Assembly: GCA_965116925.1 (NCBI GenBank)
Contig: OZ220744.1
Coordinates: 2,304,001 to 2,368,000, forward strand
Source of the DNA: Candidatus Poribacteria bacterium
GTDB taxonomy: Bacteria > Poribacteria > WGA-4E > PCPOR2b
Direction: 5' to 3'
DNA: 64,000 nucleotides
The stretch's first letter is position 1. Every line of letters begins with the position of its first letter. Below the pieces are notes generated by a model, which was not told the origin of the DNA, ran no database searches, and was given only the letters and a program-made list of their open reading frames with translations. The translations under genes were made by a program, and so were the position numbers. This document shows, one piece after another, positions 1 through 64,000 of this stretch.

Positions 1-181
1 ATTTTTGCCCGCACAAGATATTGTATGAAAGTTGCATATTCTACCAGATATATAGTAGGATAATATAAGATATTTCACCGGATTTGTCAATAAAAATTTA
101 CAGATGAAGCCTGATTTAGGGGGAGTTTGGCACTTTTTTTGATAATCTGAAGATTCATCTTACTCAACAACAACTAATATC

Positions 182-211
182 TTGCTAAGATCCCGTGATA
201 TAGGGTAAAAT
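182..211 (+). promoter_or_regulatory. Putative sigma70 promoter of lptF
   Basis: TTGCTA-18 nt-TAAAAT about 60 nt upstream of the lptF start. Confidence 0.35.
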
Positions 212-271
212 TAAGGCTAAATATCCTCTGCCTAAATAAAAGGCTGAATCGACGACCGGAGTTAAACAGGC

Positions 272-1489
272 TTGAAAATCTTAACGAGATACACCCTCAA
301 AGAATTTTTCCCTCCTTTTCTGCTAGCACTTATCTGCTTTACCTCCATTCTACTGTTGGAAGAGATCTTCAGGTTGACCAAGCTCTTCGTTAGCAAAGGT
401 GTGAGTCCCCTCTATCTGTTCCAATTATTGATTTATGTGCTGCCAGCGACGCTTGTTGTGACCATTCCGATGGCTACGCTCGTAGGGATTTTGCTTTCAC
501 TTGGCAGATTTTCGACGGATAATGAGATTACTGCCATGAAATCCCACGGTATTGGTTTCCATCAAATCCTTTTACCTCTGCTAGTTGTCTCTAGTTTACT
601 AAGCATTTTCGATTTCTTTTTTATGGATTATGCACTCCCTCGTGGTAATATTGCTTATGTTTCGTTGAAGCATGACATAAGTAGGCGGCACTCCGCCTTT
701 GTTCTTGAAGAGGGGGTGGTGATGAAAGAGTTAGAGCGCGAGGGGAAACTCTGGCTATATGAATCAACTCATCCGGAAACGGGACGTTTACAGGATGTGA
801 AGGTATGGGATTCAATATGGCCGGGGCAGCCACGTTTTGTGAATGCAAGGGAGGCTACAATCGGATTTAGGGATGGGCAGGCGTGGTTGACGCTTTATGA
901 TGGGTTTACTTATGAGCCGGTTGCCGATAGCGACAACGGTTTTCGGGTAACCACTTTTGCGGAAGATCAGATCGCCCTTGACTTTACGGAAACGTTAGAA
1001 CGGACAGAGTATGAATCTAAGAGTACCCGAAACATGCCGCTTGCCAAGCTGAAAACCCATATCGGCCAACTTCAGGATCGTGTGACCGAAAAACAGTCGA
1101 AACCTCGTTTGGATAAATTGCGATATGCACAGGTTGAATATCACAAGAAGTTTTCGATCCCGTTTGCCTGTTTTGTTTTCGGTTTAATTGGTGTGCCGCT
1201 TGGCTTGGTTGTCAAGCGAAGTGGCAAGATGGTCGGTTTCGGTATCGGACTTGGGCTTGTGCTTGTATACTACTTGCTGCTACAGGTTGGACAGGATACA
1301 GGGCGAAGTGGTGTGCTTCCCCCCGGCTTCGCGGTTTGGCTGCCAAACCTCGTTATAGGGTTATTGGGTTTGGGGTTTGCGTTGCGAGTTATCTTGGAGG
1401 GCAAACTGGAGACGCAACAGAATCGAGAACAGAAACCGCCGTCTTCTTTTCAAGAGACAGAAGCGCAAGAGGTTGGAGAATCGGATTGA
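272..1489 (+). CDS. lptF: LPS export ABC transporter permease LptF (YjgP/YjgQ family)
   Basis: N-terminal ILTRYTLKE with 3 TM, 'DNEITAMKSHGIG', periplasmic domain, 'EYHKKFSIPFAC', 'AVWLPN'; paralogue lptG at 12524. Confidence 0.85.
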   Translation: MKILTRYTLKEFFPPFLLALICFTSILLLEEIFRLTKLFVSKGVSPLYLFQLLIYVLPATLVVTIPMATLVGILLSLGRFSTDNEITAMKSHGIGFHQILLPLLVVSSLLSIFDFFFMDYALPRGNIAYVSLKHDISRRHSAFVLEEGVVMKELEREGKLWLYESTHPETGRLQDVKVWDSIWPGQPRFVNAREATIGFRDGQAWLTLYDGFTYEPVADSDNGFRVTTFAEDQIALDFTETLERTEYESKSTRNMPLAKLKTHIGQLQDRVTEKQSKPRLDKLRYAQVEYHKKFSIPFACFVFGLIGVPLGLVVKRSGKMVGFGIGLGLVLVYYLLLQVGQDTGRSGVLPPGFAVWLPNLVIGLLGLGFALRVILEGKLETQQNREQKPPSSFQETEAQEVGESD

Positions 1490-1503
1490 TAGAGTGGGTC
1501 GAT

Positions 1504-1610
1504 TATAGTGAATTCAAAAAATAAATAGACACTTGCGCCCCCATGTTTGGTAGGCGCTGTTTCCAACTGCGCCGATTTGGCGTGTTTCATTAATTCTGAG
1601 ATTTGCTATA
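1504..1610 (+). mobile_element. MITE-like repeat family A (TATAGTGAATTC...AATTCT..CTATA) with internal GTAG REP-like hairpin
   Basis: Near-identical to 14563-14669; inverted/variant copies at 37723, 37810, 45946, 48205, 51446; TA-terminated inverted ends. Confidence 0.7.
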
Positions 1611-1717
1611 CTTTTAGGATTTACACAGCTGAACACTCAGACCCTCCGTTCCGATCCCGTTTCGAGGACTCCGATAAATCGGGACGTGAAAATGGGAAAA
1701 GGTTCGTTGGTTCGTTT

Positions 1718-1790
1718 AGCCCCAGCGGGGCGACATGTCTATAGCCGGGCGATAGGTGCCTTCTCCCAAGCCCCAGCGGGGTGACATGTG
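1718..1790 (+). repeat. Two 27-nt palindromic repeats (AGCCCCAGCGGGGCGACATGTCTATAG) separated by a 24-nt spacer
   Basis: Repeats at 1718-1744 and 1769-~1790 (3' degenerate); same family at 3523-3678. Confidence 0.75.
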
Positions 1791-1873
1791 TCGCATTGGG
1801 TTATGTAGGATATATTGAGCAAACCACAATTTGTTGTTCACCAATCCTAATCCACAGCAATTGGAGATTAAAT

Positions 1874-3445
1874 TTGAGTACAATCCAGAGCGGTATTGAA
1901 AAACGATTATGGTCGATAGCGGATGAATTGAGAGCAAACTCCAATCTCAAAGGATCTGAGTATTCAACACCCGTACTCGGGCTGATATTCTTGCGGTATG
2001 CGGACCATAAATTCACACAGGCGGAGAAGGAGATCGGCGAAACAACCTCCACCAGCAGAAGGCGCGGTAGAAGCACAGATCAGCGGGCAGCATATCAAGC
2101 GCGAGGTGTGCCCTACCTTCTTGAGAAAGCCCGATTCCAGTATCTGTTGAATCTGCCGGAGAGCGGGGACATTGCACAGGCTATCACCGATGCGATGCGG
2201 GCGATTGAGGCGGAAAACAGACAGCTGCTTGATGGGGTCTTGCCCAAGACCTACAACCGACTCGAAAAGAGTGTCCTCATTGAACTGCTCCGTGCTATGG
2301 CACAGATTCCGATGGACATCGAAGGCGATGCCTTTGGCAAGATCTACGAGTATTTCTTGGGTAACTTTGCTATGGCGGAAGGGCAACGGGGCGGTGAGTT
2401 CTTCACACCTACCTCTCTGGTAAAGTTGATTGTCGAGATTCTCCAGCCGTTTCAAGGGCGAATCCTGGACCCGGCGTGCGGCTCTGGCGGTATGTTCGTC
2501 CAGAGTGCTGAGTTTGTTGATAACCATAGGACAAATGAAAAGGATCAGATCAGCATTCACGGAACGGAGCGGGTCGCAGAGACAATCCGACTCTGCAAGA
2601 TGAACCTCGCTGTGCACGGACTGGAAGGCGATATCCGGCAAGCGAACAGCTACTACGAAGACCCGCATCGGTGCTTGGATCAGTTCGACTTCGTGATGGC
2701 AAATCCGCCGTTTAATGTGGATCGGGTGGACAGGGAACGGATTAAGGATGCCCCGCGATTCCCGTTCGGGATGCCCCGCGTAGATAACGCCAACTATCTC
2801 TGGATCCAGCTATTCTACAGCGCACTAAACGACTCCGGACGAGCAGGGTTTGTGATGGCGAACTCCGCCGCCGATGCCCGCGCTTCTGAGTTAGAGATCC
2901 GCAGGCAGATTATCGAATCCCGCGCGGTTGATGTGATGGTGAGTATCTCATCCAATTTCTTCTATACCGTTACGCTGCCCTGCACCCTCTGGTTCTTCGA
3001 CAAGTCCAAAGGGGAGAGCGAACGGGGGGATAAGGTGCTCTTCATTGATGCCCGGCATATCTACCAGCAGATTGATCGGGCGCACCGGGAGTTCACACCA
3101 CAGCAGATTGAGTTCTTGTCCAACATTGCGAGGTTGTATCGGGGCGAATCCCCTGAAAACCAGCACGACAGCGCGGATATGATGGCGTCGAAATTCCCCG
3201 ATGGCGTGTATGTTGATGTGCCGGGGCTCTGTAAGGTGGCTACAGTGGCAGAAATCGAGGCGCAGGGGTGGAGTCTTAATCCGGGGCGGTATGTCGGGGT
3301 TGCAGAGCGGGAGGAAGATACGTTTGACTTCGCGGAACGGTTAGGAGAACTTAACGAGGAGTTGGAAGTCTTGAACGCTGAGGCGCGTCAGTTGGAAGAA
3401 CGGATTGGGGAGAATGTGGCGATGATTTTGGAAGATATGGTATGA
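1874..3445 (+). CDS. hsdM: Type I R-M methyltransferase subunit M
   Basis: 'GEFFTP', motif I 'DPACGSGG', motif IV 'NPPF'; likely TTG start at 1874 after GGAG (the ORF track extends into the repeats). Confidence 0.95.
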
Positions 3446-3465
3446 TAACCCAAGTTGCCACACGT

Positions 3466-3519
3466 GTAGGTTAGGCATCTTGCCTGCTGCTATCCGTAGG
3501 TCGGGCATCTTGCCCGACC
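3466..3519 (+). repeat. Tandem GTAG REP-like hairpins
   Basis: GTAGGTTAGGCATCTTGCCTG and GTAGGTCGGGCATCTTGCCCGACC; inverted relatives at 39468-39531. Confidence 0.65.
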
Positions 3520-3522
3520 TAT

Positions 3523-3678
3523 AGCACCAGAGGTGCGCCATGTGTATAGACAACGGGCATCCAAGTAATCTAAAGCCCCAGTTGCTTTGAATCCCGATCC
3601 TATCGGGGCGGGGCGACATGTCTATAGTACATAGATAAACAAATATCCGAAAGCCCCAGCGGGGCGACATGTGTATAG
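3523..3678 (+). repeat. Three 27-nt palindromic repeats with two 24-nt unique spacers; middle repeat interrupted by a 27-nt hairpin insertion
   Basis: Repeats 3523-3549, 3574-3627 (insert 3582-3608), 3652-3678; spacers 3550-3573 and 3628-3651. Confidence 0.75.
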
Positions 3679-3755
3679 TATAAGGTGTCCGCAGATAAAA
3701 TCGTCAAGTGGAATACAAAAAGCGTTGTTTCTGCCATTAGGGAGGCTTCACGCAC

Positions 3756-4208
3756 ATGGACGAAAAACAGGAGTTAATAGAAATCTACAAGCTCCACGCA
3801 GGCCTTGCCGACAGCGTCAGCAGGCAACGAGGCACAACAAACCGTTTTTATATTTTAGTCATGTCAGGACTATCTGTGCTCTTCTTGGCACTATTACAAT
3901 TCCGAAATGGCGTGCCGCTTGGCGGCCTGATGATAGGTTTCGGGCTATTGGGCACATCACTCGCAGTCGCTTGGTACATCCACATCCGTTCCTATCGCCA
4001 GCTAAATTCGGGTAAATTTAAACCCCTACATGAGTTAGAAGAGAAGCTCGCTTACCCTTTTTTCAAGCGGGAATGGGAACTACTCGAAGAAGGAGAGAAC
4101 CCGAACAAATATTGGAAGTTGACTGTTGTTGAAACCTTTGTTCCCATCATCTTTTTCCTTCTCTTTGCGGCGGTGTTGTTTATCGGGAGTTACCTATTGC
4201 TGCGATGA
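3756..4208 (+). CDS. Small 3-TM membrane protein, resembles the 'RipA/octameric membrane protein'-type family
   Basis: 'EIYKL..LADSVS.QR..TNRFY', 'WY..IRSYRQLNSGKF..LHELEEKL', 'LTVVETFVP'; good SD GGAGG; family name recalled, not searched. Confidence 0.6.
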   Translation: MDEKQELIEIYKLHAGLADSVSRQRGTTNRFYILVMSGLSVLFLALLQFRNGVPLGGLMIGFGLLGTSLAVAWYIHIRSYRQLNSGKFKPLHELEEKLAYPFFKREWELLEEGENPNKYWKLTVVETFVPIIFFLLFAAVLFIGSYLLLR

Positions 4209-4217
4209 AATTCCATT

Positions 4218-4271
4218 GTCAGAATCAGGATTCTCCAGATGAAAGGATTTTCAGGATTATCAGAATCTGAC
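4218..4271. repeat. GTCAGAATC...TCTGAC short inverted-end element with AGGATT ~9-mer subrepeats
   Basis: First ~38 nt nearly identical to 5487-5527. Confidence 0.6.
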
Positions 4272-4299
4272 ATTATTATGATAACAAGGGTATGAAATT

Positions 4300-5487
4300 A
4301 TGTTTACAAAGTTAGCAGCTGACATCACCTTTTCAGATATCGAAGATTTTTGTCGGGAGTTTGGCGAAGGTGTACGAGTGGAATACAAGCAGGAGATTCA
4401 GCATATCCCCAAAATCGTGTCCTCCTTTGCCAATACATTGGGCGGGATTTTCATTATTGGTGCGGAGACCGATGAAAACAATAAAGTCAAATTTCCCATT
4501 CAGGGTATACCTAATAGAGGTAGAATTGAAGAACAAATCCAGGAGAGCGCGCTCAATGGCATTTATCCAGCAGTAATACCTGAAGTGATAATCTGCGATG
4601 TTCCGAACACTAACAATGTAGTTGTCATAATCCGTGTTGATGAGAGCGTAGAAGCTCCCCATGCGATTCAAAATTCTACGAGAGTGTATATCCGTATAGG
4701 TAGTATCACACAACCGTATAAACTTGAACTAGCAGAGATTGACCGGATTGAATATATGTTGAAACGCCGTGGGGATTCACAGGTAACTGCTCGACAAATT
4801 TTTAATCGTGCTGAGGAAAGGACAGAATCCCTTTTTGCGACAAATAGGCCGAATATTACAGCGATTACCCGTCCAGTATTTCCCTATCGTCCTCTCATCG
4901 CAACAGAAAAAATTCGTGACTTTGCAAGACATACAGGATTTATCAACAATCCAACGGGAGCGAGAGCTGCCGGGGGTATGGTTGATGTTACAAGAGGGGA
5001 CATAGGTCTATATGATTACTGGGAATATAACGAATATGGGATTGCTTATCGTAGGAAATCATTAGATAGTAGTTTTATTGGTTCAGAGGAAGAATATCTT
5101 GACTTTTGGGAATGTGTTGCGATGATTGGAAGGTTTATTGATAGAGCACGATATTTTTACAAGGAATGTGCGTATTTAGGGGCTATTGAGATTGCAGTGC
5201 AATTGCGACACATTTTTGACAAAAAACTTTCGTTTCACAGAATAGTGGAACAATTGCCCGGTGTCAGATGGACAGGTGCTGATACGACGGAACAACGGTG
5301 CATTGATTCAGAAATTAGAATTTCTACGCAACGTCTTGCACATTGTCTTGAGGGAGAAGAATTCATAAACGTTCTTGATGAATTGACGAGCCAACTGCTC
5401 TGGGCGTTTAATGTTGATGCTACAGATATGGAGAGGGAGAAGGTAATACAATTTATTTTAGGGGGAGAGTGGGGTTGGCGTCAATAG
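4300..5487 (+). CDS. Schlafen/AlbA_2 domain protein with uncharacterised C-terminal domain
   Basis: 'EGVRVEYK' (ExxxxExK), 'VSSFANTLGGIFIIG', 'PHAI...VYIRIGS'. Confidence 0.85.
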   Translation: MFTKLAADITFSDIEDFCREFGEGVRVEYKQEIQHIPKIVSSFANTLGGIFIIGAETDENNKVKFPIQGIPNRGRIEEQIQESALNGIYPAVIPEVIICDVPNTNNVVVIIRVDESVEAPHAIQNSTRVYIRIGSITQPYKLELAEIDRIEYMLKRRGDSQVTARQIFNRAEERTESLFATNRPNITAITRPVFPYRPLIATEKIRDFARHTGFINNPTGARAAGGMVDVTRGDIGLYDYWEYNEYGIAYRRKSLDSSFIGSEEEYLDFWECVAMIGRFIDRARYFYKECAYLGAIEIAVQLRHIFDKKLSFHRIVEQLPGVRWTGADTTEQRCIDSEIRISTQRLAHCLEGEEFINVLDELTSQLLWAFNVDATDMEREKVIQFILGGEWGWRQ

Positions 5488-5581
5488 TCAGAATCAGGAT
5501 TCTCAAGATTGAAGGATTTTCAGGATAGCATGTGGCAGCGGATAGAGTTAATCCTGTAAATCCTAAAATCCAGATTCAGAC
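5487..5581. repeat. GTCAGAATC...GATTCAGAC inverted-end element with AGGATT/AATCCT subrepeats
   Basis: Imperfect terminal inverted repeats; same family as 4218-4271. Confidence 0.6.
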
Positions 5582-5710
5582 AGAATGTGGCGATGATTTT
5601 CAAGGATAGGGTATAATAAGGTATTAGGAAAAACGGAAAAAGTGAAGTGTCTGATCAAATGAACGCGCCCGCAACAAAATCGGGCACATTTCTCCAAAAA
5701 GGATTTGATA

Positions 5711-6838
5711 ATGTCTGATGAAACGAAACCGGATCAATTACCAGAGACCGAAGACAAAACTACTGATCTGCTTGACGCTGCCACCGATTTCCTAGTAGAT
5801 TCAGCCATTCCCGTGCCATTCTGGAAAAACGTCGCTAAAGCTTTGCGCCAATTGTCCACTGCTGCAGTTGAGTGGCCTGCTGCGTATTTTGAAGGGAAAG
5901 CTGCTGAAATTCGAGCAGGAACGAAAGCACGTATTCAAATTACTGAGAATATTACGGATCAAATGACCGAACAAATAAAGGTACCCCCGGAATATGCACA
6001 GAGAGCAGTAAAGCAATACGGGGAAAAAATACTCCGAGAGCAGAGCAACCTTGATAAGATCTGTGCTATCGCTGTAAATTTACTTAAGAAAGAAAAATCT
6101 GCGAGTTCAACGGATCAGAGCGCAGACCACGGTGAGGAAGGGACCATTAACGATGATTGGCTGAACGGTTTTGAGGAGGAAGCAAGACAAAAAAGCACCG
6201 AAGAGATGCAACTTCTTTTTGGACGCATCCTAGCGGGTGAAATTAGTCAACCGGGTTCGTATTCAATCCGGGCGGTCAAAACCCTCAGTCAATTGGATCA
6301 AAAAGTTGCATTCTTGTTCAAAAAATTATGTTCGATGTGTGTAGCTTTGAGAGATCCATTTCATGAGTTTGTTATTGATGCTAGGGTTTGCTCTCTAGGC
6401 GGAGACGCTAATGCAAATGCCCTCATAAAATATGGCTTAATTTTTCACGAGCTCAATATATTAAACGAGTATGGCCTGATTATTTCAGAATACCACTCCT
6501 CGCATAGCTACTACGATCCTATACAAAATAAGAATACCCAACGCTGTTTGCCATTCTGGTATCAGGGACGATATTGGGGGTTATGTCCTTTGCCAGGGTG
6601 GAAGGAAGAGAATCGGCATAAGTTTAGGTTGTGGGGCGTTGCTCTTTCTCGGACTGGGCGTGAATTACTCCGCGTAGTCGATCTAGAACCGGTGGACGAT
6701 ATACTGAAGGTCTTAAGGCCACGATACACTGAAGGCCTCAAGGAATTCTTTGGTGAGCATAACTTACGAATGGCTGAAGTCCAAGTCCGGCAGGAATTCT
6801 TTGGTGAACGTAAACTGACTCACTTTTATGTCCAATAA
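5711..6838 (+). CDS. DUF2806 domain-containing protein
   Basis: 'EQSNLDKI', 'DDWLNGF.EEA...STEEMQLLFGRILAGEI.QPGSYS.RA..TL'. Confidence 0.75.
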   Translation: MSDETKPDQLPETEDKTTDLLDAATDFLVDSAIPVPFWKNVAKALRQLSTAAVEWPAAYFEGKAAEIRAGTKARIQITENITDQMTEQIKVPPEYAQRAVKQYGEKILREQSNLDKICAIAVNLLKKEKSASSTDQSADHGEEGTINDDWLNGFEEEARQKSTEEMQLLFGRILAGEISQPGSYSIRAVKTLSQLDQKVAFLFKKLCSMCVALRDPFHEFVIDARVCSLGGDANANALIKYGLIFHELNILNEYGLIISEYHSSHSYYDPIQNKNTQRCLPFWYQGRYWGLCPLPGWKEENRHKFRLWGVALSRTGRELLRVVDLEPVDDILKVLRPRYTEGLKEFFGEHNLRMAEVQVRQEFFGERKLTHFYVQ

Positions 6839-6854
6839 TTTTGGGGACACCAAT

Positions 6855-8102
6855 ATGAAAGACACAGTTCGATTTGGTGATTTCGTTGAGGTTAATCCAC
6901 GTGTCCGATTAGAGAAGGGCAAAGAATACCCGTATGTTGAAATGGCTGCAGTCATTCCAGGCAATGGATTTGTCGCACCTAATGAGAAGCGAGTCTACAA
7001 AGGTGGAGGTTCACGATTCCAATCGGGTGATATCCTTTTTGCTCGTATTACCCCCTGTTTAGAAAATGGAAAGATTGCTCAATTCAATTACACTGGTGAT
7101 CAACCTTGTTTTGGATCAACGGAGTTTTTCGTTTTTCGTGGCAAGCCTAATGTATCAGATTCAACCTATATTTCTTATTTAGCTGTTAGCAGTCTAATTC
7201 GAGATCCCGCTGAAAAAAGTATGACGGGTGCAACAGGGCGTCAACGAGCCATTTTGTCAGCAGTTGAAGATATTTGTGTTCCAGTTGTTCCTCTCCCCAC
7301 CCAACGCAAAATCGCCGCAGTCCTCAGTGCCTACGACGACCTCATTGAGAACAACACCCGCCGCATCGAAATCCTTGAGGAGATGGCGAAAGCAATCTAC
7401 CGAGAATGGTTTGTCGAATTCCGCTTTCCGGGACATGAGCAGGTGCCGATGGTGGAGTCGGAGTTGGGCTTGATACCGGAGGGGTGGGAGGTTAAACAGC
7501 TTGGTGATGTCACCTCGGTTATCACTAAAGGCACAACTCCTACGACTTTAGGTAAACAGTTTACTAGTGAGGGAATAAACTTCATCAAAGTTCAATCTAT
7601 AGATGAGCAAGGGGATATTTTAGATAGCAAGCTCGCCAAGATAGATAATAAAACCCACGAGTTGCTCAAGAGGTCTCAATTACAAGAGAATGATATTTTG
7701 TTTTCTATTGCCGGGGCAATTGGACGTGTAGCTACTGTTCCCAGAAGATTTTTGCCAGCAAATACTAATCAAGCTCTCGCAATAATACGATCATCAGACC
7801 TATTTGTTACATCATACCTCTACCGAACTCTGCGTTCTTGGGAATTTCTTAACTATAGTCTTGAGCGTGTCGTTCAAACAGCACAAGCAAATGTGAGTCT
7901 ATCTGTTTTATCATCTGCCCCTGTTATCATGCCAACGAAGATAGTACTTGACGATTTTAATAAGCATCTGACTCCAATTACCAGCCTCGCTGATATGCTT
8001 AGAGAAAAAAACGCCAACCTCCGCCAAACCCGAGATCTACTGCTCCCGAAACTGATTTCAGGGGAGATAGACGTATCCAAACTTGATATTGACACCGACT
8101 GA
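6855..8102 (+). CDS. hsdS: Type I R-M specificity subunit S
   Basis: Two TRDs with conserved 'LPTQRKIAAVLSAYDDLIENN..RI.ILEEMA..IYREWFV.FRFPG', 'IPEGWEV', 'RDLLLPKLISGEID'; alternative start 6828. Confidence 0.95.
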   Translation: MKDTVRFGDFVEVNPRVRLEKGKEYPYVEMAAVIPGNGFVAPNEKRVYKGGGSRFQSGDILFARITPCLENGKIAQFNYTGDQPCFGSTEFFVFRGKPNVSDSTYISYLAVSSLIRDPAEKSMTGATGRQRAILSAVEDICVPVVPLPTQRKIAAVLSAYDDLIENNTRRIEILEEMAKAIYREWFVEFRFPGHEQVPMVESELGLIPEGWEVKQLGDVTSVITKGTTPTTLGKQFTSEGINFIKVQSIDEQGDILDSKLAKIDNKTHELLKRSQLQENDILFSIAGAIGRVATVPRRFLPANTNQALAIIRSSDLFVTSYLYRTLRSWEFLNYSLERVVQTAQANVSLSVLSSAPVIMPTKIVLDDFNKHLTPITSLADMLREKNANLRQTRDLLLPKLISGEIDVSKLDIDTD

Positions 8103-8130
8103 TACGATACCCCAAAAGGAGAATAAACCC

Positions 8131-8358
8131 ATGCAACCCGGCCCCCTGCAACAATGGACAGATCGAATTGTTATTGACGAAGCAGTTCTGACTGGAAAGC
8201 CTGTTATCAAAGGCACCCGTTTAGCCGTTATGTTTATTCTTGAATTGCTAGAACGTGGTTGGAGCGAGGCAGAGGTTCTCGATAATTATCCCGGTATTGA
8301 ACGTGAAGACATTGCCGCATGTCTTGCGTATCAAAAGAAGATAAAAGGAAGTGATTGA
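8131..8358 (+). CDS. DUF433 family putative antitoxin
   Basis: 'RIVID..VLTGKPVIKGTRL.V..ILELL..GWS..EVL..YP.I..EDI.ACLAY'; SD AGGAG before ATG 8131. Confidence 0.85.
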   Translation: MQPGPLQQWTDRIVIDEAVLTGKPVIKGTRLAVMFILELLERGWSEAEVLDNYPGIEREDIAACLAYQKKIKGSD

Positions 8359-8359
8359 A

Positions 8360-8617
8360 ATGAATTTAACCGTTGAATTAACAACCGATCAAGTCGTTGG
8401 TTTTGTCCAACAGATGCCGCCAGAGGAGAGGCGGACACTACTGCTTGCAATTGCAGAACAGGCAGCAGCCAATCGAGAGGCACGTATAGACCATGCTGAA
8501 GCGCAGTTTCGGCAGTTATGCACAGATCGGGGGTTGGATTGGGATGCGATGACCGAAGCAGAGCGTGAAAATTTTGTTGATGACCTCATCCACGAGGACC
8601 GCGAATGCGACCGATAG
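8360..8617 (+). CDS. Small acidic protein, probable antitoxin of the downstream PIN toxin
   Basis: 85 aa, overlaps the PIN gene; positional inference. Confidence 0.5.
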   Translation: MNLTVELTTDQVVGFVQQMPPEERRTLLLAIAEQAAANREARIDHAEAQFRQLCTDRGLDWDAMTEAERENFVDDLIHEDRECDR

Positions 8618-9018
8618 CCGTTTACGATACAAACATTCTGTTGTCGGGCGTCGGTTGGAGGGGCAGCCCTCATCGCTGTCTTGAACTGGCGCGACAGGGC
8701 AGCGTTGAAGGATTGACCTGTTCTGAAATACTGGATGAATTGGCAGAAAAACTAACGACTAAACTCAAATTTTCGATCTCCGAAACTACAGATATCATCG
8801 CAGATCTCCTCGGTTTCTTACGGATAATCAAGATTACTAACACACTCAAAGCCATCCCCACCGATTCCGAAGACGACAAAATAATTGAATGTGCTGTTGT
8901 GGGATCGGCGACCCATATCGTGACCGGTGATCGCCGTCATTTGTTGCCACTCGATAGTTATCAAGGGATTCTTATCGTGACAGCCGCAGACTTTCTTGTA
9001 CAGTGTTCAGTTAATTAA
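8605..9018 (+). CDS. PIN-domain toxin (PIN_3-like)
   Basis: 'AVYDTNILLS', 'EILDEL', 'DSEDDKIIECAV', 'IVTGDRRHLL'. Confidence 0.9.
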   Translation: MRPIAVYDTNILLSGVGWRGSPHRCLELARQGSVEGLTCSEILDELAEKLTTKLKFSISETTDIIADLLGFLRIIKITNTLKAIPTDSEDDKIIECAVVGSATHIVTGDRRHLLPLDSYQGILIVTAADFLVQCSVN

Positions 9019-9027
9019 CGGTGAATC

Positions 9028-12000
9028 ATGCAGAACCCATACAGCGAAGACCAACTTGTAGAGCAACCCGCCATCGCCCTACTTGCAGAAATGGGGTGGG
9101 AGACGCTCGACTGTTACAGCGAATTCGATCAGGGTAGCAGTCCATTCGGCAGAGAGCACAAAGGCGAAGTCGTCCTGACAACGAGGTTACGCGCTGCCCT
9201 TGAACGACTCAACCCCGATGCGTCCGGCGTGACAATCGAGAAAGCGGTAGAGGAGTTGACCCGTTCCCGCGCCGCTATGAATCTTGTCGAAGCCAACTGG
9301 GAGATTTACAGTCTGCTAAAGGACGGCGTGAAGGTTACGGTTACTAACTCAGATGACGAAGGTGAGATCGTCGAAGACCTAAAGGTGATCGATTGGGAGA
9401 ATATAGGTAACAACGATTTCTTTTTGGCGTCACAGTTCTCGATTACCGGCGAGATGTACACCCGCAGACCCGACGCAATCGGCTTCATCAACGGTTTGCC
9501 GTTGGTGCTGATGGAGTTCAAACGGATTGACGAGAACGTCTACGCTGCCTATCACGACAATCTCAGGGACTATAAGGACACAATTCCTCACCTATTCTGG
9601 TACAACGCCCTAATTATCCTCTCCAACGGTTCAGAGAGCAGAGTCGGCAGCCTGACAGCGAGTTGGGAGCACTTCACCGAATGGAAACGCATTGAGGGTG
9701 AAGGTGAACAAGGAGAGGTTTCGTTGCCAAGAATGTTAAAAGGCATCTGCGATCACCGTCGGCTGTTGGACACCGTTGAGAATTTCACACTGTTCACGGA
9801 GGGGCAGGGTGCACTTATCAAGATCTTCGCCAAGAACCACCAATATCTCGGCGTGAACAACGCGATTGAAGGGCTCAGGCATATCAAATCCAATCAGGGG
9901 AAACTCGGTGTCTTCTGGCATACGCAAGGCTCAGGCAAGAGTATCTCAATGATTTTCTTTGCCCAGAAGGTGCTGCGGACGATGCCGGGTAACTGGACGT
10001 TTGTTATTGTTACAGACCGCAAAGAGTTGGACGCTCAGATCTATAAAAACTTTGCAGATTGCAGAGGGGTTGTTGCACAGCAAGAGGTTCATGCGGAAAA
10101 GGTGGAGCATCTCCGGCAACTCTTGAGTGAGGATCACCGCTACATCTTCACCCTCATCCAGAAGTTCCAGACGAATGCAGGGGAGAAACATCCCGTTCTC
10201 TCGGATCGATCAGACATCATCGTTATCACCGATGAATCGCACCGCAGCCAGTATCACACATTCGCGTTGAATATGCGGACGGCACTCCCCAACGCTGCAT
10301 TTATAGCGTTCACAGGCACGCCGTTAATCACAGGAGAAAAGGAAAAGACGCGAGAAGTTTTCGGGGATTACGTCTCAACTTACGACTTCAAGCAGTCGGT
10401 CGAGGACGGCGCGACTGTACCGCTCTACTATGAGAACCGAGTTGCCCCGGTGCTATTGAACAATGAGGATCTGAACGAAGAATTTGAGGGGATTCTTGAG
10501 GAGGCGGCACTTGACGAAACGCAGGAAAACAGGATTGAACAAGAATTTGCCAGACAGTACCATATCATCACGCGGGATGAACGCTTAGAAGATGTCGCGA
10601 GAGATATTGTCTCACACTTCATGGGACGGGGATACCGGGGCAAGGCGATGGTCATTTCAATAGACAAAGCCACCGCTGTCAGGATGTATGACAAGGTACA
10701 GAACTATTGGAGATATCATCTTGATGGGTTGAAGATAGCATTACGGAACGCCCCTGACGCTGGAGCGCGTGAGCCCCTTCAGGCAAAAATTCAGTATATG
10801 GAGGGGACCGATATGGCGGTGGTGGTCTCGCAGTCGCAGAACGAAATCGCCGATCTGAGAGAGAAGGGGGTAGACATCCTTCCACACCGGAAACGGATGA
10901 ATGATGAGGATCTGGACACAAAATTCAAAGACCCCGACGATCCGTTCCGTATCGTTTTCGTCTGTGCGATGTGGATGACCGGCTTTGATGTGCCCTCCTG
11001 TTCGACAATTTACTTGGACAAGCCACAGCGGAATCATACCTTGATGCAGACTATCGCCAGAGCGAACCGAGTGTTTGGGGATAAAGTCAACGGCTTGATT
11101 GTCGATTATATCGGCATCTTCCGAGATCTGGAAAGGGCATTGGCGATTTATGCCGAAGGCACCGACCCAGAGGGCAGTAACCCGATTCGGGATAAATCGG
11201 AACTTGTCGAGCAGCTCAGAGGGCAGGTTGCGGAGGTCAAAGAGTTTTGTGCGAATCTCGGTGTGGATCTCGCCAAAATTGAGGCAGCACAACCAAAAAC
11301 CTTTGAACGAATCCAGGGGATCGAGGAAACTGTAAATAACATATTGGTCAACGATGAGACCAAGGGGGATTACCTGCAACGCGCAAATCACATCTTCAAG
11401 TTATACAAGGCGATTCTACCCGATGCCGCAGCGAATGAGTTCAGGGGAACTTGCTCTCTCACTAAAACCATCGCACAGCGTATTAGAACCCTGATCCCAT
11501 TGGTAGATCCCTCCGATGTAAGGACAGAGATCGAGGACTTACTGGATAGGTCAATAGTGCCGACTGATTATGTAGCGGAGGCTACCGGCGACTATGAAAC
11601 GGATGAGATGGTCGATTTAAGTCAGATTGATTTCGATCGACTCCGCGAAAGATTCACAGCGCAACACAAACAGATTGAAGTAGAAAGGCTGAGGGGGAGA
11701 ATAAATAGGCGGCTATCTCAGATGATCCGTTTCAACAAAACCCGAATGGATTATCGGGAGAAATTCGAGCGGATGATAGCGGAATATAACGAAGGCTCTG
11801 TTGACGCTACGCGAGTCTGGGAGAGACTGGTTACGTTGGTTGAAGAACTCAACGAGGAGGATCAACGCACCATCGCCGAACAACTCTCTGAGGAGGAATT
11901 AACGGTATTTGATCTGCTGACTCAACCTGCGCTAGATGAACATGAGTTGACGGAAGCGGAGAGAGATGAGGTGAAAGCAGTATCGAAAAAGTTGCTCGAT

Positions 12001-12207
12001 ACGCTCAAACGGGAGAAGTTGGTCTTGGATTGGCGCAAACGGCAACAATCACGCGCTGCAGTCAGGCTTGCTGTTGAAGAAATTCTTGATGAATTACCGG
12101 AATGTTATACGCCGCAGATATATACTCAGAAATGCGAAGCGGTGTATCACCACATTTACGAATCTTACTTCGGAGAGGATGATAGTATTTATAGGGTTGC
12201 AGCGTAG
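9028..12207 (+). CDS. hsdR: Type I R-M restriction subunit R
   Basis: 'RPD..FINGLPLV.MEFK', Walker A 'HTQGSGKS', 'DESHRSQY', 'FTGTP', 'TGFDVP', 'QTIARANR'. Confidence 0.95.
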   Translation: MQNPYSEDQLVEQPAIALLAEMGWETLDCYSEFDQGSSPFGREHKGEVVLTTRLRAALERLNPDASGVTIEKAVEELTRSRAAMNLVEANWEIYSLLKDGVKVTVTNSDDEGEIVEDLKVIDWENIGNNDFFLASQFSITGEMYTRRPDAIGFINGLPLVLMEFKRIDENVYAAYHDNLRDYKDTIPHLFWYNALIILSNGSESRVGSLTASWEHFTEWKRIEGEGEQGEVSLPRMLKGICDHRRLLDTVENFTLFTEGQGALIKIFAKNHQYLGVNNAIEGLRHIKSNQGKLGVFWHTQGSGKSISMIFFAQKVLRTMPGNWTFVIVTDRKELDAQIYKNFADCRGVVAQQEVHAEKVEHLRQLLSEDHRYIFTLIQKFQTNAGEKHPVLSDRSDIIVITDESHRSQYHTFALNMRTALPNAAFIAFTGTPLITGEKEKTREVFGDYVSTYDFKQSVEDGATVPLYYENRVAPVLLNNEDLNEEFEGILEEAALDETQENRIEQEFARQYHIITRDERLEDVARDIVSHFMGRGYRGKAMVISIDKATAVRMYDKVQNYWRYHLDGLKIALRNAPDAGAREPLQAKIQYMEGTDMAVVVSQSQNEIADLREKGVDILPHRKRMNDEDLDTKFKDPDDPFRIVFVCAMWMTGFDVPSCSTIYLDKPQRNHTLMQTIARANRVFGDKVNGLIVDYIGIFRDLERALAIYAEGTDPEGSNPIRDKSELVEQLRGQVAEVKEFCANLGVDLAKIEAAQPKTFERIQGIEETVNNILVNDETKGDYLQRANHIFKLYKAILPDAAANEFRGTCSLTKTIAQRIRTLIPLVDPSDVRTEIEDLLDRSIVPTDYVAEATGDYETDEMVDLSQIDFDRLRERFTAQHKQIEVERLRGRINRRLSQMIRFNKTRMDYREKFERMIAEYNEGSVDATRVWERLVTLVEELNEEDQRTIAEQLSEEELTVFDLLTQPALDEHELTEAERDEVKAVSKKLLDTLKREKLVLDWRKRQQSRAAVRLAVEEILDELPECYTPQIYTQKCEAVYHHIYESYFGEDDSIYRVAA

Positions 12208-12237
12208 TTGCTGGTTACGGTAAAATGTCAACAAAAC

Positions 12238-12356
12238 CTAGTACTCAGTCATATAAGTTTTGCATATCAACAAGGGGGTCGGGTGACCCGACCCCTACGA
12301 AGTATTATGAGTCTCAATCCATATAGACAATCATAATTTGCCTGACAGTGTACTAG
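12238..12356. mobile_element. MITE-like element with CTAGTAC..GTCA / TGAC..GTACTAG ends carrying a REP-like hairpin
   Basis: ~14-nt imperfect terminal inverted repeats; internal GGGGTCGGGTGACCCGACCCCTAC. Confidence 0.55.
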
Positions 12357-12500
12357 TACATTGCCAGATAAATGTAGCGCAAACTGTATGAAAATTAAAA
12401 AAACAGTTCGGTAATTTGCTAGCGACGCCGGCGCGGTTGAAAACCGCGCCTACCATATATTTGGAGGAAAATCGGGATTACCGATTTAAATACTTAAACA
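12357..12500. repeat. Repeat family C (TGTAGCGCAAA..GTATGAA..TTCGGTAAT..ATTACCGA) with REP-like GGCGCGGTTGAAAACCGCGCCTAC
   Basis: Homologous segments at ~37949-38030 and inverted at ~38157-38207. Confidence 0.55.
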
Positions 12501-12523
12501 TAACATTTTAAGTTGAATCGAGT

Positions 12524-13585
12524 ATGAGAATTCTAGAGCGATATGTTTTAATTGAATACCTCAGAACTTTCGTGTTGGCACTAGCCTTTTTCATTGCGCT
12601 GGTCGTTCTTGTCCGGTTGCTTGACAAGGATATTAAGCGTTTTGATGAGGAGATGTCTTATCTCACAGCGGTTCAGATTGTGCTGTTTCAAGCTCCTCGA
12701 CGGATAATGGAGGTTATTCCGTTGGCGAGTTTTCTTGCCATCTTCTTTGTTTTGGGACGAAAGGTTCAAAACAACGAGTTGGCCGCTATGCAGACCGCCG
12801 GCATTAGCATTTATCGCCTGCTCATTCCAATTCTCGTGTCCATGCTTTTGGTCTGCATGGCTTTTGTGATTTTCTATGATCAGGTTGCTTCGCCTGCGTA
12901 TCATCACGCCAATCAGTTACAGAAGCGGATCCGTTTGCGTCGGAGTCGAAATGTTGTCTTCAAGGGGCAGCATAATCGATTGTTCTACATCCAGAATCTT
13001 GATTTGGAAAATAGAACGATAGATCGGATGACGATTTACGAATTGGACCAGAATGACAAGGTCACTCGGCAGATTTTTGCCGATTCAGCCACTTGGTCGC
13101 CGAACCAGTGGCATTTGTCGAAGGGATGGGTCCGTCGTTTTGAGGGAGCCTCCGAGGTCGGTTATGAATCGTTTGTAACCAAGCAGATCGAGCGAACAGA
13201 GGAACCGGAGCGTTTCGCCGGGAGCAATAAACGCCTGCCGGCGATGACAATGGGAGAGCTACGGCAGCAGATACAATACAAACAGATTGCGGGCCAAGTG
13301 ACACGGCGTGAGGAGGTCAAATTGCACCATAAAATAGCCTACCCGTTTGCAGCGTTTGTTGTGATCCTGATTGGCGCCCCGATCTCGATCCGCTTTGGCG
13401 GTGCCGGATTTTTTGCTGGGCTGCTTGTTGCCTTCTTCCTCGTTTTTATATATTGGGGAATTTCACTGGCAACGCTTGAAGGGCTCGGTGAAAATGGGAA
13501 ACTACCGCCGATTGTTGCTTGTTGGGGTGCGAATGTGCTTTACGCAACTATCGGAGGCATTCTGATTTGGAAGATGCCTAAGTGA
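12524..13585 (+). CDS. lptG: LPS export ABC transporter permease LptG
   Basis: 'ILERYV', 'NNELAAMQTAGIS', 'HHKIAYPFA', 'LPPIVACWGAN'; 6 TM. Confidence 0.85.
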   Translation: MRILERYVLIEYLRTFVLALAFFIALVVLVRLLDKDIKRFDEEMSYLTAVQIVLFQAPRRIMEVIPLASFLAIFFVLGRKVQNNELAAMQTAGISIYRLLIPILVSMLLVCMAFVIFYDQVASPAYHHANQLQKRIRLRRSRNVVFKGQHNRLFYIQNLDLENRTIDRMTIYELDQNDKVTRQIFADSATWSPNQWHLSKGWVRRFEGASEVGYESFVTKQIERTEEPERFAGSNKRLPAMTMGELRQQIQYKQIAGQVTRREEVKLHHKIAYPFAAFVVILIGAPISIRFGGAGFFAGLLVAFFLVFIYWGISLATLEGLGENGKLPPIVACWGANVLYATIGGILIWKMPK

Positions 13586-13599
13586 GCTGAGAGAGTGAG

Positions 13600-14216
13600 A
13601 TGTTCAGGATTGCCAAATCTATCACGTTTCACATCTTGCGCTTCACCCCCGCGATTGGTCGCCTGCTCTTTCGGCTGCGCAGCCTCACCGCCCTCCCGTT
13701 TATATTGGTTGTAATCTATTTTTCCCGTCCTACATTCACTTCCGCGCTGATAGGTGCGGTCCCTTTGATTCTCGGTGAGTTCTTGCGTCTGTGGGCGGTG
13801 GGCTATGCCGGTGGAGCGACTCGTTCGCGGACCTTGGGGCTGCCAGCGATCTTGTGACGACGGGCCCCTATGCACATGTCCGTAATCCGCTCTATTTGGG
13901 AAATTTGTTACTCAGTCTCGGTGTCTGCGTTATTGCGAATGCTTACTGGATGATTATTGTACTGCTAGTAGGGTATTTTATCCAGTACCTGCCGATTATC
14001 ACATCCGAAGAGGCATACCTACGTGAATTTTGTGGGACAACGTATCAGACCTATTATGCGGCTGTTCCTAGATTCATTCCCTGTCTGCGCAGCTATGCCA
14101 ATCCCTCTACACACAGTTTTTCACTCTCTCGGGCACTCAAAGCTGAAAAGCGGACGTTAACGGCAATTGCTTGCGTAGTAGGATTCATTGTGGGTAAGGC
14201 TATGTTAGTTGATTAG
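13600..14216 (+). pseudogene. Isoprenylcysteine carboxyl/phospholipid methyltransferase family protein, frameshifted near 13838
   Basis: Frame 1 'LRLWAVGYAG..TRSRTLG' continues in another frame as 'AASDLVTTGPYAHVRNPLYLGN..EE..L..Y..Y...VPRFIP'; one G missing in TTGGGGC; may be a sequencing error. Confidence 0.7.
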
Positions 14217-14230
14217 CTCATTAATAAGAA

Positions 14231-14345
14231 CAGGAGTTACGCACTTCAGATTGTAGTTGCCCGATTTATCGGGCGTTGGGAATAGTTGCCGGCGGCGATT
14301 CATCGCCGAACTACAGTGCTTTGAGCGTTCAACTGCGTAAGTCCT
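14231..14345. mobile_element. MITE-like family B (CAGGA(C/G)TTACGC...GCGTAAGTCCT) with internal hairpins
   Basis: Terminal inverted repeats; inverted homologue at 38037-38152. Confidence 0.7.
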
Positions 14346-14562
14346 AAAGAATCTCAACGATAAGATGAAGACAAGGTGCAACTGTTTGTAACTGTTTGTA
14401 ATACAATTAGCGGGCATGACGAAACGTTTCATGCTGAAATAGGGACAATTTTCCCATTTGCGCGGGAAAATTGGGAAAATTTGATTTTCACAGGCGAAAC
14501 CTAACCTTTTTAATCTCACTCATGCTACCTTAACACCTCATCTTTTCAGTGCAAAGGTCATT

Positions 14563-14669
14563 TATAGTGAATTCAAAAAATAAAGAAACACTTGCGCCCC
14601 CATGTTTGGTAGGCGCTGTTTCCAACTGCGCCGGTTCGGAGTGTCCCATTAATTCTAAAATCTACTATA
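14563..14669 (+). mobile_element. MITE-like repeat family A
   Basis: Near-identical to 1504-1610. Confidence 0.7.
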
Positions 14670-14758
14670 GTTTTACTGTAGGAGGGATCTCCCGGTTGCG
14701 ACTTTTCAAACAAAATGGTTAAAAAGCCGAAAACTGAATAGTCCTAAGATTTTTTCTG

Positions 14759-14787
14759 TTGACATTTCAGAGACTTTTGATTAAGAT
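14759..14787 (+). promoter_or_regulatory. sigma70 promoter of the molybdoenzyme operon
   Basis: TTGACA-17 nt-TAAGAT. Confidence 0.55.
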
Positions 14788-14879
14788 AAGGTGCACAATA
14801 ACTATTTACCTAGTTTTCCAATACCCGTGTTGGGTATTTAGTGTGATAAAATCTCTCACTTTGAAAGGAGATTGATACT

Positions 14880-15758
14880 TTGCGAGCGTTTGAATATGTT
14901 CCCGCAAAAACTGTAGCTGAAGCTACCTCCTTGCTCGCCGAAAAAGGTGATCAAGCAAAACCCTTGGCCGGCGGAACAGATCTCATCGTTATGGTTCGGG
15001 AGAACCGGCGGCAGTTGGAACGGATGGTGGACATCAAGGACCTTCCTGAGACTAACGTGCTTTCATATTCCCCTGACACCGGTTTAGATCTCGGTGCGGC
15101 TGTTCCCTGTCATACAATCTACGCGGACGATGCCATCTCTGCCGCCTATCCTGGACTGATTGATGCTGCTAAGATTATTGGTGGAACCGCGATTCAAGGT
15201 AGAGCAAGTGTTGGTGGTAATCTGTGCAATGCCTCTCCCGCTGCGGATACGATCCCGCCGTTGATAGTGTTGGGTGCCACTTGTGTAATTGCTGGTCCAA
15301 ATGGATCGACACGCGAGGTTCCTGTAGAGGATTTCTGCACAGCACCAGGACAGACTGTCTTGGAAAAGGGAGAGCTTCTCGTATCGTTCAAGATTCCCGC
15401 CCCACCGACAAATTCGAGTTCGTTTTACCTCCGTTTTATCCCACGCAATGAAATGGATATCGCAGTTGTGGGTGCCGGTGCGTCGGTTGTTCTCGACGAC
15501 ACGAAGACCTCGATTGTCTCCGCGCGAATCGGGCTTGCTGCTGTCGCGCCAACGCCGTTGCTTGCTGAAGAAGCAGGTGCATCACTTGCTGGAAAGGAAA
15601 TTTCCGACGAAGCGATTAACGCTGCTGCCGAAGCGGCGCAGGCGATTGCGAGTCCGATCAGCGATATGCGTGGATCAGCTGAACAAAGAACACACCTTGT
15701 CGGTGTGTTGACCCGTCGTGCCTTAAACGGTGCAATTCAACGAGTGAAGGAGGCATAA
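14880..15758 (+). CDS. Xanthine dehydrogenase/CoxM family FAD-binding subunit
   Basis: 'LAGGTDL', 'ASVGGNLCNASPAAD', 'PISDMRGSAE'. Confidence 0.9.
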   Translation: MRAFEYVPAKTVAEATSLLAEKGDQAKPLAGGTDLIVMVRENRRQLERMVDIKDLPETNVLSYSPDTGLDLGAAVPCHTIYADDAISAAYPGLIDAAKIIGGTAIQGRASVGGNLCNASPAADTIPPLIVLGATCVIAGPNGSTREVPVEDFCTAPGQTVLEKGELLVSFKIPAPPTNSSSFYLRFIPRNEMDIAVVGAGASVVLDDTKTSIVSARIGLAAVAPTPLLAEEAGASLAGKEISDEAINAAAEAAQAIASPISDMRGSAEQRTHLVGVLTRRALNGAIQRVKEA

Positions 15759-15764
15759 AAATAG

Positions 15765-16238
15765 ATGCCTAAAAAAGTCCACGTTCAAACAACGATTAAC
15801 GGTGAAACAGTTGAATATTTATGTGAACCTCGCCAGAGCTTGCTTGAAGTCTTGCGAGATGTACTTCATCTGACAGGTGCCAAGGAAGGTTGTAACAATG
15901 GCAACTGCGGTGCCTGTAGCGTGATTCTTGATGGGCGTCTGGTCAATTCGTGCTTGGTGCTTGGTGCTGAACTCGAAGGTAAATCGCTTGAAACGATTGA
16001 GGGGCTCGCCGAGCCGGACCAGCTTCATCCCATTCAAGATGCGTTTTTAGAAAATGCTGCGCTCCAATGTGGTATTTGCACGCCCGGCTTTATCATGGCG
16101 GCAAAGGCATTGTTAGATAACAACCCGAATCCAACAGAGCACGAAATCCGCTATTGGCTAGCGGGCAATCTGTGCCGTTGTACAGGATACGATAAAATTG
16201 TACGTGCTGTCCAAGATGCAGCGCAAACTACGTCTTAG
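15765..16238 (+). CDS. (2Fe-2S)-binding subunit (CoxS/XdhC family)
   Basis: 'GCNNGNCGAC', 'QCGICTPG', 'GNLCRCTGY'. Confidence 0.92.
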   Translation: MPKKVHVQTTINGETVEYLCEPRQSLLEVLRDVLHLTGAKEGCNNGNCGACSVILDGRLVNSCLVLGAELEGKSLETIEGLAEPDQLHPIQDAFLENAALQCGICTPGFIMAAKALLDNNPNPTEHEIRYWLAGNLCRCTGYDKIVRAVQDAAQTTS

Positions 16239-16252
16239 GAGGTAGGTGCATA

Positions 16253-18508
16253 ATGGCAGAAAAGAAAGACTACAAAGTCGTTGGGACTCGTCCCATTCGT
16301 CACGATGGCGTTGATAAGGTTACAGGTCGCGCCCTTTACGGCGCAGATTTCTACGCTGTAGGACTGTTACACGGCAGGGTTCTTCGGAGTCCACACGCCC
16401 ATGCACGGATTAAGTCGATTGATACGAGCCGTGCAGAAGCGCATCCCGGCGTGAAGGCGGTTGTAACAGCGAAAGATTTTCCTGATGTCGAAGATAAAAT
16501 TGCCGATCTTGGAGAGGGAGCGGCTAACGTAAAAGATCTCCAAGATAACGTATTGGCAGGCGACAAAGTGCTCTACAAGGGCCATCAGGTCGCGGCGGTA
16601 GCCGCAATTGATCCCCACACGGCTGAAGAGGCACTTGAACTCATAGATGTTGAGTATGAAGTGCTGCCGCCGGCAATCAGCGTGCTTGACGCGATGAAAG
16701 AAGATGCGCCGCTTCTGCACGAGAACATGAGAACCGATGAGATGGGGGAAAAATCCGATAAGCCGAGCAACATTGCGAGTCACTTCCAGCACAAGCAGGG
16801 AGACCCCGAAAAAGGGTTTGCCGAAGCGGATGTTGTTGTTGAACAAGAGTATACGACAGAGACCGTACATCAAGGCTATATCGAACCCCACAATGCGACG
16901 GCACTGTATAACCCCGATGGACACCTCACAATCTGGTGTAGTACGCAGGGGGCATTCGCTGTCCGAGAACAAGTGTCTGAGATTCTCGATCTACCCGTCT
17001 CAAAAATTAAGGTTGTGCCGATGGAGATCGGCGGTGGCTTTGGTGGGAAGATTAATGTTTACATCAAGCCGATCGCCGCGATGCTCTCCATGAAAACGGG
17101 CAAACCTGTCAAGGTCTTGATGAGTCGGGCGGATGTCTTTGAAGGCACCGGTCCAACGCCAGGTTCCTACGTGCGTGTGAAGATGGGCGCAACGAACGAT
17201 GGACGCATTACCGCTGCGGAAGCCTATCTCGCGTTTGAAGCGGGTGCGTATGCCGGCTCACCGGTTGGGGCAGCGGCGTTCTGCGTCTTCTCGCCCTACA
17301 AGGTTGAGAATGGGCAGGTTGATGGATATGATGTGGTCGTCAATAAGCCGAAGACCGCCGCATATCGCGCGCCTGGTGCAACAAATGCTGCATTTGCTGC
17401 TGAAACTGTCATCGACGAGATTTGTGAGAAGATCAGGATGGATCCGCTCGAATTCCGTATCCTCAATAGTGCGAAAGAGGGGGATATCCGTGTTGATGGT
17501 CCACCCACCCCACGTGTTGGTTTCGTCGAAACGGTTGAGGCTGCGAAGGATCACCCACACTACTCGGCACCGCTTGAAGGTGAGAATGTAGGACGTGGTG
17601 TTGCTTCCGGTTATTGGCCCAATTTCGGTATGAAATCGAGTGTCGTAATTAACGTAACTGCCGATGGGACAATTAGTCTCGTCGAAGGGTCAACCGATAT
17701 CGGTGGCACACGCGCATCGATTGCGATGCAGGCTGCGGAAGTTCTGGGCATTCCCGCCGAGTCTGTCACGCCTAGCGTAGTGGATACCGATTCTGTGGGT
17801 TACACCGCTGTAACAGGGGGTAGCCGTACCGCGTTTGCTACCGGCTACGCCGCTTATGAAGCTGCACAGGATGTCAAGGGGCAAATGATTGAGCGTGCTG
17901 CAAAACTGTGGGAAGTCGATGCGGAAGAGGTCCAATTTGCCGATGGCGTATTTAGTACCGTTAATGGGCAGGAACACGAGATTGACTTCAAAGGTCTAGC
18001 AGCGAGGTTGGATGAGACCGGCGGTCCCGTCGTTGGACGCGGCACTGCGGATCCCAATCAACCCGGTCCTTCAATCGGTCTACACGTTGTTGATGTCGAG
18101 GTCGATCCGGATACTGGCAAGATTGACATCTTGCGTTACACAGCGACCCAAGATGCGGGCAAAGCAGTCCACCCCAGCTATGTCGAAGGACAGATACAGG
18201 GTGGTGCTGTCCAAGGTATCGGCTGGGCGTTGAACGAGGAATACATCTACAATGAAAAAGGTGAGATGACCAACGCGAGTTTCCTCGATTACCGTATACC
18301 GACCTGTCTGGATCTGCCGATGATTGACGCTGTTATCGTCGAAGTTCCGAACCCCGGTCATCCGTATGGGGTTAGGGGTGTCGGTGAAACGCCAATTATC
18401 GCGCCCCCTGCTGCGATTGCAAATGCGGTCTATCGTGCAATCGGTGTTCGGATGAAAGAGTTACCGATGTCGCCGGGCCGCGTTCTCAAAGCGATGGGCA
18501 AGATCTAA
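16253..18508 (+). CDS. Xanthine dehydrogenase family molybdopterin-binding subunit
   Basis: 'IGGGFGGK', 'AYRAPG', 'EGQIQGGAVQGIG', 'GVGETP'. Confidence 0.92.
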   Translation: MAEKKDYKVVGTRPIRHDGVDKVTGRALYGADFYAVGLLHGRVLRSPHAHARIKSIDTSRAEAHPGVKAVVTAKDFPDVEDKIADLGEGAANVKDLQDNVLAGDKVLYKGHQVAAVAAIDPHTAEEALELIDVEYEVLPPAISVLDAMKEDAPLLHENMRTDEMGEKSDKPSNIASHFQHKQGDPEKGFAEADVVVEQEYTTETVHQGYIEPHNATALYNPDGHLTIWCSTQGAFAVREQVSEILDLPVSKIKVVPMEIGGGFGGKINVYIKPIAAMLSMKTGKPVKVLMSRADVFEGTGPTPGSYVRVKMGATNDGRITAAEAYLAFEAGAYAGSPVGAAAFCVFSPYKVENGQVDGYDVVVNKPKTAAYRAPGATNAAFAAETVIDEICEKIRMDPLEFRILNSAKEGDIRVDGPPTPRVGFVETVEAAKDHPHYSAPLEGENVGRGVASGYWPNFGMKSSVVINVTADGTISLVEGSTDIGGTRASIAMQAAEVLGIPAESVTPSVVDTDSVGYTAVTGGSRTAFATGYAAYEAAQDVKGQMIERAAKLWEVDAEEVQFADGVFSTVNGQEHEIDFKGLAARLDETGGPVVGRGTADPNQPGPSIGLHVVDVEVDPDTGKIDILRYTATQDAGKAVHPSYVEGQIQGGAVQGIGWALNEEYIYNEKGEMTNASFLDYRIPTCLDLPMIDAVIVEVPNPGHPYGVRGVGETPIIAPPAAIANAVYRAIGVRMKELPMSPGRVLKAMGKI

Positions 18509-18641
18509 GTATATAGGCGTAAATTTTAGCATTTCAGATCCGCTCGGTTTCTCGAACTTGGTGGATCTAAAACTACCATCAGGGATATGGGGTTCTTATA
18601 GAGCTTCATATCCCTGATTTGTTTTACCCACGGAGGGTGTT

Positions 18642-18929
18642 ATGGCAACGATTGCAATTCCCTCACTCATGCAGAAACTGACCGATGGCGCGAACCAAGT
18701 GGTTGTGGAGGGGAAGACGCTGCGGGAAGTGGTTAATAATCTTGAAGCAGCCTATCCCGGTTTCAAAGATCGCCTCTGTGATGGAGATCGGATTCGTCCG
18801 AGCATCTCAGTATATATTGATGGCGTTATGACTCGTGAAGGGATGCATCAACCGATAGGCGAGACGGCGAACATCCATTTCGTACCGGCGGTCAGTGGCG
18901 GTTTATCCAGCCGTCAAAAAGATTTGTAG
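18642..18929 (+). CDS. MoaD/ThiS family sulfur carrier
   Basis: Ubiquitin-like size, 'PAVSGG' near the C-terminus followed by an 8-aa tail. Confidence 0.8.
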   Translation: MATIAIPSLMQKLTDGANQVVVEGKTLREVVNNLEAAYPGFKDRLCDGDRIRPSISVYIDGVMTREGMHQPIGETANIHFVPAVSGGLSSRQKDL

Positions 18930-18958
18930 TAATAAATGAAAAAAATGTGTGTTTTCTC

Positions 18959-18987
18959 TTGACAGGGTGAAGGGGGTATGTTATAAT
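18959..18987 (+). promoter_or_regulatory. rRNA operon sigma70 promoter
   Basis: Consensus TTGACA-17 nt-TATAAT with extended -10 TG; boxA-like GCTCTTTGAAA at ~19021. Confidence 0.85.
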
Positions 18988-19166
18988 CCCACCTGCTTCC
19001 GTTAAGGAAGGTTAAAAGATGCTCTTTGAAAGCTAAATAGTTTCTGTTACGCGCTACGTTTTTTGATAGATAGCATTTGATAGGGCTTGTATATTGTACA
19101 AAGTCCTCCTGTCGACTTAGAAAATCCCCCAACCTTTATAGAGTTGGAGTGGTTTTTCTTTAAGAC

Positions 19167-20731
<1,565 letters not shown>

Positions 20732-20820
20732 CCAAGGGCATCTTTAATGCCCGAGCTCGTTGAATTGTGCATATCGGAAATCTATTTAGCTTTCATAGAC
20801 GGCATCTTTTATTTTTCTAG

Positions 20821-20897
20821 GGGCTTATAGCTCAGGCGGTTAGAGCGCGCGCCTGATAAGCGCGAGGTCTCTGGTTCGATTCCAGATAAGCCCACCA
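20821..20897 (+). tRNA. tRNA-Ile(GAT)
   Basis: Cloverleaf, anticodon loop CTGATAA, GTTCGA T-loop, encoded CCA. Confidence 0.97.
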
Positions 20898-20906
20898 TAT
20901 CTATGT

Positions 20907-20980
20907 GGGGGTGTAGCTCAGTTTGGGAGAGCGTCTGCTTTGCACGCAGAAGGCCAGCGGTTCGACTCCGCTCATCTCCA
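20907..20980 (+). tRNA. tRNA-Ala(TGC)
   Basis: Cloverleaf, anticodon loop TTTGCAC, G3:U70 identity pair; followed by CTA rather than CCA. Confidence 0.95.
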
Positions 20981-21045
20981 CTAAGCGTAACAGCTTTTGA
21001 TCTTTGACAATTGTATAGATTTGAGAATTCGGCTTCTAAAGAATT

Positions 21046-24074
<3,029 letters not shown>

Positions 24075-24144
24075 CTCTATTCTATAGCTTAATATTCAAA
24101 TCTATACAGTTGTCAAATATTTTGGAATAATAGATTCCTAATAT

Positions 24145-24264
24145 TTTCCGGTGGCAAGAGCGGAGGGGAAACACCCGTACCCATTCCGAACACGGCAGTT
24201 AAGCCCTTCAGCGCTGATGATACTTCGAGGGTAACCTCGTGGGAAAGTAGGTCGTTGCCGGGAA
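24145..24264 (+). rRNA. rrf: 5S ribosomal RNA
   Basis: 'CACCCGTACCCATTCCGAACACGG.AGTTAAG', terminal stem pairing; ~120 nt. Confidence 0.95.
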
Positions 24265-24273
24265 GCTAAAATA

Positions 24274-24303
24274 AAGCCTCAACCTTCAGGTTGGGGCTTT
24301 TTT
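24274..24303 (+). terminator. Rho-independent terminator of the rRNA operon
   Basis: AAAGCCTCAACC-TTCA-GGTTGGGGCTTT followed by a T-run. Confidence 0.85.
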
Positions 24304-24345
24304 AATGTCACAAAAATGTCTTTAACAATTCGCAAGACAATTTTC

Positions 24346-24374
24346 TTGCATCTGTTTTACCTGTATGCTAAAAT
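24346..24374 (+). promoter_or_regulatory. sigma70 promoter of yebC-ruvCAB
   Basis: TTGCAT-17 nt-TAAAAT with extended -10 TG. Confidence 0.5.
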
Positions 24375-24405
24375 ACGCTAGAATCTATGAATAGGAGTGA
24401 AAGAA

Positions 24406-25152
24406 ATGTCAGGTCATTCAAAATGGTCATCAATTAAACACCGCAAAGCTGCTGTTGATGCGAAGCGTGGAAAGCTTTTCTCGAAATTGATTAAGGAGAT
24501 CACGATTGCAGCGCGAATCGGCGGTTCCGATACCCAAGTGAATCCACGTTTGAGATCTGCGGTGATAGCTGCACGATCGAAGAATGTTCCGAATGATAAT
24601 ATCGAAAAGGCAATTCTACGCGGCACCGGTGAACTTGACGGCGTGGATTATGAAGAAATTTTATATGAGGGATATGGTCCCGGTGGCGTTGCGATCATGA
24701 TCGATGTCTTGACCGATAACAGGAACCGAGCGATTGCGGATGTCAGGCATATTTTAACCAAACATGGTGGCAACATGGGCGAGCGGGGCTGCGTTTCGTG
24801 GCTGTTCGATAAGCGCGGTTGGATGATTATTGAGAAGGGTAGTATTGACGAAGACGAGCTTTTTATGATTGCACTGGATTCGGGGGCGGAGGATTTAACG
24901 GTTCAGGATGAGCACCTTGAGATTATCACGTCTCCTGAGAATTTTGAGGCGGTTAGAGAAGCGGTTGAGGCAGCCGGTGCGACGATTCAGGAAGCTGAGT
25001 TGACGATGCTTCCCCAAACTACAGTGAAATCGGAAGGTAAGGAAGCGGAGCGGATGCTGCGGTTGATGGAGGCTTTGGAAGATAGCGATGATGTCCAGAA
25101 AGTTTATGCAAACTTCGACATCGACGACGATATTTTGGAGGCTGCGGCATAA
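24406..25152 (+). CDS. yebC: YebC/PmpR family protein
   Basis: '[14 protein letters not shown]', '[10 protein letters not shown]', '[11 protein letters not shown]'. Confidence 0.95.
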
Positions 25153-25194
25153 TTCTATCGGTTCATGTGAAAAGATAGTGCGAAACGCACAGAG

Positions 25195-25222
25195 CGTGAA
25201 ACGTGAAACGTAATGCGTGAAA
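25195..25222. repeat. Heptamer tandem repeat (CGTGAAA)n
   Basis: Degenerate 7-mers; same unit at 30774-30823 (reverse) and 52679-52705. Confidence 0.6.
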
Positions 25223-25223
25223 A

Positions 25224-25727
25224 ATGATTGTTCTTGGCATAGACCCTGGAATTGCAAATACTGGCTATGGCGTTATTAAAGCGGAGTCATCAACGTTTAG
25301 CCTGCTTGATTTTGGCTGCATCCAGACATCGCCCAAGGATGAATCTACCCACCGTTTGAAAGCTATCTATGACGCACTGATTCATTTGGCTGCGGAATAT
25401 CAACCGGATTTCTTCGCACTTGAAGATCTTTTCTTTAGCAAGAATGTGAGCAGTGCGTTTGCTGTGGGAGAGGCAAGAGGTGTGATTAAATTGGTTGCTG
25501 CGAATACAGATCGGCGGCTCTATAACTATCCGCCTGTTGAGGTCAAGCAAGCGGTTGTCGGATATGGTAAAGCACCCAAGCGTCAGGTCCAAGAGATGGT
25601 TAAACTTTTACTCAGGTTGAAAGAGATTCCTCGTCCAGATCACGCGGCAGACGCACTTGCCGTAGCGATTTGTCATGCACGTTCCCATAAACTACTTCAA
25701 CTGCGCGAAAGGCACCTCAAGTCATGA
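25224..25727 (+). CDS. ruvC: Holliday junction resolvase RuvC
   Basis: 'LGIDPG', 'EDLFF', 'VKQAVVGYG', 'DHAADALAVA'. Confidence 0.95.
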   Translation: MIVLGIDPGIANTGYGVIKAESSTFSLLDFGCIQTSPKDESTHRLKAIYDALIHLAAEYQPDFFALEDLFFSKNVSSAFAVGEARGVIKLVAANTDRRLYNYPPVEVKQAVVGYGKAPKRQVQEMVKLLLRLKEIPRPDHAADALAVAICHARSHKLLQLRERHLKS

Positions 25728-26317
25728 TTGCGTTCGTAAAAGGCATCTTATCGGTCAATGGATCAAAACAGGTGATTGTCGATGTTAACGGCGTCGGATA
25801 CAGTGTTGAGATCCCAGAGAGTACAAAGACTCAGTTGCCGGAAGTCGGGTCCGACATCACACTTTACACGCATTATCATTGTCGGGAAAATGAAGTCAAG
25901 CTTTATGGATTTGCGTCACAGGATGACCTCACAGTGTTTGAAACCGCCCTTGTGGTAAAAGGGGTGGGGCCCGCCTTAGCATTAAATATCGTTTCAAAAC
26001 TCTCTCCCTCTGACTTCCAGCGTGCGATCCGTGATGGCGATCACGCCACTCTAATGCGGGTACCACGTCTCAATAAAGAACTCGCACAACTTATGATAAT
26101 GAAACTGAAGAACACCGTCCGTAAGATTCACTTTGATGCTAAAGTTGATGAGGCTGGCAGCGGTGCCCATACGGAGGCGGGCGTGAAGGTTTTGATGGGC
26201 TTGGGAGCGTCTGAGTCTGCAGCGGATCGGGCAATCGCGGATGCCCAGAAAATCTTGGGACCTACAGCAAAACGGGAAGAGTTGGTTCGATTGGCTCTTA
26301 CTCGATTAAATCAGTGA
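25724..26317 (+). CDS. ruvA: Holliday junction branch migration protein RuvA
   Basis: 'IVDVNGVGY', 'LYGF', HhH 'VKGVGPALA'; lies between ruvC and ruvB. Confidence 0.9.
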   Translation: MIAFVKGILSVNGSKQVIVDVNGVGYSVEIPESTKTQLPEVGSDITLYTHYHCRENEVKLYGFASQDDLTVFETALVVKGVGPALALNIVSKLSPSDFQRAIRDGDHATLMRVPRLNKELAQLMIMKLKNTVRKIHFDAKVDEAGSGAHTEAGVKVLMGLGASESAADRAIADAQKILGPTAKREELVRLALTRLNQ

Positions 26318-26326
26318 GTCTAGCTC

Positions 26327-27358
26327 ATGAATCAAGATAAAGAGATGCAAACCCTTCTCAGCGAGTCGGATGGCGAGGAACTGGAGGAGAGTCAATATAA
26401 CCTCAGGCCACAGAGTCTTGATGAATTCATTGGACAGGAGCGGATTAAAGAGCAGCTGCGCATTCATATCGAAGCCGCTAAAAGTCGGGGGCAGGCATTA
26501 GCGCATATTTTGTTTGTGGGACCGCCGGGACTCGGTAAGACAACGTTGGCTCGGATTGTTGCCAATGAGATGGGGAGCAGCTTCAAGTCAGCAGCGGGTC
26601 CTACGATGGAGCGTCTGGATTTAGCAACAATGTTGACTAACCTTGAGGAACGGGGGATTTTTTTTATTGATGAAATCCATCGTATGAAGGGCTATGTTCA
26701 GGAGTCGTTGTACCCTGCGATGGAGGATTATAAGATAGATTTGCCTATCGGTCAGGGACCTGCTGCGGATATTATTACTGTACCGCTTGCCCATTTTACC
26801 CTCGTGGGCGCAACGACTCGTGAAGGCTTGTTGGGTGGGCCATTTCGAGATCGCTTTGGCAATCGTATCCATCTCGATTATTACACACCGGAGGAGATTC
26901 AGATCGCTATCAACCGACTGAGCCGGCGGATGCATCCACCTGTAAAAATCGAGGAGACAGCGGAATATGAGTTGGCTTGTCGTTCAAGAGGCACGATGCG
27001 TATTGCGGAGAATATGTTGAAAAAGGTCAGGGATTACGCAACCGTCAGATCCGACGGAGTTATCACCTATGAGATCGCTCAAGAGGCGTTGGAATTTTTT
27101 AAGATTGATGAACTTGGCTTGGACGACAATGATAGAGTCTATCTGCGAACGATGATTGAGAAGTTTCGTGGGCGGGCGGGTCTGAAGGCGATGGCGGTCG
27201 CTGTCAGTGAAGATGAGCGTACCATTGAAGAGGTTTACGAACCCTTCTTAATTAAGCTTGGCTTTTTGACCCTGACACCGATGGGGCGAGTCGCAACGGA
27301 TGCGGCTTATCAGCACCTCGGCTATCCAACGCCTGAGTATCAGCCGACGCTCTTTTAA
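26327..27358 (+). CDS. ruvB: Holliday junction helicase RuvB
   Basis: 'LRPQSLDEFIGQ', 'GPPGLGKTT', 'DEIHR', 'YEPFL'. Confidence 0.95.
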   Translation: MNQDKEMQTLLSESDGEELEESQYNLRPQSLDEFIGQERIKEQLRIHIEAAKSRGQALAHILFVGPPGLGKTTLARIVANEMGSSFKSAAGPTMERLDLATMLTNLEERGIFFIDEIHRMKGYVQESLYPAMEDYKIDLPIGQGPAADIITVPLAHFTLVGATTREGLLGGPFRDRFGNRIHLDYYTPEEIQIAINRLSRRMHPPVKIEETAEYELACRSRGTMRIAENMLKKVRDYATVRSDGVITYEIAQEALEFFKIDELGLDDNDRVYLRTMIEKFRGRAGLKAMAVAVSEDERTIEEVYEPFLIKLGFLTLTPMGRVATDAAYQHLGYPTPEYQPTLF

Positions 27359-27406
27359 CTTGTAACGAGGACTTGCCAATCTAATCTTTCCGTAAGTGTA
27401 ACAGGT

Positions 27407-28435
27407 ATGAAACTCACCGATTATGACTACGACCTACCCGAAGCACTAATTGCCCAGCAGCCCTGCCTACAAAGGGATGCGTCCCGCTTGATGGTCTTGG
27501 ATCGGGGGGCACGCAAAATACACCACGCGCAATTCTCCCAGATTGGCGAGTTTCTCCCGACTCGTTCGTTGCTTGTCCTTAACAACACCAAAGTCATTCC
27601 AGCCCGGCTCATCGGGCGAAAACTGCCGACGGGTGGAAAGATTGAGCTGCTTTTAACCCGTCAGAAGGGGAGGAACAGTTGGGAGGCACTGGTAAAGCCG
27701 GGCAGACGTGTCACGCATGGGACGCGTATCGTCTTTGGGGAGGGAATCCTGACAGGAAAAGTTCTTGCTAAATCGCCGCTCGGTCTTTATACTGTCCGAT
27801 TCAAGTATAACGGTGATTTCGAGGAGATTCTCGCACAAATCGGCAAAGTTCCCTTGCCACCCTACATCAAACGTGAACCGAACCAGACCGACAAAAAGGA
27901 GTATCAATGCGTTTATGCGAAGGAGGCGGGGGCGATCGCTGCACCAACGGCGGGGTTACATTTTACGTTGGATTTGATGGATAACCTCAAGCGAGATGGG
28001 ATTAACCGTGTAACTCTCACGCTCCATGTTGGACCCGGCACGTTCCAACCGGTCAAAGTGGAAAATATTGAGATGCACAAGATGCACTCGGAGTATTTTG
28101 AGCTTTCTCAAACAAGTGCTAATCAGATCAATGCGGCAAAGGAAGAAGGGCGAAAAATCGTTGCGGTCGGGACCACTTCCGTTCGCGCCCTTGAAACGGT
28201 TGCCTCGAATTGTGGCGTTGACCCGTATCAGGGATATACGGATATCTTTATATATCCCGGCTATCAGTTCAAAGTTGTTGACGCTTTGGTAACTAATTTT
28301 CATTTACCAAAATCAACTTTACTCATGCTTGTTAGCGCGTTTGCTGGGCATGAATTTATTTTTGAAGCTTATCAAGAAGCAATTGCACAAAAATATCGCT
28401 TTTATAGTTATGGCGATGCAATGCTGATTCTTTAA
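27407..28435 (+). CDS. queA: SAM:tRNA ribosyltransferase-isomerase QueA
   Basis: 'PLPPYI', 'AAPTAGLHF', 'TNFHLPKSTL', 'YRFYSYGDAM'. Confidence 0.97.
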   Translation: MKLTDYDYDLPEALIAQQPCLQRDASRLMVLDRGARKIHHAQFSQIGEFLPTRSLLVLNNTKVIPARLIGRKLPTGGKIELLLTRQKGRNSWEALVKPGRRVTHGTRIVFGEGILTGKVLAKSPLGLYTVRFKYNGDFEEILAQIGKVPLPPYIKREPNQTDKKEYQCVYAKEAGAIAAPTAGLHFTLDLMDNLKRDGINRVTLTLHVGPGTFQPVKVENIEMHKMHSEYFELSQTSANQINAAKEEGRKIVAVGTTSVRALETVASNCGVDPYQGYTDIFIYPGYQFKVVDALVTNFHLPKSTLLMLVSAFAGHEFIFEAYQEAIAQKYRFYSYGDAMLIL

Positions 28436-28452
28436 CTTGGAGGACATAAATT

Positions 28453-28734
28453 ATGGAAGCTCTCGGTGCTTTCTTTCCAATTCTGCTGATGATACCCATT
28501 TTGTACTTTCTGATTTTACGGCCTGAACAGTTGAAGCGCAAAAAACATCAAGCGATGTTGAGTAACTTGGCGAAGGCGGACGAAGTTGTTACGACAGGTG
28601 GGTTGCATGGAAAGATTGTAGGTGTGGATCAAGAAATTGTCGTTTTGATAATCGCAGAGAATGTGAAGGTCGAGGTGTCGCGAAGCGCGATCGCTTTCAA
28701 AAAGAAGGCAGGCGAATTGATTGAGGGTGAATAG
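28453..28734 (+). CDS. yajC: Preprotein translocase subunit YajC
   Basis: N-terminal TM, 'YFLILRP', 'VVTTGGLHGKI'. Confidence 0.9.
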   Translation: MEALGAFFPILLMIPILYFLILRPEQLKRKKHQAMLSNLAKADEVVTTGGLHGKIVGVDQEIVVLIIAENVKVEVSRSAIAFKKKAGELIEGE

Positions 28735-28777
28735 ACGGTTTGGATAGTCTCGCCCTTTTTATGAGAGATGTGACGAT

Positions 28778-29422
28778 ATGAAAAAGATTGGCAGACTTCA
28801 TGTTATCACTGATACAACTATTCAATCTCGGTTTACGCATGCGGAGTTGGCAGAGATGGCGATTGCGGGTGGTGCTGACACCATCCAGTTTCGCCAGAAG
28901 GATGGGAGTACACGCGAATTGGTCGAATCCGCACAGACGGTGCAAGCTGTTTGTGCAGCGCATGGAGTTTCCTTGATTGTGAACGATCGGGCGGATATTG
29001 CCCTTGCTACCGGTGCAGCGGGAGCTCATTTTGGTCAGGATGATTTGCCAATTGCAGTTGGGCGGCGAATCCTTCCACCCGAAGCGATTATTGGCGCCTC
29101 GGCACGGACGAAGGAGAGGATCCTAGAGGCAATCTCTGCGGGGGCAGACTACATCGGGTTCGGTCCTATCTATCAGACCTCCTCCAAACCGGATGCGGAA
29201 CGCCCCAAGGGATTGGAAGCACTGCGACGGATGTCCGAAATCGCAGGGTGTCCTGTCATCGCTATTGGTGGGATTACGGCTGAAACTGCATACGATGTCA
29301 TCTGTGCCGGTGCCTATGGGATCGCTGTCATTTCAGCGGTTTGTGGACAGGCGGATCCGGTTGCCGCGACTCGTCACTTAGATGGCGAGATTCAACGTGC
29401 CAAGGTGAGTCTGGGGGTGTAG
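28778..29422 (+). CDS. thiE: Thiamine-phosphate synthase
   Basis: 'IQFRQK', 'IVNDRAD', 'HFGQDD', 'AIGGI'. Confidence 0.93.
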   Translation: MKKIGRLHVITDTTIQSRFTHAELAEMAIAGGADTIQFRQKDGSTRELVESAQTVQAVCAAHGVSLIVNDRADIALATGAAGAHFGQDDLPIAVGRRILPPEAIIGASARTKERILEAISAGADYIGFGPIYQTSSKPDAERPKGLEALRRMSEIAGCPVIAIGGITAETAYDVICAGAYGIAVISAVCGQADPVAATRHLDGEIQRAKVSLGV

Positions 29423-29463
29423 TTTTTGATGATGACAAAAATTGTGGAGATTATAATGCCGGT

Positions 29464-29492
29464 TGTAAACCGCCCCGACACGCATGCCGTTT
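29464..29492 (+). promoter_or_regulatory. Putative ECF-type autoregulatory promoter
   Basis: TGTAAAC...CGTTT (AAC/CGT-type ECF motif) upstream of the ECF sigma gene. Confidence 0.3.
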
Positions 29493-29534
29493 AGAAAGAA
29501 AATTGCCTATCCTTATTGCTGCGGGAAGTTACTC

Positions 29535-30116
29535 ATGGACAGAATCGTTGAAGATGAAATGTTAGTCGCGCAGTTTCAAGCGGGTCGCCTTGATGCTTTC
29601 GATGATCTGATGAAGCGATACAAAGGGCAGATCTACGCCTACCTGCTCAGGTCCGTGAAAAGTTACGAGGATGCTGAGGAGTTGACGATTGAAGTCTTTT
29701 TTAAGGCGTATCGTGCGCTTGACACTTGGAAACCGCAAGCCCGGTTTTCAACTTGGCTTTATAAAATTGCTCATAACCTATCAATCGATTTCCACCGTGC
29801 AAAATCACGCCGGCCGACCTATTCGCTTGATGATGAAGAGCTTTCTATTAACGAGCCAGCAGCCGTTGATTTATGGAGTAATCCTGAATGGGAAATTGAG
29901 GAAAAAGATCGGCATCGGGTTATCCGTGAGGCAATAGATCAACTTTCACCAAAACAGAAAGCTGTTTTTATGTTAAATCGTTACCAAGGGTTACAGATTA
30001 AAGAGATTACTGAAGTGCTTGGCATGGCAGAAGGAACAGTGAAGATTCACCTGCATCGTGCAGTGAAAAAACTGCAAACCCTGTTACTACCCCTCTGGGA
30101 AGGAAATGACATTTGA
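29535..30116 (+). CDS. ECF RNA polymerase sigma factor
   Basis: Region 2 'DAEEL..EVF', 'FSTWLYKIAHN'; region 4 'GTVKIHLHRA'. Confidence 0.92.
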   Translation: MDRIVEDEMLVAQFQAGRLDAFDDLMKRYKGQIYAYLLRSVKSYEDAEELTIEVFFKAYRALDTWKPQARFSTWLYKIAHNLSIDFHRAKSRRPTYSLDDEELSINEPAAVDLWSNPEWEIEEKDRHRVIREAIDQLSPKQKAVFMLNRYQGLQIKEITEVLGMAEGTVKIHLHRAVKKLQTLLLPLWEGNDI

Positions 30117-30133
30117 CCAAAGGAGTTTGCCAA

Positions 30134-30691
30134 ATGAAACAGTGCAAACAGCTAGAAAAATTCTACACCGAATATGTTTGTGACCTCCTCGATGAGGAGC
30201 GGGTTGCTCGCGTTGAGGAACATTTGCACAGTTGCTCTACCTGTGCCCATGAAGTTGAATCATTGCAAAAAACGTTGCGCTTGACTGAAGAGGCGGAGGA
30301 GCTGCCAATCCCGCCTGTTGTTCTTGATAATATTGAGATGAATGTCTATAAACGTTTAGCGACAGAATCTCCGCCCCCCCAACGATCGCACTTCTTCGCG
30401 AAATGTGTTGCTGCGTTTCAGTTGTTTAGTGTAAAGCACCGTCCTGCTTGGATCTTGCCCAGTGCGCTAGCAATCCTTGTGCTCGTGATTGGTATTTCGA
30501 TTCCTACGGTTTTGATTAACCAAGATCCGGTGCCAGATGTTGCGATACAACCCGTTCACGAAAGAATTGGACTGTATCAACAAGCAGAGATTCAGAACAA
30601 CCGCGCTGAAGCACTTGAAACAAGGCATTTAAGGGGTGACGATCGGCTGGCAACGCTCCAAATGCTGGCATTGGCAGAGCAGGCTCCCTAA
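30134..30691 (+). CDS. Zinc-binding (HxxxCxxC) transmembrane anti-sigma factor
   Basis: 'EEHLHSCSTC', single TM, follows the ECF gene. Confidence 0.8.
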   Translation: MKQCKQLEKFYTEYVCDLLDEERVARVEEHLHSCSTCAHEVESLQKTLRLTEEAEELPIPPVVLDNIEMNVYKRLATESPPPQRSHFFAKCVAAFQLFSVKHRPAWILPSALAILVLVIGISIPTVLINQDPVPDVAIQPVHERIGLYQQAEIQNNRAEALETRHLRGDDRLATLQMLALAEQAP

Positions 30692-30709
30692 AACAGGAGA
30701 GGTAGAAGG

Positions 30710-32760
30710 ATGGAAGGATGGAAGGGTAGAAACCTAGCGAGGACGTATGATACAATACGCAATACACACTGTATTTTACGTCTTACGTTTTATGCTTCAC
30801 GTTTCACGCCTCATGTTTCACGTCTGAAATGGTTCTTTTGCGCTGCTATTTTTTGTCTGACGTTGTTCGTTAGCACAGAGACGCGAGCTCAGGATATAGC
30901 CACGCTGCTTGAAAGGGGTAAGTATCACGAGGCAGCGCAGCTTCTTGAGAAATCCGCTAGTTCAACCAAGCGTGTCGAACAACTCAGCGGGATTTATGAA
31001 AAATTGGGTGATATTTATTATGCCTACACCCATCAATATCCGCAAGCATTAGAGGTTTATGACAAGATTATCCAATTGAGCAGCAAAGGTGCGACGGCAG
31101 AAGATCTGTTCCTCGGTTATATCAAGAAGGGCGATGTATATTGCCGTATGGGAAAATATGATGAAGCAATTGACACTTATCAAGCACTTGCTAATCAATT
31201 TCCTCCCACCCACCTTGCCCATAAGACCTGCTTACGAAAGATTCATAGCATTCAAACTGCCCTTGATGATTTGCGAGCCCAGCAGCACATCATCCAAACC
31301 CACGAAGCAACTCCCCTTGCACTTGAAGCGAAATTCCATATTGCGGAACATATCGTAGCCCCTATCAACTGAACCAGCCGGAACGAGCGATTGAGGTGTA
31401 TGCAGAGATCTTTCAGCAACGCGGGGACACCAAACTCGCCTCTGAAGCACAGTGGCGCATTGGAAATCTACGAGATAAGGTGTTGAATCAGCCGGAGCTG
31501 GCGATCGAGGCATATCAGAAGGTTGTGGACCACTATGATGGGATGAGTCTTTTTGCAGCGGAGGCACTTTTTCAGATTGGACGCATCCATCAAGAGCAGG
31601 GACGATATGATAGTGCTGTGCAGGCTTTTGAGCAGCTCCCACAACAACATCCGGACTTCTGGAAGATGCACGCAGTTTTCTATTGGTCGGGGATCTGTTA
31701 CGAAAAGCTGCGGGACTATCGGCGGGCAATTGATGCGTTCCAGACGTTTCTATATGCTTATCTGCCTAACTTGGACCCCATCTACTTGGGCGCAATCGGA
31801 AAATATGATCGGGATCCAGTTCGCGTCAAAACGGAATTAGAAGCAAAGATTGGGCAACTGGAGTTAGATTTTCCAAGCGTTGAATGGGATCGGATACAAG
31901 AACTGATCGCTGCAAGCAACTATGTTGATGCCCTCCCGCTCACACGGCAGTATATTATTGATGTACCCGACAGTGAGCAGGCACAGCAGGCGCGCTCCGA
32001 ACTGCACGTTATTGAGCTGCACGCGACCATTCAGAAATTGCAGTCAATCAGCGGTGCCTTGACTCCTTACGCGCTATTCCGGGCGGGTAAAATTTATGAG
32101 CGTGAGTTGAAGGATTTTGAGCAGGCGATTGCTGTTTACCGCCAATTGATTGAGGCACATCCCCAATCCCTGTGGGCAGCTGAAGCTGTGTGTCGAACTG
32201 GGGTTATCTATGCCGAACATCTTAATGATACGGAAAAGGCAATTGAATCTTATCAAACCCTTATCGCGGATTATCCGTCTTCCTCGCAAACGATGATGGC
32301 GCATTTCCAACTAGGTGAAATGTATCGTACCCTCGATCAATATGATGAGGCTGTAAAAGCCTATCAGACCACCATTGCTTACCCGAAACAGGCGCAATAC
32401 CTTGCCCAGGGTTATAAGGACAGCTTCGCAGATCAGGCGCGATTCCGGATTGGTCGTGTCCATTATGAAAACCAACGCTATGACGCTGCTTTCGTTACCT
32501 TCCAAGAGTTTATTGTAAACCAACCGTACTCACCGCGGCTTGCAGCTGCCTACGCCTTTCTGGGAGACATTAGCCACAAACGCGGCGATTCCAAAAACGC
32601 GCTGAATGCCTACGATAACGCAATGCGCTTGCTTGAGGGGAGCCCCATCCAATCAACAATGATGCTTGATGAGGCACATGAACTTGGCTTTCAGGAATCA
32701 GATCCCACGGCTGTCCTCCAGCACCTAAATGAACTCCGCAAACGGGTGCAGGCAAAATAG
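30710..32760 (+). CDS. Secreted tetratricopeptide-repeat protein, frameshifted near 31350
   Basis: ORFs 30710-31372 and 31396-32760 join ('KFHIAE' -> 'YRSPYQLNQPERAIEVY') if one base is added; multiple TPR units; signal-peptide-like 'TRAQD'. Confidence 0.75.
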
Positions 32761-32944
32761 GCGTAACGAATTGGCGAGCACCCCTTCCCCGATTCTCCCC
32801 TGCCCTTCTTTTATGGATGGATTGAAACCAATCTGACCATACTATCCATCGGATGATAATTTTGTTTCTCCTGTTGTTGGTGGGATGATATAATCAGCGT
32901 TATCCATTATCAACTAGCAAGTTTAAGGGAGGAGGGTTTCATCA

Positions 32945-34354
32945 ATGGCACATCAAAGCCCAACCATATCTAATCGCCTTCACGCTGGCGCAGCCCAAAT
33001 CGACATAACCCCACAGACCGATATCCATCTCGCTGGAGCCGTTGGATCATTTCGGCCCGCTCAGTATGTTTACGATCCGCTTTATGCCAGAGCTCTGGTG
33101 TTGGAAAACGGCGGGAAGAAAATCTGTTTTGTAAGCTTGGATCTCACCATCATTACGGAGGAGTGGACGGCAAAAATCCGTCGAGCGGTTGCAGATGAAT
33201 GCGGACTTGCTCCGGAGGCGGTCATGGTACATGTGACGCAGACACACTCGGCACCGTCACTGGGACATTTCATGTTCGACGAGAGCTTTCAGAGAACACC
33301 ACCGGATATGGAATGGCTGCGTGGGGGTGATCCGCGGTACTTCGATTTTGCATTTGAACGGATCGTCGAGGCAATCAAACAGGCAGATAGTGCCTTGCAG
33401 CCGGTTCAACTCCGGGTCGGTAGCGGGGTAGAAGGACGGGTTGCCTTTAACCGAAGGGCAATCATGAATGACAACAAGGTGCGTATGCCGGGCTCCAAGT
33501 GGGAGGATCCGTTGGGACCTTCTTATATTCGTTATATGGAGGGACCGATTGATCCGGAGGTTGGGGTGATGTGCTTTCAAACGGATTCGGTGGAGATGCT
33601 TGCCATGTTGCTGCACCACACCTGCCATCCGGTGAACATCTTTCCGCGACCGATTGTTTCCGCGGACTGGCCTGGGGCGTGGTCGGACGCAATGTGTGAA
33701 ACCTTCGGCGGCAGTTGCGTGCCCCTCGTTCTCAACGGTTGTTGTGGCAACATCAATCCGTGGGATCCGTTCAATCCGGACTACGTTCCCGATCACCAAC
33801 GTATGGGCAGCCTTCTCGCTAAAACGACTCAGGCGGTGATTGAAAATTTGCCCTATGAGGAGGATTTGTCCCTAGATTGGAAGGGGCGCCGCGTGAAGCT
33901 ACCCATTCGCGATGTTGAACCTGAGTTGCTTGCACAGTCGCGGAAGGTTTTGGCGGAAAATCCAGAGCCGAGATGGTCGCCGGAGAATCCGAAGCAGATT
34001 GATCCAGAGTGGATAAGGGCGGGTTCTATCCTGAGTGTGCATCTCCGAAAAGAGCGAGCACCGGAACTGGATTACGAGATTCAGGTGCTGCGAGTAGGGA
34101 AAACGGCGTTTGTCGGTCTGCCGGGCGAGCCGTTTGTCGAAGGGCAGCTGCAGCTCAAGATGGCTTCTCCGACCTATCCAACGTATATCGCACATTGCAC
34201 GAGCCACTATGTCGGCTACCTGCCTGTCCCCGATGCTTTTCCTCGCGGCGGGCATGAGGTCGAGACGCGGTTTTGGGCAAAGCTGGAGCCGGAGGCGTTG
34301 GAGATGGTGGTTGATGCGGCAACTGAAGTGCTCCGTGAGGTTTTTAGAGATTAA
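32945..34354 (+). CDS. Neutral/alkaline ceramidase N-terminal-like hydrolase
   Basis: 'AGAAQIDITP', 'DPLYARALVL', 'THSAP', 'CHP', 'SADWPG', 'LPGEPF'. Confidence 0.75.
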   Translation: MAHQSPTISNRLHAGAAQIDITPQTDIHLAGAVGSFRPAQYVYDPLYARALVLENGGKKICFVSLDLTIITEEWTAKIRRAVADECGLAPEAVMVHVTQTHSAPSLGHFMFDESFQRTPPDMEWLRGGDPRYFDFAFERIVEAIKQADSALQPVQLRVGSGVEGRVAFNRRAIMNDNKVRMPGSKWEDPLGPSYIRYMEGPIDPEVGVMCFQTDSVEMLAMLLHHTCHPVNIFPRPIVSADWPGAWSDAMCETFGGSCVPLVLNGCCGNINPWDPFNPDYVPDHQRMGSLLAKTTQAVIENLPYEEDLSLDWKGRRVKLPIRDVEPELLAQSRKVLAENPEPRWSPENPKQIDPEWIRAGSILSVHLRKERAPELDYEIQVLRVGKTAFVGLPGEPFVEGQLQLKMASPTYPTYIAHCTSHYVGYLPVPDAFPRGGHEVETRFWAKLEPEALEMVVDAATEVLREVFRD

Positions 34355-34440
34355 GGTGTTGCCCGATGATAGTTTATGCCTGAGAATCGGAGCGATTGTA
34401 CTGACCAATCTGCAAGGTGGTGTTAAGAGAGGAAAAATCG

Positions 34441-34773
34441 ATGAAAATTGTTGATGAAAAGGAAGCGTGGATTCACACTCATTTTTTCGTTGATAGCGCG
34501 TTAATTACGCTACAGGAACAGAAGTTGATTTCGATGCGCGTTGAGCCTGAGTTGAGACAGATGGGGATTCAATACGGGTTGCGCTACGAGAAGCCGGTCA
34601 ATCCCGAACAATCGCTCATCGTTCTGGAGTGTATCCCGTTTGAAACCACTAGGGAAGTGATTAAAGATCTCATCAATGAAGCGATTAAAGATTTTCCGAG
34701 TCGCAGCGCAAATCCACCGCGGAACGTTGTAACGAATATAACTGTTGAAGGTCCGGAAGCAGCACAACCGTAG
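34441..34773 (+). CDS. Hypothetical protein
   Basis: 110 aa with SD GAGG; no recognised motif. Confidence 0.6.
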   Translation: MKIVDEKEAWIHTHFFVDSALITLQEQKLISMRVEPELRQMGIQYGLRYEKPVNPEQSLIVLECIPFETTREVIKDLINEAIKDFPSRSANPPRNVVTNITVEGPEAAQP

Positions 34774-34935
34774 TAACTGTGTTCTAATCTGTTTTTACAA
34801 AAGCAAAGGTGGAGGATAGAAACTAAAAAAATTAAAAAAGAATCTGACCATCTGCTTACAGCGTGCATCATGAATAGTGAAGGCGTATTACCGTTGTTTG
34901 ACGAACAGGAATAATTGAATCACGGGAGTGCTGCG

Positions 34936-37701
34936 ATGGATCACAGTGACGGGGAGCTAATCAAACGAACACTTGCCGGCGATGAAGCTGCGTTTGGGCC
35001 TCTGGTGGATAGATACAAAGGTGCGGTTCACGCGCTTGTCTACCGCAAAACAGGGGATTTTCACATCGCCGAAGAGTTGACACAAGACGCCTTTCTCCAA
35101 GCCTATCAGAAGCTATCAACGCTCCGAAATCCGGTGCATTTCGCGGGTTGGCTCTACGTCATTGCATCGAGATGTTGCCTGATGTGGTATCGCAAAAAAC
35201 GTCTGCCAACAAGTCCCTGGGCTGAGGTGGAGACTGTTGAGATGGAGACAATTGCTCAACGGGATTACCACGATGAACAGCAGCGACAGGATGTTCATGA
35301 TGCGCTAGACAGTCTGCCTGAAAGTCAGCGTACCGTCTTGACGCTTCACTACCTTGGTGGCTTGAGTTGTAGAGAGATTGGGCGTTTCATCGGTACGTCG
35401 GAAGGTGCAATCAAGGATCGGCTCTATCGCGCACGTCTCCGTTTACGAGAGGAGATAACGAACATGATGCAGGAAACTTTGAGAGGCTTCCAACTACCGC
35501 CGACGTTCACCCGAAAACTGTTAGAGCGAATCAGCAATTTAGAACCTACCCCGGCTATCCCGCGCGGTCAGCCGCTGATTCCGTGGGGTATCGCTGGTGC
35601 CGTAACGATTGTCCTGATTGTCTGTGCAAGTTTCACAAACGGGCTCCGATTTCAGCTGCCGTATAGCTTTCATGCGGATGAGTCGGCAACAGTGGTTGAG
35701 GTTACCAACGCGCCTATTGTGGATCGTGCCCTCCTTCCACCCAATCAACGTGGCGGTCAGGTGGTGTTTCAAGCTGCTGCCCAGAAGGAGCAAGATAATG
35801 CCCAGCTTGGTCTGAGTTATCAAGATTATCAGAGGTGGCATTTACCCGAAAGAGCCAAAGCGCGCATCGGAAAAGGGGCGATTAGTCAGGGCGATAGAGC
35901 GATTGCGTTTTCGCCCGATGGTATACATATCGCAGTCGCAAGCAACATTGGTGTTTGGCTATATGAAGCGGATACAGGTCATGAACTGGTGCTACTCCCC
36001 ACGGTCTCCCATTGGGCACACGCTGTGGCGTTTTCACCGGATGGCACAAAACTCGCCGGGGCAGATGGGCGGACGATCCAACTGTGGGCCGTTTCGACGC
36101 AAACAAGTATTGCCACCCTTGAGGGGCATACGGGATTGGTCTGGTCGGTGGCGTTCTCGCCTGATGGTACGACGCTGGCTTCGGGGTCAGTGGATAAAAC
36201 TATCAAACTGTGGGAAGTCTCCACAGGTAGAAATATCAACACACTCACAGGACATACAGAATTACCGAGATCTGTGGCATTCTCACCTGATGGTACGAAA
36301 CTCGCTTCGGGATCTGTTGATAAAACGATCAAACTGTGGGAGATTGAGACAGGAAAAAATATCAGTACGCTTACAGGACATACGAATAGGGTCAAATCTA
36401 TAGCATTCTCGCCCGAGGGTACGAAGCTCGCTTCGGGATCGGCAGATGCAACGGTCAAGTTGTGGGATGTTTCCACCGGAGAAAATATCAAAACGTTCGG
36501 AGATACAGATGAGTCCTCTACTGCGGTGCGGATGCTTCATCTCTTTGCGCGTCGTTCTTCCGAGTCCGTGCAGCATACGTTTCCAATCACCTCTGTAGCG
36601 TTTTCGCCCGATGGTACGACACTCGCCTCAGGAGATGCGGATGGAATGGTCAAGCTGTGGGATGTTTCGACGGGAAGAGATATCAGAATAGTCCGCGGTC
36701 CCGGAGGATTATATAAATCTGTGGCGTTTTCGCCCGATGGTGCAAAACTCGCCTCGTCCATTTCGGGCGGGTATGGAACGATTGAAATAAGGGAGGTCGC
36801 AACAGGAAAGAATATCAACACAATTACGGGTCATCTAGATGGGGTCCAGTCTATAGTGTTTTCCCCCGATGGCACCAAACTCGCTGCGGGTTTATCTGTG
36901 TCACAAGGTGTCAAATTATGGGAGATAGAAACGGGTCAACAGGTTGCCACTTTCTCGGAAAAAATGGGGACGGTTAAGTCCGTGGCGTTCTCCCCCGATG
37001 GTATGACCCTTGCTTCCACTCCGGGTGCACTTGGAAAGATCAAACTGTGGGAGCTAGAAACAGGCAAAAATATCGCCACACTCACAGGACACAAGGGTTG
37101 GGTTCTCTCTGTGGTATTTTCGCCTGATGGCGCGAGACTCGCATCAGCAGCAGAGGATAAAACGGTCAAACTCTGGGACGTTGAGACAGGCAGAAATATC
37201 GCTACACTCCAAGGGCATACGGATGGGGTTCCCTCTGTGGCGTTCTCCCCTGATGGTGCCAAACTCGCCTCCGGGTCGGCGGACAAAACTGTTAAATTAT
37301 GGGATGTTGAGACAGGCAGAAATATCGCGACACTTGAGGGGCATACAGGTAAGGTTTGGTCTGTGGCATTTTCTCCCGATGGTACAAAGCTCGCCTCGGG
37401 ATCAGCGGGCAAGACCGTTAAATTATGGGATGTTGAGACCGTCAAAAACATCACTACACTTGAGGGGCATAGGGACTGGGTCTGGTCTGTGATGTTTTCA
37501 CCCGATGGTACAAAGCTCGCATCGGGGTCAGATAACACAGTTGAATTGTGGGAGGTCGAGACGGGAAAACATCTCGACACATTTCAAGGAGATGGGCGGG
37601 CATTGATGTCTGTGGCATTTTCGCCCGATGGTACAAAACTCGTTTCCGGGGCATCGACTGGACCGATTCTGCTGTGGGATCTATCAGATTTTACCGACTG
37701 A
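34936..37701 (+). CDS. ECF sigma factor fused via a TM helix to 14 WD40 repeats
   Basis: Sigma regions 2/4 ('AEELTQDAF', 'FAGWLY', 'IKDRLYRAR'), TM 'WGIAGAVTIVLIVC', 14 'FSP(D/E)G' units. Confidence 0.9.
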   Translation: MDHSDGELIKRTLAGDEAAFGPLVDRYKGAVHALVYRKTGDFHIAEELTQDAFLQAYQKLSTLRNPVHFAGWLYVIASRCCLMWYRKKRLPTSPWAEVETVEMETIAQRDYHDEQQRQDVHDALDSLPESQRTVLTLHYLGGLSCREIGRFIGTSEGAIKDRLYRARLRLREEITNMMQETLRGFQLPPTFTRKLLERISNLEPTPAIPRGQPLIPWGIAGAVTIVLIVCASFTNGLRFQLPYSFHADESATVVEVTNAPIVDRALLPPNQRGGQVVFQAAAQKEQDNAQLGLSYQDYQRWHLPERAKARIGKGAISQGDRAIAFSPDGIHIAVASNIGVWLYEADTGHELVLLPTVSHWAHAVAFSPDGTKLAGADGRTIQLWAVSTQTSIATLEGHTGLVWSVAFSPDGTTLASGSVDKTIKLWEVSTGRNINTLTGHTELPRSVAFSPDGTKLASGSVDKTIKLWEIETGKNISTLTGHTNRVKSIAFSPEGTKLASGSADATVKLWDVSTGENIKTFGDTDESSTAVRMLHLFARRSSESVQHTFPITSVAFSPDGTTLASGDADGMVKLWDVSTGRDIRIVRGPGGLYKSVAFSPDGAKLASSISGGYGTIEIREVATGKNINTITGHLDGVQSIVFSPDGTKLAAGLSVSQGVKLWEIETGQQVATFSEKMGTVKSVAFSPDGMTLASTPGALGKIKLWELETGKNIATLTGHKGWVLSVVFSPDGARLASAAEDKTVKLWDVETGRNIATLQGHTDGVPSVAFSPDGAKLASGSADKTVKLWDVETGRNIATLEGHTGKVWSVAFSPDGTKLASGSAGKTVKLWDVETVKNITTLEGHRDWVWSVMFSPDGTKLASGSDNTVELWEVETGKHLDTFQGDGRALMSVAFSPDGTKLVSGASTGPILLWDLSDFTD

Positions 37702-37722
37702 TAAATTGGCGACTTTCTCACT

Positions 37723-38310
37723 TATAGTGAATTCTAAAAATAAGTAGACATTAAAAGTAGATAGTTTTTTGTATCGCAATCTGTTAGATTGTGATCTTCT
37801 GCCGCAAACTATAGTAGATGTTAGAATTAATGAGACACTCTCAATACACAGCCAACCCCCTAAATCCCCCTTATCAGGGGGACTTTGAAGATTTCGCGCC
37901 GATTGAAATTATTAGTAAATGTATCCTTATTTCTCATGTTTACTATAAATGAAGATTAATTTTTTAATTCGGTAATTTACCAGCGATGCCCGGTGCGGTT
38001 GAAAACCGCACCTACCGGGCCTGGGAAAAATATAGACAGGACTTACGCGGTCGAACGCTTGAAGCCTTGTAGTTCGGTGATTCATCGCTGCTGGACATCG
38101 TTGCCAACGTCCGATGAATCGGGCAACTACAATCTGAAGTGCGTAAGTCCTGATAAAATTACCGAAGTATTTTCTGAAACTTCATACAATTTGCGCTACA
38201 TTTGGCAGATTGCCCTTTACATCGGAGGCTGGCACCGTGTGCCGTAACCCTGTGAACAAGTTCCTGACATCGCTCGTTCATCGTGTCTAATTAATTCTAA
38301 AACCTACCAT
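37723..38310. mobile_element. Composite nest of MITE-like families A, B, C and REP-like hairpins
   Basis: Family A end at 37723, inner A-type element 37810-37947, family C 37949-38207, family B 38037-38152; 38195-38310 is the reverse complement of ~48205-48325. Confidence 0.65.
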
Positions 38311-38342
38311 AATTCATTGAAAACAGAAAGGGAGATATTTCC

Positions 38343-39461
38343 ATGGGGCTACGCGCTGGGATTGTTGGCTGCGGTGGCATCAGCCGGAGTCATGCAACCG
38401 CATACGCAAATCTGAAAGAAGTGGAGCTTGTCGCCTTGTGCGATATTCAGCCCGCGGCACTCAATACAAGGGCGGACGAGTATGCTGTGTCCAACCGCTA
38501 TACCGACTTCCAAGAGATGTTTGAGAAGGAAACGTTAGATGTCGTCAGTGTCTGCACCCATGCGCCGCTGCATGCGCCGGTTGTGATTGCTGCTGCGAAG
38601 GCGGGTATAAATGTCCTGAGTGAAAAACCGCTTTCTACTGATCTGGAAAACGCCGATAGGATGGTCGCGGCTTGTAAAGCAGCAGGGGTGCGGCTTGCGG
38701 TGAGTCATCAATATCGATTTACGCCGCTATTTCGTCACGCGAAGGAGTGGATTGAATCGGGGCGGATTGGCGAATTCCGTTCTATCCGTGAGGTGGGCAA
38801 GGGTCGTGAAGCAGGATTTGAGTTGATGGAGATGGGTGTCCACTACTTTGATGAGATGGATTTCTTCATGGATGGTATTGAGTGGGTTCACGCCCAGGCT
38901 ACCTATCGAGGACACGCTGTCGGTGTTGGGGACATTATGCACAGTAGTGAGCTGTGCAAAACAGATCGGCGCGACAACGGCATGGTGGCAGGCGACATAA
39001 TGATGATTCATCTCGGTGGGAAGCGGGGTGCGAGTGGCTTGGTTGAACTCTATTGCCGTGACCCGCTACAAGGCTGGATGATGGGCCCCCACATTTTAGG
39101 GAGTGAGGGGCAACTGATGATTAAGCCGAATCCCCAAACTGGAGTAGATGAGATGTGGCATTGCCCGTTTGATGTTTCGTTTGCTGCACACACGCCCCAA
39201 TGGAAGCGCGTTCTGCTTCCCGAAGAGGTCTTTGTCATTGATGGTCGGTCATGGTCGGGTAGGCATTCGATTTGGAGTGTGCGGGACATGGTAACCGCGA
39301 TCCGCGAAAACCGGCAGCCGGAGCTTGGTGGCTCCCAAGCACTGACCTCTTTGGAGTGCGTCAGTGCCGTCTATGAGTCCCATTTTACTGAGGCGAGAGC
39401 CTATCTGCCGTTGGAGGACCGCCGTCATCCGCTCATCAAGCGATTGAACGGGGGATCTTAG
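38343..39461 (+). CDS. Gfo/Idh/MocA family oxidoreductase
   Basis: 'GIVGCGGIS', 'EKP', 'MGVHYFD'. Confidence 0.9.
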   Translation: MGLRAGIVGCGGISRSHATAYANLKEVELVALCDIQPAALNTRADEYAVSNRYTDFQEMFEKETLDVVSVCTHAPLHAPVVIAAAKAGINVLSEKPLSTDLENADRMVAACKAAGVRLAVSHQYRFTPLFRHAKEWIESGRIGEFRSIREVGKGREAGFELMEMGVHYFDEMDFFMDGIEWVHAQATYRGHAVGVGDIMHSSELCKTDRRDNGMVAGDIMMIHLGGKRGASGLVELYCRDPLQGWMMGPHILGSEGQLMIKPNPQTGVDEMWHCPFDVSFAAHTPQWKRVLLPEEVFVIDGRSWSGRHSIWSVRDMVTAIRENRQPELGGSQALTSLECVSAVYESHFTEARAYLPLEDRRHPLIKRLNGGS

Positions 39462-39467
39462 AGTATC

Positions 39468-39578
39468 GGCTGGGCAGGATGCCCAGCCTACCGGTGTGGA
39501 TTGTTGAGGTCGGACACGATGCCCGACCTACAGGTAGATTTGTACAAGAGTTACGGCATACGGAGTAGCCTACTACTA
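39468..39578 (-). repeat. Three GTAG REP-like hairpins between convergent genes
   Basis: GGCTGGGCAGGATGCCCAGCCTAC, GGTCGGACACGATGCCCGACCTAC, CGGCATACGGAGTAGCCTACTAC (last one also at ~61500). Confidence 0.65.
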
Positions 39579-39588
39579 GAGATTTAGG

Positions 39589-40590
39589 TTATTGTGAACT
39601 CATTGCTGCTTTCTCAACGTCAGCCAACCACACGCGCTCACCATTGTTTGATGCCGACCGATGGACTGCACCCTCGAAAACCAGTTCATTCCATGCGGCT
39701 TCCCCATCTGCTGGGAACGATTCGTCCGCGTGCATCGCTTTGATTACGCCGTCAGCCATGCGGGGGAAGGACGTTTGGTAACTGTCTCCTTCTTCGTTTT
39801 CCCACAGTTCTTCAGCCTCAGAGGTGTTGGCTCCGCGCCAGATATTGGCTTCGCGCCGACGATACCAGCCCTCCAGACCACGGGCTTCGGCGTAACGCTC
39901 ATCGCCGACAATCATGACGCGCAGCGGATGGTCGTCGTCACCCCATAGGTTGCTTCCAGCGAGCGAACCGATCACACCGTTTGCCCACTCCATCTGAATC
40001 ATGCGCTGCCAACCGCCTTCTTCGCTTGGATCGCCCATGACGCTGACCCATTCGGGCAATCCCATGCTCCAGAGTATCTGATCGATGACGTGCGACCAAC
40101 AGTTGAAATGTGCCCGGGCGCGTACCATCCGTATTTCACCCAATCGCCCTTCTACTACATCATCGTGAAGTTTTCGGAAGTGGGTCATGAAGCGGTAGTT
40201 GAAGTCAATGCCAAATTTTAGCCCTGAATCTCGCCACTCAGAGATTGCCGCTGCTGCGATGGGAAGGTCATCCTCTCTGACGCGGAATTGACCCTCTAGG
40301 CCGCAGAGGGGTTTCTCGGTGAACACATTCTGACCTGCTGCGAGCAGCTGCCGCAGCGGTGGGATGCGTCGGGTTTCATTGACGATCAGCAGCATCAGGT
40401 CCACATCGCAGTTCGCGAGCAGCTCTTCGATACTCGAATATCCGGGGGCACCAAACTTTTCTGTGGCTGCGGCGAGCAGTTCGGGATCCATGTCGCAGAC
40501 AGCGACAACTTCGGCGTCGGGATGGCTGTGGAAGTTTCCGCCGTGCATCAATCCCATACCTCTACCGCTGATGAGTGCACATTTTATCAT
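39589..40590 (-). CDS. Gfo/Idh/MocA family oxidoreductase
   Basis: 'GRGMG', 'VAVCD', 'EKP', 'NYRF', 'SHVID'. Confidence 0.85.
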   Translation of the reverse strand: MIKCALISGRGMGLMHGGNFHSHPDAEVVAVCDMDPELLAAATEKFGAPGYSSIEELLANCDVDLMLLIVNETRRIPPLRQLLAAGQNVFTEKPLCGLEGQFRVREDDLPIAAAAISEWRDSGLKFGIDFNYRFMTHFRKLHDDVVEGRLGEIRMVRARAHFNCWSHVIDQILWSMGLPEWVSVMGDPSEEGGWQRMIQMEWANGVIGSLAGSNLWGDDDHPLRVMIVGDERYAEARGLEGWYRRREANIWRGANTSEAEELWENEEGDSYQTSFPRMADGVIKAMHADESFPADGEAAWNELVFEGAVHRSASNNGERVWLADVEKAAMSSQ

Positions 40591-40790
40591 GGTTATATTC
40601 CTTTCTATGTCAGACTAAAGATATACAGTGCTTTTTGATAGTGTTCTTCTTATATCTCTTAGATAAGGACTGATCTCCATTGAAGGGTAACGTTGGGGAG
40701 GTGGGAAATCCGCAGACTTGTTGGGTCTGGCGTGAGATAAAATCGGACTGATATGGGGCAGGAGCCCCACAGAACCTCTACGCTACAGTC

Positions 40791-41855
40791 CTATGAATCA
40801 TCAGGCTTTTCGTTGTCTGCGTCAAGCTGCGCTTCCAGTTGAGCGACACGCTCTTGGAGCCGCGAAAACGCTTGCAACATTTCTGGCATTCGACGCAGGG
40901 AGGCTTGGATACGCAGTTGCTGCGCGTGATTTTCTGCCGGGAAACCGGATACGTAGCTCCCTGCAGGAAGGTCTTTGGTCACCGCAGATTTGGCAAAAAC
41001 GGTGCTATCTGCCCCAATGGTGATATGCCCAACGGCTCCAGAGTGCCCCGCCATTGTCACACGATCTTGCAATTCGGCACTTCCAGCGATGCCGGTCTGG
41101 GCGGCGATGCAGCAATCTTCGCCAATTACCACATTATGCGCGATCTGTATGAGGTTATCAAGTTTTGTACCTCGTTTGATGATTGTTGCTCCGTTGGTCA
41201 TCGTGGCGCGATCAACCGTTGTGTTAGCACCGATTTCGACATCATCCTCGATAATTACCGTGCCGATTTGCGGGATTTTATGGTGACGGTCGCTGACTGA
41301 AGCGAAGCCGAAGCCGTCGCTGCCGATGACGACCCCGCAGTGCAGGATAACCCGATTGCCAATCTCGACATCCTCACGAATCGTTACATTGGGATAAATG
41401 AGGGTTTCGTTACCAATTTTCGTGTCATCGCCGATATAGACAAAGGGACTGATAATTGTTCCATCACCGATTTGGACATTATCGCCAATATAGGTGTACG
41501 CCTGAATGGAGACCATCTCGCCGATCTGAACATTCTCGCCAATAATCGCGGTTTCATGGATACCGTAGGTTGTTTTCCGTTTACGCCATGCAAACAGTTC
41601 TAGGACTTTGACAAAGGCGAAGTACGGATTGTCAACGCGAATAAGCGGTTTACCGTTGTAGGGGATATCCTGACCAACGATAATCGCAGCAGCCTGTGTG
41701 CGTTCTATTTCGCGCAGGTACTTTGAGTTGGCGACAAACGTGAGATCATGCGCTCTCGCCTCTTTGATGCCGGAGACGCCGATAATCTCAATCTCCCCGT
41801 CTCCTAGTAACTCCCCATCGATTAATTCACTAATTTCTTTCAGTGTTTTTACCAT
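40791..41855 (-). CDS. lpxD: UDP-3-O-acylglucosamine N-acyltransferase
   Basis: Hexapeptide repeats, 'GSDGFGF', 'KIPQIG', 'DNLIQIAHN'. Confidence 0.95.
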   Translation of the reverse strand: MVKTLKEISELIDGELLGDGEIEIIGVSGIKEARAHDLTFVANSKYLREIERTQAAAIIVGQDIPYNGKPLIRVDNPYFAFVKVLELFAWRKRKTTYGIHETAIIGENVQIGEMVSIQAYTYIGDNVQIGDGTIISPFVYIGDDTKIGNETLIYPNVTIREDVEIGNRVILHCGVVIGSDGFGFASVSDRHHKIPQIGTVIIEDDVEIGANTTVDRATMTNGATIIKRGTKLDNLIQIAHNVVIGEDCCIAAQTGIAGSAELQDRVTMAGHSGAVGHITIGADSTVFAKSAVTKDLPAGSYVSGFPAENHAQQLRIQASLRRMPEMLQAFSRLQERVAQLEAQLDADNEKPDDS

Positions 41856-41925
41856 AATTGCTTGAGGGTAGATTGCCCTCTGGTATCAGCCGTTTTTCTC
41901 CGGCATTGGAGCCAGCGGACAATCA

Positions 41926-42537
41926 TTAGTTACTCTTTTCCCCTTCCTTTCCTGTCTCGGTTTCGGGGGGAGTCGCCGGTTGTGGAGCGTCCTTCGATTT
42001 TTCTTTTTCGTATGCATCGTTTAGTAGCTTGAGGACCCTCTCCGTCAAATCATACTTTGGATCGACATAAAGTGTCACCAAACGTTTTTCAAGGATAAGG
42101 CTATATCCTTCACTCTCACCGACTCGTTGAAGCAGCCCCTCTATTTCCTGTGTCAGCGGTGCCAGCAGTTCTTCGCGTTTTGCCAAAATTGATTCTTGAC
42201 CAATCTCCAATTCGCGTTGGAGTTCTTGCCTTTTGAGACGAATATCAGCTTCCAGCGTCTGAGTTTCGGGGGCGTCAAGGAACAACCTCTGCTTCGTCAG
42301 GCGGTCCTCCATCGTGTCGATTTCTTGCTGCATGCCTTTGAGTTGATCTGTCAACCGATCTTGAGCAGTTTTCAAAATCTCATTGGCTTCTTGGGCTTTT
42401 GTAAAATTCTCAAATACCCTTTGTGTGTCAACAACACCTAGCTTAAAGTTGTTTTCTGCCGCGGCACCAAAACCCAGACAAAATGATCCAAATAAGATAG
42501 CACTGAGTCCTAGGTAAAACTTCAAAATTCGAGTCAT
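41926..42537 (-). CDS. skp: OmpH/Skp periplasmic chaperone
   Basis: Signal peptide, 'KLGVVDTQRVF', coiled coil, 'YDLTERVL'; lies between bamA and lpxD. Confidence 0.9.
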   Translation of the reverse strand: MTRILKFYLGLSAILFGSFCLGFGAAAENNFKLGVVDTQRVFENFTKAQEANEILKTAQDRLTDQLKGMQQEIDTMEDRLTKQRLFLDAPETQTLEADIRLKRQELQRELEIGQESILAKREELLAPLTQEIEGLLQRVGESEGYSLILEKRLVTLYVDPKYDLTERVLKLLNDAYEKEKSKDAPQPATPPETETGKEGEKSN

Positions 42538-42608
42538 AAAACCTCCGTGTGGTGGAGTCCCCGATGTGGGGTCTCCGCTATTTTAGGTATCTTAATACGT
42601 TACATTTA

Positions 42609-44951
42609 CTAAAAACCTGGTCCGATTGTGAAGTGGAATTTCCCTCTACCGCTTTCAATTTCTCGATCAAACCCGTAGCCCCATTCAAGGCGTGCCAACA
42701 TGCCCATCAGATCAAAGCGAACTCCGACGCCCGCGCCTTTCTTGAGTGTAAAATCACTGAAGACGTTCGGAATGCTTTCGTCCCATACCTGTCCTACATC
42801 AAAGAACGCAACGGCGGTCAACTGATTTGCAAGTGGAATGCGATATTCCAGATTCGCGTAGAGGACTTTGTTACCGCCATTAAAGTTAATTTCGCCGTTC
42901 TTGTTTCTGGGAAAGATTTCAAAGTCCTCATAACCGCGGACGGTGTCGATGCCGCCGAGCCGGTAGCGCTCATAGTATAGGAATCTCCAATCGCTACTTT
43001 GACTATTGAGGTATGATGCCCGCACATGGCCGGCGAGGACATGGTTAAACCAACTTCTAAAGAACCAACTTGAATCCGCGGAATATCTCTGAAACCTATT
43101 GTCCGCCCCGAAGAATCCACCTGCGTATTCATAAGAGAGGCTGTTGTGTGAGCCGGATACAGGTTCATGGAGACTTCGTTGATAGTCGCGTGTGTCTCTG
43201 GCGAGGCTGAAAGTTATACTGCGGGTGAGGCGACCATTGATCTCTTCCACCCCCGATCCGTATGCATCGACAGATTCATTTTTGAGACGAATTGATAGGT
43301 CTGTGTTTTTGGATAGGGGACGCCCGAACGTCAGAGACCCCCCGACCCGTTTATAGGTATATCGATCGTATCCCCGATCGCGAAAGATTGAGCCATAATA
43401 TCGATGCGTGCGCTGGGTGTTGTACAGGCTAGTACTGAAACGGGTTGGTGTTCCCAAGATCCAGGGGGTACTGAAGCGGAGTTCGCCGGTATGCCGATCG
43501 CGCGCCCCGAGTTCACCTTTCAGGTGTATCCGAAAAGCGCGTCCCCAGAGGTTGTTTTCACCAATCTGTGCTACCCCAAAGATGCCGCCTTCTGTGCCGT
43601 AGCCTCCACCAAGGCTGAGTAGTCCGGTGCGCGGTGATTCTGTGATGGTGACAATTAGATCTCGGATAGCACCTTCGGAATTGCTTGGAACGAACTCTAC
43701 GTTACGAATAAACGATCCCATCCGAAAGATTCGCTGTCGTGCTTTCCGTAGTGCCTGCACGTCGTAAAATTCTCCGGGTTTGATATCCAGTTGGTCCAAT
43801 TCGCGTCGGATAACGTAGTCTTTTGTTTTTTCTAAACCGTTGATGTGAACGTCGCCAATGATGATGACATCGCCTTCGGTGATGTTTAGCGTCAGGTCCA
43901 CAATACCGTTGATTTCATCAAAATCGGGGGATGCGTCCACTCGTGACAGGAGGTATCCTTTGTTTTGGTATTCTTCCTCAATCTTGGCAAGTGTTTCCTC
44001 GAACTCTCCGCGATTAAAAATTTCTCCTTCAGTCGGGCTCAACATATCGCGAATCTTTTCTTCGGAAAATGCGGGTTTTTCGGAGTGCGTGAGATTAACC
44101 GTATACGTCCCAACGATAAATTGTGGACCTTCATCAATAGCGATGTCGAGCATTAGTTCTGTTTTATCATCGGAAAATCGTTTGTCATGTTTAGTAATTC
44201 TTGCTTGATTGAATCCCCCGTCTTGGTAGTATCGCACTAAAGTGGTCAGATCTTCCTCGAAGAAATTCTCATCAAAATGCTTACCTGTTCGGGTTTTCAT
44301 CTGCTTGCTCAGTGATTTTGGTGCAAGATTATCGTTACCGATGAAGTTGATTTCTTGGACTTTAATCCGTTGCCCTTCCGTGATCTCAAATGTTACGGCT
44401 ATTGTGTTGGTGTCGGAATCAATATCCTTATGCGTTTGGACCTCTGCCAGAAAGTAACCTGCTTCTTTGTACATTTTCAGGATATTCTGTTTGCTTTTCC
44501 AGAGCCGTTGCTCATTGAAAAGTTCTCCCGGTTTCAGATTGATTGCTTCTTTTATTTTTTTATATTTCAACTGCTCGTTGCCGATAATGTTGATGTTGCC
44601 CTCGATTTTAGGGTTTGGGATGAGTCGATAGATAACCTTCAATCCGCTCCCTTGAGCGGGTTCGACATCAACGAGAATGTCCTCAAAAAAGCCGGTATCC
44701 TTATAGAGGTTTTTGCTATCCTGTGATAACTGGTAAGGAGAGATTTCCTCGCCAACACGGGTTTGTATGATACTTTTAATTAAACCCTCTGATTCCTCCA
44801 TTATCCCTTCAAACTCGATCTCTTTTATCTGTAATGTCTCGTCAACTGTTTTCGTGGGCTTCGGTTCTTCCTCATCGGCAGCAAGGACTGTCGATAGCAT
44901 AACGCACATCAACCCCACTAATAAACCGATTCGCCAGCATATCACTTTCAT
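42609..44951 (-). CDS. bamA: Outer membrane protein assembly factor BamA
   Basis: POTRA domains ('KTKDYVIRRE'), 'GGIDTVRGY', C-terminal 'FHFTIGPGF'. Confidence 0.95.
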   Translation of the reverse strand: MKVICWRIGLLVGLMCVMLSTVLAADEEEPKPTKTVDETLQIKEIEFEGIMEESEGLIKSIIQTRVGEEISPYQLSQDSKNLYKDTGFFEDILVDVEPAQGSGLKVIYRLIPNPKIEGNINIIGNEQLKYKKIKEAINLKPGELFNEQRLWKSKQNILKMYKEAGYFLAEVQTHKDIDSDTNTIAVTFEITEGQRIKVQEINFIGNDNLAPKSLSKQMKTRTGKHFDENFFEEDLTTLVRYYQDGGFNQARITKHDKRFSDDKTELMLDIAIDEGPQFIVGTYTVNLTHSEKPAFSEEKIRDMLSPTEGEIFNRGEFEETLAKIEEEYQNKGYLLSRVDASPDFDEINGIVDLTLNITEGDVIIIGDVHINGLEKTKDYVIRRELDQLDIKPGEFYDVQALRKARQRIFRMGSFIRNVEFVPSNSEGAIRDLIVTITESPRTGLLSLGGGYGTEGGIFGVAQIGENNLWGRAFRIHLKGELGARDRHTGELRFSTPWILGTPTRFSTSLYNTQRTHRYYGSIFRDRGYDRYTYKRVGGSLTFGRPLSKNTDLSIRLKNESVDAYGSGVEEINGRLTRSITFSLARDTRDYQRSLHEPVSGSHNSLSYEYAGGFFGADNRFQRYSADSSWFFRSWFNHVLAGHVRASYLNSQSSDWRFLYYERYRLGGIDTVRGYEDFEIFPRNKNGEINFNGGNKVLYANLEYRIPLANQLTAVAFFDVGQVWDESIPNVFSDFTLKKGAGVGVRFDLMGMLARLEWGYGFDREIESGRGKFHFTIGPGF

Positions 44952-45007
44952 TGCTTTCCTCCTCCATTTTCTCGGTGGTACAAATTATCTGACGTTCACG
45001 ATGGACC

Positions 45008-45883
45008 TCATTCGGGATAAATACGGGTTCCCAATGCATCCGTAACGTGATGAAATTCTTCAATCAGCTTTTGCGTAACGGTGCCCGGAGAGCCATTGCC
45101 AACGATGCGTTGATCTATTTTAACAACAGGAATAACTTCTGCAGCGGTTCCCGTTAGAAAGCATTCTTCGGCGGTATAGAGGTCGTGTCGGGTAAACACC
45201 TTTTCTTCAACAGTGATGCCCAATTCGCGCGCCAAGTCAATGACAGTATTACGGGTGACTCCCTCCAAGATGCCGAGATGGGTGGGCGGTGTGACAATCA
45301 CATTATCTTTAAGAAAAAAGATGTTGTCGCCGCTGCATTCGACAACATATCCCTCCGCATTCAGCATGAGCACTTCTTCGACACCAGCCTGTTTGCCTTC
45401 TATCTTTGCCAAGATATTGTTGAGATAATTCAATGACTTGATGCGAGGACTGACGGCTTCAGCATAATTTCGGCGCACAGAAACAGTAACGATTTCTAAA
45501 CCATCTTCGTAAAAATTCGGGGGGTAGAGTGTAATTTTATCCGTGATGATGATAATGGTCGGTAGGGGACACTTATCCGGATCCAAACCGAGATCGCCGA
45601 CACCGCGAGTTACCACCAGACGGATATAAGCATCGTGCAGCTGATTTCGGCGGAGCGTCTCCAATACCGCTTCTTCCATGCTCTCAATGGAGATGGGGAT
45701 TTCGAGCATAATGGCTTTTGCCGAATCGTAGAGACGTTGTAGGTGCTCATCGAGCTTGAAGACACGCCCCTTGTAAGATCGGATGCCCTCAAAGACCCCG
45801 TCTCCGTAGAGTAGCCCGTGATCAAAAACAGAAATCTTTGCTTCTTCTTGCGGAAGGTATTCCCCATCAATATAAACTAACAT
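45008..45883 (-). CDS. ilvE: Branched-chain amino acid aminotransferase
   Basis: 'DHGLLYGDGVFEGIR', 'KSLNY', 'LEGVTR', 'GTAAE'; true start likely 45883. Confidence 0.95.
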   Translation of the reverse strand: MLVYIDGEYLPQEEAKISVFDHGLLYGDGVFEGIRSYKGRVFKLDEHLQRLYDSAKAIMLEIPISIESMEEAVLETLRRNQLHDAYIRLVVTRGVGDLGLDPDKCPLPTIIIITDKITLYPPNFYEDGLEIVTVSVRRNYAEAVSPRIKSLNYLNNILAKIEGKQAGVEEVLMLNAEGYVVECSGDNIFFLKDNVIVTPPTHLGILEGVTRNTVIDLARELGITVEEKVFTRHDLYTAEECFLTGTAAEVIPVVKIDQRIVGNGSPGTVTQKLIEEFHHVTDALGTRIYPE

Positions 45884-45945
45884 AGCGTTTTCCTCAAATC
45901 TACGACTCGCCGAATCTGCGAATCGTGCATTACAGATCACATATT

Positions 45946-46024
45946 TATAGTGGATCTTAGAATTAATGAGACACTCCAAACCGGTGCAGTTGAAAACCGC
46001 ACCTGCCGGGGGAAGGTGTCTATT
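45946..46024 (-). mobile_element. Partial MITE-like family A copy
   Basis: TATAGTGGATCTTAGAATTAATGAGACAC plus REP-like hairpin. Confidence 0.6.
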
Positions 46025-46029
46025 AACAG

Positions 46030-46710
46030 TTACACCGGGTCAAATACTTGACCGTCCACGAGCTGAATCAACCGATCGGCGCGTTGGGCGAGCGTCTGGT
46101 TATGTGTCACGATGATAAACGTTTGGTTGAATTGGTCATTAAGCGTCCAGAGTAAGTCGTGCACCGCTTCACTCGTTTTTTGGTCAAGATTGCCCGTTGG
46201 CTCATCTGCCAACACAACCTTTGGTTGATTGACTAAAGCGCGGGCTATGGCGACGCGCTGTCGTTCACCACCGGAAAGCTCCGATGGACGATGTTCGAGT
46301 CGTTCCCCCAAACCGACATATTCTAGCAACTCTTTGGCTCGATCCTGTGCAACATCGGCTTCTTGCCGAGCAATCAGCCCCGGCATCGCCACGTTTTCAA
46401 GCGCAGTGAACTCCGGTAAAAGATGATGGAACTGAAAAACAAAACCGATCTCTTCGTTGCGGAATCGATCCAGTTCATGGTCATTCAATGCGAAGATGTC
46501 CTCTTTTTCATAGAAGATTGTTCCGTCTGTTGGACGGTCTAACCCGCCAAGTAGATGAAGCAGCGTACTTTTTCCGACCCCGGAGGCACCGACAATTGCT
46601 ACAATCTCTGCCTTCTTGACCCTCAAATCAACTCCTTTGAGTACCGGAAGTTCTATTAAGCCGTCGTAGTAAGACTTATATAGATCAACAATGCGGATGA
46701 GGTTATTCAT
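46030..46710 (-). CDS. lolD: Lipoprotein-releasing ABC transporter ATPase
   Basis: 'GASGVGKST', 'GFVFQFHHLLPEF', 'LSGGERQR', 'DEPTGNLD'. Confidence 0.92.
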   Translation of the reverse strand: MNNLIRIVDLYKSYYDGLIELPVLKGVDLRVKKAEIVAIVGASGVGKSTLLHLLGGLDRPTDGTIFYEKEDIFALNDHELDRFRNEEIGFVFQFHHLLPEFTALENVAMPGLIARQEADVAQDRAKELLEYVGLGERLEHRPSELSGGERQRVAIARALVNQPKVVLADEPTGNLDQKTSEAVHDLLWTLNDQFNQTFIIVTHNQTLAQRADRLIQLVDGQVFDPV

Positions 46711-48169
46711 GGCGGAGTGCCTCAACGGGGTTTAGAGCAGCTGCTTTATGTGCCGGATACAACGCGGCAAGCCAGCAGGTTCCAATTGACAAGAGGTTCA
46801 TAAGAATAACGAATATCCAACTAATTCTGACCGGCAATCGGTTAAGTTGATACACACCGCTCAAATTTTTTCCGAGAATGTCATTAAGGTAAATGGGCTG
46901 CGCGATAAAAAAGAGAGACAGTGCGGCTGCGATACACCAGATTAAAAGGAATCCTGTTGCGTTAATGGGCAACGGTTCGATATACCGGCACACATGCAGC
47001 ACAATTGGCAGCAGCAGGAACAGCAGACCGTACAAGCGTGAGACATTGCCGATTTGAAACTCAAGCCGCCAGCAGACATACACGCCGAGTGCTGTCCCTA
47101 AGATAGATCCCAAGATGCCAATAATCCCGCCTTGGAAGATGAAAAGTTTTCTGATTCCTTTTTTCGATGCTCCCATTGCCCTGAGAATACCGATGTCCTG
47201 TGTTTTTTCCATCACCATCATAATGAGGGTGCTTGCGATATTGAACACTGCGACGAGGATGATGAGTGCGACGACAACCATTGTCACAACTTTTTCAAGT
47301 TGGAGTGCTTCAAAAAACTCCGCGCGCGATTCCATCCATGTCATTGTTATCGGTACCGCACCTAAGCCTGGGGCAAGACGGATCTCTTGTTTAATACGAT
47401 TGCTGACCTTCGGTGCCATATCTGCATGAACGAGGCGAACCTCAATAAGGTTGATCTGATCCGGCTTTTGGTAGAGCGTCTGCGCGGTTTGTAGGTCAAT
47501 AAAGCCGTAAACATTGTCGTGGAGATAAAGCCCGGATTGGTAAAGCCCGACGACCACAAAATTCCTCATCAACGGCAGAAAAGCACCAGGATTGGCGGGA
47601 TTTTTCACCATCTTAGAGATAAGGCGCAACACATCTCCCGGAACGACACCGATTCTCCGAGCGACGTGGTAGCCCAGAACAATACCGCCGGCGATCGTCT
47701 CCTTTCCTGCCAAGCGCATTTGCGCTTCATCTATGAACTGCGATTGATTAAAGGACTCAAAATCCTTTACGTAACTTGAAAACCCTGTGACGTGATCTTC
47801 TTGTTGCAGATCAATCCCTTTTACGGGAATCACGGTTTCAAGTGCCTCGCTGCCTTGGGGTTGAAGGGCAAGTGGTCTAAGGATTACAGGGGCAGCGGCA
47901 ACGACTCCTTCGATTTTTTCGATCTGATCAATCTTTTCCTGATAATTCGGAAAATGACCGTGTACCGATCGGACGATTATGTGGGCTTCATTAACAAGGA
48001 ATTTCTCTTTAATCTCATGCCCGAAACCTTCCAAGGTAGAAACCACGATAATGACAGCGGCAATGCCGAGGGTAACCCCGCTCACGGAAATAATACTAAT
48101 AATCGAGATAAAGGCTTGTTTTCGTCGTGATTTCAGATAGCGGGATGCTATAAGCCATTCATATTTCAT
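46703..48169 (-). CDS. lolC: Lipoprotein-releasing ABC transporter permease LolC/E
   Basis: 'IASRYL', 'VAVFNIASTL.MMV.EK..DIGILRAMGA', 'YPA.KAA.LNPVEALR'. Confidence 0.85.
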   Translation of the reverse strand: MKYEWLIASRYLKSRRKQAFISIISIISVSGVTLGIAAVIIVVSTLEGFGHEIKEKFLVNEAHIIVRSVHGHFPNYQEKIDQIEKIEGVVAAAPVILRPLALQPQGSEALETVIPVKGIDLQQEDHVTGFSSYVKDFESFNQSQFIDEAQMRLAGKETIAGGIVLGYHVARRIGVVPGDVLRLISKMVKNPANPGAFLPLMRNFVVVGLYQSGLYLHDNVYGFIDLQTAQTLYQKPDQINLIEVRLVHADMAPKVSNRIKQEIRLAPGLGAVPITMTWMESRAEFFEALQLEKVVTMVVVALIILVAVFNIASTLIMMVMEKTQDIGILRAMGASKKGIRKLFIFQGGIIGILGSILGTALGVYVCWRLEFQIGNVSRLYGLLFLLLPIVLHVCRYIEPLPINATGFLLIWCIAAALSLFFIAQPIYLNDILGKNLSGVYQLNRLPVRISWIFVILMNLLSIGTCWLAALYPAHKAAALNPVEALRHE

Positions 48170-48204
48170 AGAGCATAAAACTTACGTTAATGCCAAGGCA
48201 AATT

Positions 48205-48372
48205 TATAGTAGATTTTAGAATTAATTGGACACTATGAACGAGCACGTCAGAAACTTGTTGGCAGGGTTACGACATACGGTGCACGCCTCCGGTGTAAAG
48301 GTCAATCTGCCATAAGTAGCGCGAACTGTTAGTTTGCGGTTTGGGATCATAATCTAACAGATTGTGGTACAA
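48205..48372 (-). mobile_element. MITE-like family A variant plus adjoining repeat
   Basis: Reverse-complement match to 38195-38310 and 37771-37810. Confidence 0.6.
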
Positions 48373-48375
48373 AAT

Positions 48376-48642
48376 TTACCATTTCTCCTTTGGTAAAATT
48401 TCTCCGGCTAAGGTCGCCGCTGTTTCTGCCCACTGCAATTCTTCAGGCTGTTGCATCTGCTGTTCACAATAAATGTTTTCGAGTTCCTGCGGATTGATCT
48501 GTCCAATGAATTGTTGACAAGCCATCTCAATAAACTCCTCGCGATTATAGCGAAGTTGCTCCGCACACTCATCTATTACCCTGAGCAGGGTGGAGTTCAA
48601 CGAAACGGAAACCTCTATTTTTTTTAAGATTTGTTTGTCCAT
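48376..48642 (-). CDS. Ribbon-helix-helix antitoxin-like protein (orphan)
   Basis: 'VSVSLNSTLL..ID..A.....NREEFIEMA', acidic C-terminal tail ending in W. Confidence 0.55.
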   Translation of the reverse strand: MDKQILKKIEVSVSLNSTLLRVIDECAEQLRYNREEFIEMACQQFIGQINPQELENIYCEQQMQQPEELQWAETAATLAGEILPKEKW

Positions 48643-48724
48643 ACCTTCTATCTCTCTTGCCGCGTAGGGTAAGAGGTCCGATGCAGCTGCGCTATCTCCA
48701 TCAGAAGATTTTATTCTTCACGTA

Positions 48725-50203
48725 TCAGTCTGATCGTTCCGGACGCATCTGTGGGAATAGAATCACATCACGGATTGAGGTCTGATCTGTGAGCAACATG
48801 GCGAGTCGGTCGATGCCGAAGCCAAGCCCGCCTGTCGGCGGCATGCCGTACTCTAATGCTCGCAGATAGTCCTCATCGATCATCAACGCATCTTCAGCCC
48901 CATCTTCCCCCTTCTTGGCCCCCTCAATAAATCGCTCACGCTGATCTATTGGATCGTTCAGTTCACTGAAGGCGTTGCCCATCTCCATGCGAGCGATGAA
49001 GAACTCAAACCGTTCAACGAAGCGATCGCTTCCACGTTTCTTTTTGGCAAACGGCGAAATTTCGATGGGATAATCGTAAATGAATGTCGGTTGAACGAGG
49101 TTTGGTTCGACGTACGCCTCAAAGAGTTCGGCAATAAGTTTTCCTCTAGGGGCTGCACCTTCTAAATCAACGCCAGCGTCCAATACCGCATCGCGCAATT
49201 CTCCGTCGGTCAACTCATCAACATCAATGCCAGCTTCTTCCTTTATCGATTCAATCATCGTCAATCTGCGCCAAGGCGGATCGAGTGAGATAGAATCGCC
49301 TTTATAGGTGATCTGCGTTGTGCCGAGAACCGTTTGGGCAGCGTGTGCGAGTAGGTTTTCGGTTAAACACATCATATCTTGGTAGTCCGCGTATGCTTGA
49401 TAAAGCTCAATCATCGTGAATTCGGGACTGTGATCGTGGTCTATCCCTTCATTCCGAAAATCCCTCGAAAATTCATAGACCCGATCGAACCCACCGACAA
49501 TGAGTCGTTTGAGATATAACTCGTTCGCGATGCGGAGGTAGAGCGGCATATCCAAGGCGTTGTGATGTGTGGTGAACGGACGCGCTGTAGCACCTCCATA
49601 GATTGGTTGAAGGATTGGTGTTTCAACTTCAATAAAACCGTCCTGATTGAGGTATTCGCGGATGGCTTGAACCATCCGTGTGCGGTTGATGAAAACCTGC
49701 ATGACTTCGGGATTCATCATCAAATCCGCATATCGTTGACGATACCGTGTCTCCTTATTCTGTAAGCCGTGCCACTTTTCTGGGGGAGGCCGGAGGGATT
49801 TGGCAAGGAGTTCAACTTCGTTCACCAACACCGTAATTTCGCCGGTTCGGGTACGAAAAACGGCTCCATCGACACCGATAACGTCGCCAACATCAAGCTT
49901 TCTATAGACTTGATAGGCTTCTTCTCCGACTGCATTTTGACGGACATAGATCTGGAGACGACCGGTCGCATCTTGCAGGTGTGCAAATCCACTTTTGCCG
50001 TGGTCACGCTTGGTCATAATCCGTCCGGCAAGGCGAACCGATTTTGTTTCGTCCGGCTGATCTCCGACCTCCGCAAATTGTTCACGGATTTCTTGGGTTG
50101 TATGGGTCGGTGAATATTTGTAAGCGTATGGGTCTACACCGAGCTGCCGAATTTCTTCCAGCTTTTCTCGGCGTTGGTCCATCAATGCACTTGAATCTTC
50201 CAA
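48725..50203 (-). CDS. lysS: Lysine--tRNA ligase (class II)
   Basis: 'RYRQRY', 'GGATARPF', 'FRNEG', 'GMPPTGG.G.GIDRL'. Confidence 0.97.
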   Translation of the reverse strand: MEDSSALMDQRREKLEEIRQLGVDPYAYKYSPTHTTQEIREQFAEVGDQPDETKSVRLAGRIMTKRDHGKSGFAHLQDATGRLQIYVRQNAVGEEAYQVYRKLDVGDVIGVDGAVFRTRTGEITVLVNEVELLAKSLRPPPEKWHGLQNKETRYRQRYADLMMNPEVMQVFINRTRMVQAIREYLNQDGFIEVETPILQPIYGGATARPFTTHHNALDMPLYLRIANELYLKRLIVGGFDRVYEFSRDFRNEGIDHDHSPEFTMIELYQAYADYQDMMCLTENLLAHAAQTVLGTTQITYKGDSISLDPPWRRLTMIESIKEEAGIDVDELTDGELRDAVLDAGVDLEGAAPRGKLIAELFEAYVEPNLVQPTFIYDYPIEISPFAKKKRGSDRFVERFEFFIARMEMGNAFSELNDPIDQRERFIEGAKKGEDGAEDALMIDEDYLRALEYGMPPTGGLGFGIDRLAMLLTDQTSIRDVILFPQMRPERSD

Positions 50204-50300
50204 TTGTACGTTCCTTTACAGAGATTGCTAACAAGCTAGTATAGCATTTCTATAGTCTTTCGGCAATAAAAAACTAACTATCGCGCAGGCTGCACTCCCC

Positions 50301-51408
50301 TCATTTCTTGTCGGCTTTCGCGTCTTTTAGGTAGCTTTCAATAAACTGATCTAGTTCGCCATCCATAACGGCGTCGATATTTCCAGTTTCAACGCCCGTT
50401 CGCAGATCCTTCACGAGACGGTATGGGTGAAACACGTAGGAGCGGATCTGGCTGCCGAAATTGATATCGAGCCGATCGCCTTGCAGCTTTGAGATTTCTT
50501 CGTTTCGTTGCGCTTGAAAGTATTCATAGACCCGTGACCGTAAAACCTTCATCGCCATCTCACGATTCTTGTGTTGCGATCTTTCGTTTTGGCATTGTGC
50601 GACGATTCCGGTGGGTAGATGGGTCATTCGGACTGCTGAGTCGGTGCGGTTGACATGCTGCCCACCGGCGCCGCCTGATCTATAGGTTTCGACACGCAGA
50701 TCCGCCGGATCGATTTCAACGTCAATGTTATCACTAATTTCGGGGGAGACAGCGACAGCTGCAAATGAGGTGTGACGGCGATTATTAAAATCGAAGGGAG
50801 AGAGACGCACGAGACGATGGATGCCTGCTTCTGCACGAAGATAGCCGTAGGCATACTCACCTGTGACCAAGATGGTCGCGCTCTTGATACCGGCTTCCTC
50901 GCCGGGCAGTAGTTCGATGGTTTCGGTTTTGTAGTTACGCGCCTCGCACCAGCGGAGATGCATCCGCATCAACATGGCTGCCCAGTCTTGGGATTCGGTG
51001 CCACCTGCGCCGGGATGGATGCTCAAGATTGCATTGTTCAGATCGTGCTCGCCACTGAGCATCAGTTTAAATTCAATCTCTTCAACCTCTGCCGTGATTC
51101 CTTTCAGATCCGCTTGAATTTCGTTGCTTACGGTCTGGTCATCTTCCTCAATTGCAAGTCCGAGCAGCAGTTGCAGATCTTCGAGTTGGGCGTGGAGTTT
51201 CCGATATCTCTCTACATCTTCTCGCAGGTTGGAGACCCGTTGTGTAATTTTTTGGGCATTCTGGGGATCATTCCAAAATTCGGGCTTTGCTGTTTCCTCT
51301 TGAAGGGTTTCGAGTTCTTTTTCCTTATTCGTTAAGTCAAAGATGCCCCCTAAGTTCAAGGAGTCGAGCGGTCATTCCTTCAACTTCAGATTTTAAGTCT
51401 GCGAGCAT
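50301..51408 (-). CDS. prfB: Peptide chain release factor 2, programmed +1 frameshift
   Basis: ORF0 MLADLKSEVEGMTARLLELRGHL*, then +1 frame with 'SPF' and 'GGQ'. Confidence 0.96.
51336..51351 (-). promoter_or_regulatory. prfB frameshift site
   Basis: AGGGGG-CAT-CTT-TGA-C on the minus strand. Confidence 0.95.
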
Positions 51409-51445
51409 TGTGTATGTCCTTTCTGGTCTTGAGTAGAGATATATT

Positions 51446-51638
51446 TATAGTGGATCTTAGAATTAATTGGACACTGTAAATCGGCGAGGTTAGGCCCCCT
51501 CGCCTACCGGGGAGGGAAAAACCCGGGCAATGACCCCGGTAGGTGCGGTTTGTAACCGCACCGCATCGGCGCAGTTGGAAACAGCGCCTACCAAACACAG
51601 GTGGCGAAAGTGTCTATTTATTTTTAGAATTCACCATA
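51446..51638 (-). mobile_element. MITE-like family A, expanded with three REP-like hairpins
   Basis: Inverted homologue of 1504-1610 with ~85 extra internal nt. Confidence 0.7.
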
Positions 51639-51717
51639 GTATTGTGTGGCGTTCTGTTTTGAATTTCCTGCTTTATTGGTCGCGCTGCCTTCCGAATCTG
51701 TGTTCATCGACTGGTGA

Positions 51718-53292
51718 TTATGCGTTTCGTCTGAGCTTGGAAGCGATCCAAGCTCGGTGGTGGTAGAGGATTAGGAGAACGCTCACAAGGAAACATAGGA
51801 TTGGGAACCAATCGCCGTAGCGCGTATAAACGGTTCCCCCGTGATTGCTCAATGGGATCCTCGCTACTAGGAAATTTTCTGTATCATTAGCTTGAATCGG
51901 CGGCGTGGTTATCCTGCCGAGCGCATCAATTATACACGATATGCCTCCGTTGGCGCAACGGAAAACGGCTACACGGTTTTCGACTGCGCGGAAGGGTGCC
52001 ATAGCAAGATGCTGTTCTGGGGCTGCTGTTCCGTCGAACCACGCATCGTTGGTAAGGATTCCCATGACGGACGCCCCTTTTTTGACAAATTTGCGGAAGA
52101 GGTTCGGGAACACGGACTCAAAGCAGATTACGACTCCCATTTGGCTGTTTTCCGTGCGAGGAATGGGAAAGAGATCGATTGATTTTCCCGGCTCAAATCC
52201 GGAGGAGAGTTGGATAAAGTTGGGGAGGTGACGGGTGATCGGGACGTATTCGCCAAAGGGGACAAGGTGCATCTTGGAGTAGCTGCCAAGTTTTTCGCTG
52301 GTCGGGGATAGCAGGAACACGGTGTTATACATTTTTCCGTCGAGGGCCGTATGCGTTCCTGTGAGCAGGTGTATCTGCCTTTCATTTAGTATCTGCTTCA
52401 ATTTTGCGAGGTAGACGTTCCCTTCAAAGATGAATATTCTGCCGTGCAGAGCGGTTTCAGGCAGCACGATGAGGTCGGGTTCTTCGGCGTCTGCTGCTTT
52501 TACTAGATTCATATATCTCTCAAAGATTTGGGGCAAGTATGTGGGATCCCACTTTTCGATCTGTGGCACATTGCCGGGGACAAGGGCAATTTTGACATCT
52601 GAGGCGGTCTTAATGGGCTTGGACAACACTTGTGCGCCGTAGATAAGGCAGGCGATGACAATCACGATGGGAATGATGCGTGAAACGTGAAACGTGAAAC
52701 GTGAAGAGGTCTTAGGGGCAGTCGGTTGGTTTTTGGATATGAAATGAGTGTGGACTATATCTGCGATTGTAGTGTTGAGGAGGACGACGATGAAACTGAT
52801 ACCGTGTACGCCTGTGAATGATGCGATCTGGATTGCTGGTAGGTTATTCCACTGCGTATAGCCCATGCTGCCCCACGGGAAACCTGTCAGAAACCAGCTT
52901 CGCACCCATTCTAACCCTATCCATATCGTAGGCACGATGAAGATGAAGGGCAGCCCGGATTTCCATGGGAGTCCATGTAGCAGCGCAGAAAAAATGCCGA
53001 AGTATACCGCGAGATAGCCTGCGAGCAGCAGGCAGGCGAATGTGGTCAGGAAGATGTTTGCAAAGGGATAGAGTAGGGCGATCCAGTAGATCAGTCCGAG
53101 GAAGAAGATTGCGCCGGTGAGGTAGCCGTGTAGAAAAGCGGACTTCCAAGTGGACGTGGATTGTAGGGCAATCAGTAGGGGGATAAGGCTGATCCATGCC
53201 AGTGGGTAGAGGTTGAAACTTGGGAAGCTGAGGATGAGTAGGATGCCGGATATACAGGCGAGGATCCAGGTTTGGTAGCGTTTTATGTGCAT
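51718..53292 (-). CDS. lnt: Apolipoprotein N-acyltransferase
   Basis: 'TGFPW', 'PET', 'K.HLVPFGEY', 'ICFE', 'TNDAWF', 'RAVEN'. Confidence 0.95.
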   Translation of the reverse strand: MHIKRYQTWILACISGILLILSFPSFNLYPLAWISLIPLLIALQSTSTWKSAFLHGYLTGAIFFLGLIYWIALLYPFANIFLTTFACLLLAGYLAVYFGIFSALLHGLPWKSGLPFIFIVPTIWIGLEWVRSWFLTGFPWGSMGYTQWNNLPAIQIASFTGVHGISFIVVLLNTTIADIVHTHFISKNQPTAPKTSSRFTFHVSRIIPIVIVIACLIYGAQVLSKPIKTASDVKIALVPGNVPQIEKWDPTYLPQIFERYMNLVKAADAEEPDLIVLPETALHGRIFIFEGNVYLAKLKQILNERQIHLLTGTHTALDGKMYNTVFLLSPTSEKLGSYSKMHLVPFGEYVPITRHLPNFIQLSSGFEPGKSIDLFPIPRTENSQMGVVICFESVFPNLFRKFVKKGASVMGILTNDAWFDGTAAPEQHLAMAPFRAVENRVAVFRCANGGISCIIDALGRITTPPIQANDTENFLVARIPLSNHGGTVYTRYGDWFPILCFLVSVLLILYHHRAWIASKLRRNA

Positions 53293-53433
53293 ATTAGCTT
53301 AATGGAGTATTTTGAATGTATCCTTTTTTCGCTTCGAGAGCTTCGGCAATTCAGCGCACAACATTAATTTACTGAATTCGTTTTAATCAATAATTCTTTT
53401 ACTTGCTGCCTTACTTACTTCCTGTGCACAGAA

Positions 53434-53814
53434 TTATTCGTATTCGATAATTGCGGCGATTGCCGCGGTAATCTCTTGCATAAGTATTGCGCTGAGTCTG
53501 CCTCGTCTGCTAATAAAGCGTGTCACATCCACTCCCCGAATTTGCAGCGTGTCAACGGCTGAAACTTTTGTCAGGCCGTTCATACCACTGGGTTCAATAT
53601 AAACATGCCAGATGTTTCTTGAAAACCGGTTTTGCCAACCGGTGATTGGGGATACCAACTTAATCGGCAAATGTCCCACGCCGTCGGAACTAATAACTAC
53701 AGCGGGACGGATTTTCTGAATCTCTGCGCCAATCGTCGGATCGAAGTTTAGATCCCAAACCTCTCCCCGACGCGGATTAGGTGGATTTGTATTCAACGAG
53801 GTCTCCCCCTTCAA
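53434..53814 (-). CDS. mazF: PemK/MazF family toxin
   Basis: 'PRRGEVW...FDPTIGAEIQKIRPAVVIS', 'NGLTKVS.VD..QIR'; start may be TTG at 53796. Confidence 0.9.
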   Translation of the reverse strand: MKGETSLNTNPPNPRRGEVWDLNFDPTIGAEIQKIRPAVVISSDGVGHLPIKLVSPITGWQNRFSRNIWHVYIEPSGMNGLTKVSAVDTLQIRGVDVTRFISRRGRLSAILMQEITAAIAAIIEYE

Positions 53815-55309
53815 GTTCGCGCCATTCGGGATCGTTTTGGTAGTATTCGACCATCCGCTTTGCTTGTTCCCTCAGTAGGCTGCGCCTCGAATCTGTTGGT
53901 AGTTCTAAAAAAGCACGACGTTCAAGAAGCGATTGAGGTGAAGGAATTTCTAGGGTAGTATTAAGCAATTGGTCAGCTTCTCGCGCTTCTATTACTCCTT
54001 CGGAAAGCGCACGAAACACCTGCTGATGAAATCGCTCTGGTTTTTCGGAAGGTATCTCAATCGGTTCCCGTTTTTTCCAACCCAATTTGTTAATGTCCAT
54101 CCACCACCGCTTATAATGAGAGGTATTAATAATTCGCAAATCCTTCAACCGATAAAGAATTGCTTGAATACTCATTCCGTAACGCCGCTTGAGGTACAAA
54201 AGTTCCTCTAGTTGAATATGGCTTCGCTTCTCACCAACTTCCCGGCGCAAGTGCTCGGCCGGCGCGAGGAAAGCAGCACCGAATCGGAAAGCAGCTTTTT
54301 CTTCATTAATACTTTCACTCAATTTTAGGATCAGATGTCCAAGTTCGTGTACCATGTTGAGTCGATGCCGGTCTCCCGGGGTGTCTCGGCGCGTTGCGAC
54401 TGCTGCCGCCAGCACATTTTTGTCGTTATCTCGCACCACAGCAGAGATGCCATCAAAAGTTTCACTGGCATCAACCTCAATGATGTGGATGAAGTGATCT
54501 TCAAGCACACTCACAAGGTTTGCAATTGGATCAATGCCAAGGTTCCATTGCTGGCGAAGCGCGAGGGCTGCACCTTCGGCGTCTCCCAGTTTGTGGACAG
54601 GGAAACCTTGAATCGGGAGTTCAAGGCTGCTCCGTTCACCCATTCGCTCCAGTAGGGAGATCCGTTTCTCTAACACCTCAGCGACAAAACTCTGTAGCTG
54701 TTCCTGTTCTTTCTTACGCATGCGAGCTCGCTTCCGATAGGCAACCCATTCCACCTGATAAGTTGATTCGCCCCACAATTGAGCAGATTTAATTCCCAAT
54801 GCAGCAGCGATTCGATTGAGTGTCATCACCTTGGGTTGCATCTTTCCGCGTTCATATTTTGAAAGTGCTTGCTTGCTAACCAGTCCATCAATAGCAGCCT
54901 CTAGGTCGTCAAGCGACATGCCACGGGCAAGTCTAAATCGCTTCAGCCGTTCACCCACCATGATTGCAGTATCTCTTTGTTCAGTTGTAGGATCTTCTTT
55001 TCTGATGTCCATTGAAGACGATTTCTTGCGTGTCGAGGATTTCAGGATTTTACCGGAAGCCTCCATCACTCCAATTGTTGTGTCTTTGTAGTGCTCCAAA
55101 GCCGCCTCAGTGGCTTTGGCGTCCACCCCAACCACGTAAACAGGACCTCTGTATCCTCTAAGCTGCTGGGCGGCATTTGTAACAGTGTCGGCTGTCTCTA
55201 CCTCAATGATTTGATGAGGCGTTTTAATATCTGGACCTGGGCCCTGATTATAAGAAACGCCTTCCCGAGCCGCGATAAGTTTGGCAGTTTTGTCATGTTT
55301 GGTTGGCAT
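53777..55309 (-). CDS. Multidomain protein: small PD-(D/E)xK-like N-terminus + XRE HTH + ImmA/IrrE metallopeptidase + antitoxin-like tail
   Basis: 'GERLKRFR...MSLDDL...SKQALSKYERG', HExxH 'HELGH', 'YGMSIQAILYRL'; N- and C-terminal calls are weaker. Confidence 0.75.
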   Translation of the reverse strand: MPTKHDKTAKLIAAREGVSYNQGPGPDIKTPHQIIEVETADTVTNAAQQLRGYRGPVYVVGVDAKATEAALEHYKDTTIGVMEASGKILKSSTRKKSSSMDIRKEDPTTEQRDTAIMVGERLKRFRLARGMSLDDLEAAIDGLVSKQALSKYERGKMQPKVMTLNRIAAALGIKSAQLWGESTYQVEWVAYRKRARMRKKEQEQLQSFVAEVLEKRISLLERMGERSSLELPIQGFPVHKLGDAEGAALALRQQWNLGIDPIANLVSVLEDHFIHIIEVDASETFDGISAVVRDNDKNVLAAAVATRRDTPGDRHRLNMVHELGHLILKLSESINEEKAAFRFGAAFLAPAEHLRREVGEKRSHIQLEELLYLKRRYGMSIQAILYRLKDLRIINTSHYKRWWMDINKLGWKKREPIEIPSEKPERFHQQVFRALSEGVIEAREADQLLNTTLEIPSPQSLLERRAFLELPTDSRRSLLREQAKRMVEYYQNDPEWRELEGGDLVEYKST

Positions 55310-55338
55310 TATTTTGTCCTCACATGGTATTCAATGAA

Positions 55339-55469
55339 GAATTGAGTTTACAAACAGCCCTCAAATCTGCCTAATTATGAATCAAACGGATTAATTTTTC
55401 AAGGGAAAAAAAACTAAGGAGAAGAGGGATTTCTTGCACAGTCAAAGTGGGGCAAGGAGGAGGATGCTA
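55339..55469 (-). promoter_or_regulatory. Promoter module copy 1 (TTGAAA-17-CATAAT)
   Basis: Homologous to 58555-58667. Confidence 0.6.
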
Positions 55470-55592
55470 GAGAGGCAGTAGGTAACTATTGAATTGAGTT
55501 CAAAAATCAACCGTCGTCATTAGTGTCACATAGATTATCTTTGATATGAGACTTCTGTGGGAGTTGGAAAAGATTTTTCATCAATAGGATCT

Positions 55593-56504
55593 TTATCTTA
55601 GCCGGTCTAATCTTTTTTTTAATTCTGACCGATTAAAGCCTTTTATTCTAAACACCCAATCGACGATCTTCTCTTTAAACAGATTAAGGATTTTTATTTT
55701 ATCTAGCATAATCCCCATCAATCCAACAATTAGGATTCCTATTAGAGGAACAAAAATCTGAATAACACCAATAATTGGTTCTGCTTCAGTCCATTTTCTG
55801 ATGATTAAGGGGACCAACCAATAAGATATAGAACCGAAAAGAAGAACGCTCACCACCATTATGGTGATTTTGACACGGCGTTCAGTTCTTTCTATGAAAC
55901 GAACAAAAGCATCTCTTATATAACCGATGGCTTCCACTTGATGAACAATCGGATAATCCACCAATGCTTTTGAGTACGCTTGTTCGATTACATAAAAATC
56001 CCTCAAATCTGATGTTTCTAGCAAGGCGTGCAGTAAAAGAGGTTGCCATTCTTCCTGTGGAAATTCGCCCTTGTAAAGATCTAACGCGACTTTGTCAATG
56101 GATCTCTGGGGTTGCGGTGGATTAGAAGAGATATCTGGAAACAAGCGGTTGAGAATATAAAAATCCCTTGTTGAATGATTCTGGCAATATGATTTTAGAT
56201 TTCCCCTTTCTAGTTCAACATTATCTATCGCCATTGCGGATAGGTCAATTAAATTCTTCGTGTAGTGCATCCCGCTTATTGGTCGCTTTCTCCTTTGTGC
56301 TTCTATCAAGTTTGTTAAGTCTTCTTTCGACGGAATACCAGTGCAGAAAATTGAAAGGCAAATTTTTTCAATCTCAGCCAAATCGCCTTCTGTTGGATAA
56401 TTCAAAGGTTTCCTCACTAAAAATCCATAAAACGCTCGTTCCTTTAAGCTGGACTTATCAAGAAGAATCTGCTGTTGTTTTCTTAATTCATCAGTGATGG
56501 GCAT
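55593..56504 (-). CDS. Argonaute-associated protein with two C-terminal TM helices (putative effector)
   Basis: ATG 1 nt after the ago stop (TAAGATG); hydrophobic 'ITIMVVSVLLFGSISYWLVPLII' and 'IIGVIQIFVPLIGILIVGLMGIML'. Confidence 0.75.
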   Translation of the reverse strand: MPITDELRKQQQILLDKSSLKERAFYGFLVRKPLNYPTEGDLAEIEKICLSIFCTGIPSKEDLTNLIEAQRRKRPISGMHYTKNLIDLSAMAIDNVELERGNLKSYCQNHSTRDFYILNRLFPDISSNPPQPQRSIDKVALDLYKGEFPQEEWQPLLLHALLETSDLRDFYVIEQAYSKALVDYPIVHQVEAIGYIRDAFVRFIERTERRVKITIMVVSVLLFGSISYWLVPLIIRKWTEAEPIIGVIQIFVPLIGILIVGLMGIMLDKIKILNLFKEKIVDWVFRIKGFNRSELKKRLDRLR

Positions 56505-56505
56505 C

Positions 56506-58533
56506 TTATATGAACCAAAGTTTATCATTTAATTTATCCAGAATCGCATAGTCCCAATCGGGTACTTTTTTAAGTTCATATACCATTTTCGCCATGAGGT
56601 TTGGATATTTTATGGTAACAGGTTTACTAGCAGGAATAAATGAACGGTAAGAAAGGTGAGTAAAATAAAGTACTTGTCTCGTGATTTCGTAAATGTCCCT
56701 GTATTCTGACCTTTTATCCAATCGTACCTGTATTGGAACAACAGAACGACCTCCCAAGTGAAGCAGTGCTTGTCGATATGACAACTGAATAAACGTTCCG
56801 CGAGCCGGTGCGTGGCGTCCTTGATTCGCGAAAATTCTGAAGTTGTGATTGTAGCTGAGATGCACCAGACTATATTGAATATCATACGCCTTAAAATGTT
56901 TGAGGGCATTACTAACAGCTTCCAATTCATACTCCCTGCCCGCCTCCTTAAATAAGTGAAATATAAGTCGAACCCTATCTCCTTCTGATAAACCTTGCTT
57001 ATCGAAAGCTTGCACCAGAGTATCTATAAGATACCTTTCAAGATTTTTTGCATATTCGCCCATTGTGCTTAATTGGCTACAATCTCCAACAAGATACGTA
57101 CCATTATAATCAAAAACGTTGGCAAAACCGATAATCCATTCTCCACTATCGTCAGTCGTGGACCCGACTCCTATAATGAGCTCAGAGATATCTTTTTGAG
57201 ATTTCTCTATTGTCCACGCTGTACCCCCGAGTTTAGAATAGACATTGAGAGCAAAATCATTGTTTATAATATCATCATTTTTTCTAAGAACCTCTATTGT
57301 TAGATCTTGAGTTGGTAGTCGTTGGTTCAATAACTTCGCTTTTGTCAAATAATAGGGGGACCGAAGCGTATCAATTTCCTTGTCCTGCTGAGAGAGAAGG
57401 ATGATAGCCAAATTATAATCATTGGCATCTATCTTATCTAAAACGTCAAGGTAAGTTTCTTGCGATTTCACTGTTTTCAGATGAAATTTAACATTCTTTA
57501 AATGGAACAAATCTCGCAATTTATTACCCAATGTCACGATATATTCTTCGATGCTTCCTTCATATTCATCAGGAGAGACAACAAGAATATTCAACCTTTC
57601 ATTGCTAAAAAGATCGAGTGAATACGGACCCAATTCGGATACAACCTCGTTGTAATATCCCGGTCTACTCCTTTCATTGTAATAAAAGTACTTGGGTTTC
57701 CGGATACATGTTGAATTAAAAGAGGCACTTGGCAGGTTAACAAGTATGAAGTTTGAGATTTCCAGTCCGTTTGGAATATAAAGCTTTGATGCAACTTTGT
57801 TGAAGTTCTCAGCACACTTTTTAAGATATTCAAATTCATTACTTGACGATTCTATTCGGTCAAGGTATTTTTCGTAATCTTGCTGCAGTCCTGTCGATTC
57901 TAAGTATCTATAGAGATTATGAGCTGAAGCGACAATTTCTCCTTTATCATTTCGCGTCAACCCACGGGTATCTGTTAAATGACTCGTTATTACTTCTTCA
58001 CTACCAGTAAAAATTGGTTTCATGCGTCTTCTAACAGTTAAAGCAATAACTTGTCTTTTTTCCAGTTTGGAGTAAAGGTTCCTAAGAGAAAATACTAAAG
58101 TTGGCTGCAGAGATAAAGCTCCAAATTGCCTCCGTTTCTCGCTCTTTGATTCGACTTCCCAAGTCGAAGAGTGTTTTTGCCAAAAAACTCGATAATCATT
58201 GCTTCTGAAAAACGTCACAATAGCAAACTCTACGATTTTTGTGAAAATCGGAGCATGTTCTTTAATAGTTATTGTGGCTTCCTCAAAAATGCCAGGCAAT
58301 GATTCGCTAGTTGGCTGAATTTTCCAGATGTATAAGTCACCAGCAGATCTGTAGATGAAGAAATCCGGGTGCTTCTTATACTTAGTGTACAGATCATCTG
58401 AATACGCTGCCTTTAGCAAAGACAGCTTATCTTTATTGAAAACCGTCTCTAAAAAATTGAGCGTCAATCCCTGTCCTATTGGCATAGATTCTTGGGGAAT
58501 ACGGCGGGCAGCTGTGTTATATTTCGTTGACAT
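56506..58533 (-). CDS. Long-B prokaryotic Argonaute, catalytically inactive PIWI
   Basis: MID 'YYLTK...PTQ...NVYSKLGG..W'; PIWI 'ELIIGVG', 'RLIFH.FK', 'RGT', 'QVLYFTHLSYRS...PVTIKYP'; DEDX aspartates absent. Confidence 0.88.
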   Translation of the reverse strand: MSTKYNTAARRIPQESMPIGQGLTLNFLETVFNKDKLSLLKAAYSDDLYTKYKKHPDFFIYRSAGDLYIWKIQPTSESLPGIFEEATITIKEHAPIFTKIVEFAIVTFFRSNDYRVFWQKHSSTWEVESKSEKRRQFGALSLQPTLVFSLRNLYSKLEKRQVIALTVRRRMKPIFTGSEEVITSHLTDTRGLTRNDKGEIVASAHNLYRYLESTGLQQDYEKYLDRIESSSNEFEYLKKCAENFNKVASKLYIPNGLEISNFILVNLPSASFNSTCIRKPKYFYYNERSRPGYYNEVVSELGPYSLDLFSNERLNILVVSPDEYEGSIEEYIVTLGNKLRDLFHLKNVKFHLKTVKSQETYLDVLDKIDANDYNLAIILLSQQDKEIDTLRSPYYLTKAKLLNQRLPTQDLTIEVLRKNDDIINNDFALNVYSKLGGTAWTIEKSQKDISELIIGVGSTTDDSGEWIIGFANVFDYNGTYLVGDCSQLSTMGEYAKNLERYLIDTLVQAFDKQGLSEGDRVRLIFHLFKEAGREYELEAVSNALKHFKAYDIQYSLVHLSYNHNFRIFANQGRHAPARGTFIQLSYRQALLHLGGRSVVPIQVRLDKRSEYRDIYEITRQVLYFTHLSYRSFIPASKPVTIKYPNLMAKMVYELKKVPDWDYAILDKLNDKLWFI

Positions 58534-58554
58534 TTTCCTACTCCTTAATAATAT

Positions 58555-58667
58555 GAATTTGGTTTACAAAAATTTGAGAAAATCGCCATATTATAAACCA
58601 AACAAATTAATTTAGCAAGGAAAAAAGGATCTGCTGCAAAATTAAAGTAGGAATAGGAGGGATACTA
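58555..58667 (-). promoter_or_regulatory. Promoter module copy 2 (TTGCTA-17-TATAAT at 58618-58590)
   Basis: Consensus-like promoter with AAATTAATTT palindrome at the start of the spacer; homologous to 55339-55469. Confidence 0.65.
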
Positions 58668-58785
58668 CTGGAGTTCAGGCTGAATTCTGCGTAACGATTT
58701 ACAAATCAGTTACTACAAAGAAGGGGCTGCGTTTCCACGGAATAGGTTTTTCTATCTTGAGAGGAGGTATCAGTAAGGTATTTGA

Positions 58786-58808
58786 CGGGCGGGAAACCCC
58801 GCCCCTAC
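58786..58808 (-). repeat. GTAG REP-like hairpin
   Basis: GGGCGGGAAACCCCGCCCCTAC. Confidence 0.6.
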
Positions 58809-58926
58809 AGGAAGGATAACCGATGGATTTTCAATAAGTAGCAACTCGGGTTTGCATAACAATCTTGATTTAGACACTGGTTTAAATATCCAATGGCATT
58901 ACACTTCTTCCCTTCAATCCGGCGAT

Positions 58927-61146
58927 TTAGGAAGCATCGCCATAAAATGACTGATTTAACGTCTTATCTTCCTCACTGACACCAAAATCCCCGTCCTCTA
59001 TCTCAGAAAGGTTTACATACAATTGGTTCTTATCCAATAGTTTCGCTAGACATTTCTTCTGTTTGTCTATCCCGTTTTCATCTTGACCGATTTCGATGAA
59101 ATCCTCCACCGCATCTTCCGGGACTTCCGGATTCACGTACCAGTTTAGGAATGAGTTTTCAGCGATGTCCCACCAGATTGCGACAAGTTCTTCAGAGGAT
59201 TGAGCGACTTTGATTTTGTCCATAAAGGCTTGATTGTATGGCATCAGTTCGCAATAGATGAAATCGCCGCCGCCCTGATAGTTGACGGATTTGGAGATCC
59301 CGCCGGTGTCGTAGTCAATTTCTTCGATTGGCTTTCCCTCTGCCTTAACTTTTTTGCCGACAGCTTTTTTGAGCCTCCCCATTGTGATGGTTTCCGTGTA
59401 ATCCATCTGTTCAATCGTAATCCATTGTCGGTTCATCTTGTGGGCAACCGCGGCGGTGGTAGCAGAACCTGCGAAGAAGTCGATAACAAGGTCTCCCTCA
59501 ATTGTTGACATTTCTATAATGCGCTTAATTGTTTCTTCAGGTTTCGGGTTGTCAAAGGTTTTGCCATCAAACAACCGTTTCAAGTGTAAAGTTCCCCTTT
59601 CGGAGTTAACTTCTTTATCCCACCATACAGAACGAGCCATACGAGAAGTACCTCGATATTTTTCAACTATTTGATAACGATTCTTCTCTTGCATCGCTTT
59701 GCCACAGATATTGGTATTGAGGTTTTGTTGCGATTTCTCCTTACCCCAACGCCAAACGGTTTGTACGCCCTGAGACTTTGCCGGCAATACTTCGACGAAT
59801 CCTTGATTTTTTTCTAAAGCAATTTCAAAAAAACCATTCTTATCCTGATTCTTCGGATTAAGATAAAAAGGATATACGAGATTTGGACGATTTTTATCAT
59901 TGAACTTTATATTTCTGTTCCGAAGTTCTCTTATCTCAAACCCCCCCCCTTCATCTTCATAAGGAAAGGTTTTATCTTTGTCTTCAATTGGATAAATTTT
60001 ATAGCTATTTGACCTTGAAAAAACATTAATGAATTCGTGCATGTTTGCCACTCCACCATAATCCCTGCCACGAGGATTATTGACTACAGTGATTACCTCA
60101 ATAAAATTTTCATTACCGAGTACCTCGTCCATCAAAACTTTGAGGTACGCTTGCTCGTTATCATCACATTGAACAAAAATAACCCCGTCGTCCCGTAACA
60201 ATTCTCTCGCTACTTCTAACCGATTTTTCATAAACGTCAGCCATGAGGAATGATTAAAGCTATCGTTATAGCCGAAACTATCGCTTCCTGTGTTATACGG
60301 TGGGTCAATGTAAATCAGTTTGACCTTTCCGCGAAACTGGGTTTTCAGAGTGTGCAATGCCAGTAGGTTGTTCCCTTTGATAAGCAAGTTTTCCCGAATT
60401 ACGCCGTTACCATCCCGCTTAATCTCTGTCACCTTCCCCTCACCGTCAGTCGTGTAGCGTTTCCAACCAGTCAACACTTTTGGGTCAAAGAGGCGGTCAA
60501 TCTCGTCTTGCGCTAGGATTTCATTAAAAAATATTTCTTGGCGCTTCTCCTCCTCCTTTGTTTGTCCACCTTCTAGTACACAGTCTTTGTAGGGCCAAAC
60601 CAGAGAAACTTCACCCCGTTCAGGCAGAAATTTGTCCTCAACCTTCAAGCCGATTTTGTTGCGGAAGCGGGTGTAGGAATTGGCGAGGAAGTTTTTGTCG
60701 GAGATGTAGTCAATGAAGGTATTGGTGTTGAAGATATAGTGCCCTTCGATCTCGTCAAAGAATTTTGCCTTCATGTCCGCATCACCCAGCAGCAGCCTCA
60801 CGAAGTCATGGTCAATCTTCCACGCCCGATCTATCACCGCCGCCTTGACTAGCTCGCTTTCGTTGTCAATGAAGCGGCGATCAGTTTTGAGGATGTTGGT
60901 TAATTTTTCGTGAAAAGGCTTTGGCGTGTTAGCATGGCTTTTTCCGGAGGTCGCTGAAGGCAGTGTACTGCCATCTTGTTGATATAGTTCGACGGTCTCC
61001 TCAACAATGCGGCATAGCTCTGAGAAAACCTCTTGTTCATTATCCCCGTGACAGCCACCATAAAAGAGTCCGGGACAACTGCCAACATAGCATTGGTCTT
61101 CATCAGACCATTCGACAATTTTGACGTAACGGTTGCTTGTATTCAT
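58927..61146 (-). CDS. mod: Type III R-M methyltransferase Mod with in-frame N-terminal HicB-like antitoxin domain
   Basis: aa 1-~72 'YVKIVEWSDEDQCYVGSCPGL...CHGD....LP'; then 'NLLIKGNNL', 'IYIDPPY', 'PKPE', 'DFFAGSATT'. Confidence 0.88.
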   Translation of the reverse strand: MNTSNRYVKIVEWSDEDQCYVGSCPGLFYGGCHGDNEQEVFSELCRIVEETVELYQQDGSTLPSATSGKSHANTPKPFHEKLTNILKTDRRFIDNESELVKAAVIDRAWKIDHDFVRLLLGDADMKAKFFDEIEGHYIFNTNTFIDYISDKNFLANSYTRFRNKIGLKVEDKFLPERGEVSLVWPYKDCVLEGGQTKEEEKRQEIFFNEILAQDEIDRLFDPKVLTGWKRYTTDGEGKVTEIKRDGNGVIRENLLIKGNNLLALHTLKTQFRGKVKLIYIDPPYNTGSDSFGYNDSFNHSSWLTFMKNRLEVARELLRDDGVIFVQCDDNEQAYLKVLMDEVLGNENFIEVITVVNNPRGRDYGGVANMHEFINVFSRSNSYKIYPIEDKDKTFPYEDEGGGFEIRELRNRNIKFNDKNRPNLVYPFYLNPKNQDKNGFFEIALEKNQGFVEVLPAKSQGVQTVWRWGKEKSQQNLNTNICGKAMQEKNRYQIVEKYRGTSRMARSVWWDKEVNSERGTLHLKRLFDGKTFDNPKPEETIKRIIEMSTIEGDLVIDFFAGSATTAAVAHKMNRQWITIEQMDYTETITMGRLKKAVGKKVKAEGKPIEEIDYDTGGISKSVNYQGGGDFIYCELMPYNQAFMDKIKVAQSSEELVAIWWDIAENSFLNWYVNPEVPEDAVEDFIEIGQDENGIDKQKKCLAKLLDKNQLYVNLSEIEDGDFGVSEEDKTLNQSFYGDAS

Positions 61147-61340
61147 TTTTTCGATTCCTCAATAGCGGCTTTGACAGCTTTTTCCTGATAGTGCTTTGCG
61201 TCAGCACGGAGTTGGCCTGAGAGTATCACAGATTTAGGAACTTTCGGATGGACAAATTTCCGATGACTCCCTTTTCCGCCACGGTTTACAAATCCAGCAG
61301 TTTCAAGGTCTTTGGTGAGCTCTCTTATCTTACGTGGCAT
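61143..61340 (-). CDS. hicA: HicA family toxin
   Basis: 'L..AGF....GKGSHRKF.HP'; 4-nt overlap (ATGA) with the HicB::Mod gene. Confidence 0.9.
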   Translation of the reverse strand: MPRKIRELTKDLETAGFVNRGGKGSHRKFVHPKVPKSVILSGQLRADAKHYQEKAVKAAIEESKK

Positions 61341-61385
61341 CTGCTATCTGTGCTTGTCTGTAAGTTCATTGGTTTGTTAGTGAGC

Positions 61386-61523
61386 GTTGGGTTTCACTCT
61401 GGTTATCTGTAAGCGATGTTGTTGAAAAGTAAAAACTTTACTGTTCTTGATAGCGAGACACTTTCAACCGTTCAACCTAACCTACAATACTTGAGGTTAC
61501 GGCATACAGAGTATGCCTACTAC
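61386..61523 (-). repeat. Interrupted REP-like element (GTTGGGTTTCACT...GTTCAACCTAACCTAC) plus CGGCATAC..GTATGCCTACTAC hairpin
   Basis: Two complementary arms separated by ~70 nt; second hairpin matches 39555-39578. Confidence 0.5.
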
Positions 61524-64000
61524 TATAACACGGACTCAAGACTTTCCCTGAATTGTCTTTCATCTTGGTTGTCATAGAATGGCACACCAATCAGTCGGTA
61601 TTTTTGCATCCCGCGTTGCGTATTAAACTCCAGAACCTCCCCTGCAAATTTTTCTTTAATTTGTTCTAAGAAGTCCGCTTTCCATTTTTCGTGTTTTTGC
61701 AGATACTTTCCCTTGGGTTCAATAAATATCTGACGGATGAGGGTGTTTCCGTTTTTCTCATGCAGAAACAGAACAAAATCGGGCTCAAACCCCTCTCCGT
61801 CGTCAAAGTTGTAAATTTTGAAATGCCTTTCGTTACGGATCAGATATATCCCGTCGTATTCCCTCTTTAACTCGTCCATTTGGGCGTCAAGCATTCGGAC
61901 AAATGCCTTTTCTTCACTGGTGCCGTAATTGGCATTGAATACATACCACTCTCTATCGGAGACCAACTGTTCGTCGCCATCCGCCCTTTCGTTGCCTTCA
62001 ACCAATTTAAGGATTTTGTCGGTGAAGATTGAATTGATATTGCTTGGCTCAAACGTTTCTGTGCCTTTGTATTCGGTTCTGTTTTGACGCAATTCAGATG
62101 CAATTTGATTAAGCAATCCTGTCATCGCATCAAGGTAAGTTTCATTAGACAACAGGTATCGTTCATCGCCCTGAAGGGTGATTGACAACCCACCCAAGTA
62201 TTCATCCGCCTTAATGAACTGGCGGACGGATTGAATATGTGGGAAATAGGTTTTCAGAGACTTGAAAGCAAAAAAAGGATTTCGTGCAATAGCAGCTCTG
62301 ACGATATGGAACGGTATATCTCCTACCGGAATATTTCTCCGACCTGATTCTACAATCTGTTGAACCTCACCGCTGTCCTCCAGAACCGCCTCAGAAACAC
62401 CCCTACCGGTGGCGAGTGAATAGCGGTAATTCTTCAAGGAAACGTCGAGATCGGCAAATGAACGGACAGATTCATTCCTGTTCTTAACCCGTTCATTGAT
62501 GTAGATAATCCCGCGCTTGTAAAAATCGGTCTCCTTAAACTCACTTTTTAGCTTAAGGGGTTTTTCAACCGTCCGCTCGTCAAGTATCCCTTCGTCAATT
62601 AGGGCGGTACGGATTTCAGAGATATAGCGGGAATCGTTGACACTGTGATAGTGGAGCTCTTCCAACACCCGTAGTTCCGTCGTAAGATTTTTGTCGAATT
62701 TCCGTCGGTATTGATCCGGATAGTCATCGGTAGCAAAGGGGAAGTACCGCGCTCCGCGTCCGATTAGTTGCGCTTCTGCAATTGTTGTTTTGCCCGGTTT
62801 TCCTGCCCTTGCGTCGCGGGTGGTGTAGCACCGAACAATATCAAACAGATTTAAGACATCCCAACCTTCATCCAGTTTACGCACGGCAAAGATAGCGCGG
62901 ATGCGGTTGTTGGGGTCCTCAAGCGTGTTGATCCGAATCTGATAGTTCTTTTCGTCTTGTTCCTTGTTGACTGAGAGGCAGTATGCTCTCTGAAATTCCT
63001 GTTTTAGACGTCCGACCAGATTGATGTTATTCTCGTCAAAAAATTGAAATGCCCGTTGAACCAGTGGAATATTCGATTGACGGATATTGGCAATGTGCGC
63101 TGCTGTGAGACCATCAATGAGTCTGTGAAACTTCTCCTTGTTCGCTTCTGATTCGTCAATTTTGCGCTGTGCCTTAAACAGAATCACCGGCTTGAGGTTA
63201 ATCTGATGTTTTGCCGCTACCTCCTGTTTATACTGATTGAGAATCAGTGCCTGTATGATGCGATCTCTTTCCTCAAAATCTGCCTGAACGATAAAGACAT
63301 CTTTGGAATAGCCGTCATTGCGGAACTGCCGTAGATCATACTTATATAATACCTTGTTGCGGTATTTATCGGCAAGGCTGCGATGGTTATAATCGAGGGT
63401 GGCAGTAAATTCTAGCAGCAAGTTGTCTGGATTTTGACTAAAGATACGCTCTACCGTATTTTCCCAGCTTTCTATCAACTCCTGTCCGGCTTTCGTACTG
63501 GTGTTGATATGGTGTGCCTCATCAGCTAAGAGCACAATCTTTTTGTCCTTGAAATCCTCGAACGTTAAAGCATTTTCTTTCTGTGTATTCAGATCGATAT
63601 GCAGCTGTTGGATGGTGGTGAAGCAGATATTGATGTCGTTTTCGTTGACACCCTCAAAATTGGGGACCGGTGTCACGGGGACACGCATCGATCCGAAATG
63701 GAGGGTTTCATTGAACAGGTATTTAGAGGACAGAGGATTGAGGAAATTGTCCTTTGTCTTTTCGATGATATTGGTGGAGTTGACGAAGAAGATAAAATTT
63801 CGATAGCCTTTTTCATAGAGATAGAGGATCAAGCCCGCCATGATGAGCGTTTTACCGCTGCCGGTCGCCATATTGAACAGAAGATGCAGGGGCTTTTCTT
63901 TGCCCGGAAAGTGATTGTCAAGGCAATAAAAGAAACGTGCAAAGGCTTCTTCCTGATACGGGCGGAGGTCAAACTTGGGATTCAGATTGTCTTTGAGATA
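61523..64000 (-). CDS. res: Type III R-M restriction subunit Res (5' end outside window)
   Basis: Frame open to the window edge ('LRPYQ'), 'MATGSGKT', 'DEAHH', 'EGWD', 'QLIGRGAR', C-terminal 'PDF...IEPK'. Confidence 0.92.
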   Translation of the reverse strand, partial: YLKDNLNPKFDLRPYQEEAFARFFYCLDNHFPGKEKPLHLLFNMATGSGKTLIMAGLILYLYEKGYRNFIFFVNSTNIIEKTKDNFLNPLSSKYLFNETLHFGSMRVPVTPVPNFEGVNENDINICFTTIQQLHIDLNTQKENALTFEDFKDKKIVLLADEAHHINTSTKAGQELIESWENTVERIFSQNPDNLLLEFTATLDYNHRSLADKYRNKVLYKYDLRQFRNDGYSKDVFIVQADFEERDRIIQALILNQYKQEVAAKHQINLKPVILFKAQRKIDESEANKEKFHRLIDGLTAAHIANIRQSNIPLVQRAFQFFDENNINLVGRLKQEFQRAYCLSVNKEQDEKNYQIRINTLEDPNNRIRAIFAVRKLDEGWDVLNLFDIVRCYTTRDARAGKPGKTTIAEAQLIGRGARYFPFATDDYPDQYRRKFDKNLTTELRVLEELHYHSVNDSRYISEIRTALIDEGILDERTVEKPLKLKSEFKETDFYKRGIIYINERVKNRNESVRSFADLDVSLKNYRYSLATGRGVSEAVLEDSGEVQQIVESGRRNIPVGDIPFHIVRAAIARNPFFAFKSLKTYFPHIQSVRQFIKADEYLGGLSITLQGDERYLLSNETYLDAMTGLLNQIASELRQNRTEYKGTETFEPSNINSIFTDKILKLVEGNERADGDEQLVSDREWYVFNANYGTSEEKAFVRMLDAQMDELKREYDGIYLIRNERHFKIYNFDDGEGFEPDFVLFLHEKNGNTLIRQIFIEPKGKYLQKHEKWKADFLEQIKEKFAGEVLEFNTQRGMQKYRLIGVPFYDNQDERQFRESLESVL

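What the first reader, a model, noticed from the sequence alone, without database searches (positions are those of the whole stretch)
55593..58533. Inactive long-B Argonaute translationally coupled to a 2-TM effector
Seen: 675-aa pAgo with a 5'-phosphate-type MID pocket (Y-K-Q-K) and RsAgo-like PIWI lacking the catalytic tetrad; the next ATG is 1 nt after its stop and encodes a ~230-aa soluble domain plus two TM helices; the region looks AT-rich by eye. Known: long-B pAgos pair with nuclease, Sir2 or transmembrane partners (BPAN/BPAS/BPAM) and act by abortive infection. Inference: a BPAM-like membrane-depolarising system. I cannot tell whether the partner is the described bAgaM family or a new one; its position between Type III R-M and an IrrE-MazF module suggests layered defence.
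Basis: partly seen in the sequence, partly recalled or inferred. Interest (0 to 1): 0.72.

Follow-up and report, generated by a model that had tools for sequence, protein, structure and literature searches.

The report
Argonaute with calcium-uniporter-like membrane partner
A bacterial Argonaute defence gene is paired with a membrane protein whose family resembles the pore of the mitochondrial calcium channel, suggesting that detection of foreign DNA may open an ion pore and kill the infected cell.

Summary
A 675-aa inactive long-B pAgo (58533-56506, minus strand) is followed 1 nt later by a 303-aa two-TM partner. The cassette is AT-rich and sits among other defence genes. A pAgo lies directly upstream of the partner in 10 of 10 testable other loci.

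The partner is not the described bAgaM (og_100). Profile-profile match to an og_100 family is insignificant (probability 3%). A family member is unassigned in the table that defines og_100. The coupled pAgos form their own clade.

The family's C-terminal third resembles the mitochondrial calcium uniporter (MCU) pore. 76 of 121 full-length homologs carry W-x-x-x-E-P at the start of TM2. One member passes the Pfam MCU cut-off (E 2e-9), and MCU is the best PDB sequence hit. The window's own protein (W238, E242, P243; Asp replaced by Thr) has no MCU hit by itself, and fold searches were inconclusive.

Best model, inferred: target-bound pAgo engages the helical N-domain and opens an MCU-like pore, causing abortive infection. 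This is a new effector variant of long-B pAgo systems and a testable role for bacterial MCU-like domains.

The parts
56506..58533 (-). Inactive long-B prokaryotic Argonaute, 675 aa
57232..57354 (-). MID 5'-phosphate pocket residues Y394, K398, Q409, K434
   Evidence: aligned to EcAgo Y426/K430/Q441/K469
55593..56504 (-). Partner gene, 303 aa, starting 1 nt after the pAgo stop
55956..56504 (-). All-helical N-terminal domain (residues 1-183), family-specific, inferred pAgo-docking part
   Evidence: AF2 models; no family or fold assignment
56235..56282 (-). Most conserved N-domain segment (residues 75-90: P75, G78, H80, Y81, N84, L88), starting in a low-confidence loop; candidate docking loop
   Evidence: pLDDT < 50 at residues 76-79; role inferred
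55800..55856 (-). TM1 (residues 217-235)
55776..55793 (-). MCU-filter-like motif, residues 238-243: W238, E242, P243 kept; Thr at the Asp position
   Evidence: motif definition
55719..55775 (-). TM2 (residues 244-262)
55596..55703 (-). Basic C-terminal helices that align with the MCU post-TM2 region
58555..58626 (-). 72-nt leader with a sigma70-like promoter (58618-58590, 10 of 12 consensus matches) upstream of pAgo
   Evidence: consensus match only
55339..55410 (-). Second, 71% identical copy of the leader with a promoter-like site (55402-55374), upstream of the HTH-IrrE gene
53777..55309 (-). Neighbour: HTH + IrrE/M78 peptidase (PADLOC RmrA-like)
53434..53814 (-). Neighbour: MazF/PemK toxin
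58927..61146 (-). Neighbour: Type III R-M methyltransferase
61523..64000 (-). Neighbour: Type III restriction subunit (runs off the window)

Best explanation
A two-gene abortive-infection system of a separate long-B pAgo clade, whose effector carries an MCU-like pore module. SHOWN: gene pairing, inactive PIWI, Y-K-Q-K pocket, 2-TM partner, separation from og_100, and family-level sequence similarity of the C-terminal third to MCU. INFERRED from EcBPAN: the pAgo loads 5'-phosphorylated RNA guides, binds invader ssDNA, and then recruits the partner's helical N-domain, possibly through the conserved 75-90 loop. INFERRED from MCU: clustering drives four TM hairpins into a pore with a ring of E242 at the periplasmic mouth and both termini in the cytoplasm. 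Cations, possibly Ca2+, then flow in down the membrane potential, depolarising and killing or arresting the infected cell. Step odds: defence system with a TM effector 0.85; C-domain truly homologous to MCU 0.8; gated ion pore 0.55; Ca2+-selective 0.3.
For: COUPLING: a pAgo lies directly upstream in 10 of 10 testable loci (checked). One locus was untestable and 2 duplicates were dropped. Partners as low as 22% identical are included. Junctions are 0-1 nt in 7 of 10 and overlapping in 3 of 10. In a same-genus genome one lesion removed the pAgo C-half and all but 35 partner codons together. MCU LIKENESS: MCU is the best PDB hit of the family profile (6d7w, E 0.0018; 13 of the 60 rows shown are MCU). 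Pfam MCU is the family matched by most members, 11 of 70 at E<=1; 4 of these are under E 0.001 and P0095 passes the cut-off (38.1 vs 30.8 bits, E 2.2e-9). P0095 belongs to the family by its N-domain alone (89.9 bits). W-x-x-x-E-P occurs in 76 of 121 full-length homologs, 42 with the Asp. W238 and E242 are invariant in 50 of 50 close homologs. The alignment to fungal MCU runs without gaps through TM2 and beyond. CONTROL: the 2-TM og_100 family gives 0 of 24 MCU hits and no PDB hit at E<=5. PRECEDENT: trypanosome MCUc/d lack the Asp yet are required for Ca2+ uptake.
Against: The window protein itself has no Pfam MCU hit. MCU is not among the 25 of 44 families shown for the 50 close homologs. Only 1 of 70 members passes the cut-off, and its genomic neighbourhood was not seen. 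The PDB profile E-value is modest: an unrelated glutamate transporter scores E 0.024. 45 of 121 homologs lack the exact spacing; many have a two-residue insertion, and some have lost the motif, including pAgo-coupled L023. So a Ca2+ filter is not essential across the family. The Asp ring position is Thr here. No functional data exist.
Confidence: 0.55

Rival explanations
1. It is a pAgo-activated membrane effector, but it kills by non-selective membrane damage or depolarisation. The MCU-like hairpin is an inherited scaffold or a chance resemblance, with no filter function.
For: The motif is lost or spaced differently in 45 of 121 homologs, including pAgo-coupled L023. The window protein has Thr for Asp. 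og_100 kills with TM helices that have no MCU hit.
Against: W238 and E242 are invariant in 50 of 50 close homologs amid variable TM residues, and W/E/P are kept in 60/59/58 of 70 distant ones.
Confidence: 0.27
2. It is a highly diverged bAgaM (BPAM) member. The same N-domain and TM plan descend from one long-B effector.
For: Same gene order, size (about 300 aa) and two C-terminal TMs. hhalign gives a colinear 104-column N-domain alignment at E 0.015.
Against: hhalign probability is 3%. Reciprocal hmmsearch scores are at most 11.7 bits and come from the TM region. Family member WP_093920438.1 has no orthogroup, whereas the control WP_068227216.1 is og_100. The pAgos are split by a 99/100 branch and by 100 on rebuilding.
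Confidence: 0.13
3. The partner is not a killing effector but a membrane anchor or regulator, and the pAgo acts alone or with the neighbouring R-M, HNH or TA genes.
For: HNH, PAPS-reductase-like, TIR-STAND or Type III R-M genes flank several loci. No pAgo-TM interaction was detected for EaBPAM.
Against: Only the pair is constant, while the flanks vary. The PIWI is inactive. MCU-like tails also end a Roc-COR protein and other scaffolds, which is an effector-like position.
Confidence: 0.05

Closest known systems
BPAM (long-B pAgo + bAgaM/og_100; EaBPAM, PMC10620215)
   Same: Inactive long-B pAgo upstream of a ~300-aa protein with a soluble N-part and two C-terminal TMs, in one operon.
   Different: Partner not detectably homologous (probability 3%); separate pAgo clade with shorter proteins (660-675 aa vs 730-763); MCU-like motif absent from the og_100 family tested.
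BPAN (EcAgo-EcbAgaN; PMC13535254, PDB 23wq)
   Same: EcAgo is the closest solved pAgo (E 2.4e-40), with the same MID pocket. It provides the model of a helical N-domain recruited after target binding.
   Different: The effector is a membrane module, not a nuclease. The N-domains show no significant match (probability 0.3%).
Mitochondrial calcium uniporter pore (MCU, PF04678)
   Same: Helix, TM1, short loop, W-x-x-x-E-P, TM2, basic helices; family-level HMM hits.
   Different: Unrelated N-domain. No EMRE or MICU homolog was sought. Asp is Thr in this copy and the motif is variable in the family. Tetramer and conduction are untested.
Short pAgo SiAgo-Aga1-Aga2 membrane system (seen as a search listing only; mechanism recalled)
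   Same: A pAgo sensor coupled to a membrane effector that depolarises the cell.
   Different: Short pAgo with three components; its effector was not compared here.

Membership tests
long-B pAgo | Falls in the long-B clade by MID-PIWI | tested here: met
   Best solved matches are EcAgo and RsAgo-type. The pAgo with the accession next to a partner-family member (WP_093920437.1, 666 aa) is classed longB in the defining table. No long-A outgroup was in my trees.
long-B pAgo | PIWI without DEDX tetrad | tested here: met
   G457 at the first Asp position and no Asp in the second motif, in all 8 clade members aligned
long-B pAgo | YK-type 5'-phosphate MID pocket | tested here: met
   Y394/K398/Q409/K434
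long-B pAgo | Reduced PAZ domain | not tested
   No PAZ model or alignment was examined
BPAM / bAgaM (og_100) | pAgo directly upstream of a C-terminal TM protein | tested here: met
BPAM / bAgaM (og_100) | Partner belongs to orthogroup og_100 | tested here: not met
   hhalign probability 3%, E 0.015 against a 24-sequence family seeded by og_100 member WP_068227216.1. Family member WP_093920438.1 is unassigned in Table S2. EabAgaM itself was not aligned.
BPAM / bAgaM (og_100) | pAgo groups with BPAM pAgos | tested here: not met
   8 clade pAgos are separated from the one og_100-coupled pAgo and the BPAN pAgos. Only one BPAM pAgo was sampled, and it lies on a long branch.
BPAM / bAgaM (og_100) | TM-dependent cell death needing both genes | not testable with these tools
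   Experiment required
BPAN / BPAS | PD-(D/E)XK nuclease or Sir2 domain in the partner | tested here: not met
   No such Pfam hit, while 5 of 7 plasmid pAgo partners hit REase_DpnII-MboI
MCU pore family (PF04678) | Two TMs with WDXXEP at the start of TM2 | tested here: inconclusive
   W, E and P kept, D replaced by T in the window copy; 42 of 121 homologs have the full motif and 76 of 121 have W-x-x-x-E-P
MCU pore family (PF04678) | Score over the Pfam cut-off | tested here: inconclusive
   Window protein: no hit. 1 of 70 family members is over the cut-off and 4 of 70 are at E<0.001.
MCU pore family (PF04678) | Same fold by structure search | tested here: inconclusive
   No match at E<=0.001 or Z>=8 for either model. 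Human MCU appears at rank 30, E 3.3.
MCU pore family (PF04678) | Tetrameric Ca2+-conducting pore | not testable with these tools

The most novel reading that the evidence does not exclude
Bacterial MCU-like pore domains are mobile immune effectors. They are attached to a pAgo-docking domain here, to a Roc-COR GTPase in a relative, and to other scaffolds. This system is a nucleic-acid-programmed Ca2+ channel, and the eukaryotic uniporter pore was recruited from such a bacterial cell-death module.
Probability: 0.25. Interest if true: 0.93.

Novelty: new variant of a known kind. Interest (0 to 1): 0.8.

Why it matters
It adds an effector family to long-B pAgo immunity beyond og_15, og_44 and og_100. 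Unlike bAgaM, whose killing mechanism is unresolved in the papers read, it comes with a residue-level hypothesis (W238/E242). It also proposes a job for bacterial MCU-like domains, which have no assigned role in the literature I could search. If confirmed, it would tie the origin of a central mitochondrial channel to bacterial immunity and provide a guide-programmable ion channel.

Tried and rejected
Family scans: Pfam, PADLOC and NCBIfam give no hit for the window partner. The ESM Atlas gave no usable hit.

Fold searches: Foldseek and VIA on two AF2 models gave only generic helical matches (best Z 6.9 and 7.4). Neither domain was folded alone. EcbAgaN was not listed, and the structure library ends in April 2026, so its absence says nothing.

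Shared N-domain with bAgaN: the best hhalign segment overlaps the EcbAgaN docking loop, but at probability 0.3%, so it is not claimed.

Other collections: no partner in viral contigs or plasmids; no pAgo in phages. PF04678 rang in 0 of 151 genomes of the host phylum and 0 of 14 controls, which is uninformative. Of 14 of 401 matches in a second phylum, 2 were family members, 1 was an MCU-like tail and 11 were unrelated hydrophobic or coiled proteins.

RNA and expression: no Rfam match. The promoter scan is not enriched overall (16 found vs 12.4 +/- 4.0). Contigs from RNA libraries cover pieces of both genes, but this does not show transcription.

Earlier scan notes: none found. Bick et al. 2012 is not held.

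Full report
OBSERVATION. The minus strand carries a 675-aa ORF (58533-56506) and, one base after its TAA, an ATG at 56504 that opens a 303-aa ORF ending at 55593. The first is a pAgo: Pfam Piwi E 8.7e-15, PADLOC pAgo 730 bits, closest solved relatives EcAgo (23wq, E 2.4e-40) and RsAgo-type entries. Y394, K398, Q409 and K434 align with the EcAgo 5'-phosphate residues. The PIWI has Gly at the first catalytic Asp position and no Asp in the second motif (positions recalled). The second ORF has hydropathy peaks at 217-235 and 244-262 and no Pfam, PADLOC or NCBIfam hit. GC is 37.8% against 48.1% in the adjacent housekeeping block. Type III Mod/Res and HicA lie upstream; HTH-IrrE and MazF lie downstream. 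A 72-nt imperfect repeat precedes both the pAgo and the HTH-IrrE gene, each copy holding a 10-of-12 sigma70-like site. This suggests separate units, though such sites are not enriched overall. The host is probably a Poribacterium, inferred from three named Poribacteria among the five genome hits.

THE PAIR IS A CONSERVED UNIT. The partner has 53 close homologs and 94 representatives at 50% clustering. Named members come from Bacteroidota and Gammaproteobacteria as well. I fetched 13 loci with a family member besides the window's own. Two were duplicates, and one contig begins inside the gene. In the remaining 10 of 10, a pAgo or its end lies directly upstream, even when the partner is only 22% identical; in L001 the pAgo is interrupted by insertion sequences. 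Junctions are 0-1 nt in 7 and overlapping in 3. Flanking genes vary. Among 60 relatives, the partner profile found a full member in 2, and in 0 of 19 same-genus genomes. The pAgo query found full clade members in the same 2 genomes. It also found one same-genus locus where a single lesion removed the pAgo C-half and all but the last 35 partner codons. The pattern fits a mobile two-gene defence cassette.

IT IS NOT bAgaM. Song et al. define bAgaM as og_100. A plasmid pAgo locus supplied WP_068227216.1, which the defining table lists as og_100. Its 24-sequence family (24 of 29 hits, fragments dropped) matches the partner family at hhalign probability 3%, E 0.015. Reciprocal hmmsearch reaches at most 11.7 bits, in the TM region. 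In the same table, family member WP_093920438.1 has no orthogroup, while WP_093920437.1 is a 666-aa longB, YK, tetrad-less pAgo. A MID-PIWI tree of 15 pAgos separates the 8 clade members from six BPAN, BPAM and related pAgos at 99/100. One archaeal row lies on a very long branch. Rebuilding without 2 rows keeps the split. Only one og_100-coupled pAgo was sampled. EabAgaM itself was not aligned; by eye it lacks the motif below. The weak colinear N-domain alignment leaves remote common ancestry open. The bAgaN N-domain does not match (probability 0.3%).

AN MCU-LIKE PORE MODULE. A profile of 70 diverse members searched against PDB sequences ranked a fungal mitochondrial calcium uniporter first (E 0.0018, positions 214-300). 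13 of the 60 rows shown are MCU, but an unrelated transporter reached E 0.024. Scanned singly, 11 of 70 members hit Pfam MCU at E<=1, more than any other family. Four are below E 0.001, and P0095 passes the curated cut-off (38.1 vs 30.8 bits, E 2.2e-9; also precomputed). P0095 is a family member by its N-domain alone (89.9 bits); its neighbourhood was not seen. Its alignment to MCU is ungapped from the filter through TM2 into the following basic helix. The MCU filter is a fourfold WDXXEP, with D and E rings. W-x-x-x-E-P occurs in 76 of 121 full-length homologs, 42 with the Asp, and W238 and E242 are invariant in 50 of 50 close ones. The window copy has Thr for Asp; trypanosome MCUc/d also lack this Asp and are still required for uptake. 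As a control, the equally two-TM og_100 family gives 0 of 24 MCU hits and no PDB hit. Against this reading: the window protein has no MCU hit by itself, and MCU is not among the 25 of 44 families shown for the close homologs. 45 of 121 homologs deviate from the spacing, and pAgo-coupled L023 lacks the motif. AF2 models (mean pLDDT 81 and 89) show a helical N-domain, a long helix running into TM1, a short loop, TM2 and two C-terminal helices. Structure searches neither confirmed nor excluded MCU. The same module ends other bacterial proteins: a Roc-COR GTPase in a relative (MCU 33.2 bits, over cut-off), P0146 (28 bits) and L024 (20.3 bits). That is how interchangeable effector domains behave (inference).

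MECHANISM. In EcBPAN, RNA-guided target binding recruits the effector's helical N-domain through a loop and builds an 8:8 assembly. EaBPAM needs both genes and the TM region to kill. By analogy, I propose that guide-loaded pAgo binds invader DNA and docks the partner's N-domain, whose most conserved segment (75-90) begins in a flexible loop. Clustering would then open an MCU-like tetramer. Basic flanks suggest both termini are cytoplasmic, with E242 at the periplasmic mouth, matching MCU's orientation to the membrane potential (inference; MCU topology recalled). Cation influx would depolarise and kill the cell. Confidence is 0.55. The main rival is non-selective membrane damage (0.27); remote bAgaM is 0.13.

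NOVELTY. pAgo plus TM effector is known, so this is a new variant. I found no paper linking pAgo or anti-phage defence to an MCU-like domain (searches), but most subscription papers are outside the library. That some bacteria have MCU homologs is recalled from Bick et al. 2012 (not held); a Pittis et al. figure legend mentions bacterial sequences in its trees.

PAPERS SEEN. PMC10620215: abstract, sections 6, 13, 14, 32 and part 1 of the supplementary data file. Its supplementary-figure PDF was unreadable and may show this family among the 'other' clusters. PMC13535254: abstract, sections 21, 23, 24, 26. PMC6299218: passages, rows of Tables S1/S2 and part 1 of S2; two figure files were unreadable. 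PMC7423614: passages and a supplement search with no hits. PMC7434445, PMC6727756, PMC7081724, PMC7050145: passages. All others: search listings only.

VERDICT. Real, and more interesting than first read: interest 0.8.

Noticed in passing
L013:1483-3222 (-), G025: Roc-COR GTPase (864-aa open frame) ending in a two-TM MCU-like domain that passes the Pfam MCU cut-off (33.2 bits).
   Followed up: partly
L024:1441-3312 (-), G286; also protein P0146: Other bacterial proteins with an MCU-like C-terminal domain on unrelated N-terminal scaffolds; no pAgo in the 3.3-kb L024 locus.
   Followed up: partly
window 58555-58626 and 55339-55410: 72-nt, 71% identical leader with an in-register sigma70-like promoter upstream of two different defence cassettes.
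   Followed up: partly
L039:830-2454 (G001): Same island in a same-genus genome, but the pAgo C-half and most of the partner are replaced by an apparent insertion-sequence remnant.
   Followed up: partly
L001:2434-6000: pAgo interrupted by two insertion-sequence transposase genes while the partner stays intact.
   Followed up: no
L001-L004, upstream of pAgo: An HNH-type gene lies just upstream of pAgo in three loci and one gene further in L003 (behind a TIR-STAND gene); PAPS-reductase-like genes precede it in L002 and L004.
   Followed up: partly
window 53777-55309: The HTH-IrrE protein has an extra ~100-aa N-terminal segment with no family hit, and its stop overlaps the MazF start.
   Followed up: no
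window 60900-61340: HicA gene sits between Type III Res and Mod; the first ~75 residues of the Mod ORF look by eye like a fused HicB-type antitoxin.
   Followed up: no
L008:1-5891: Distant homologous pair lies in an integrative-element-like region (ParA, FlhC/FlhD-like regulators, helicase; labels by eye).
   Followed up: no
L019:2261-4875 (Haloplanus plasmid): Archaeal pAgo followed by a 438-aa partner with C-terminal hydrophobic helices and no Pfam hit; not matched by this family's profile.
   Followed up: no
L040-L043: Relatives carry PIWI-domain ORFs of about 1,115-1,135 aa, probably fused pAgos of another type.
   Followed up: no
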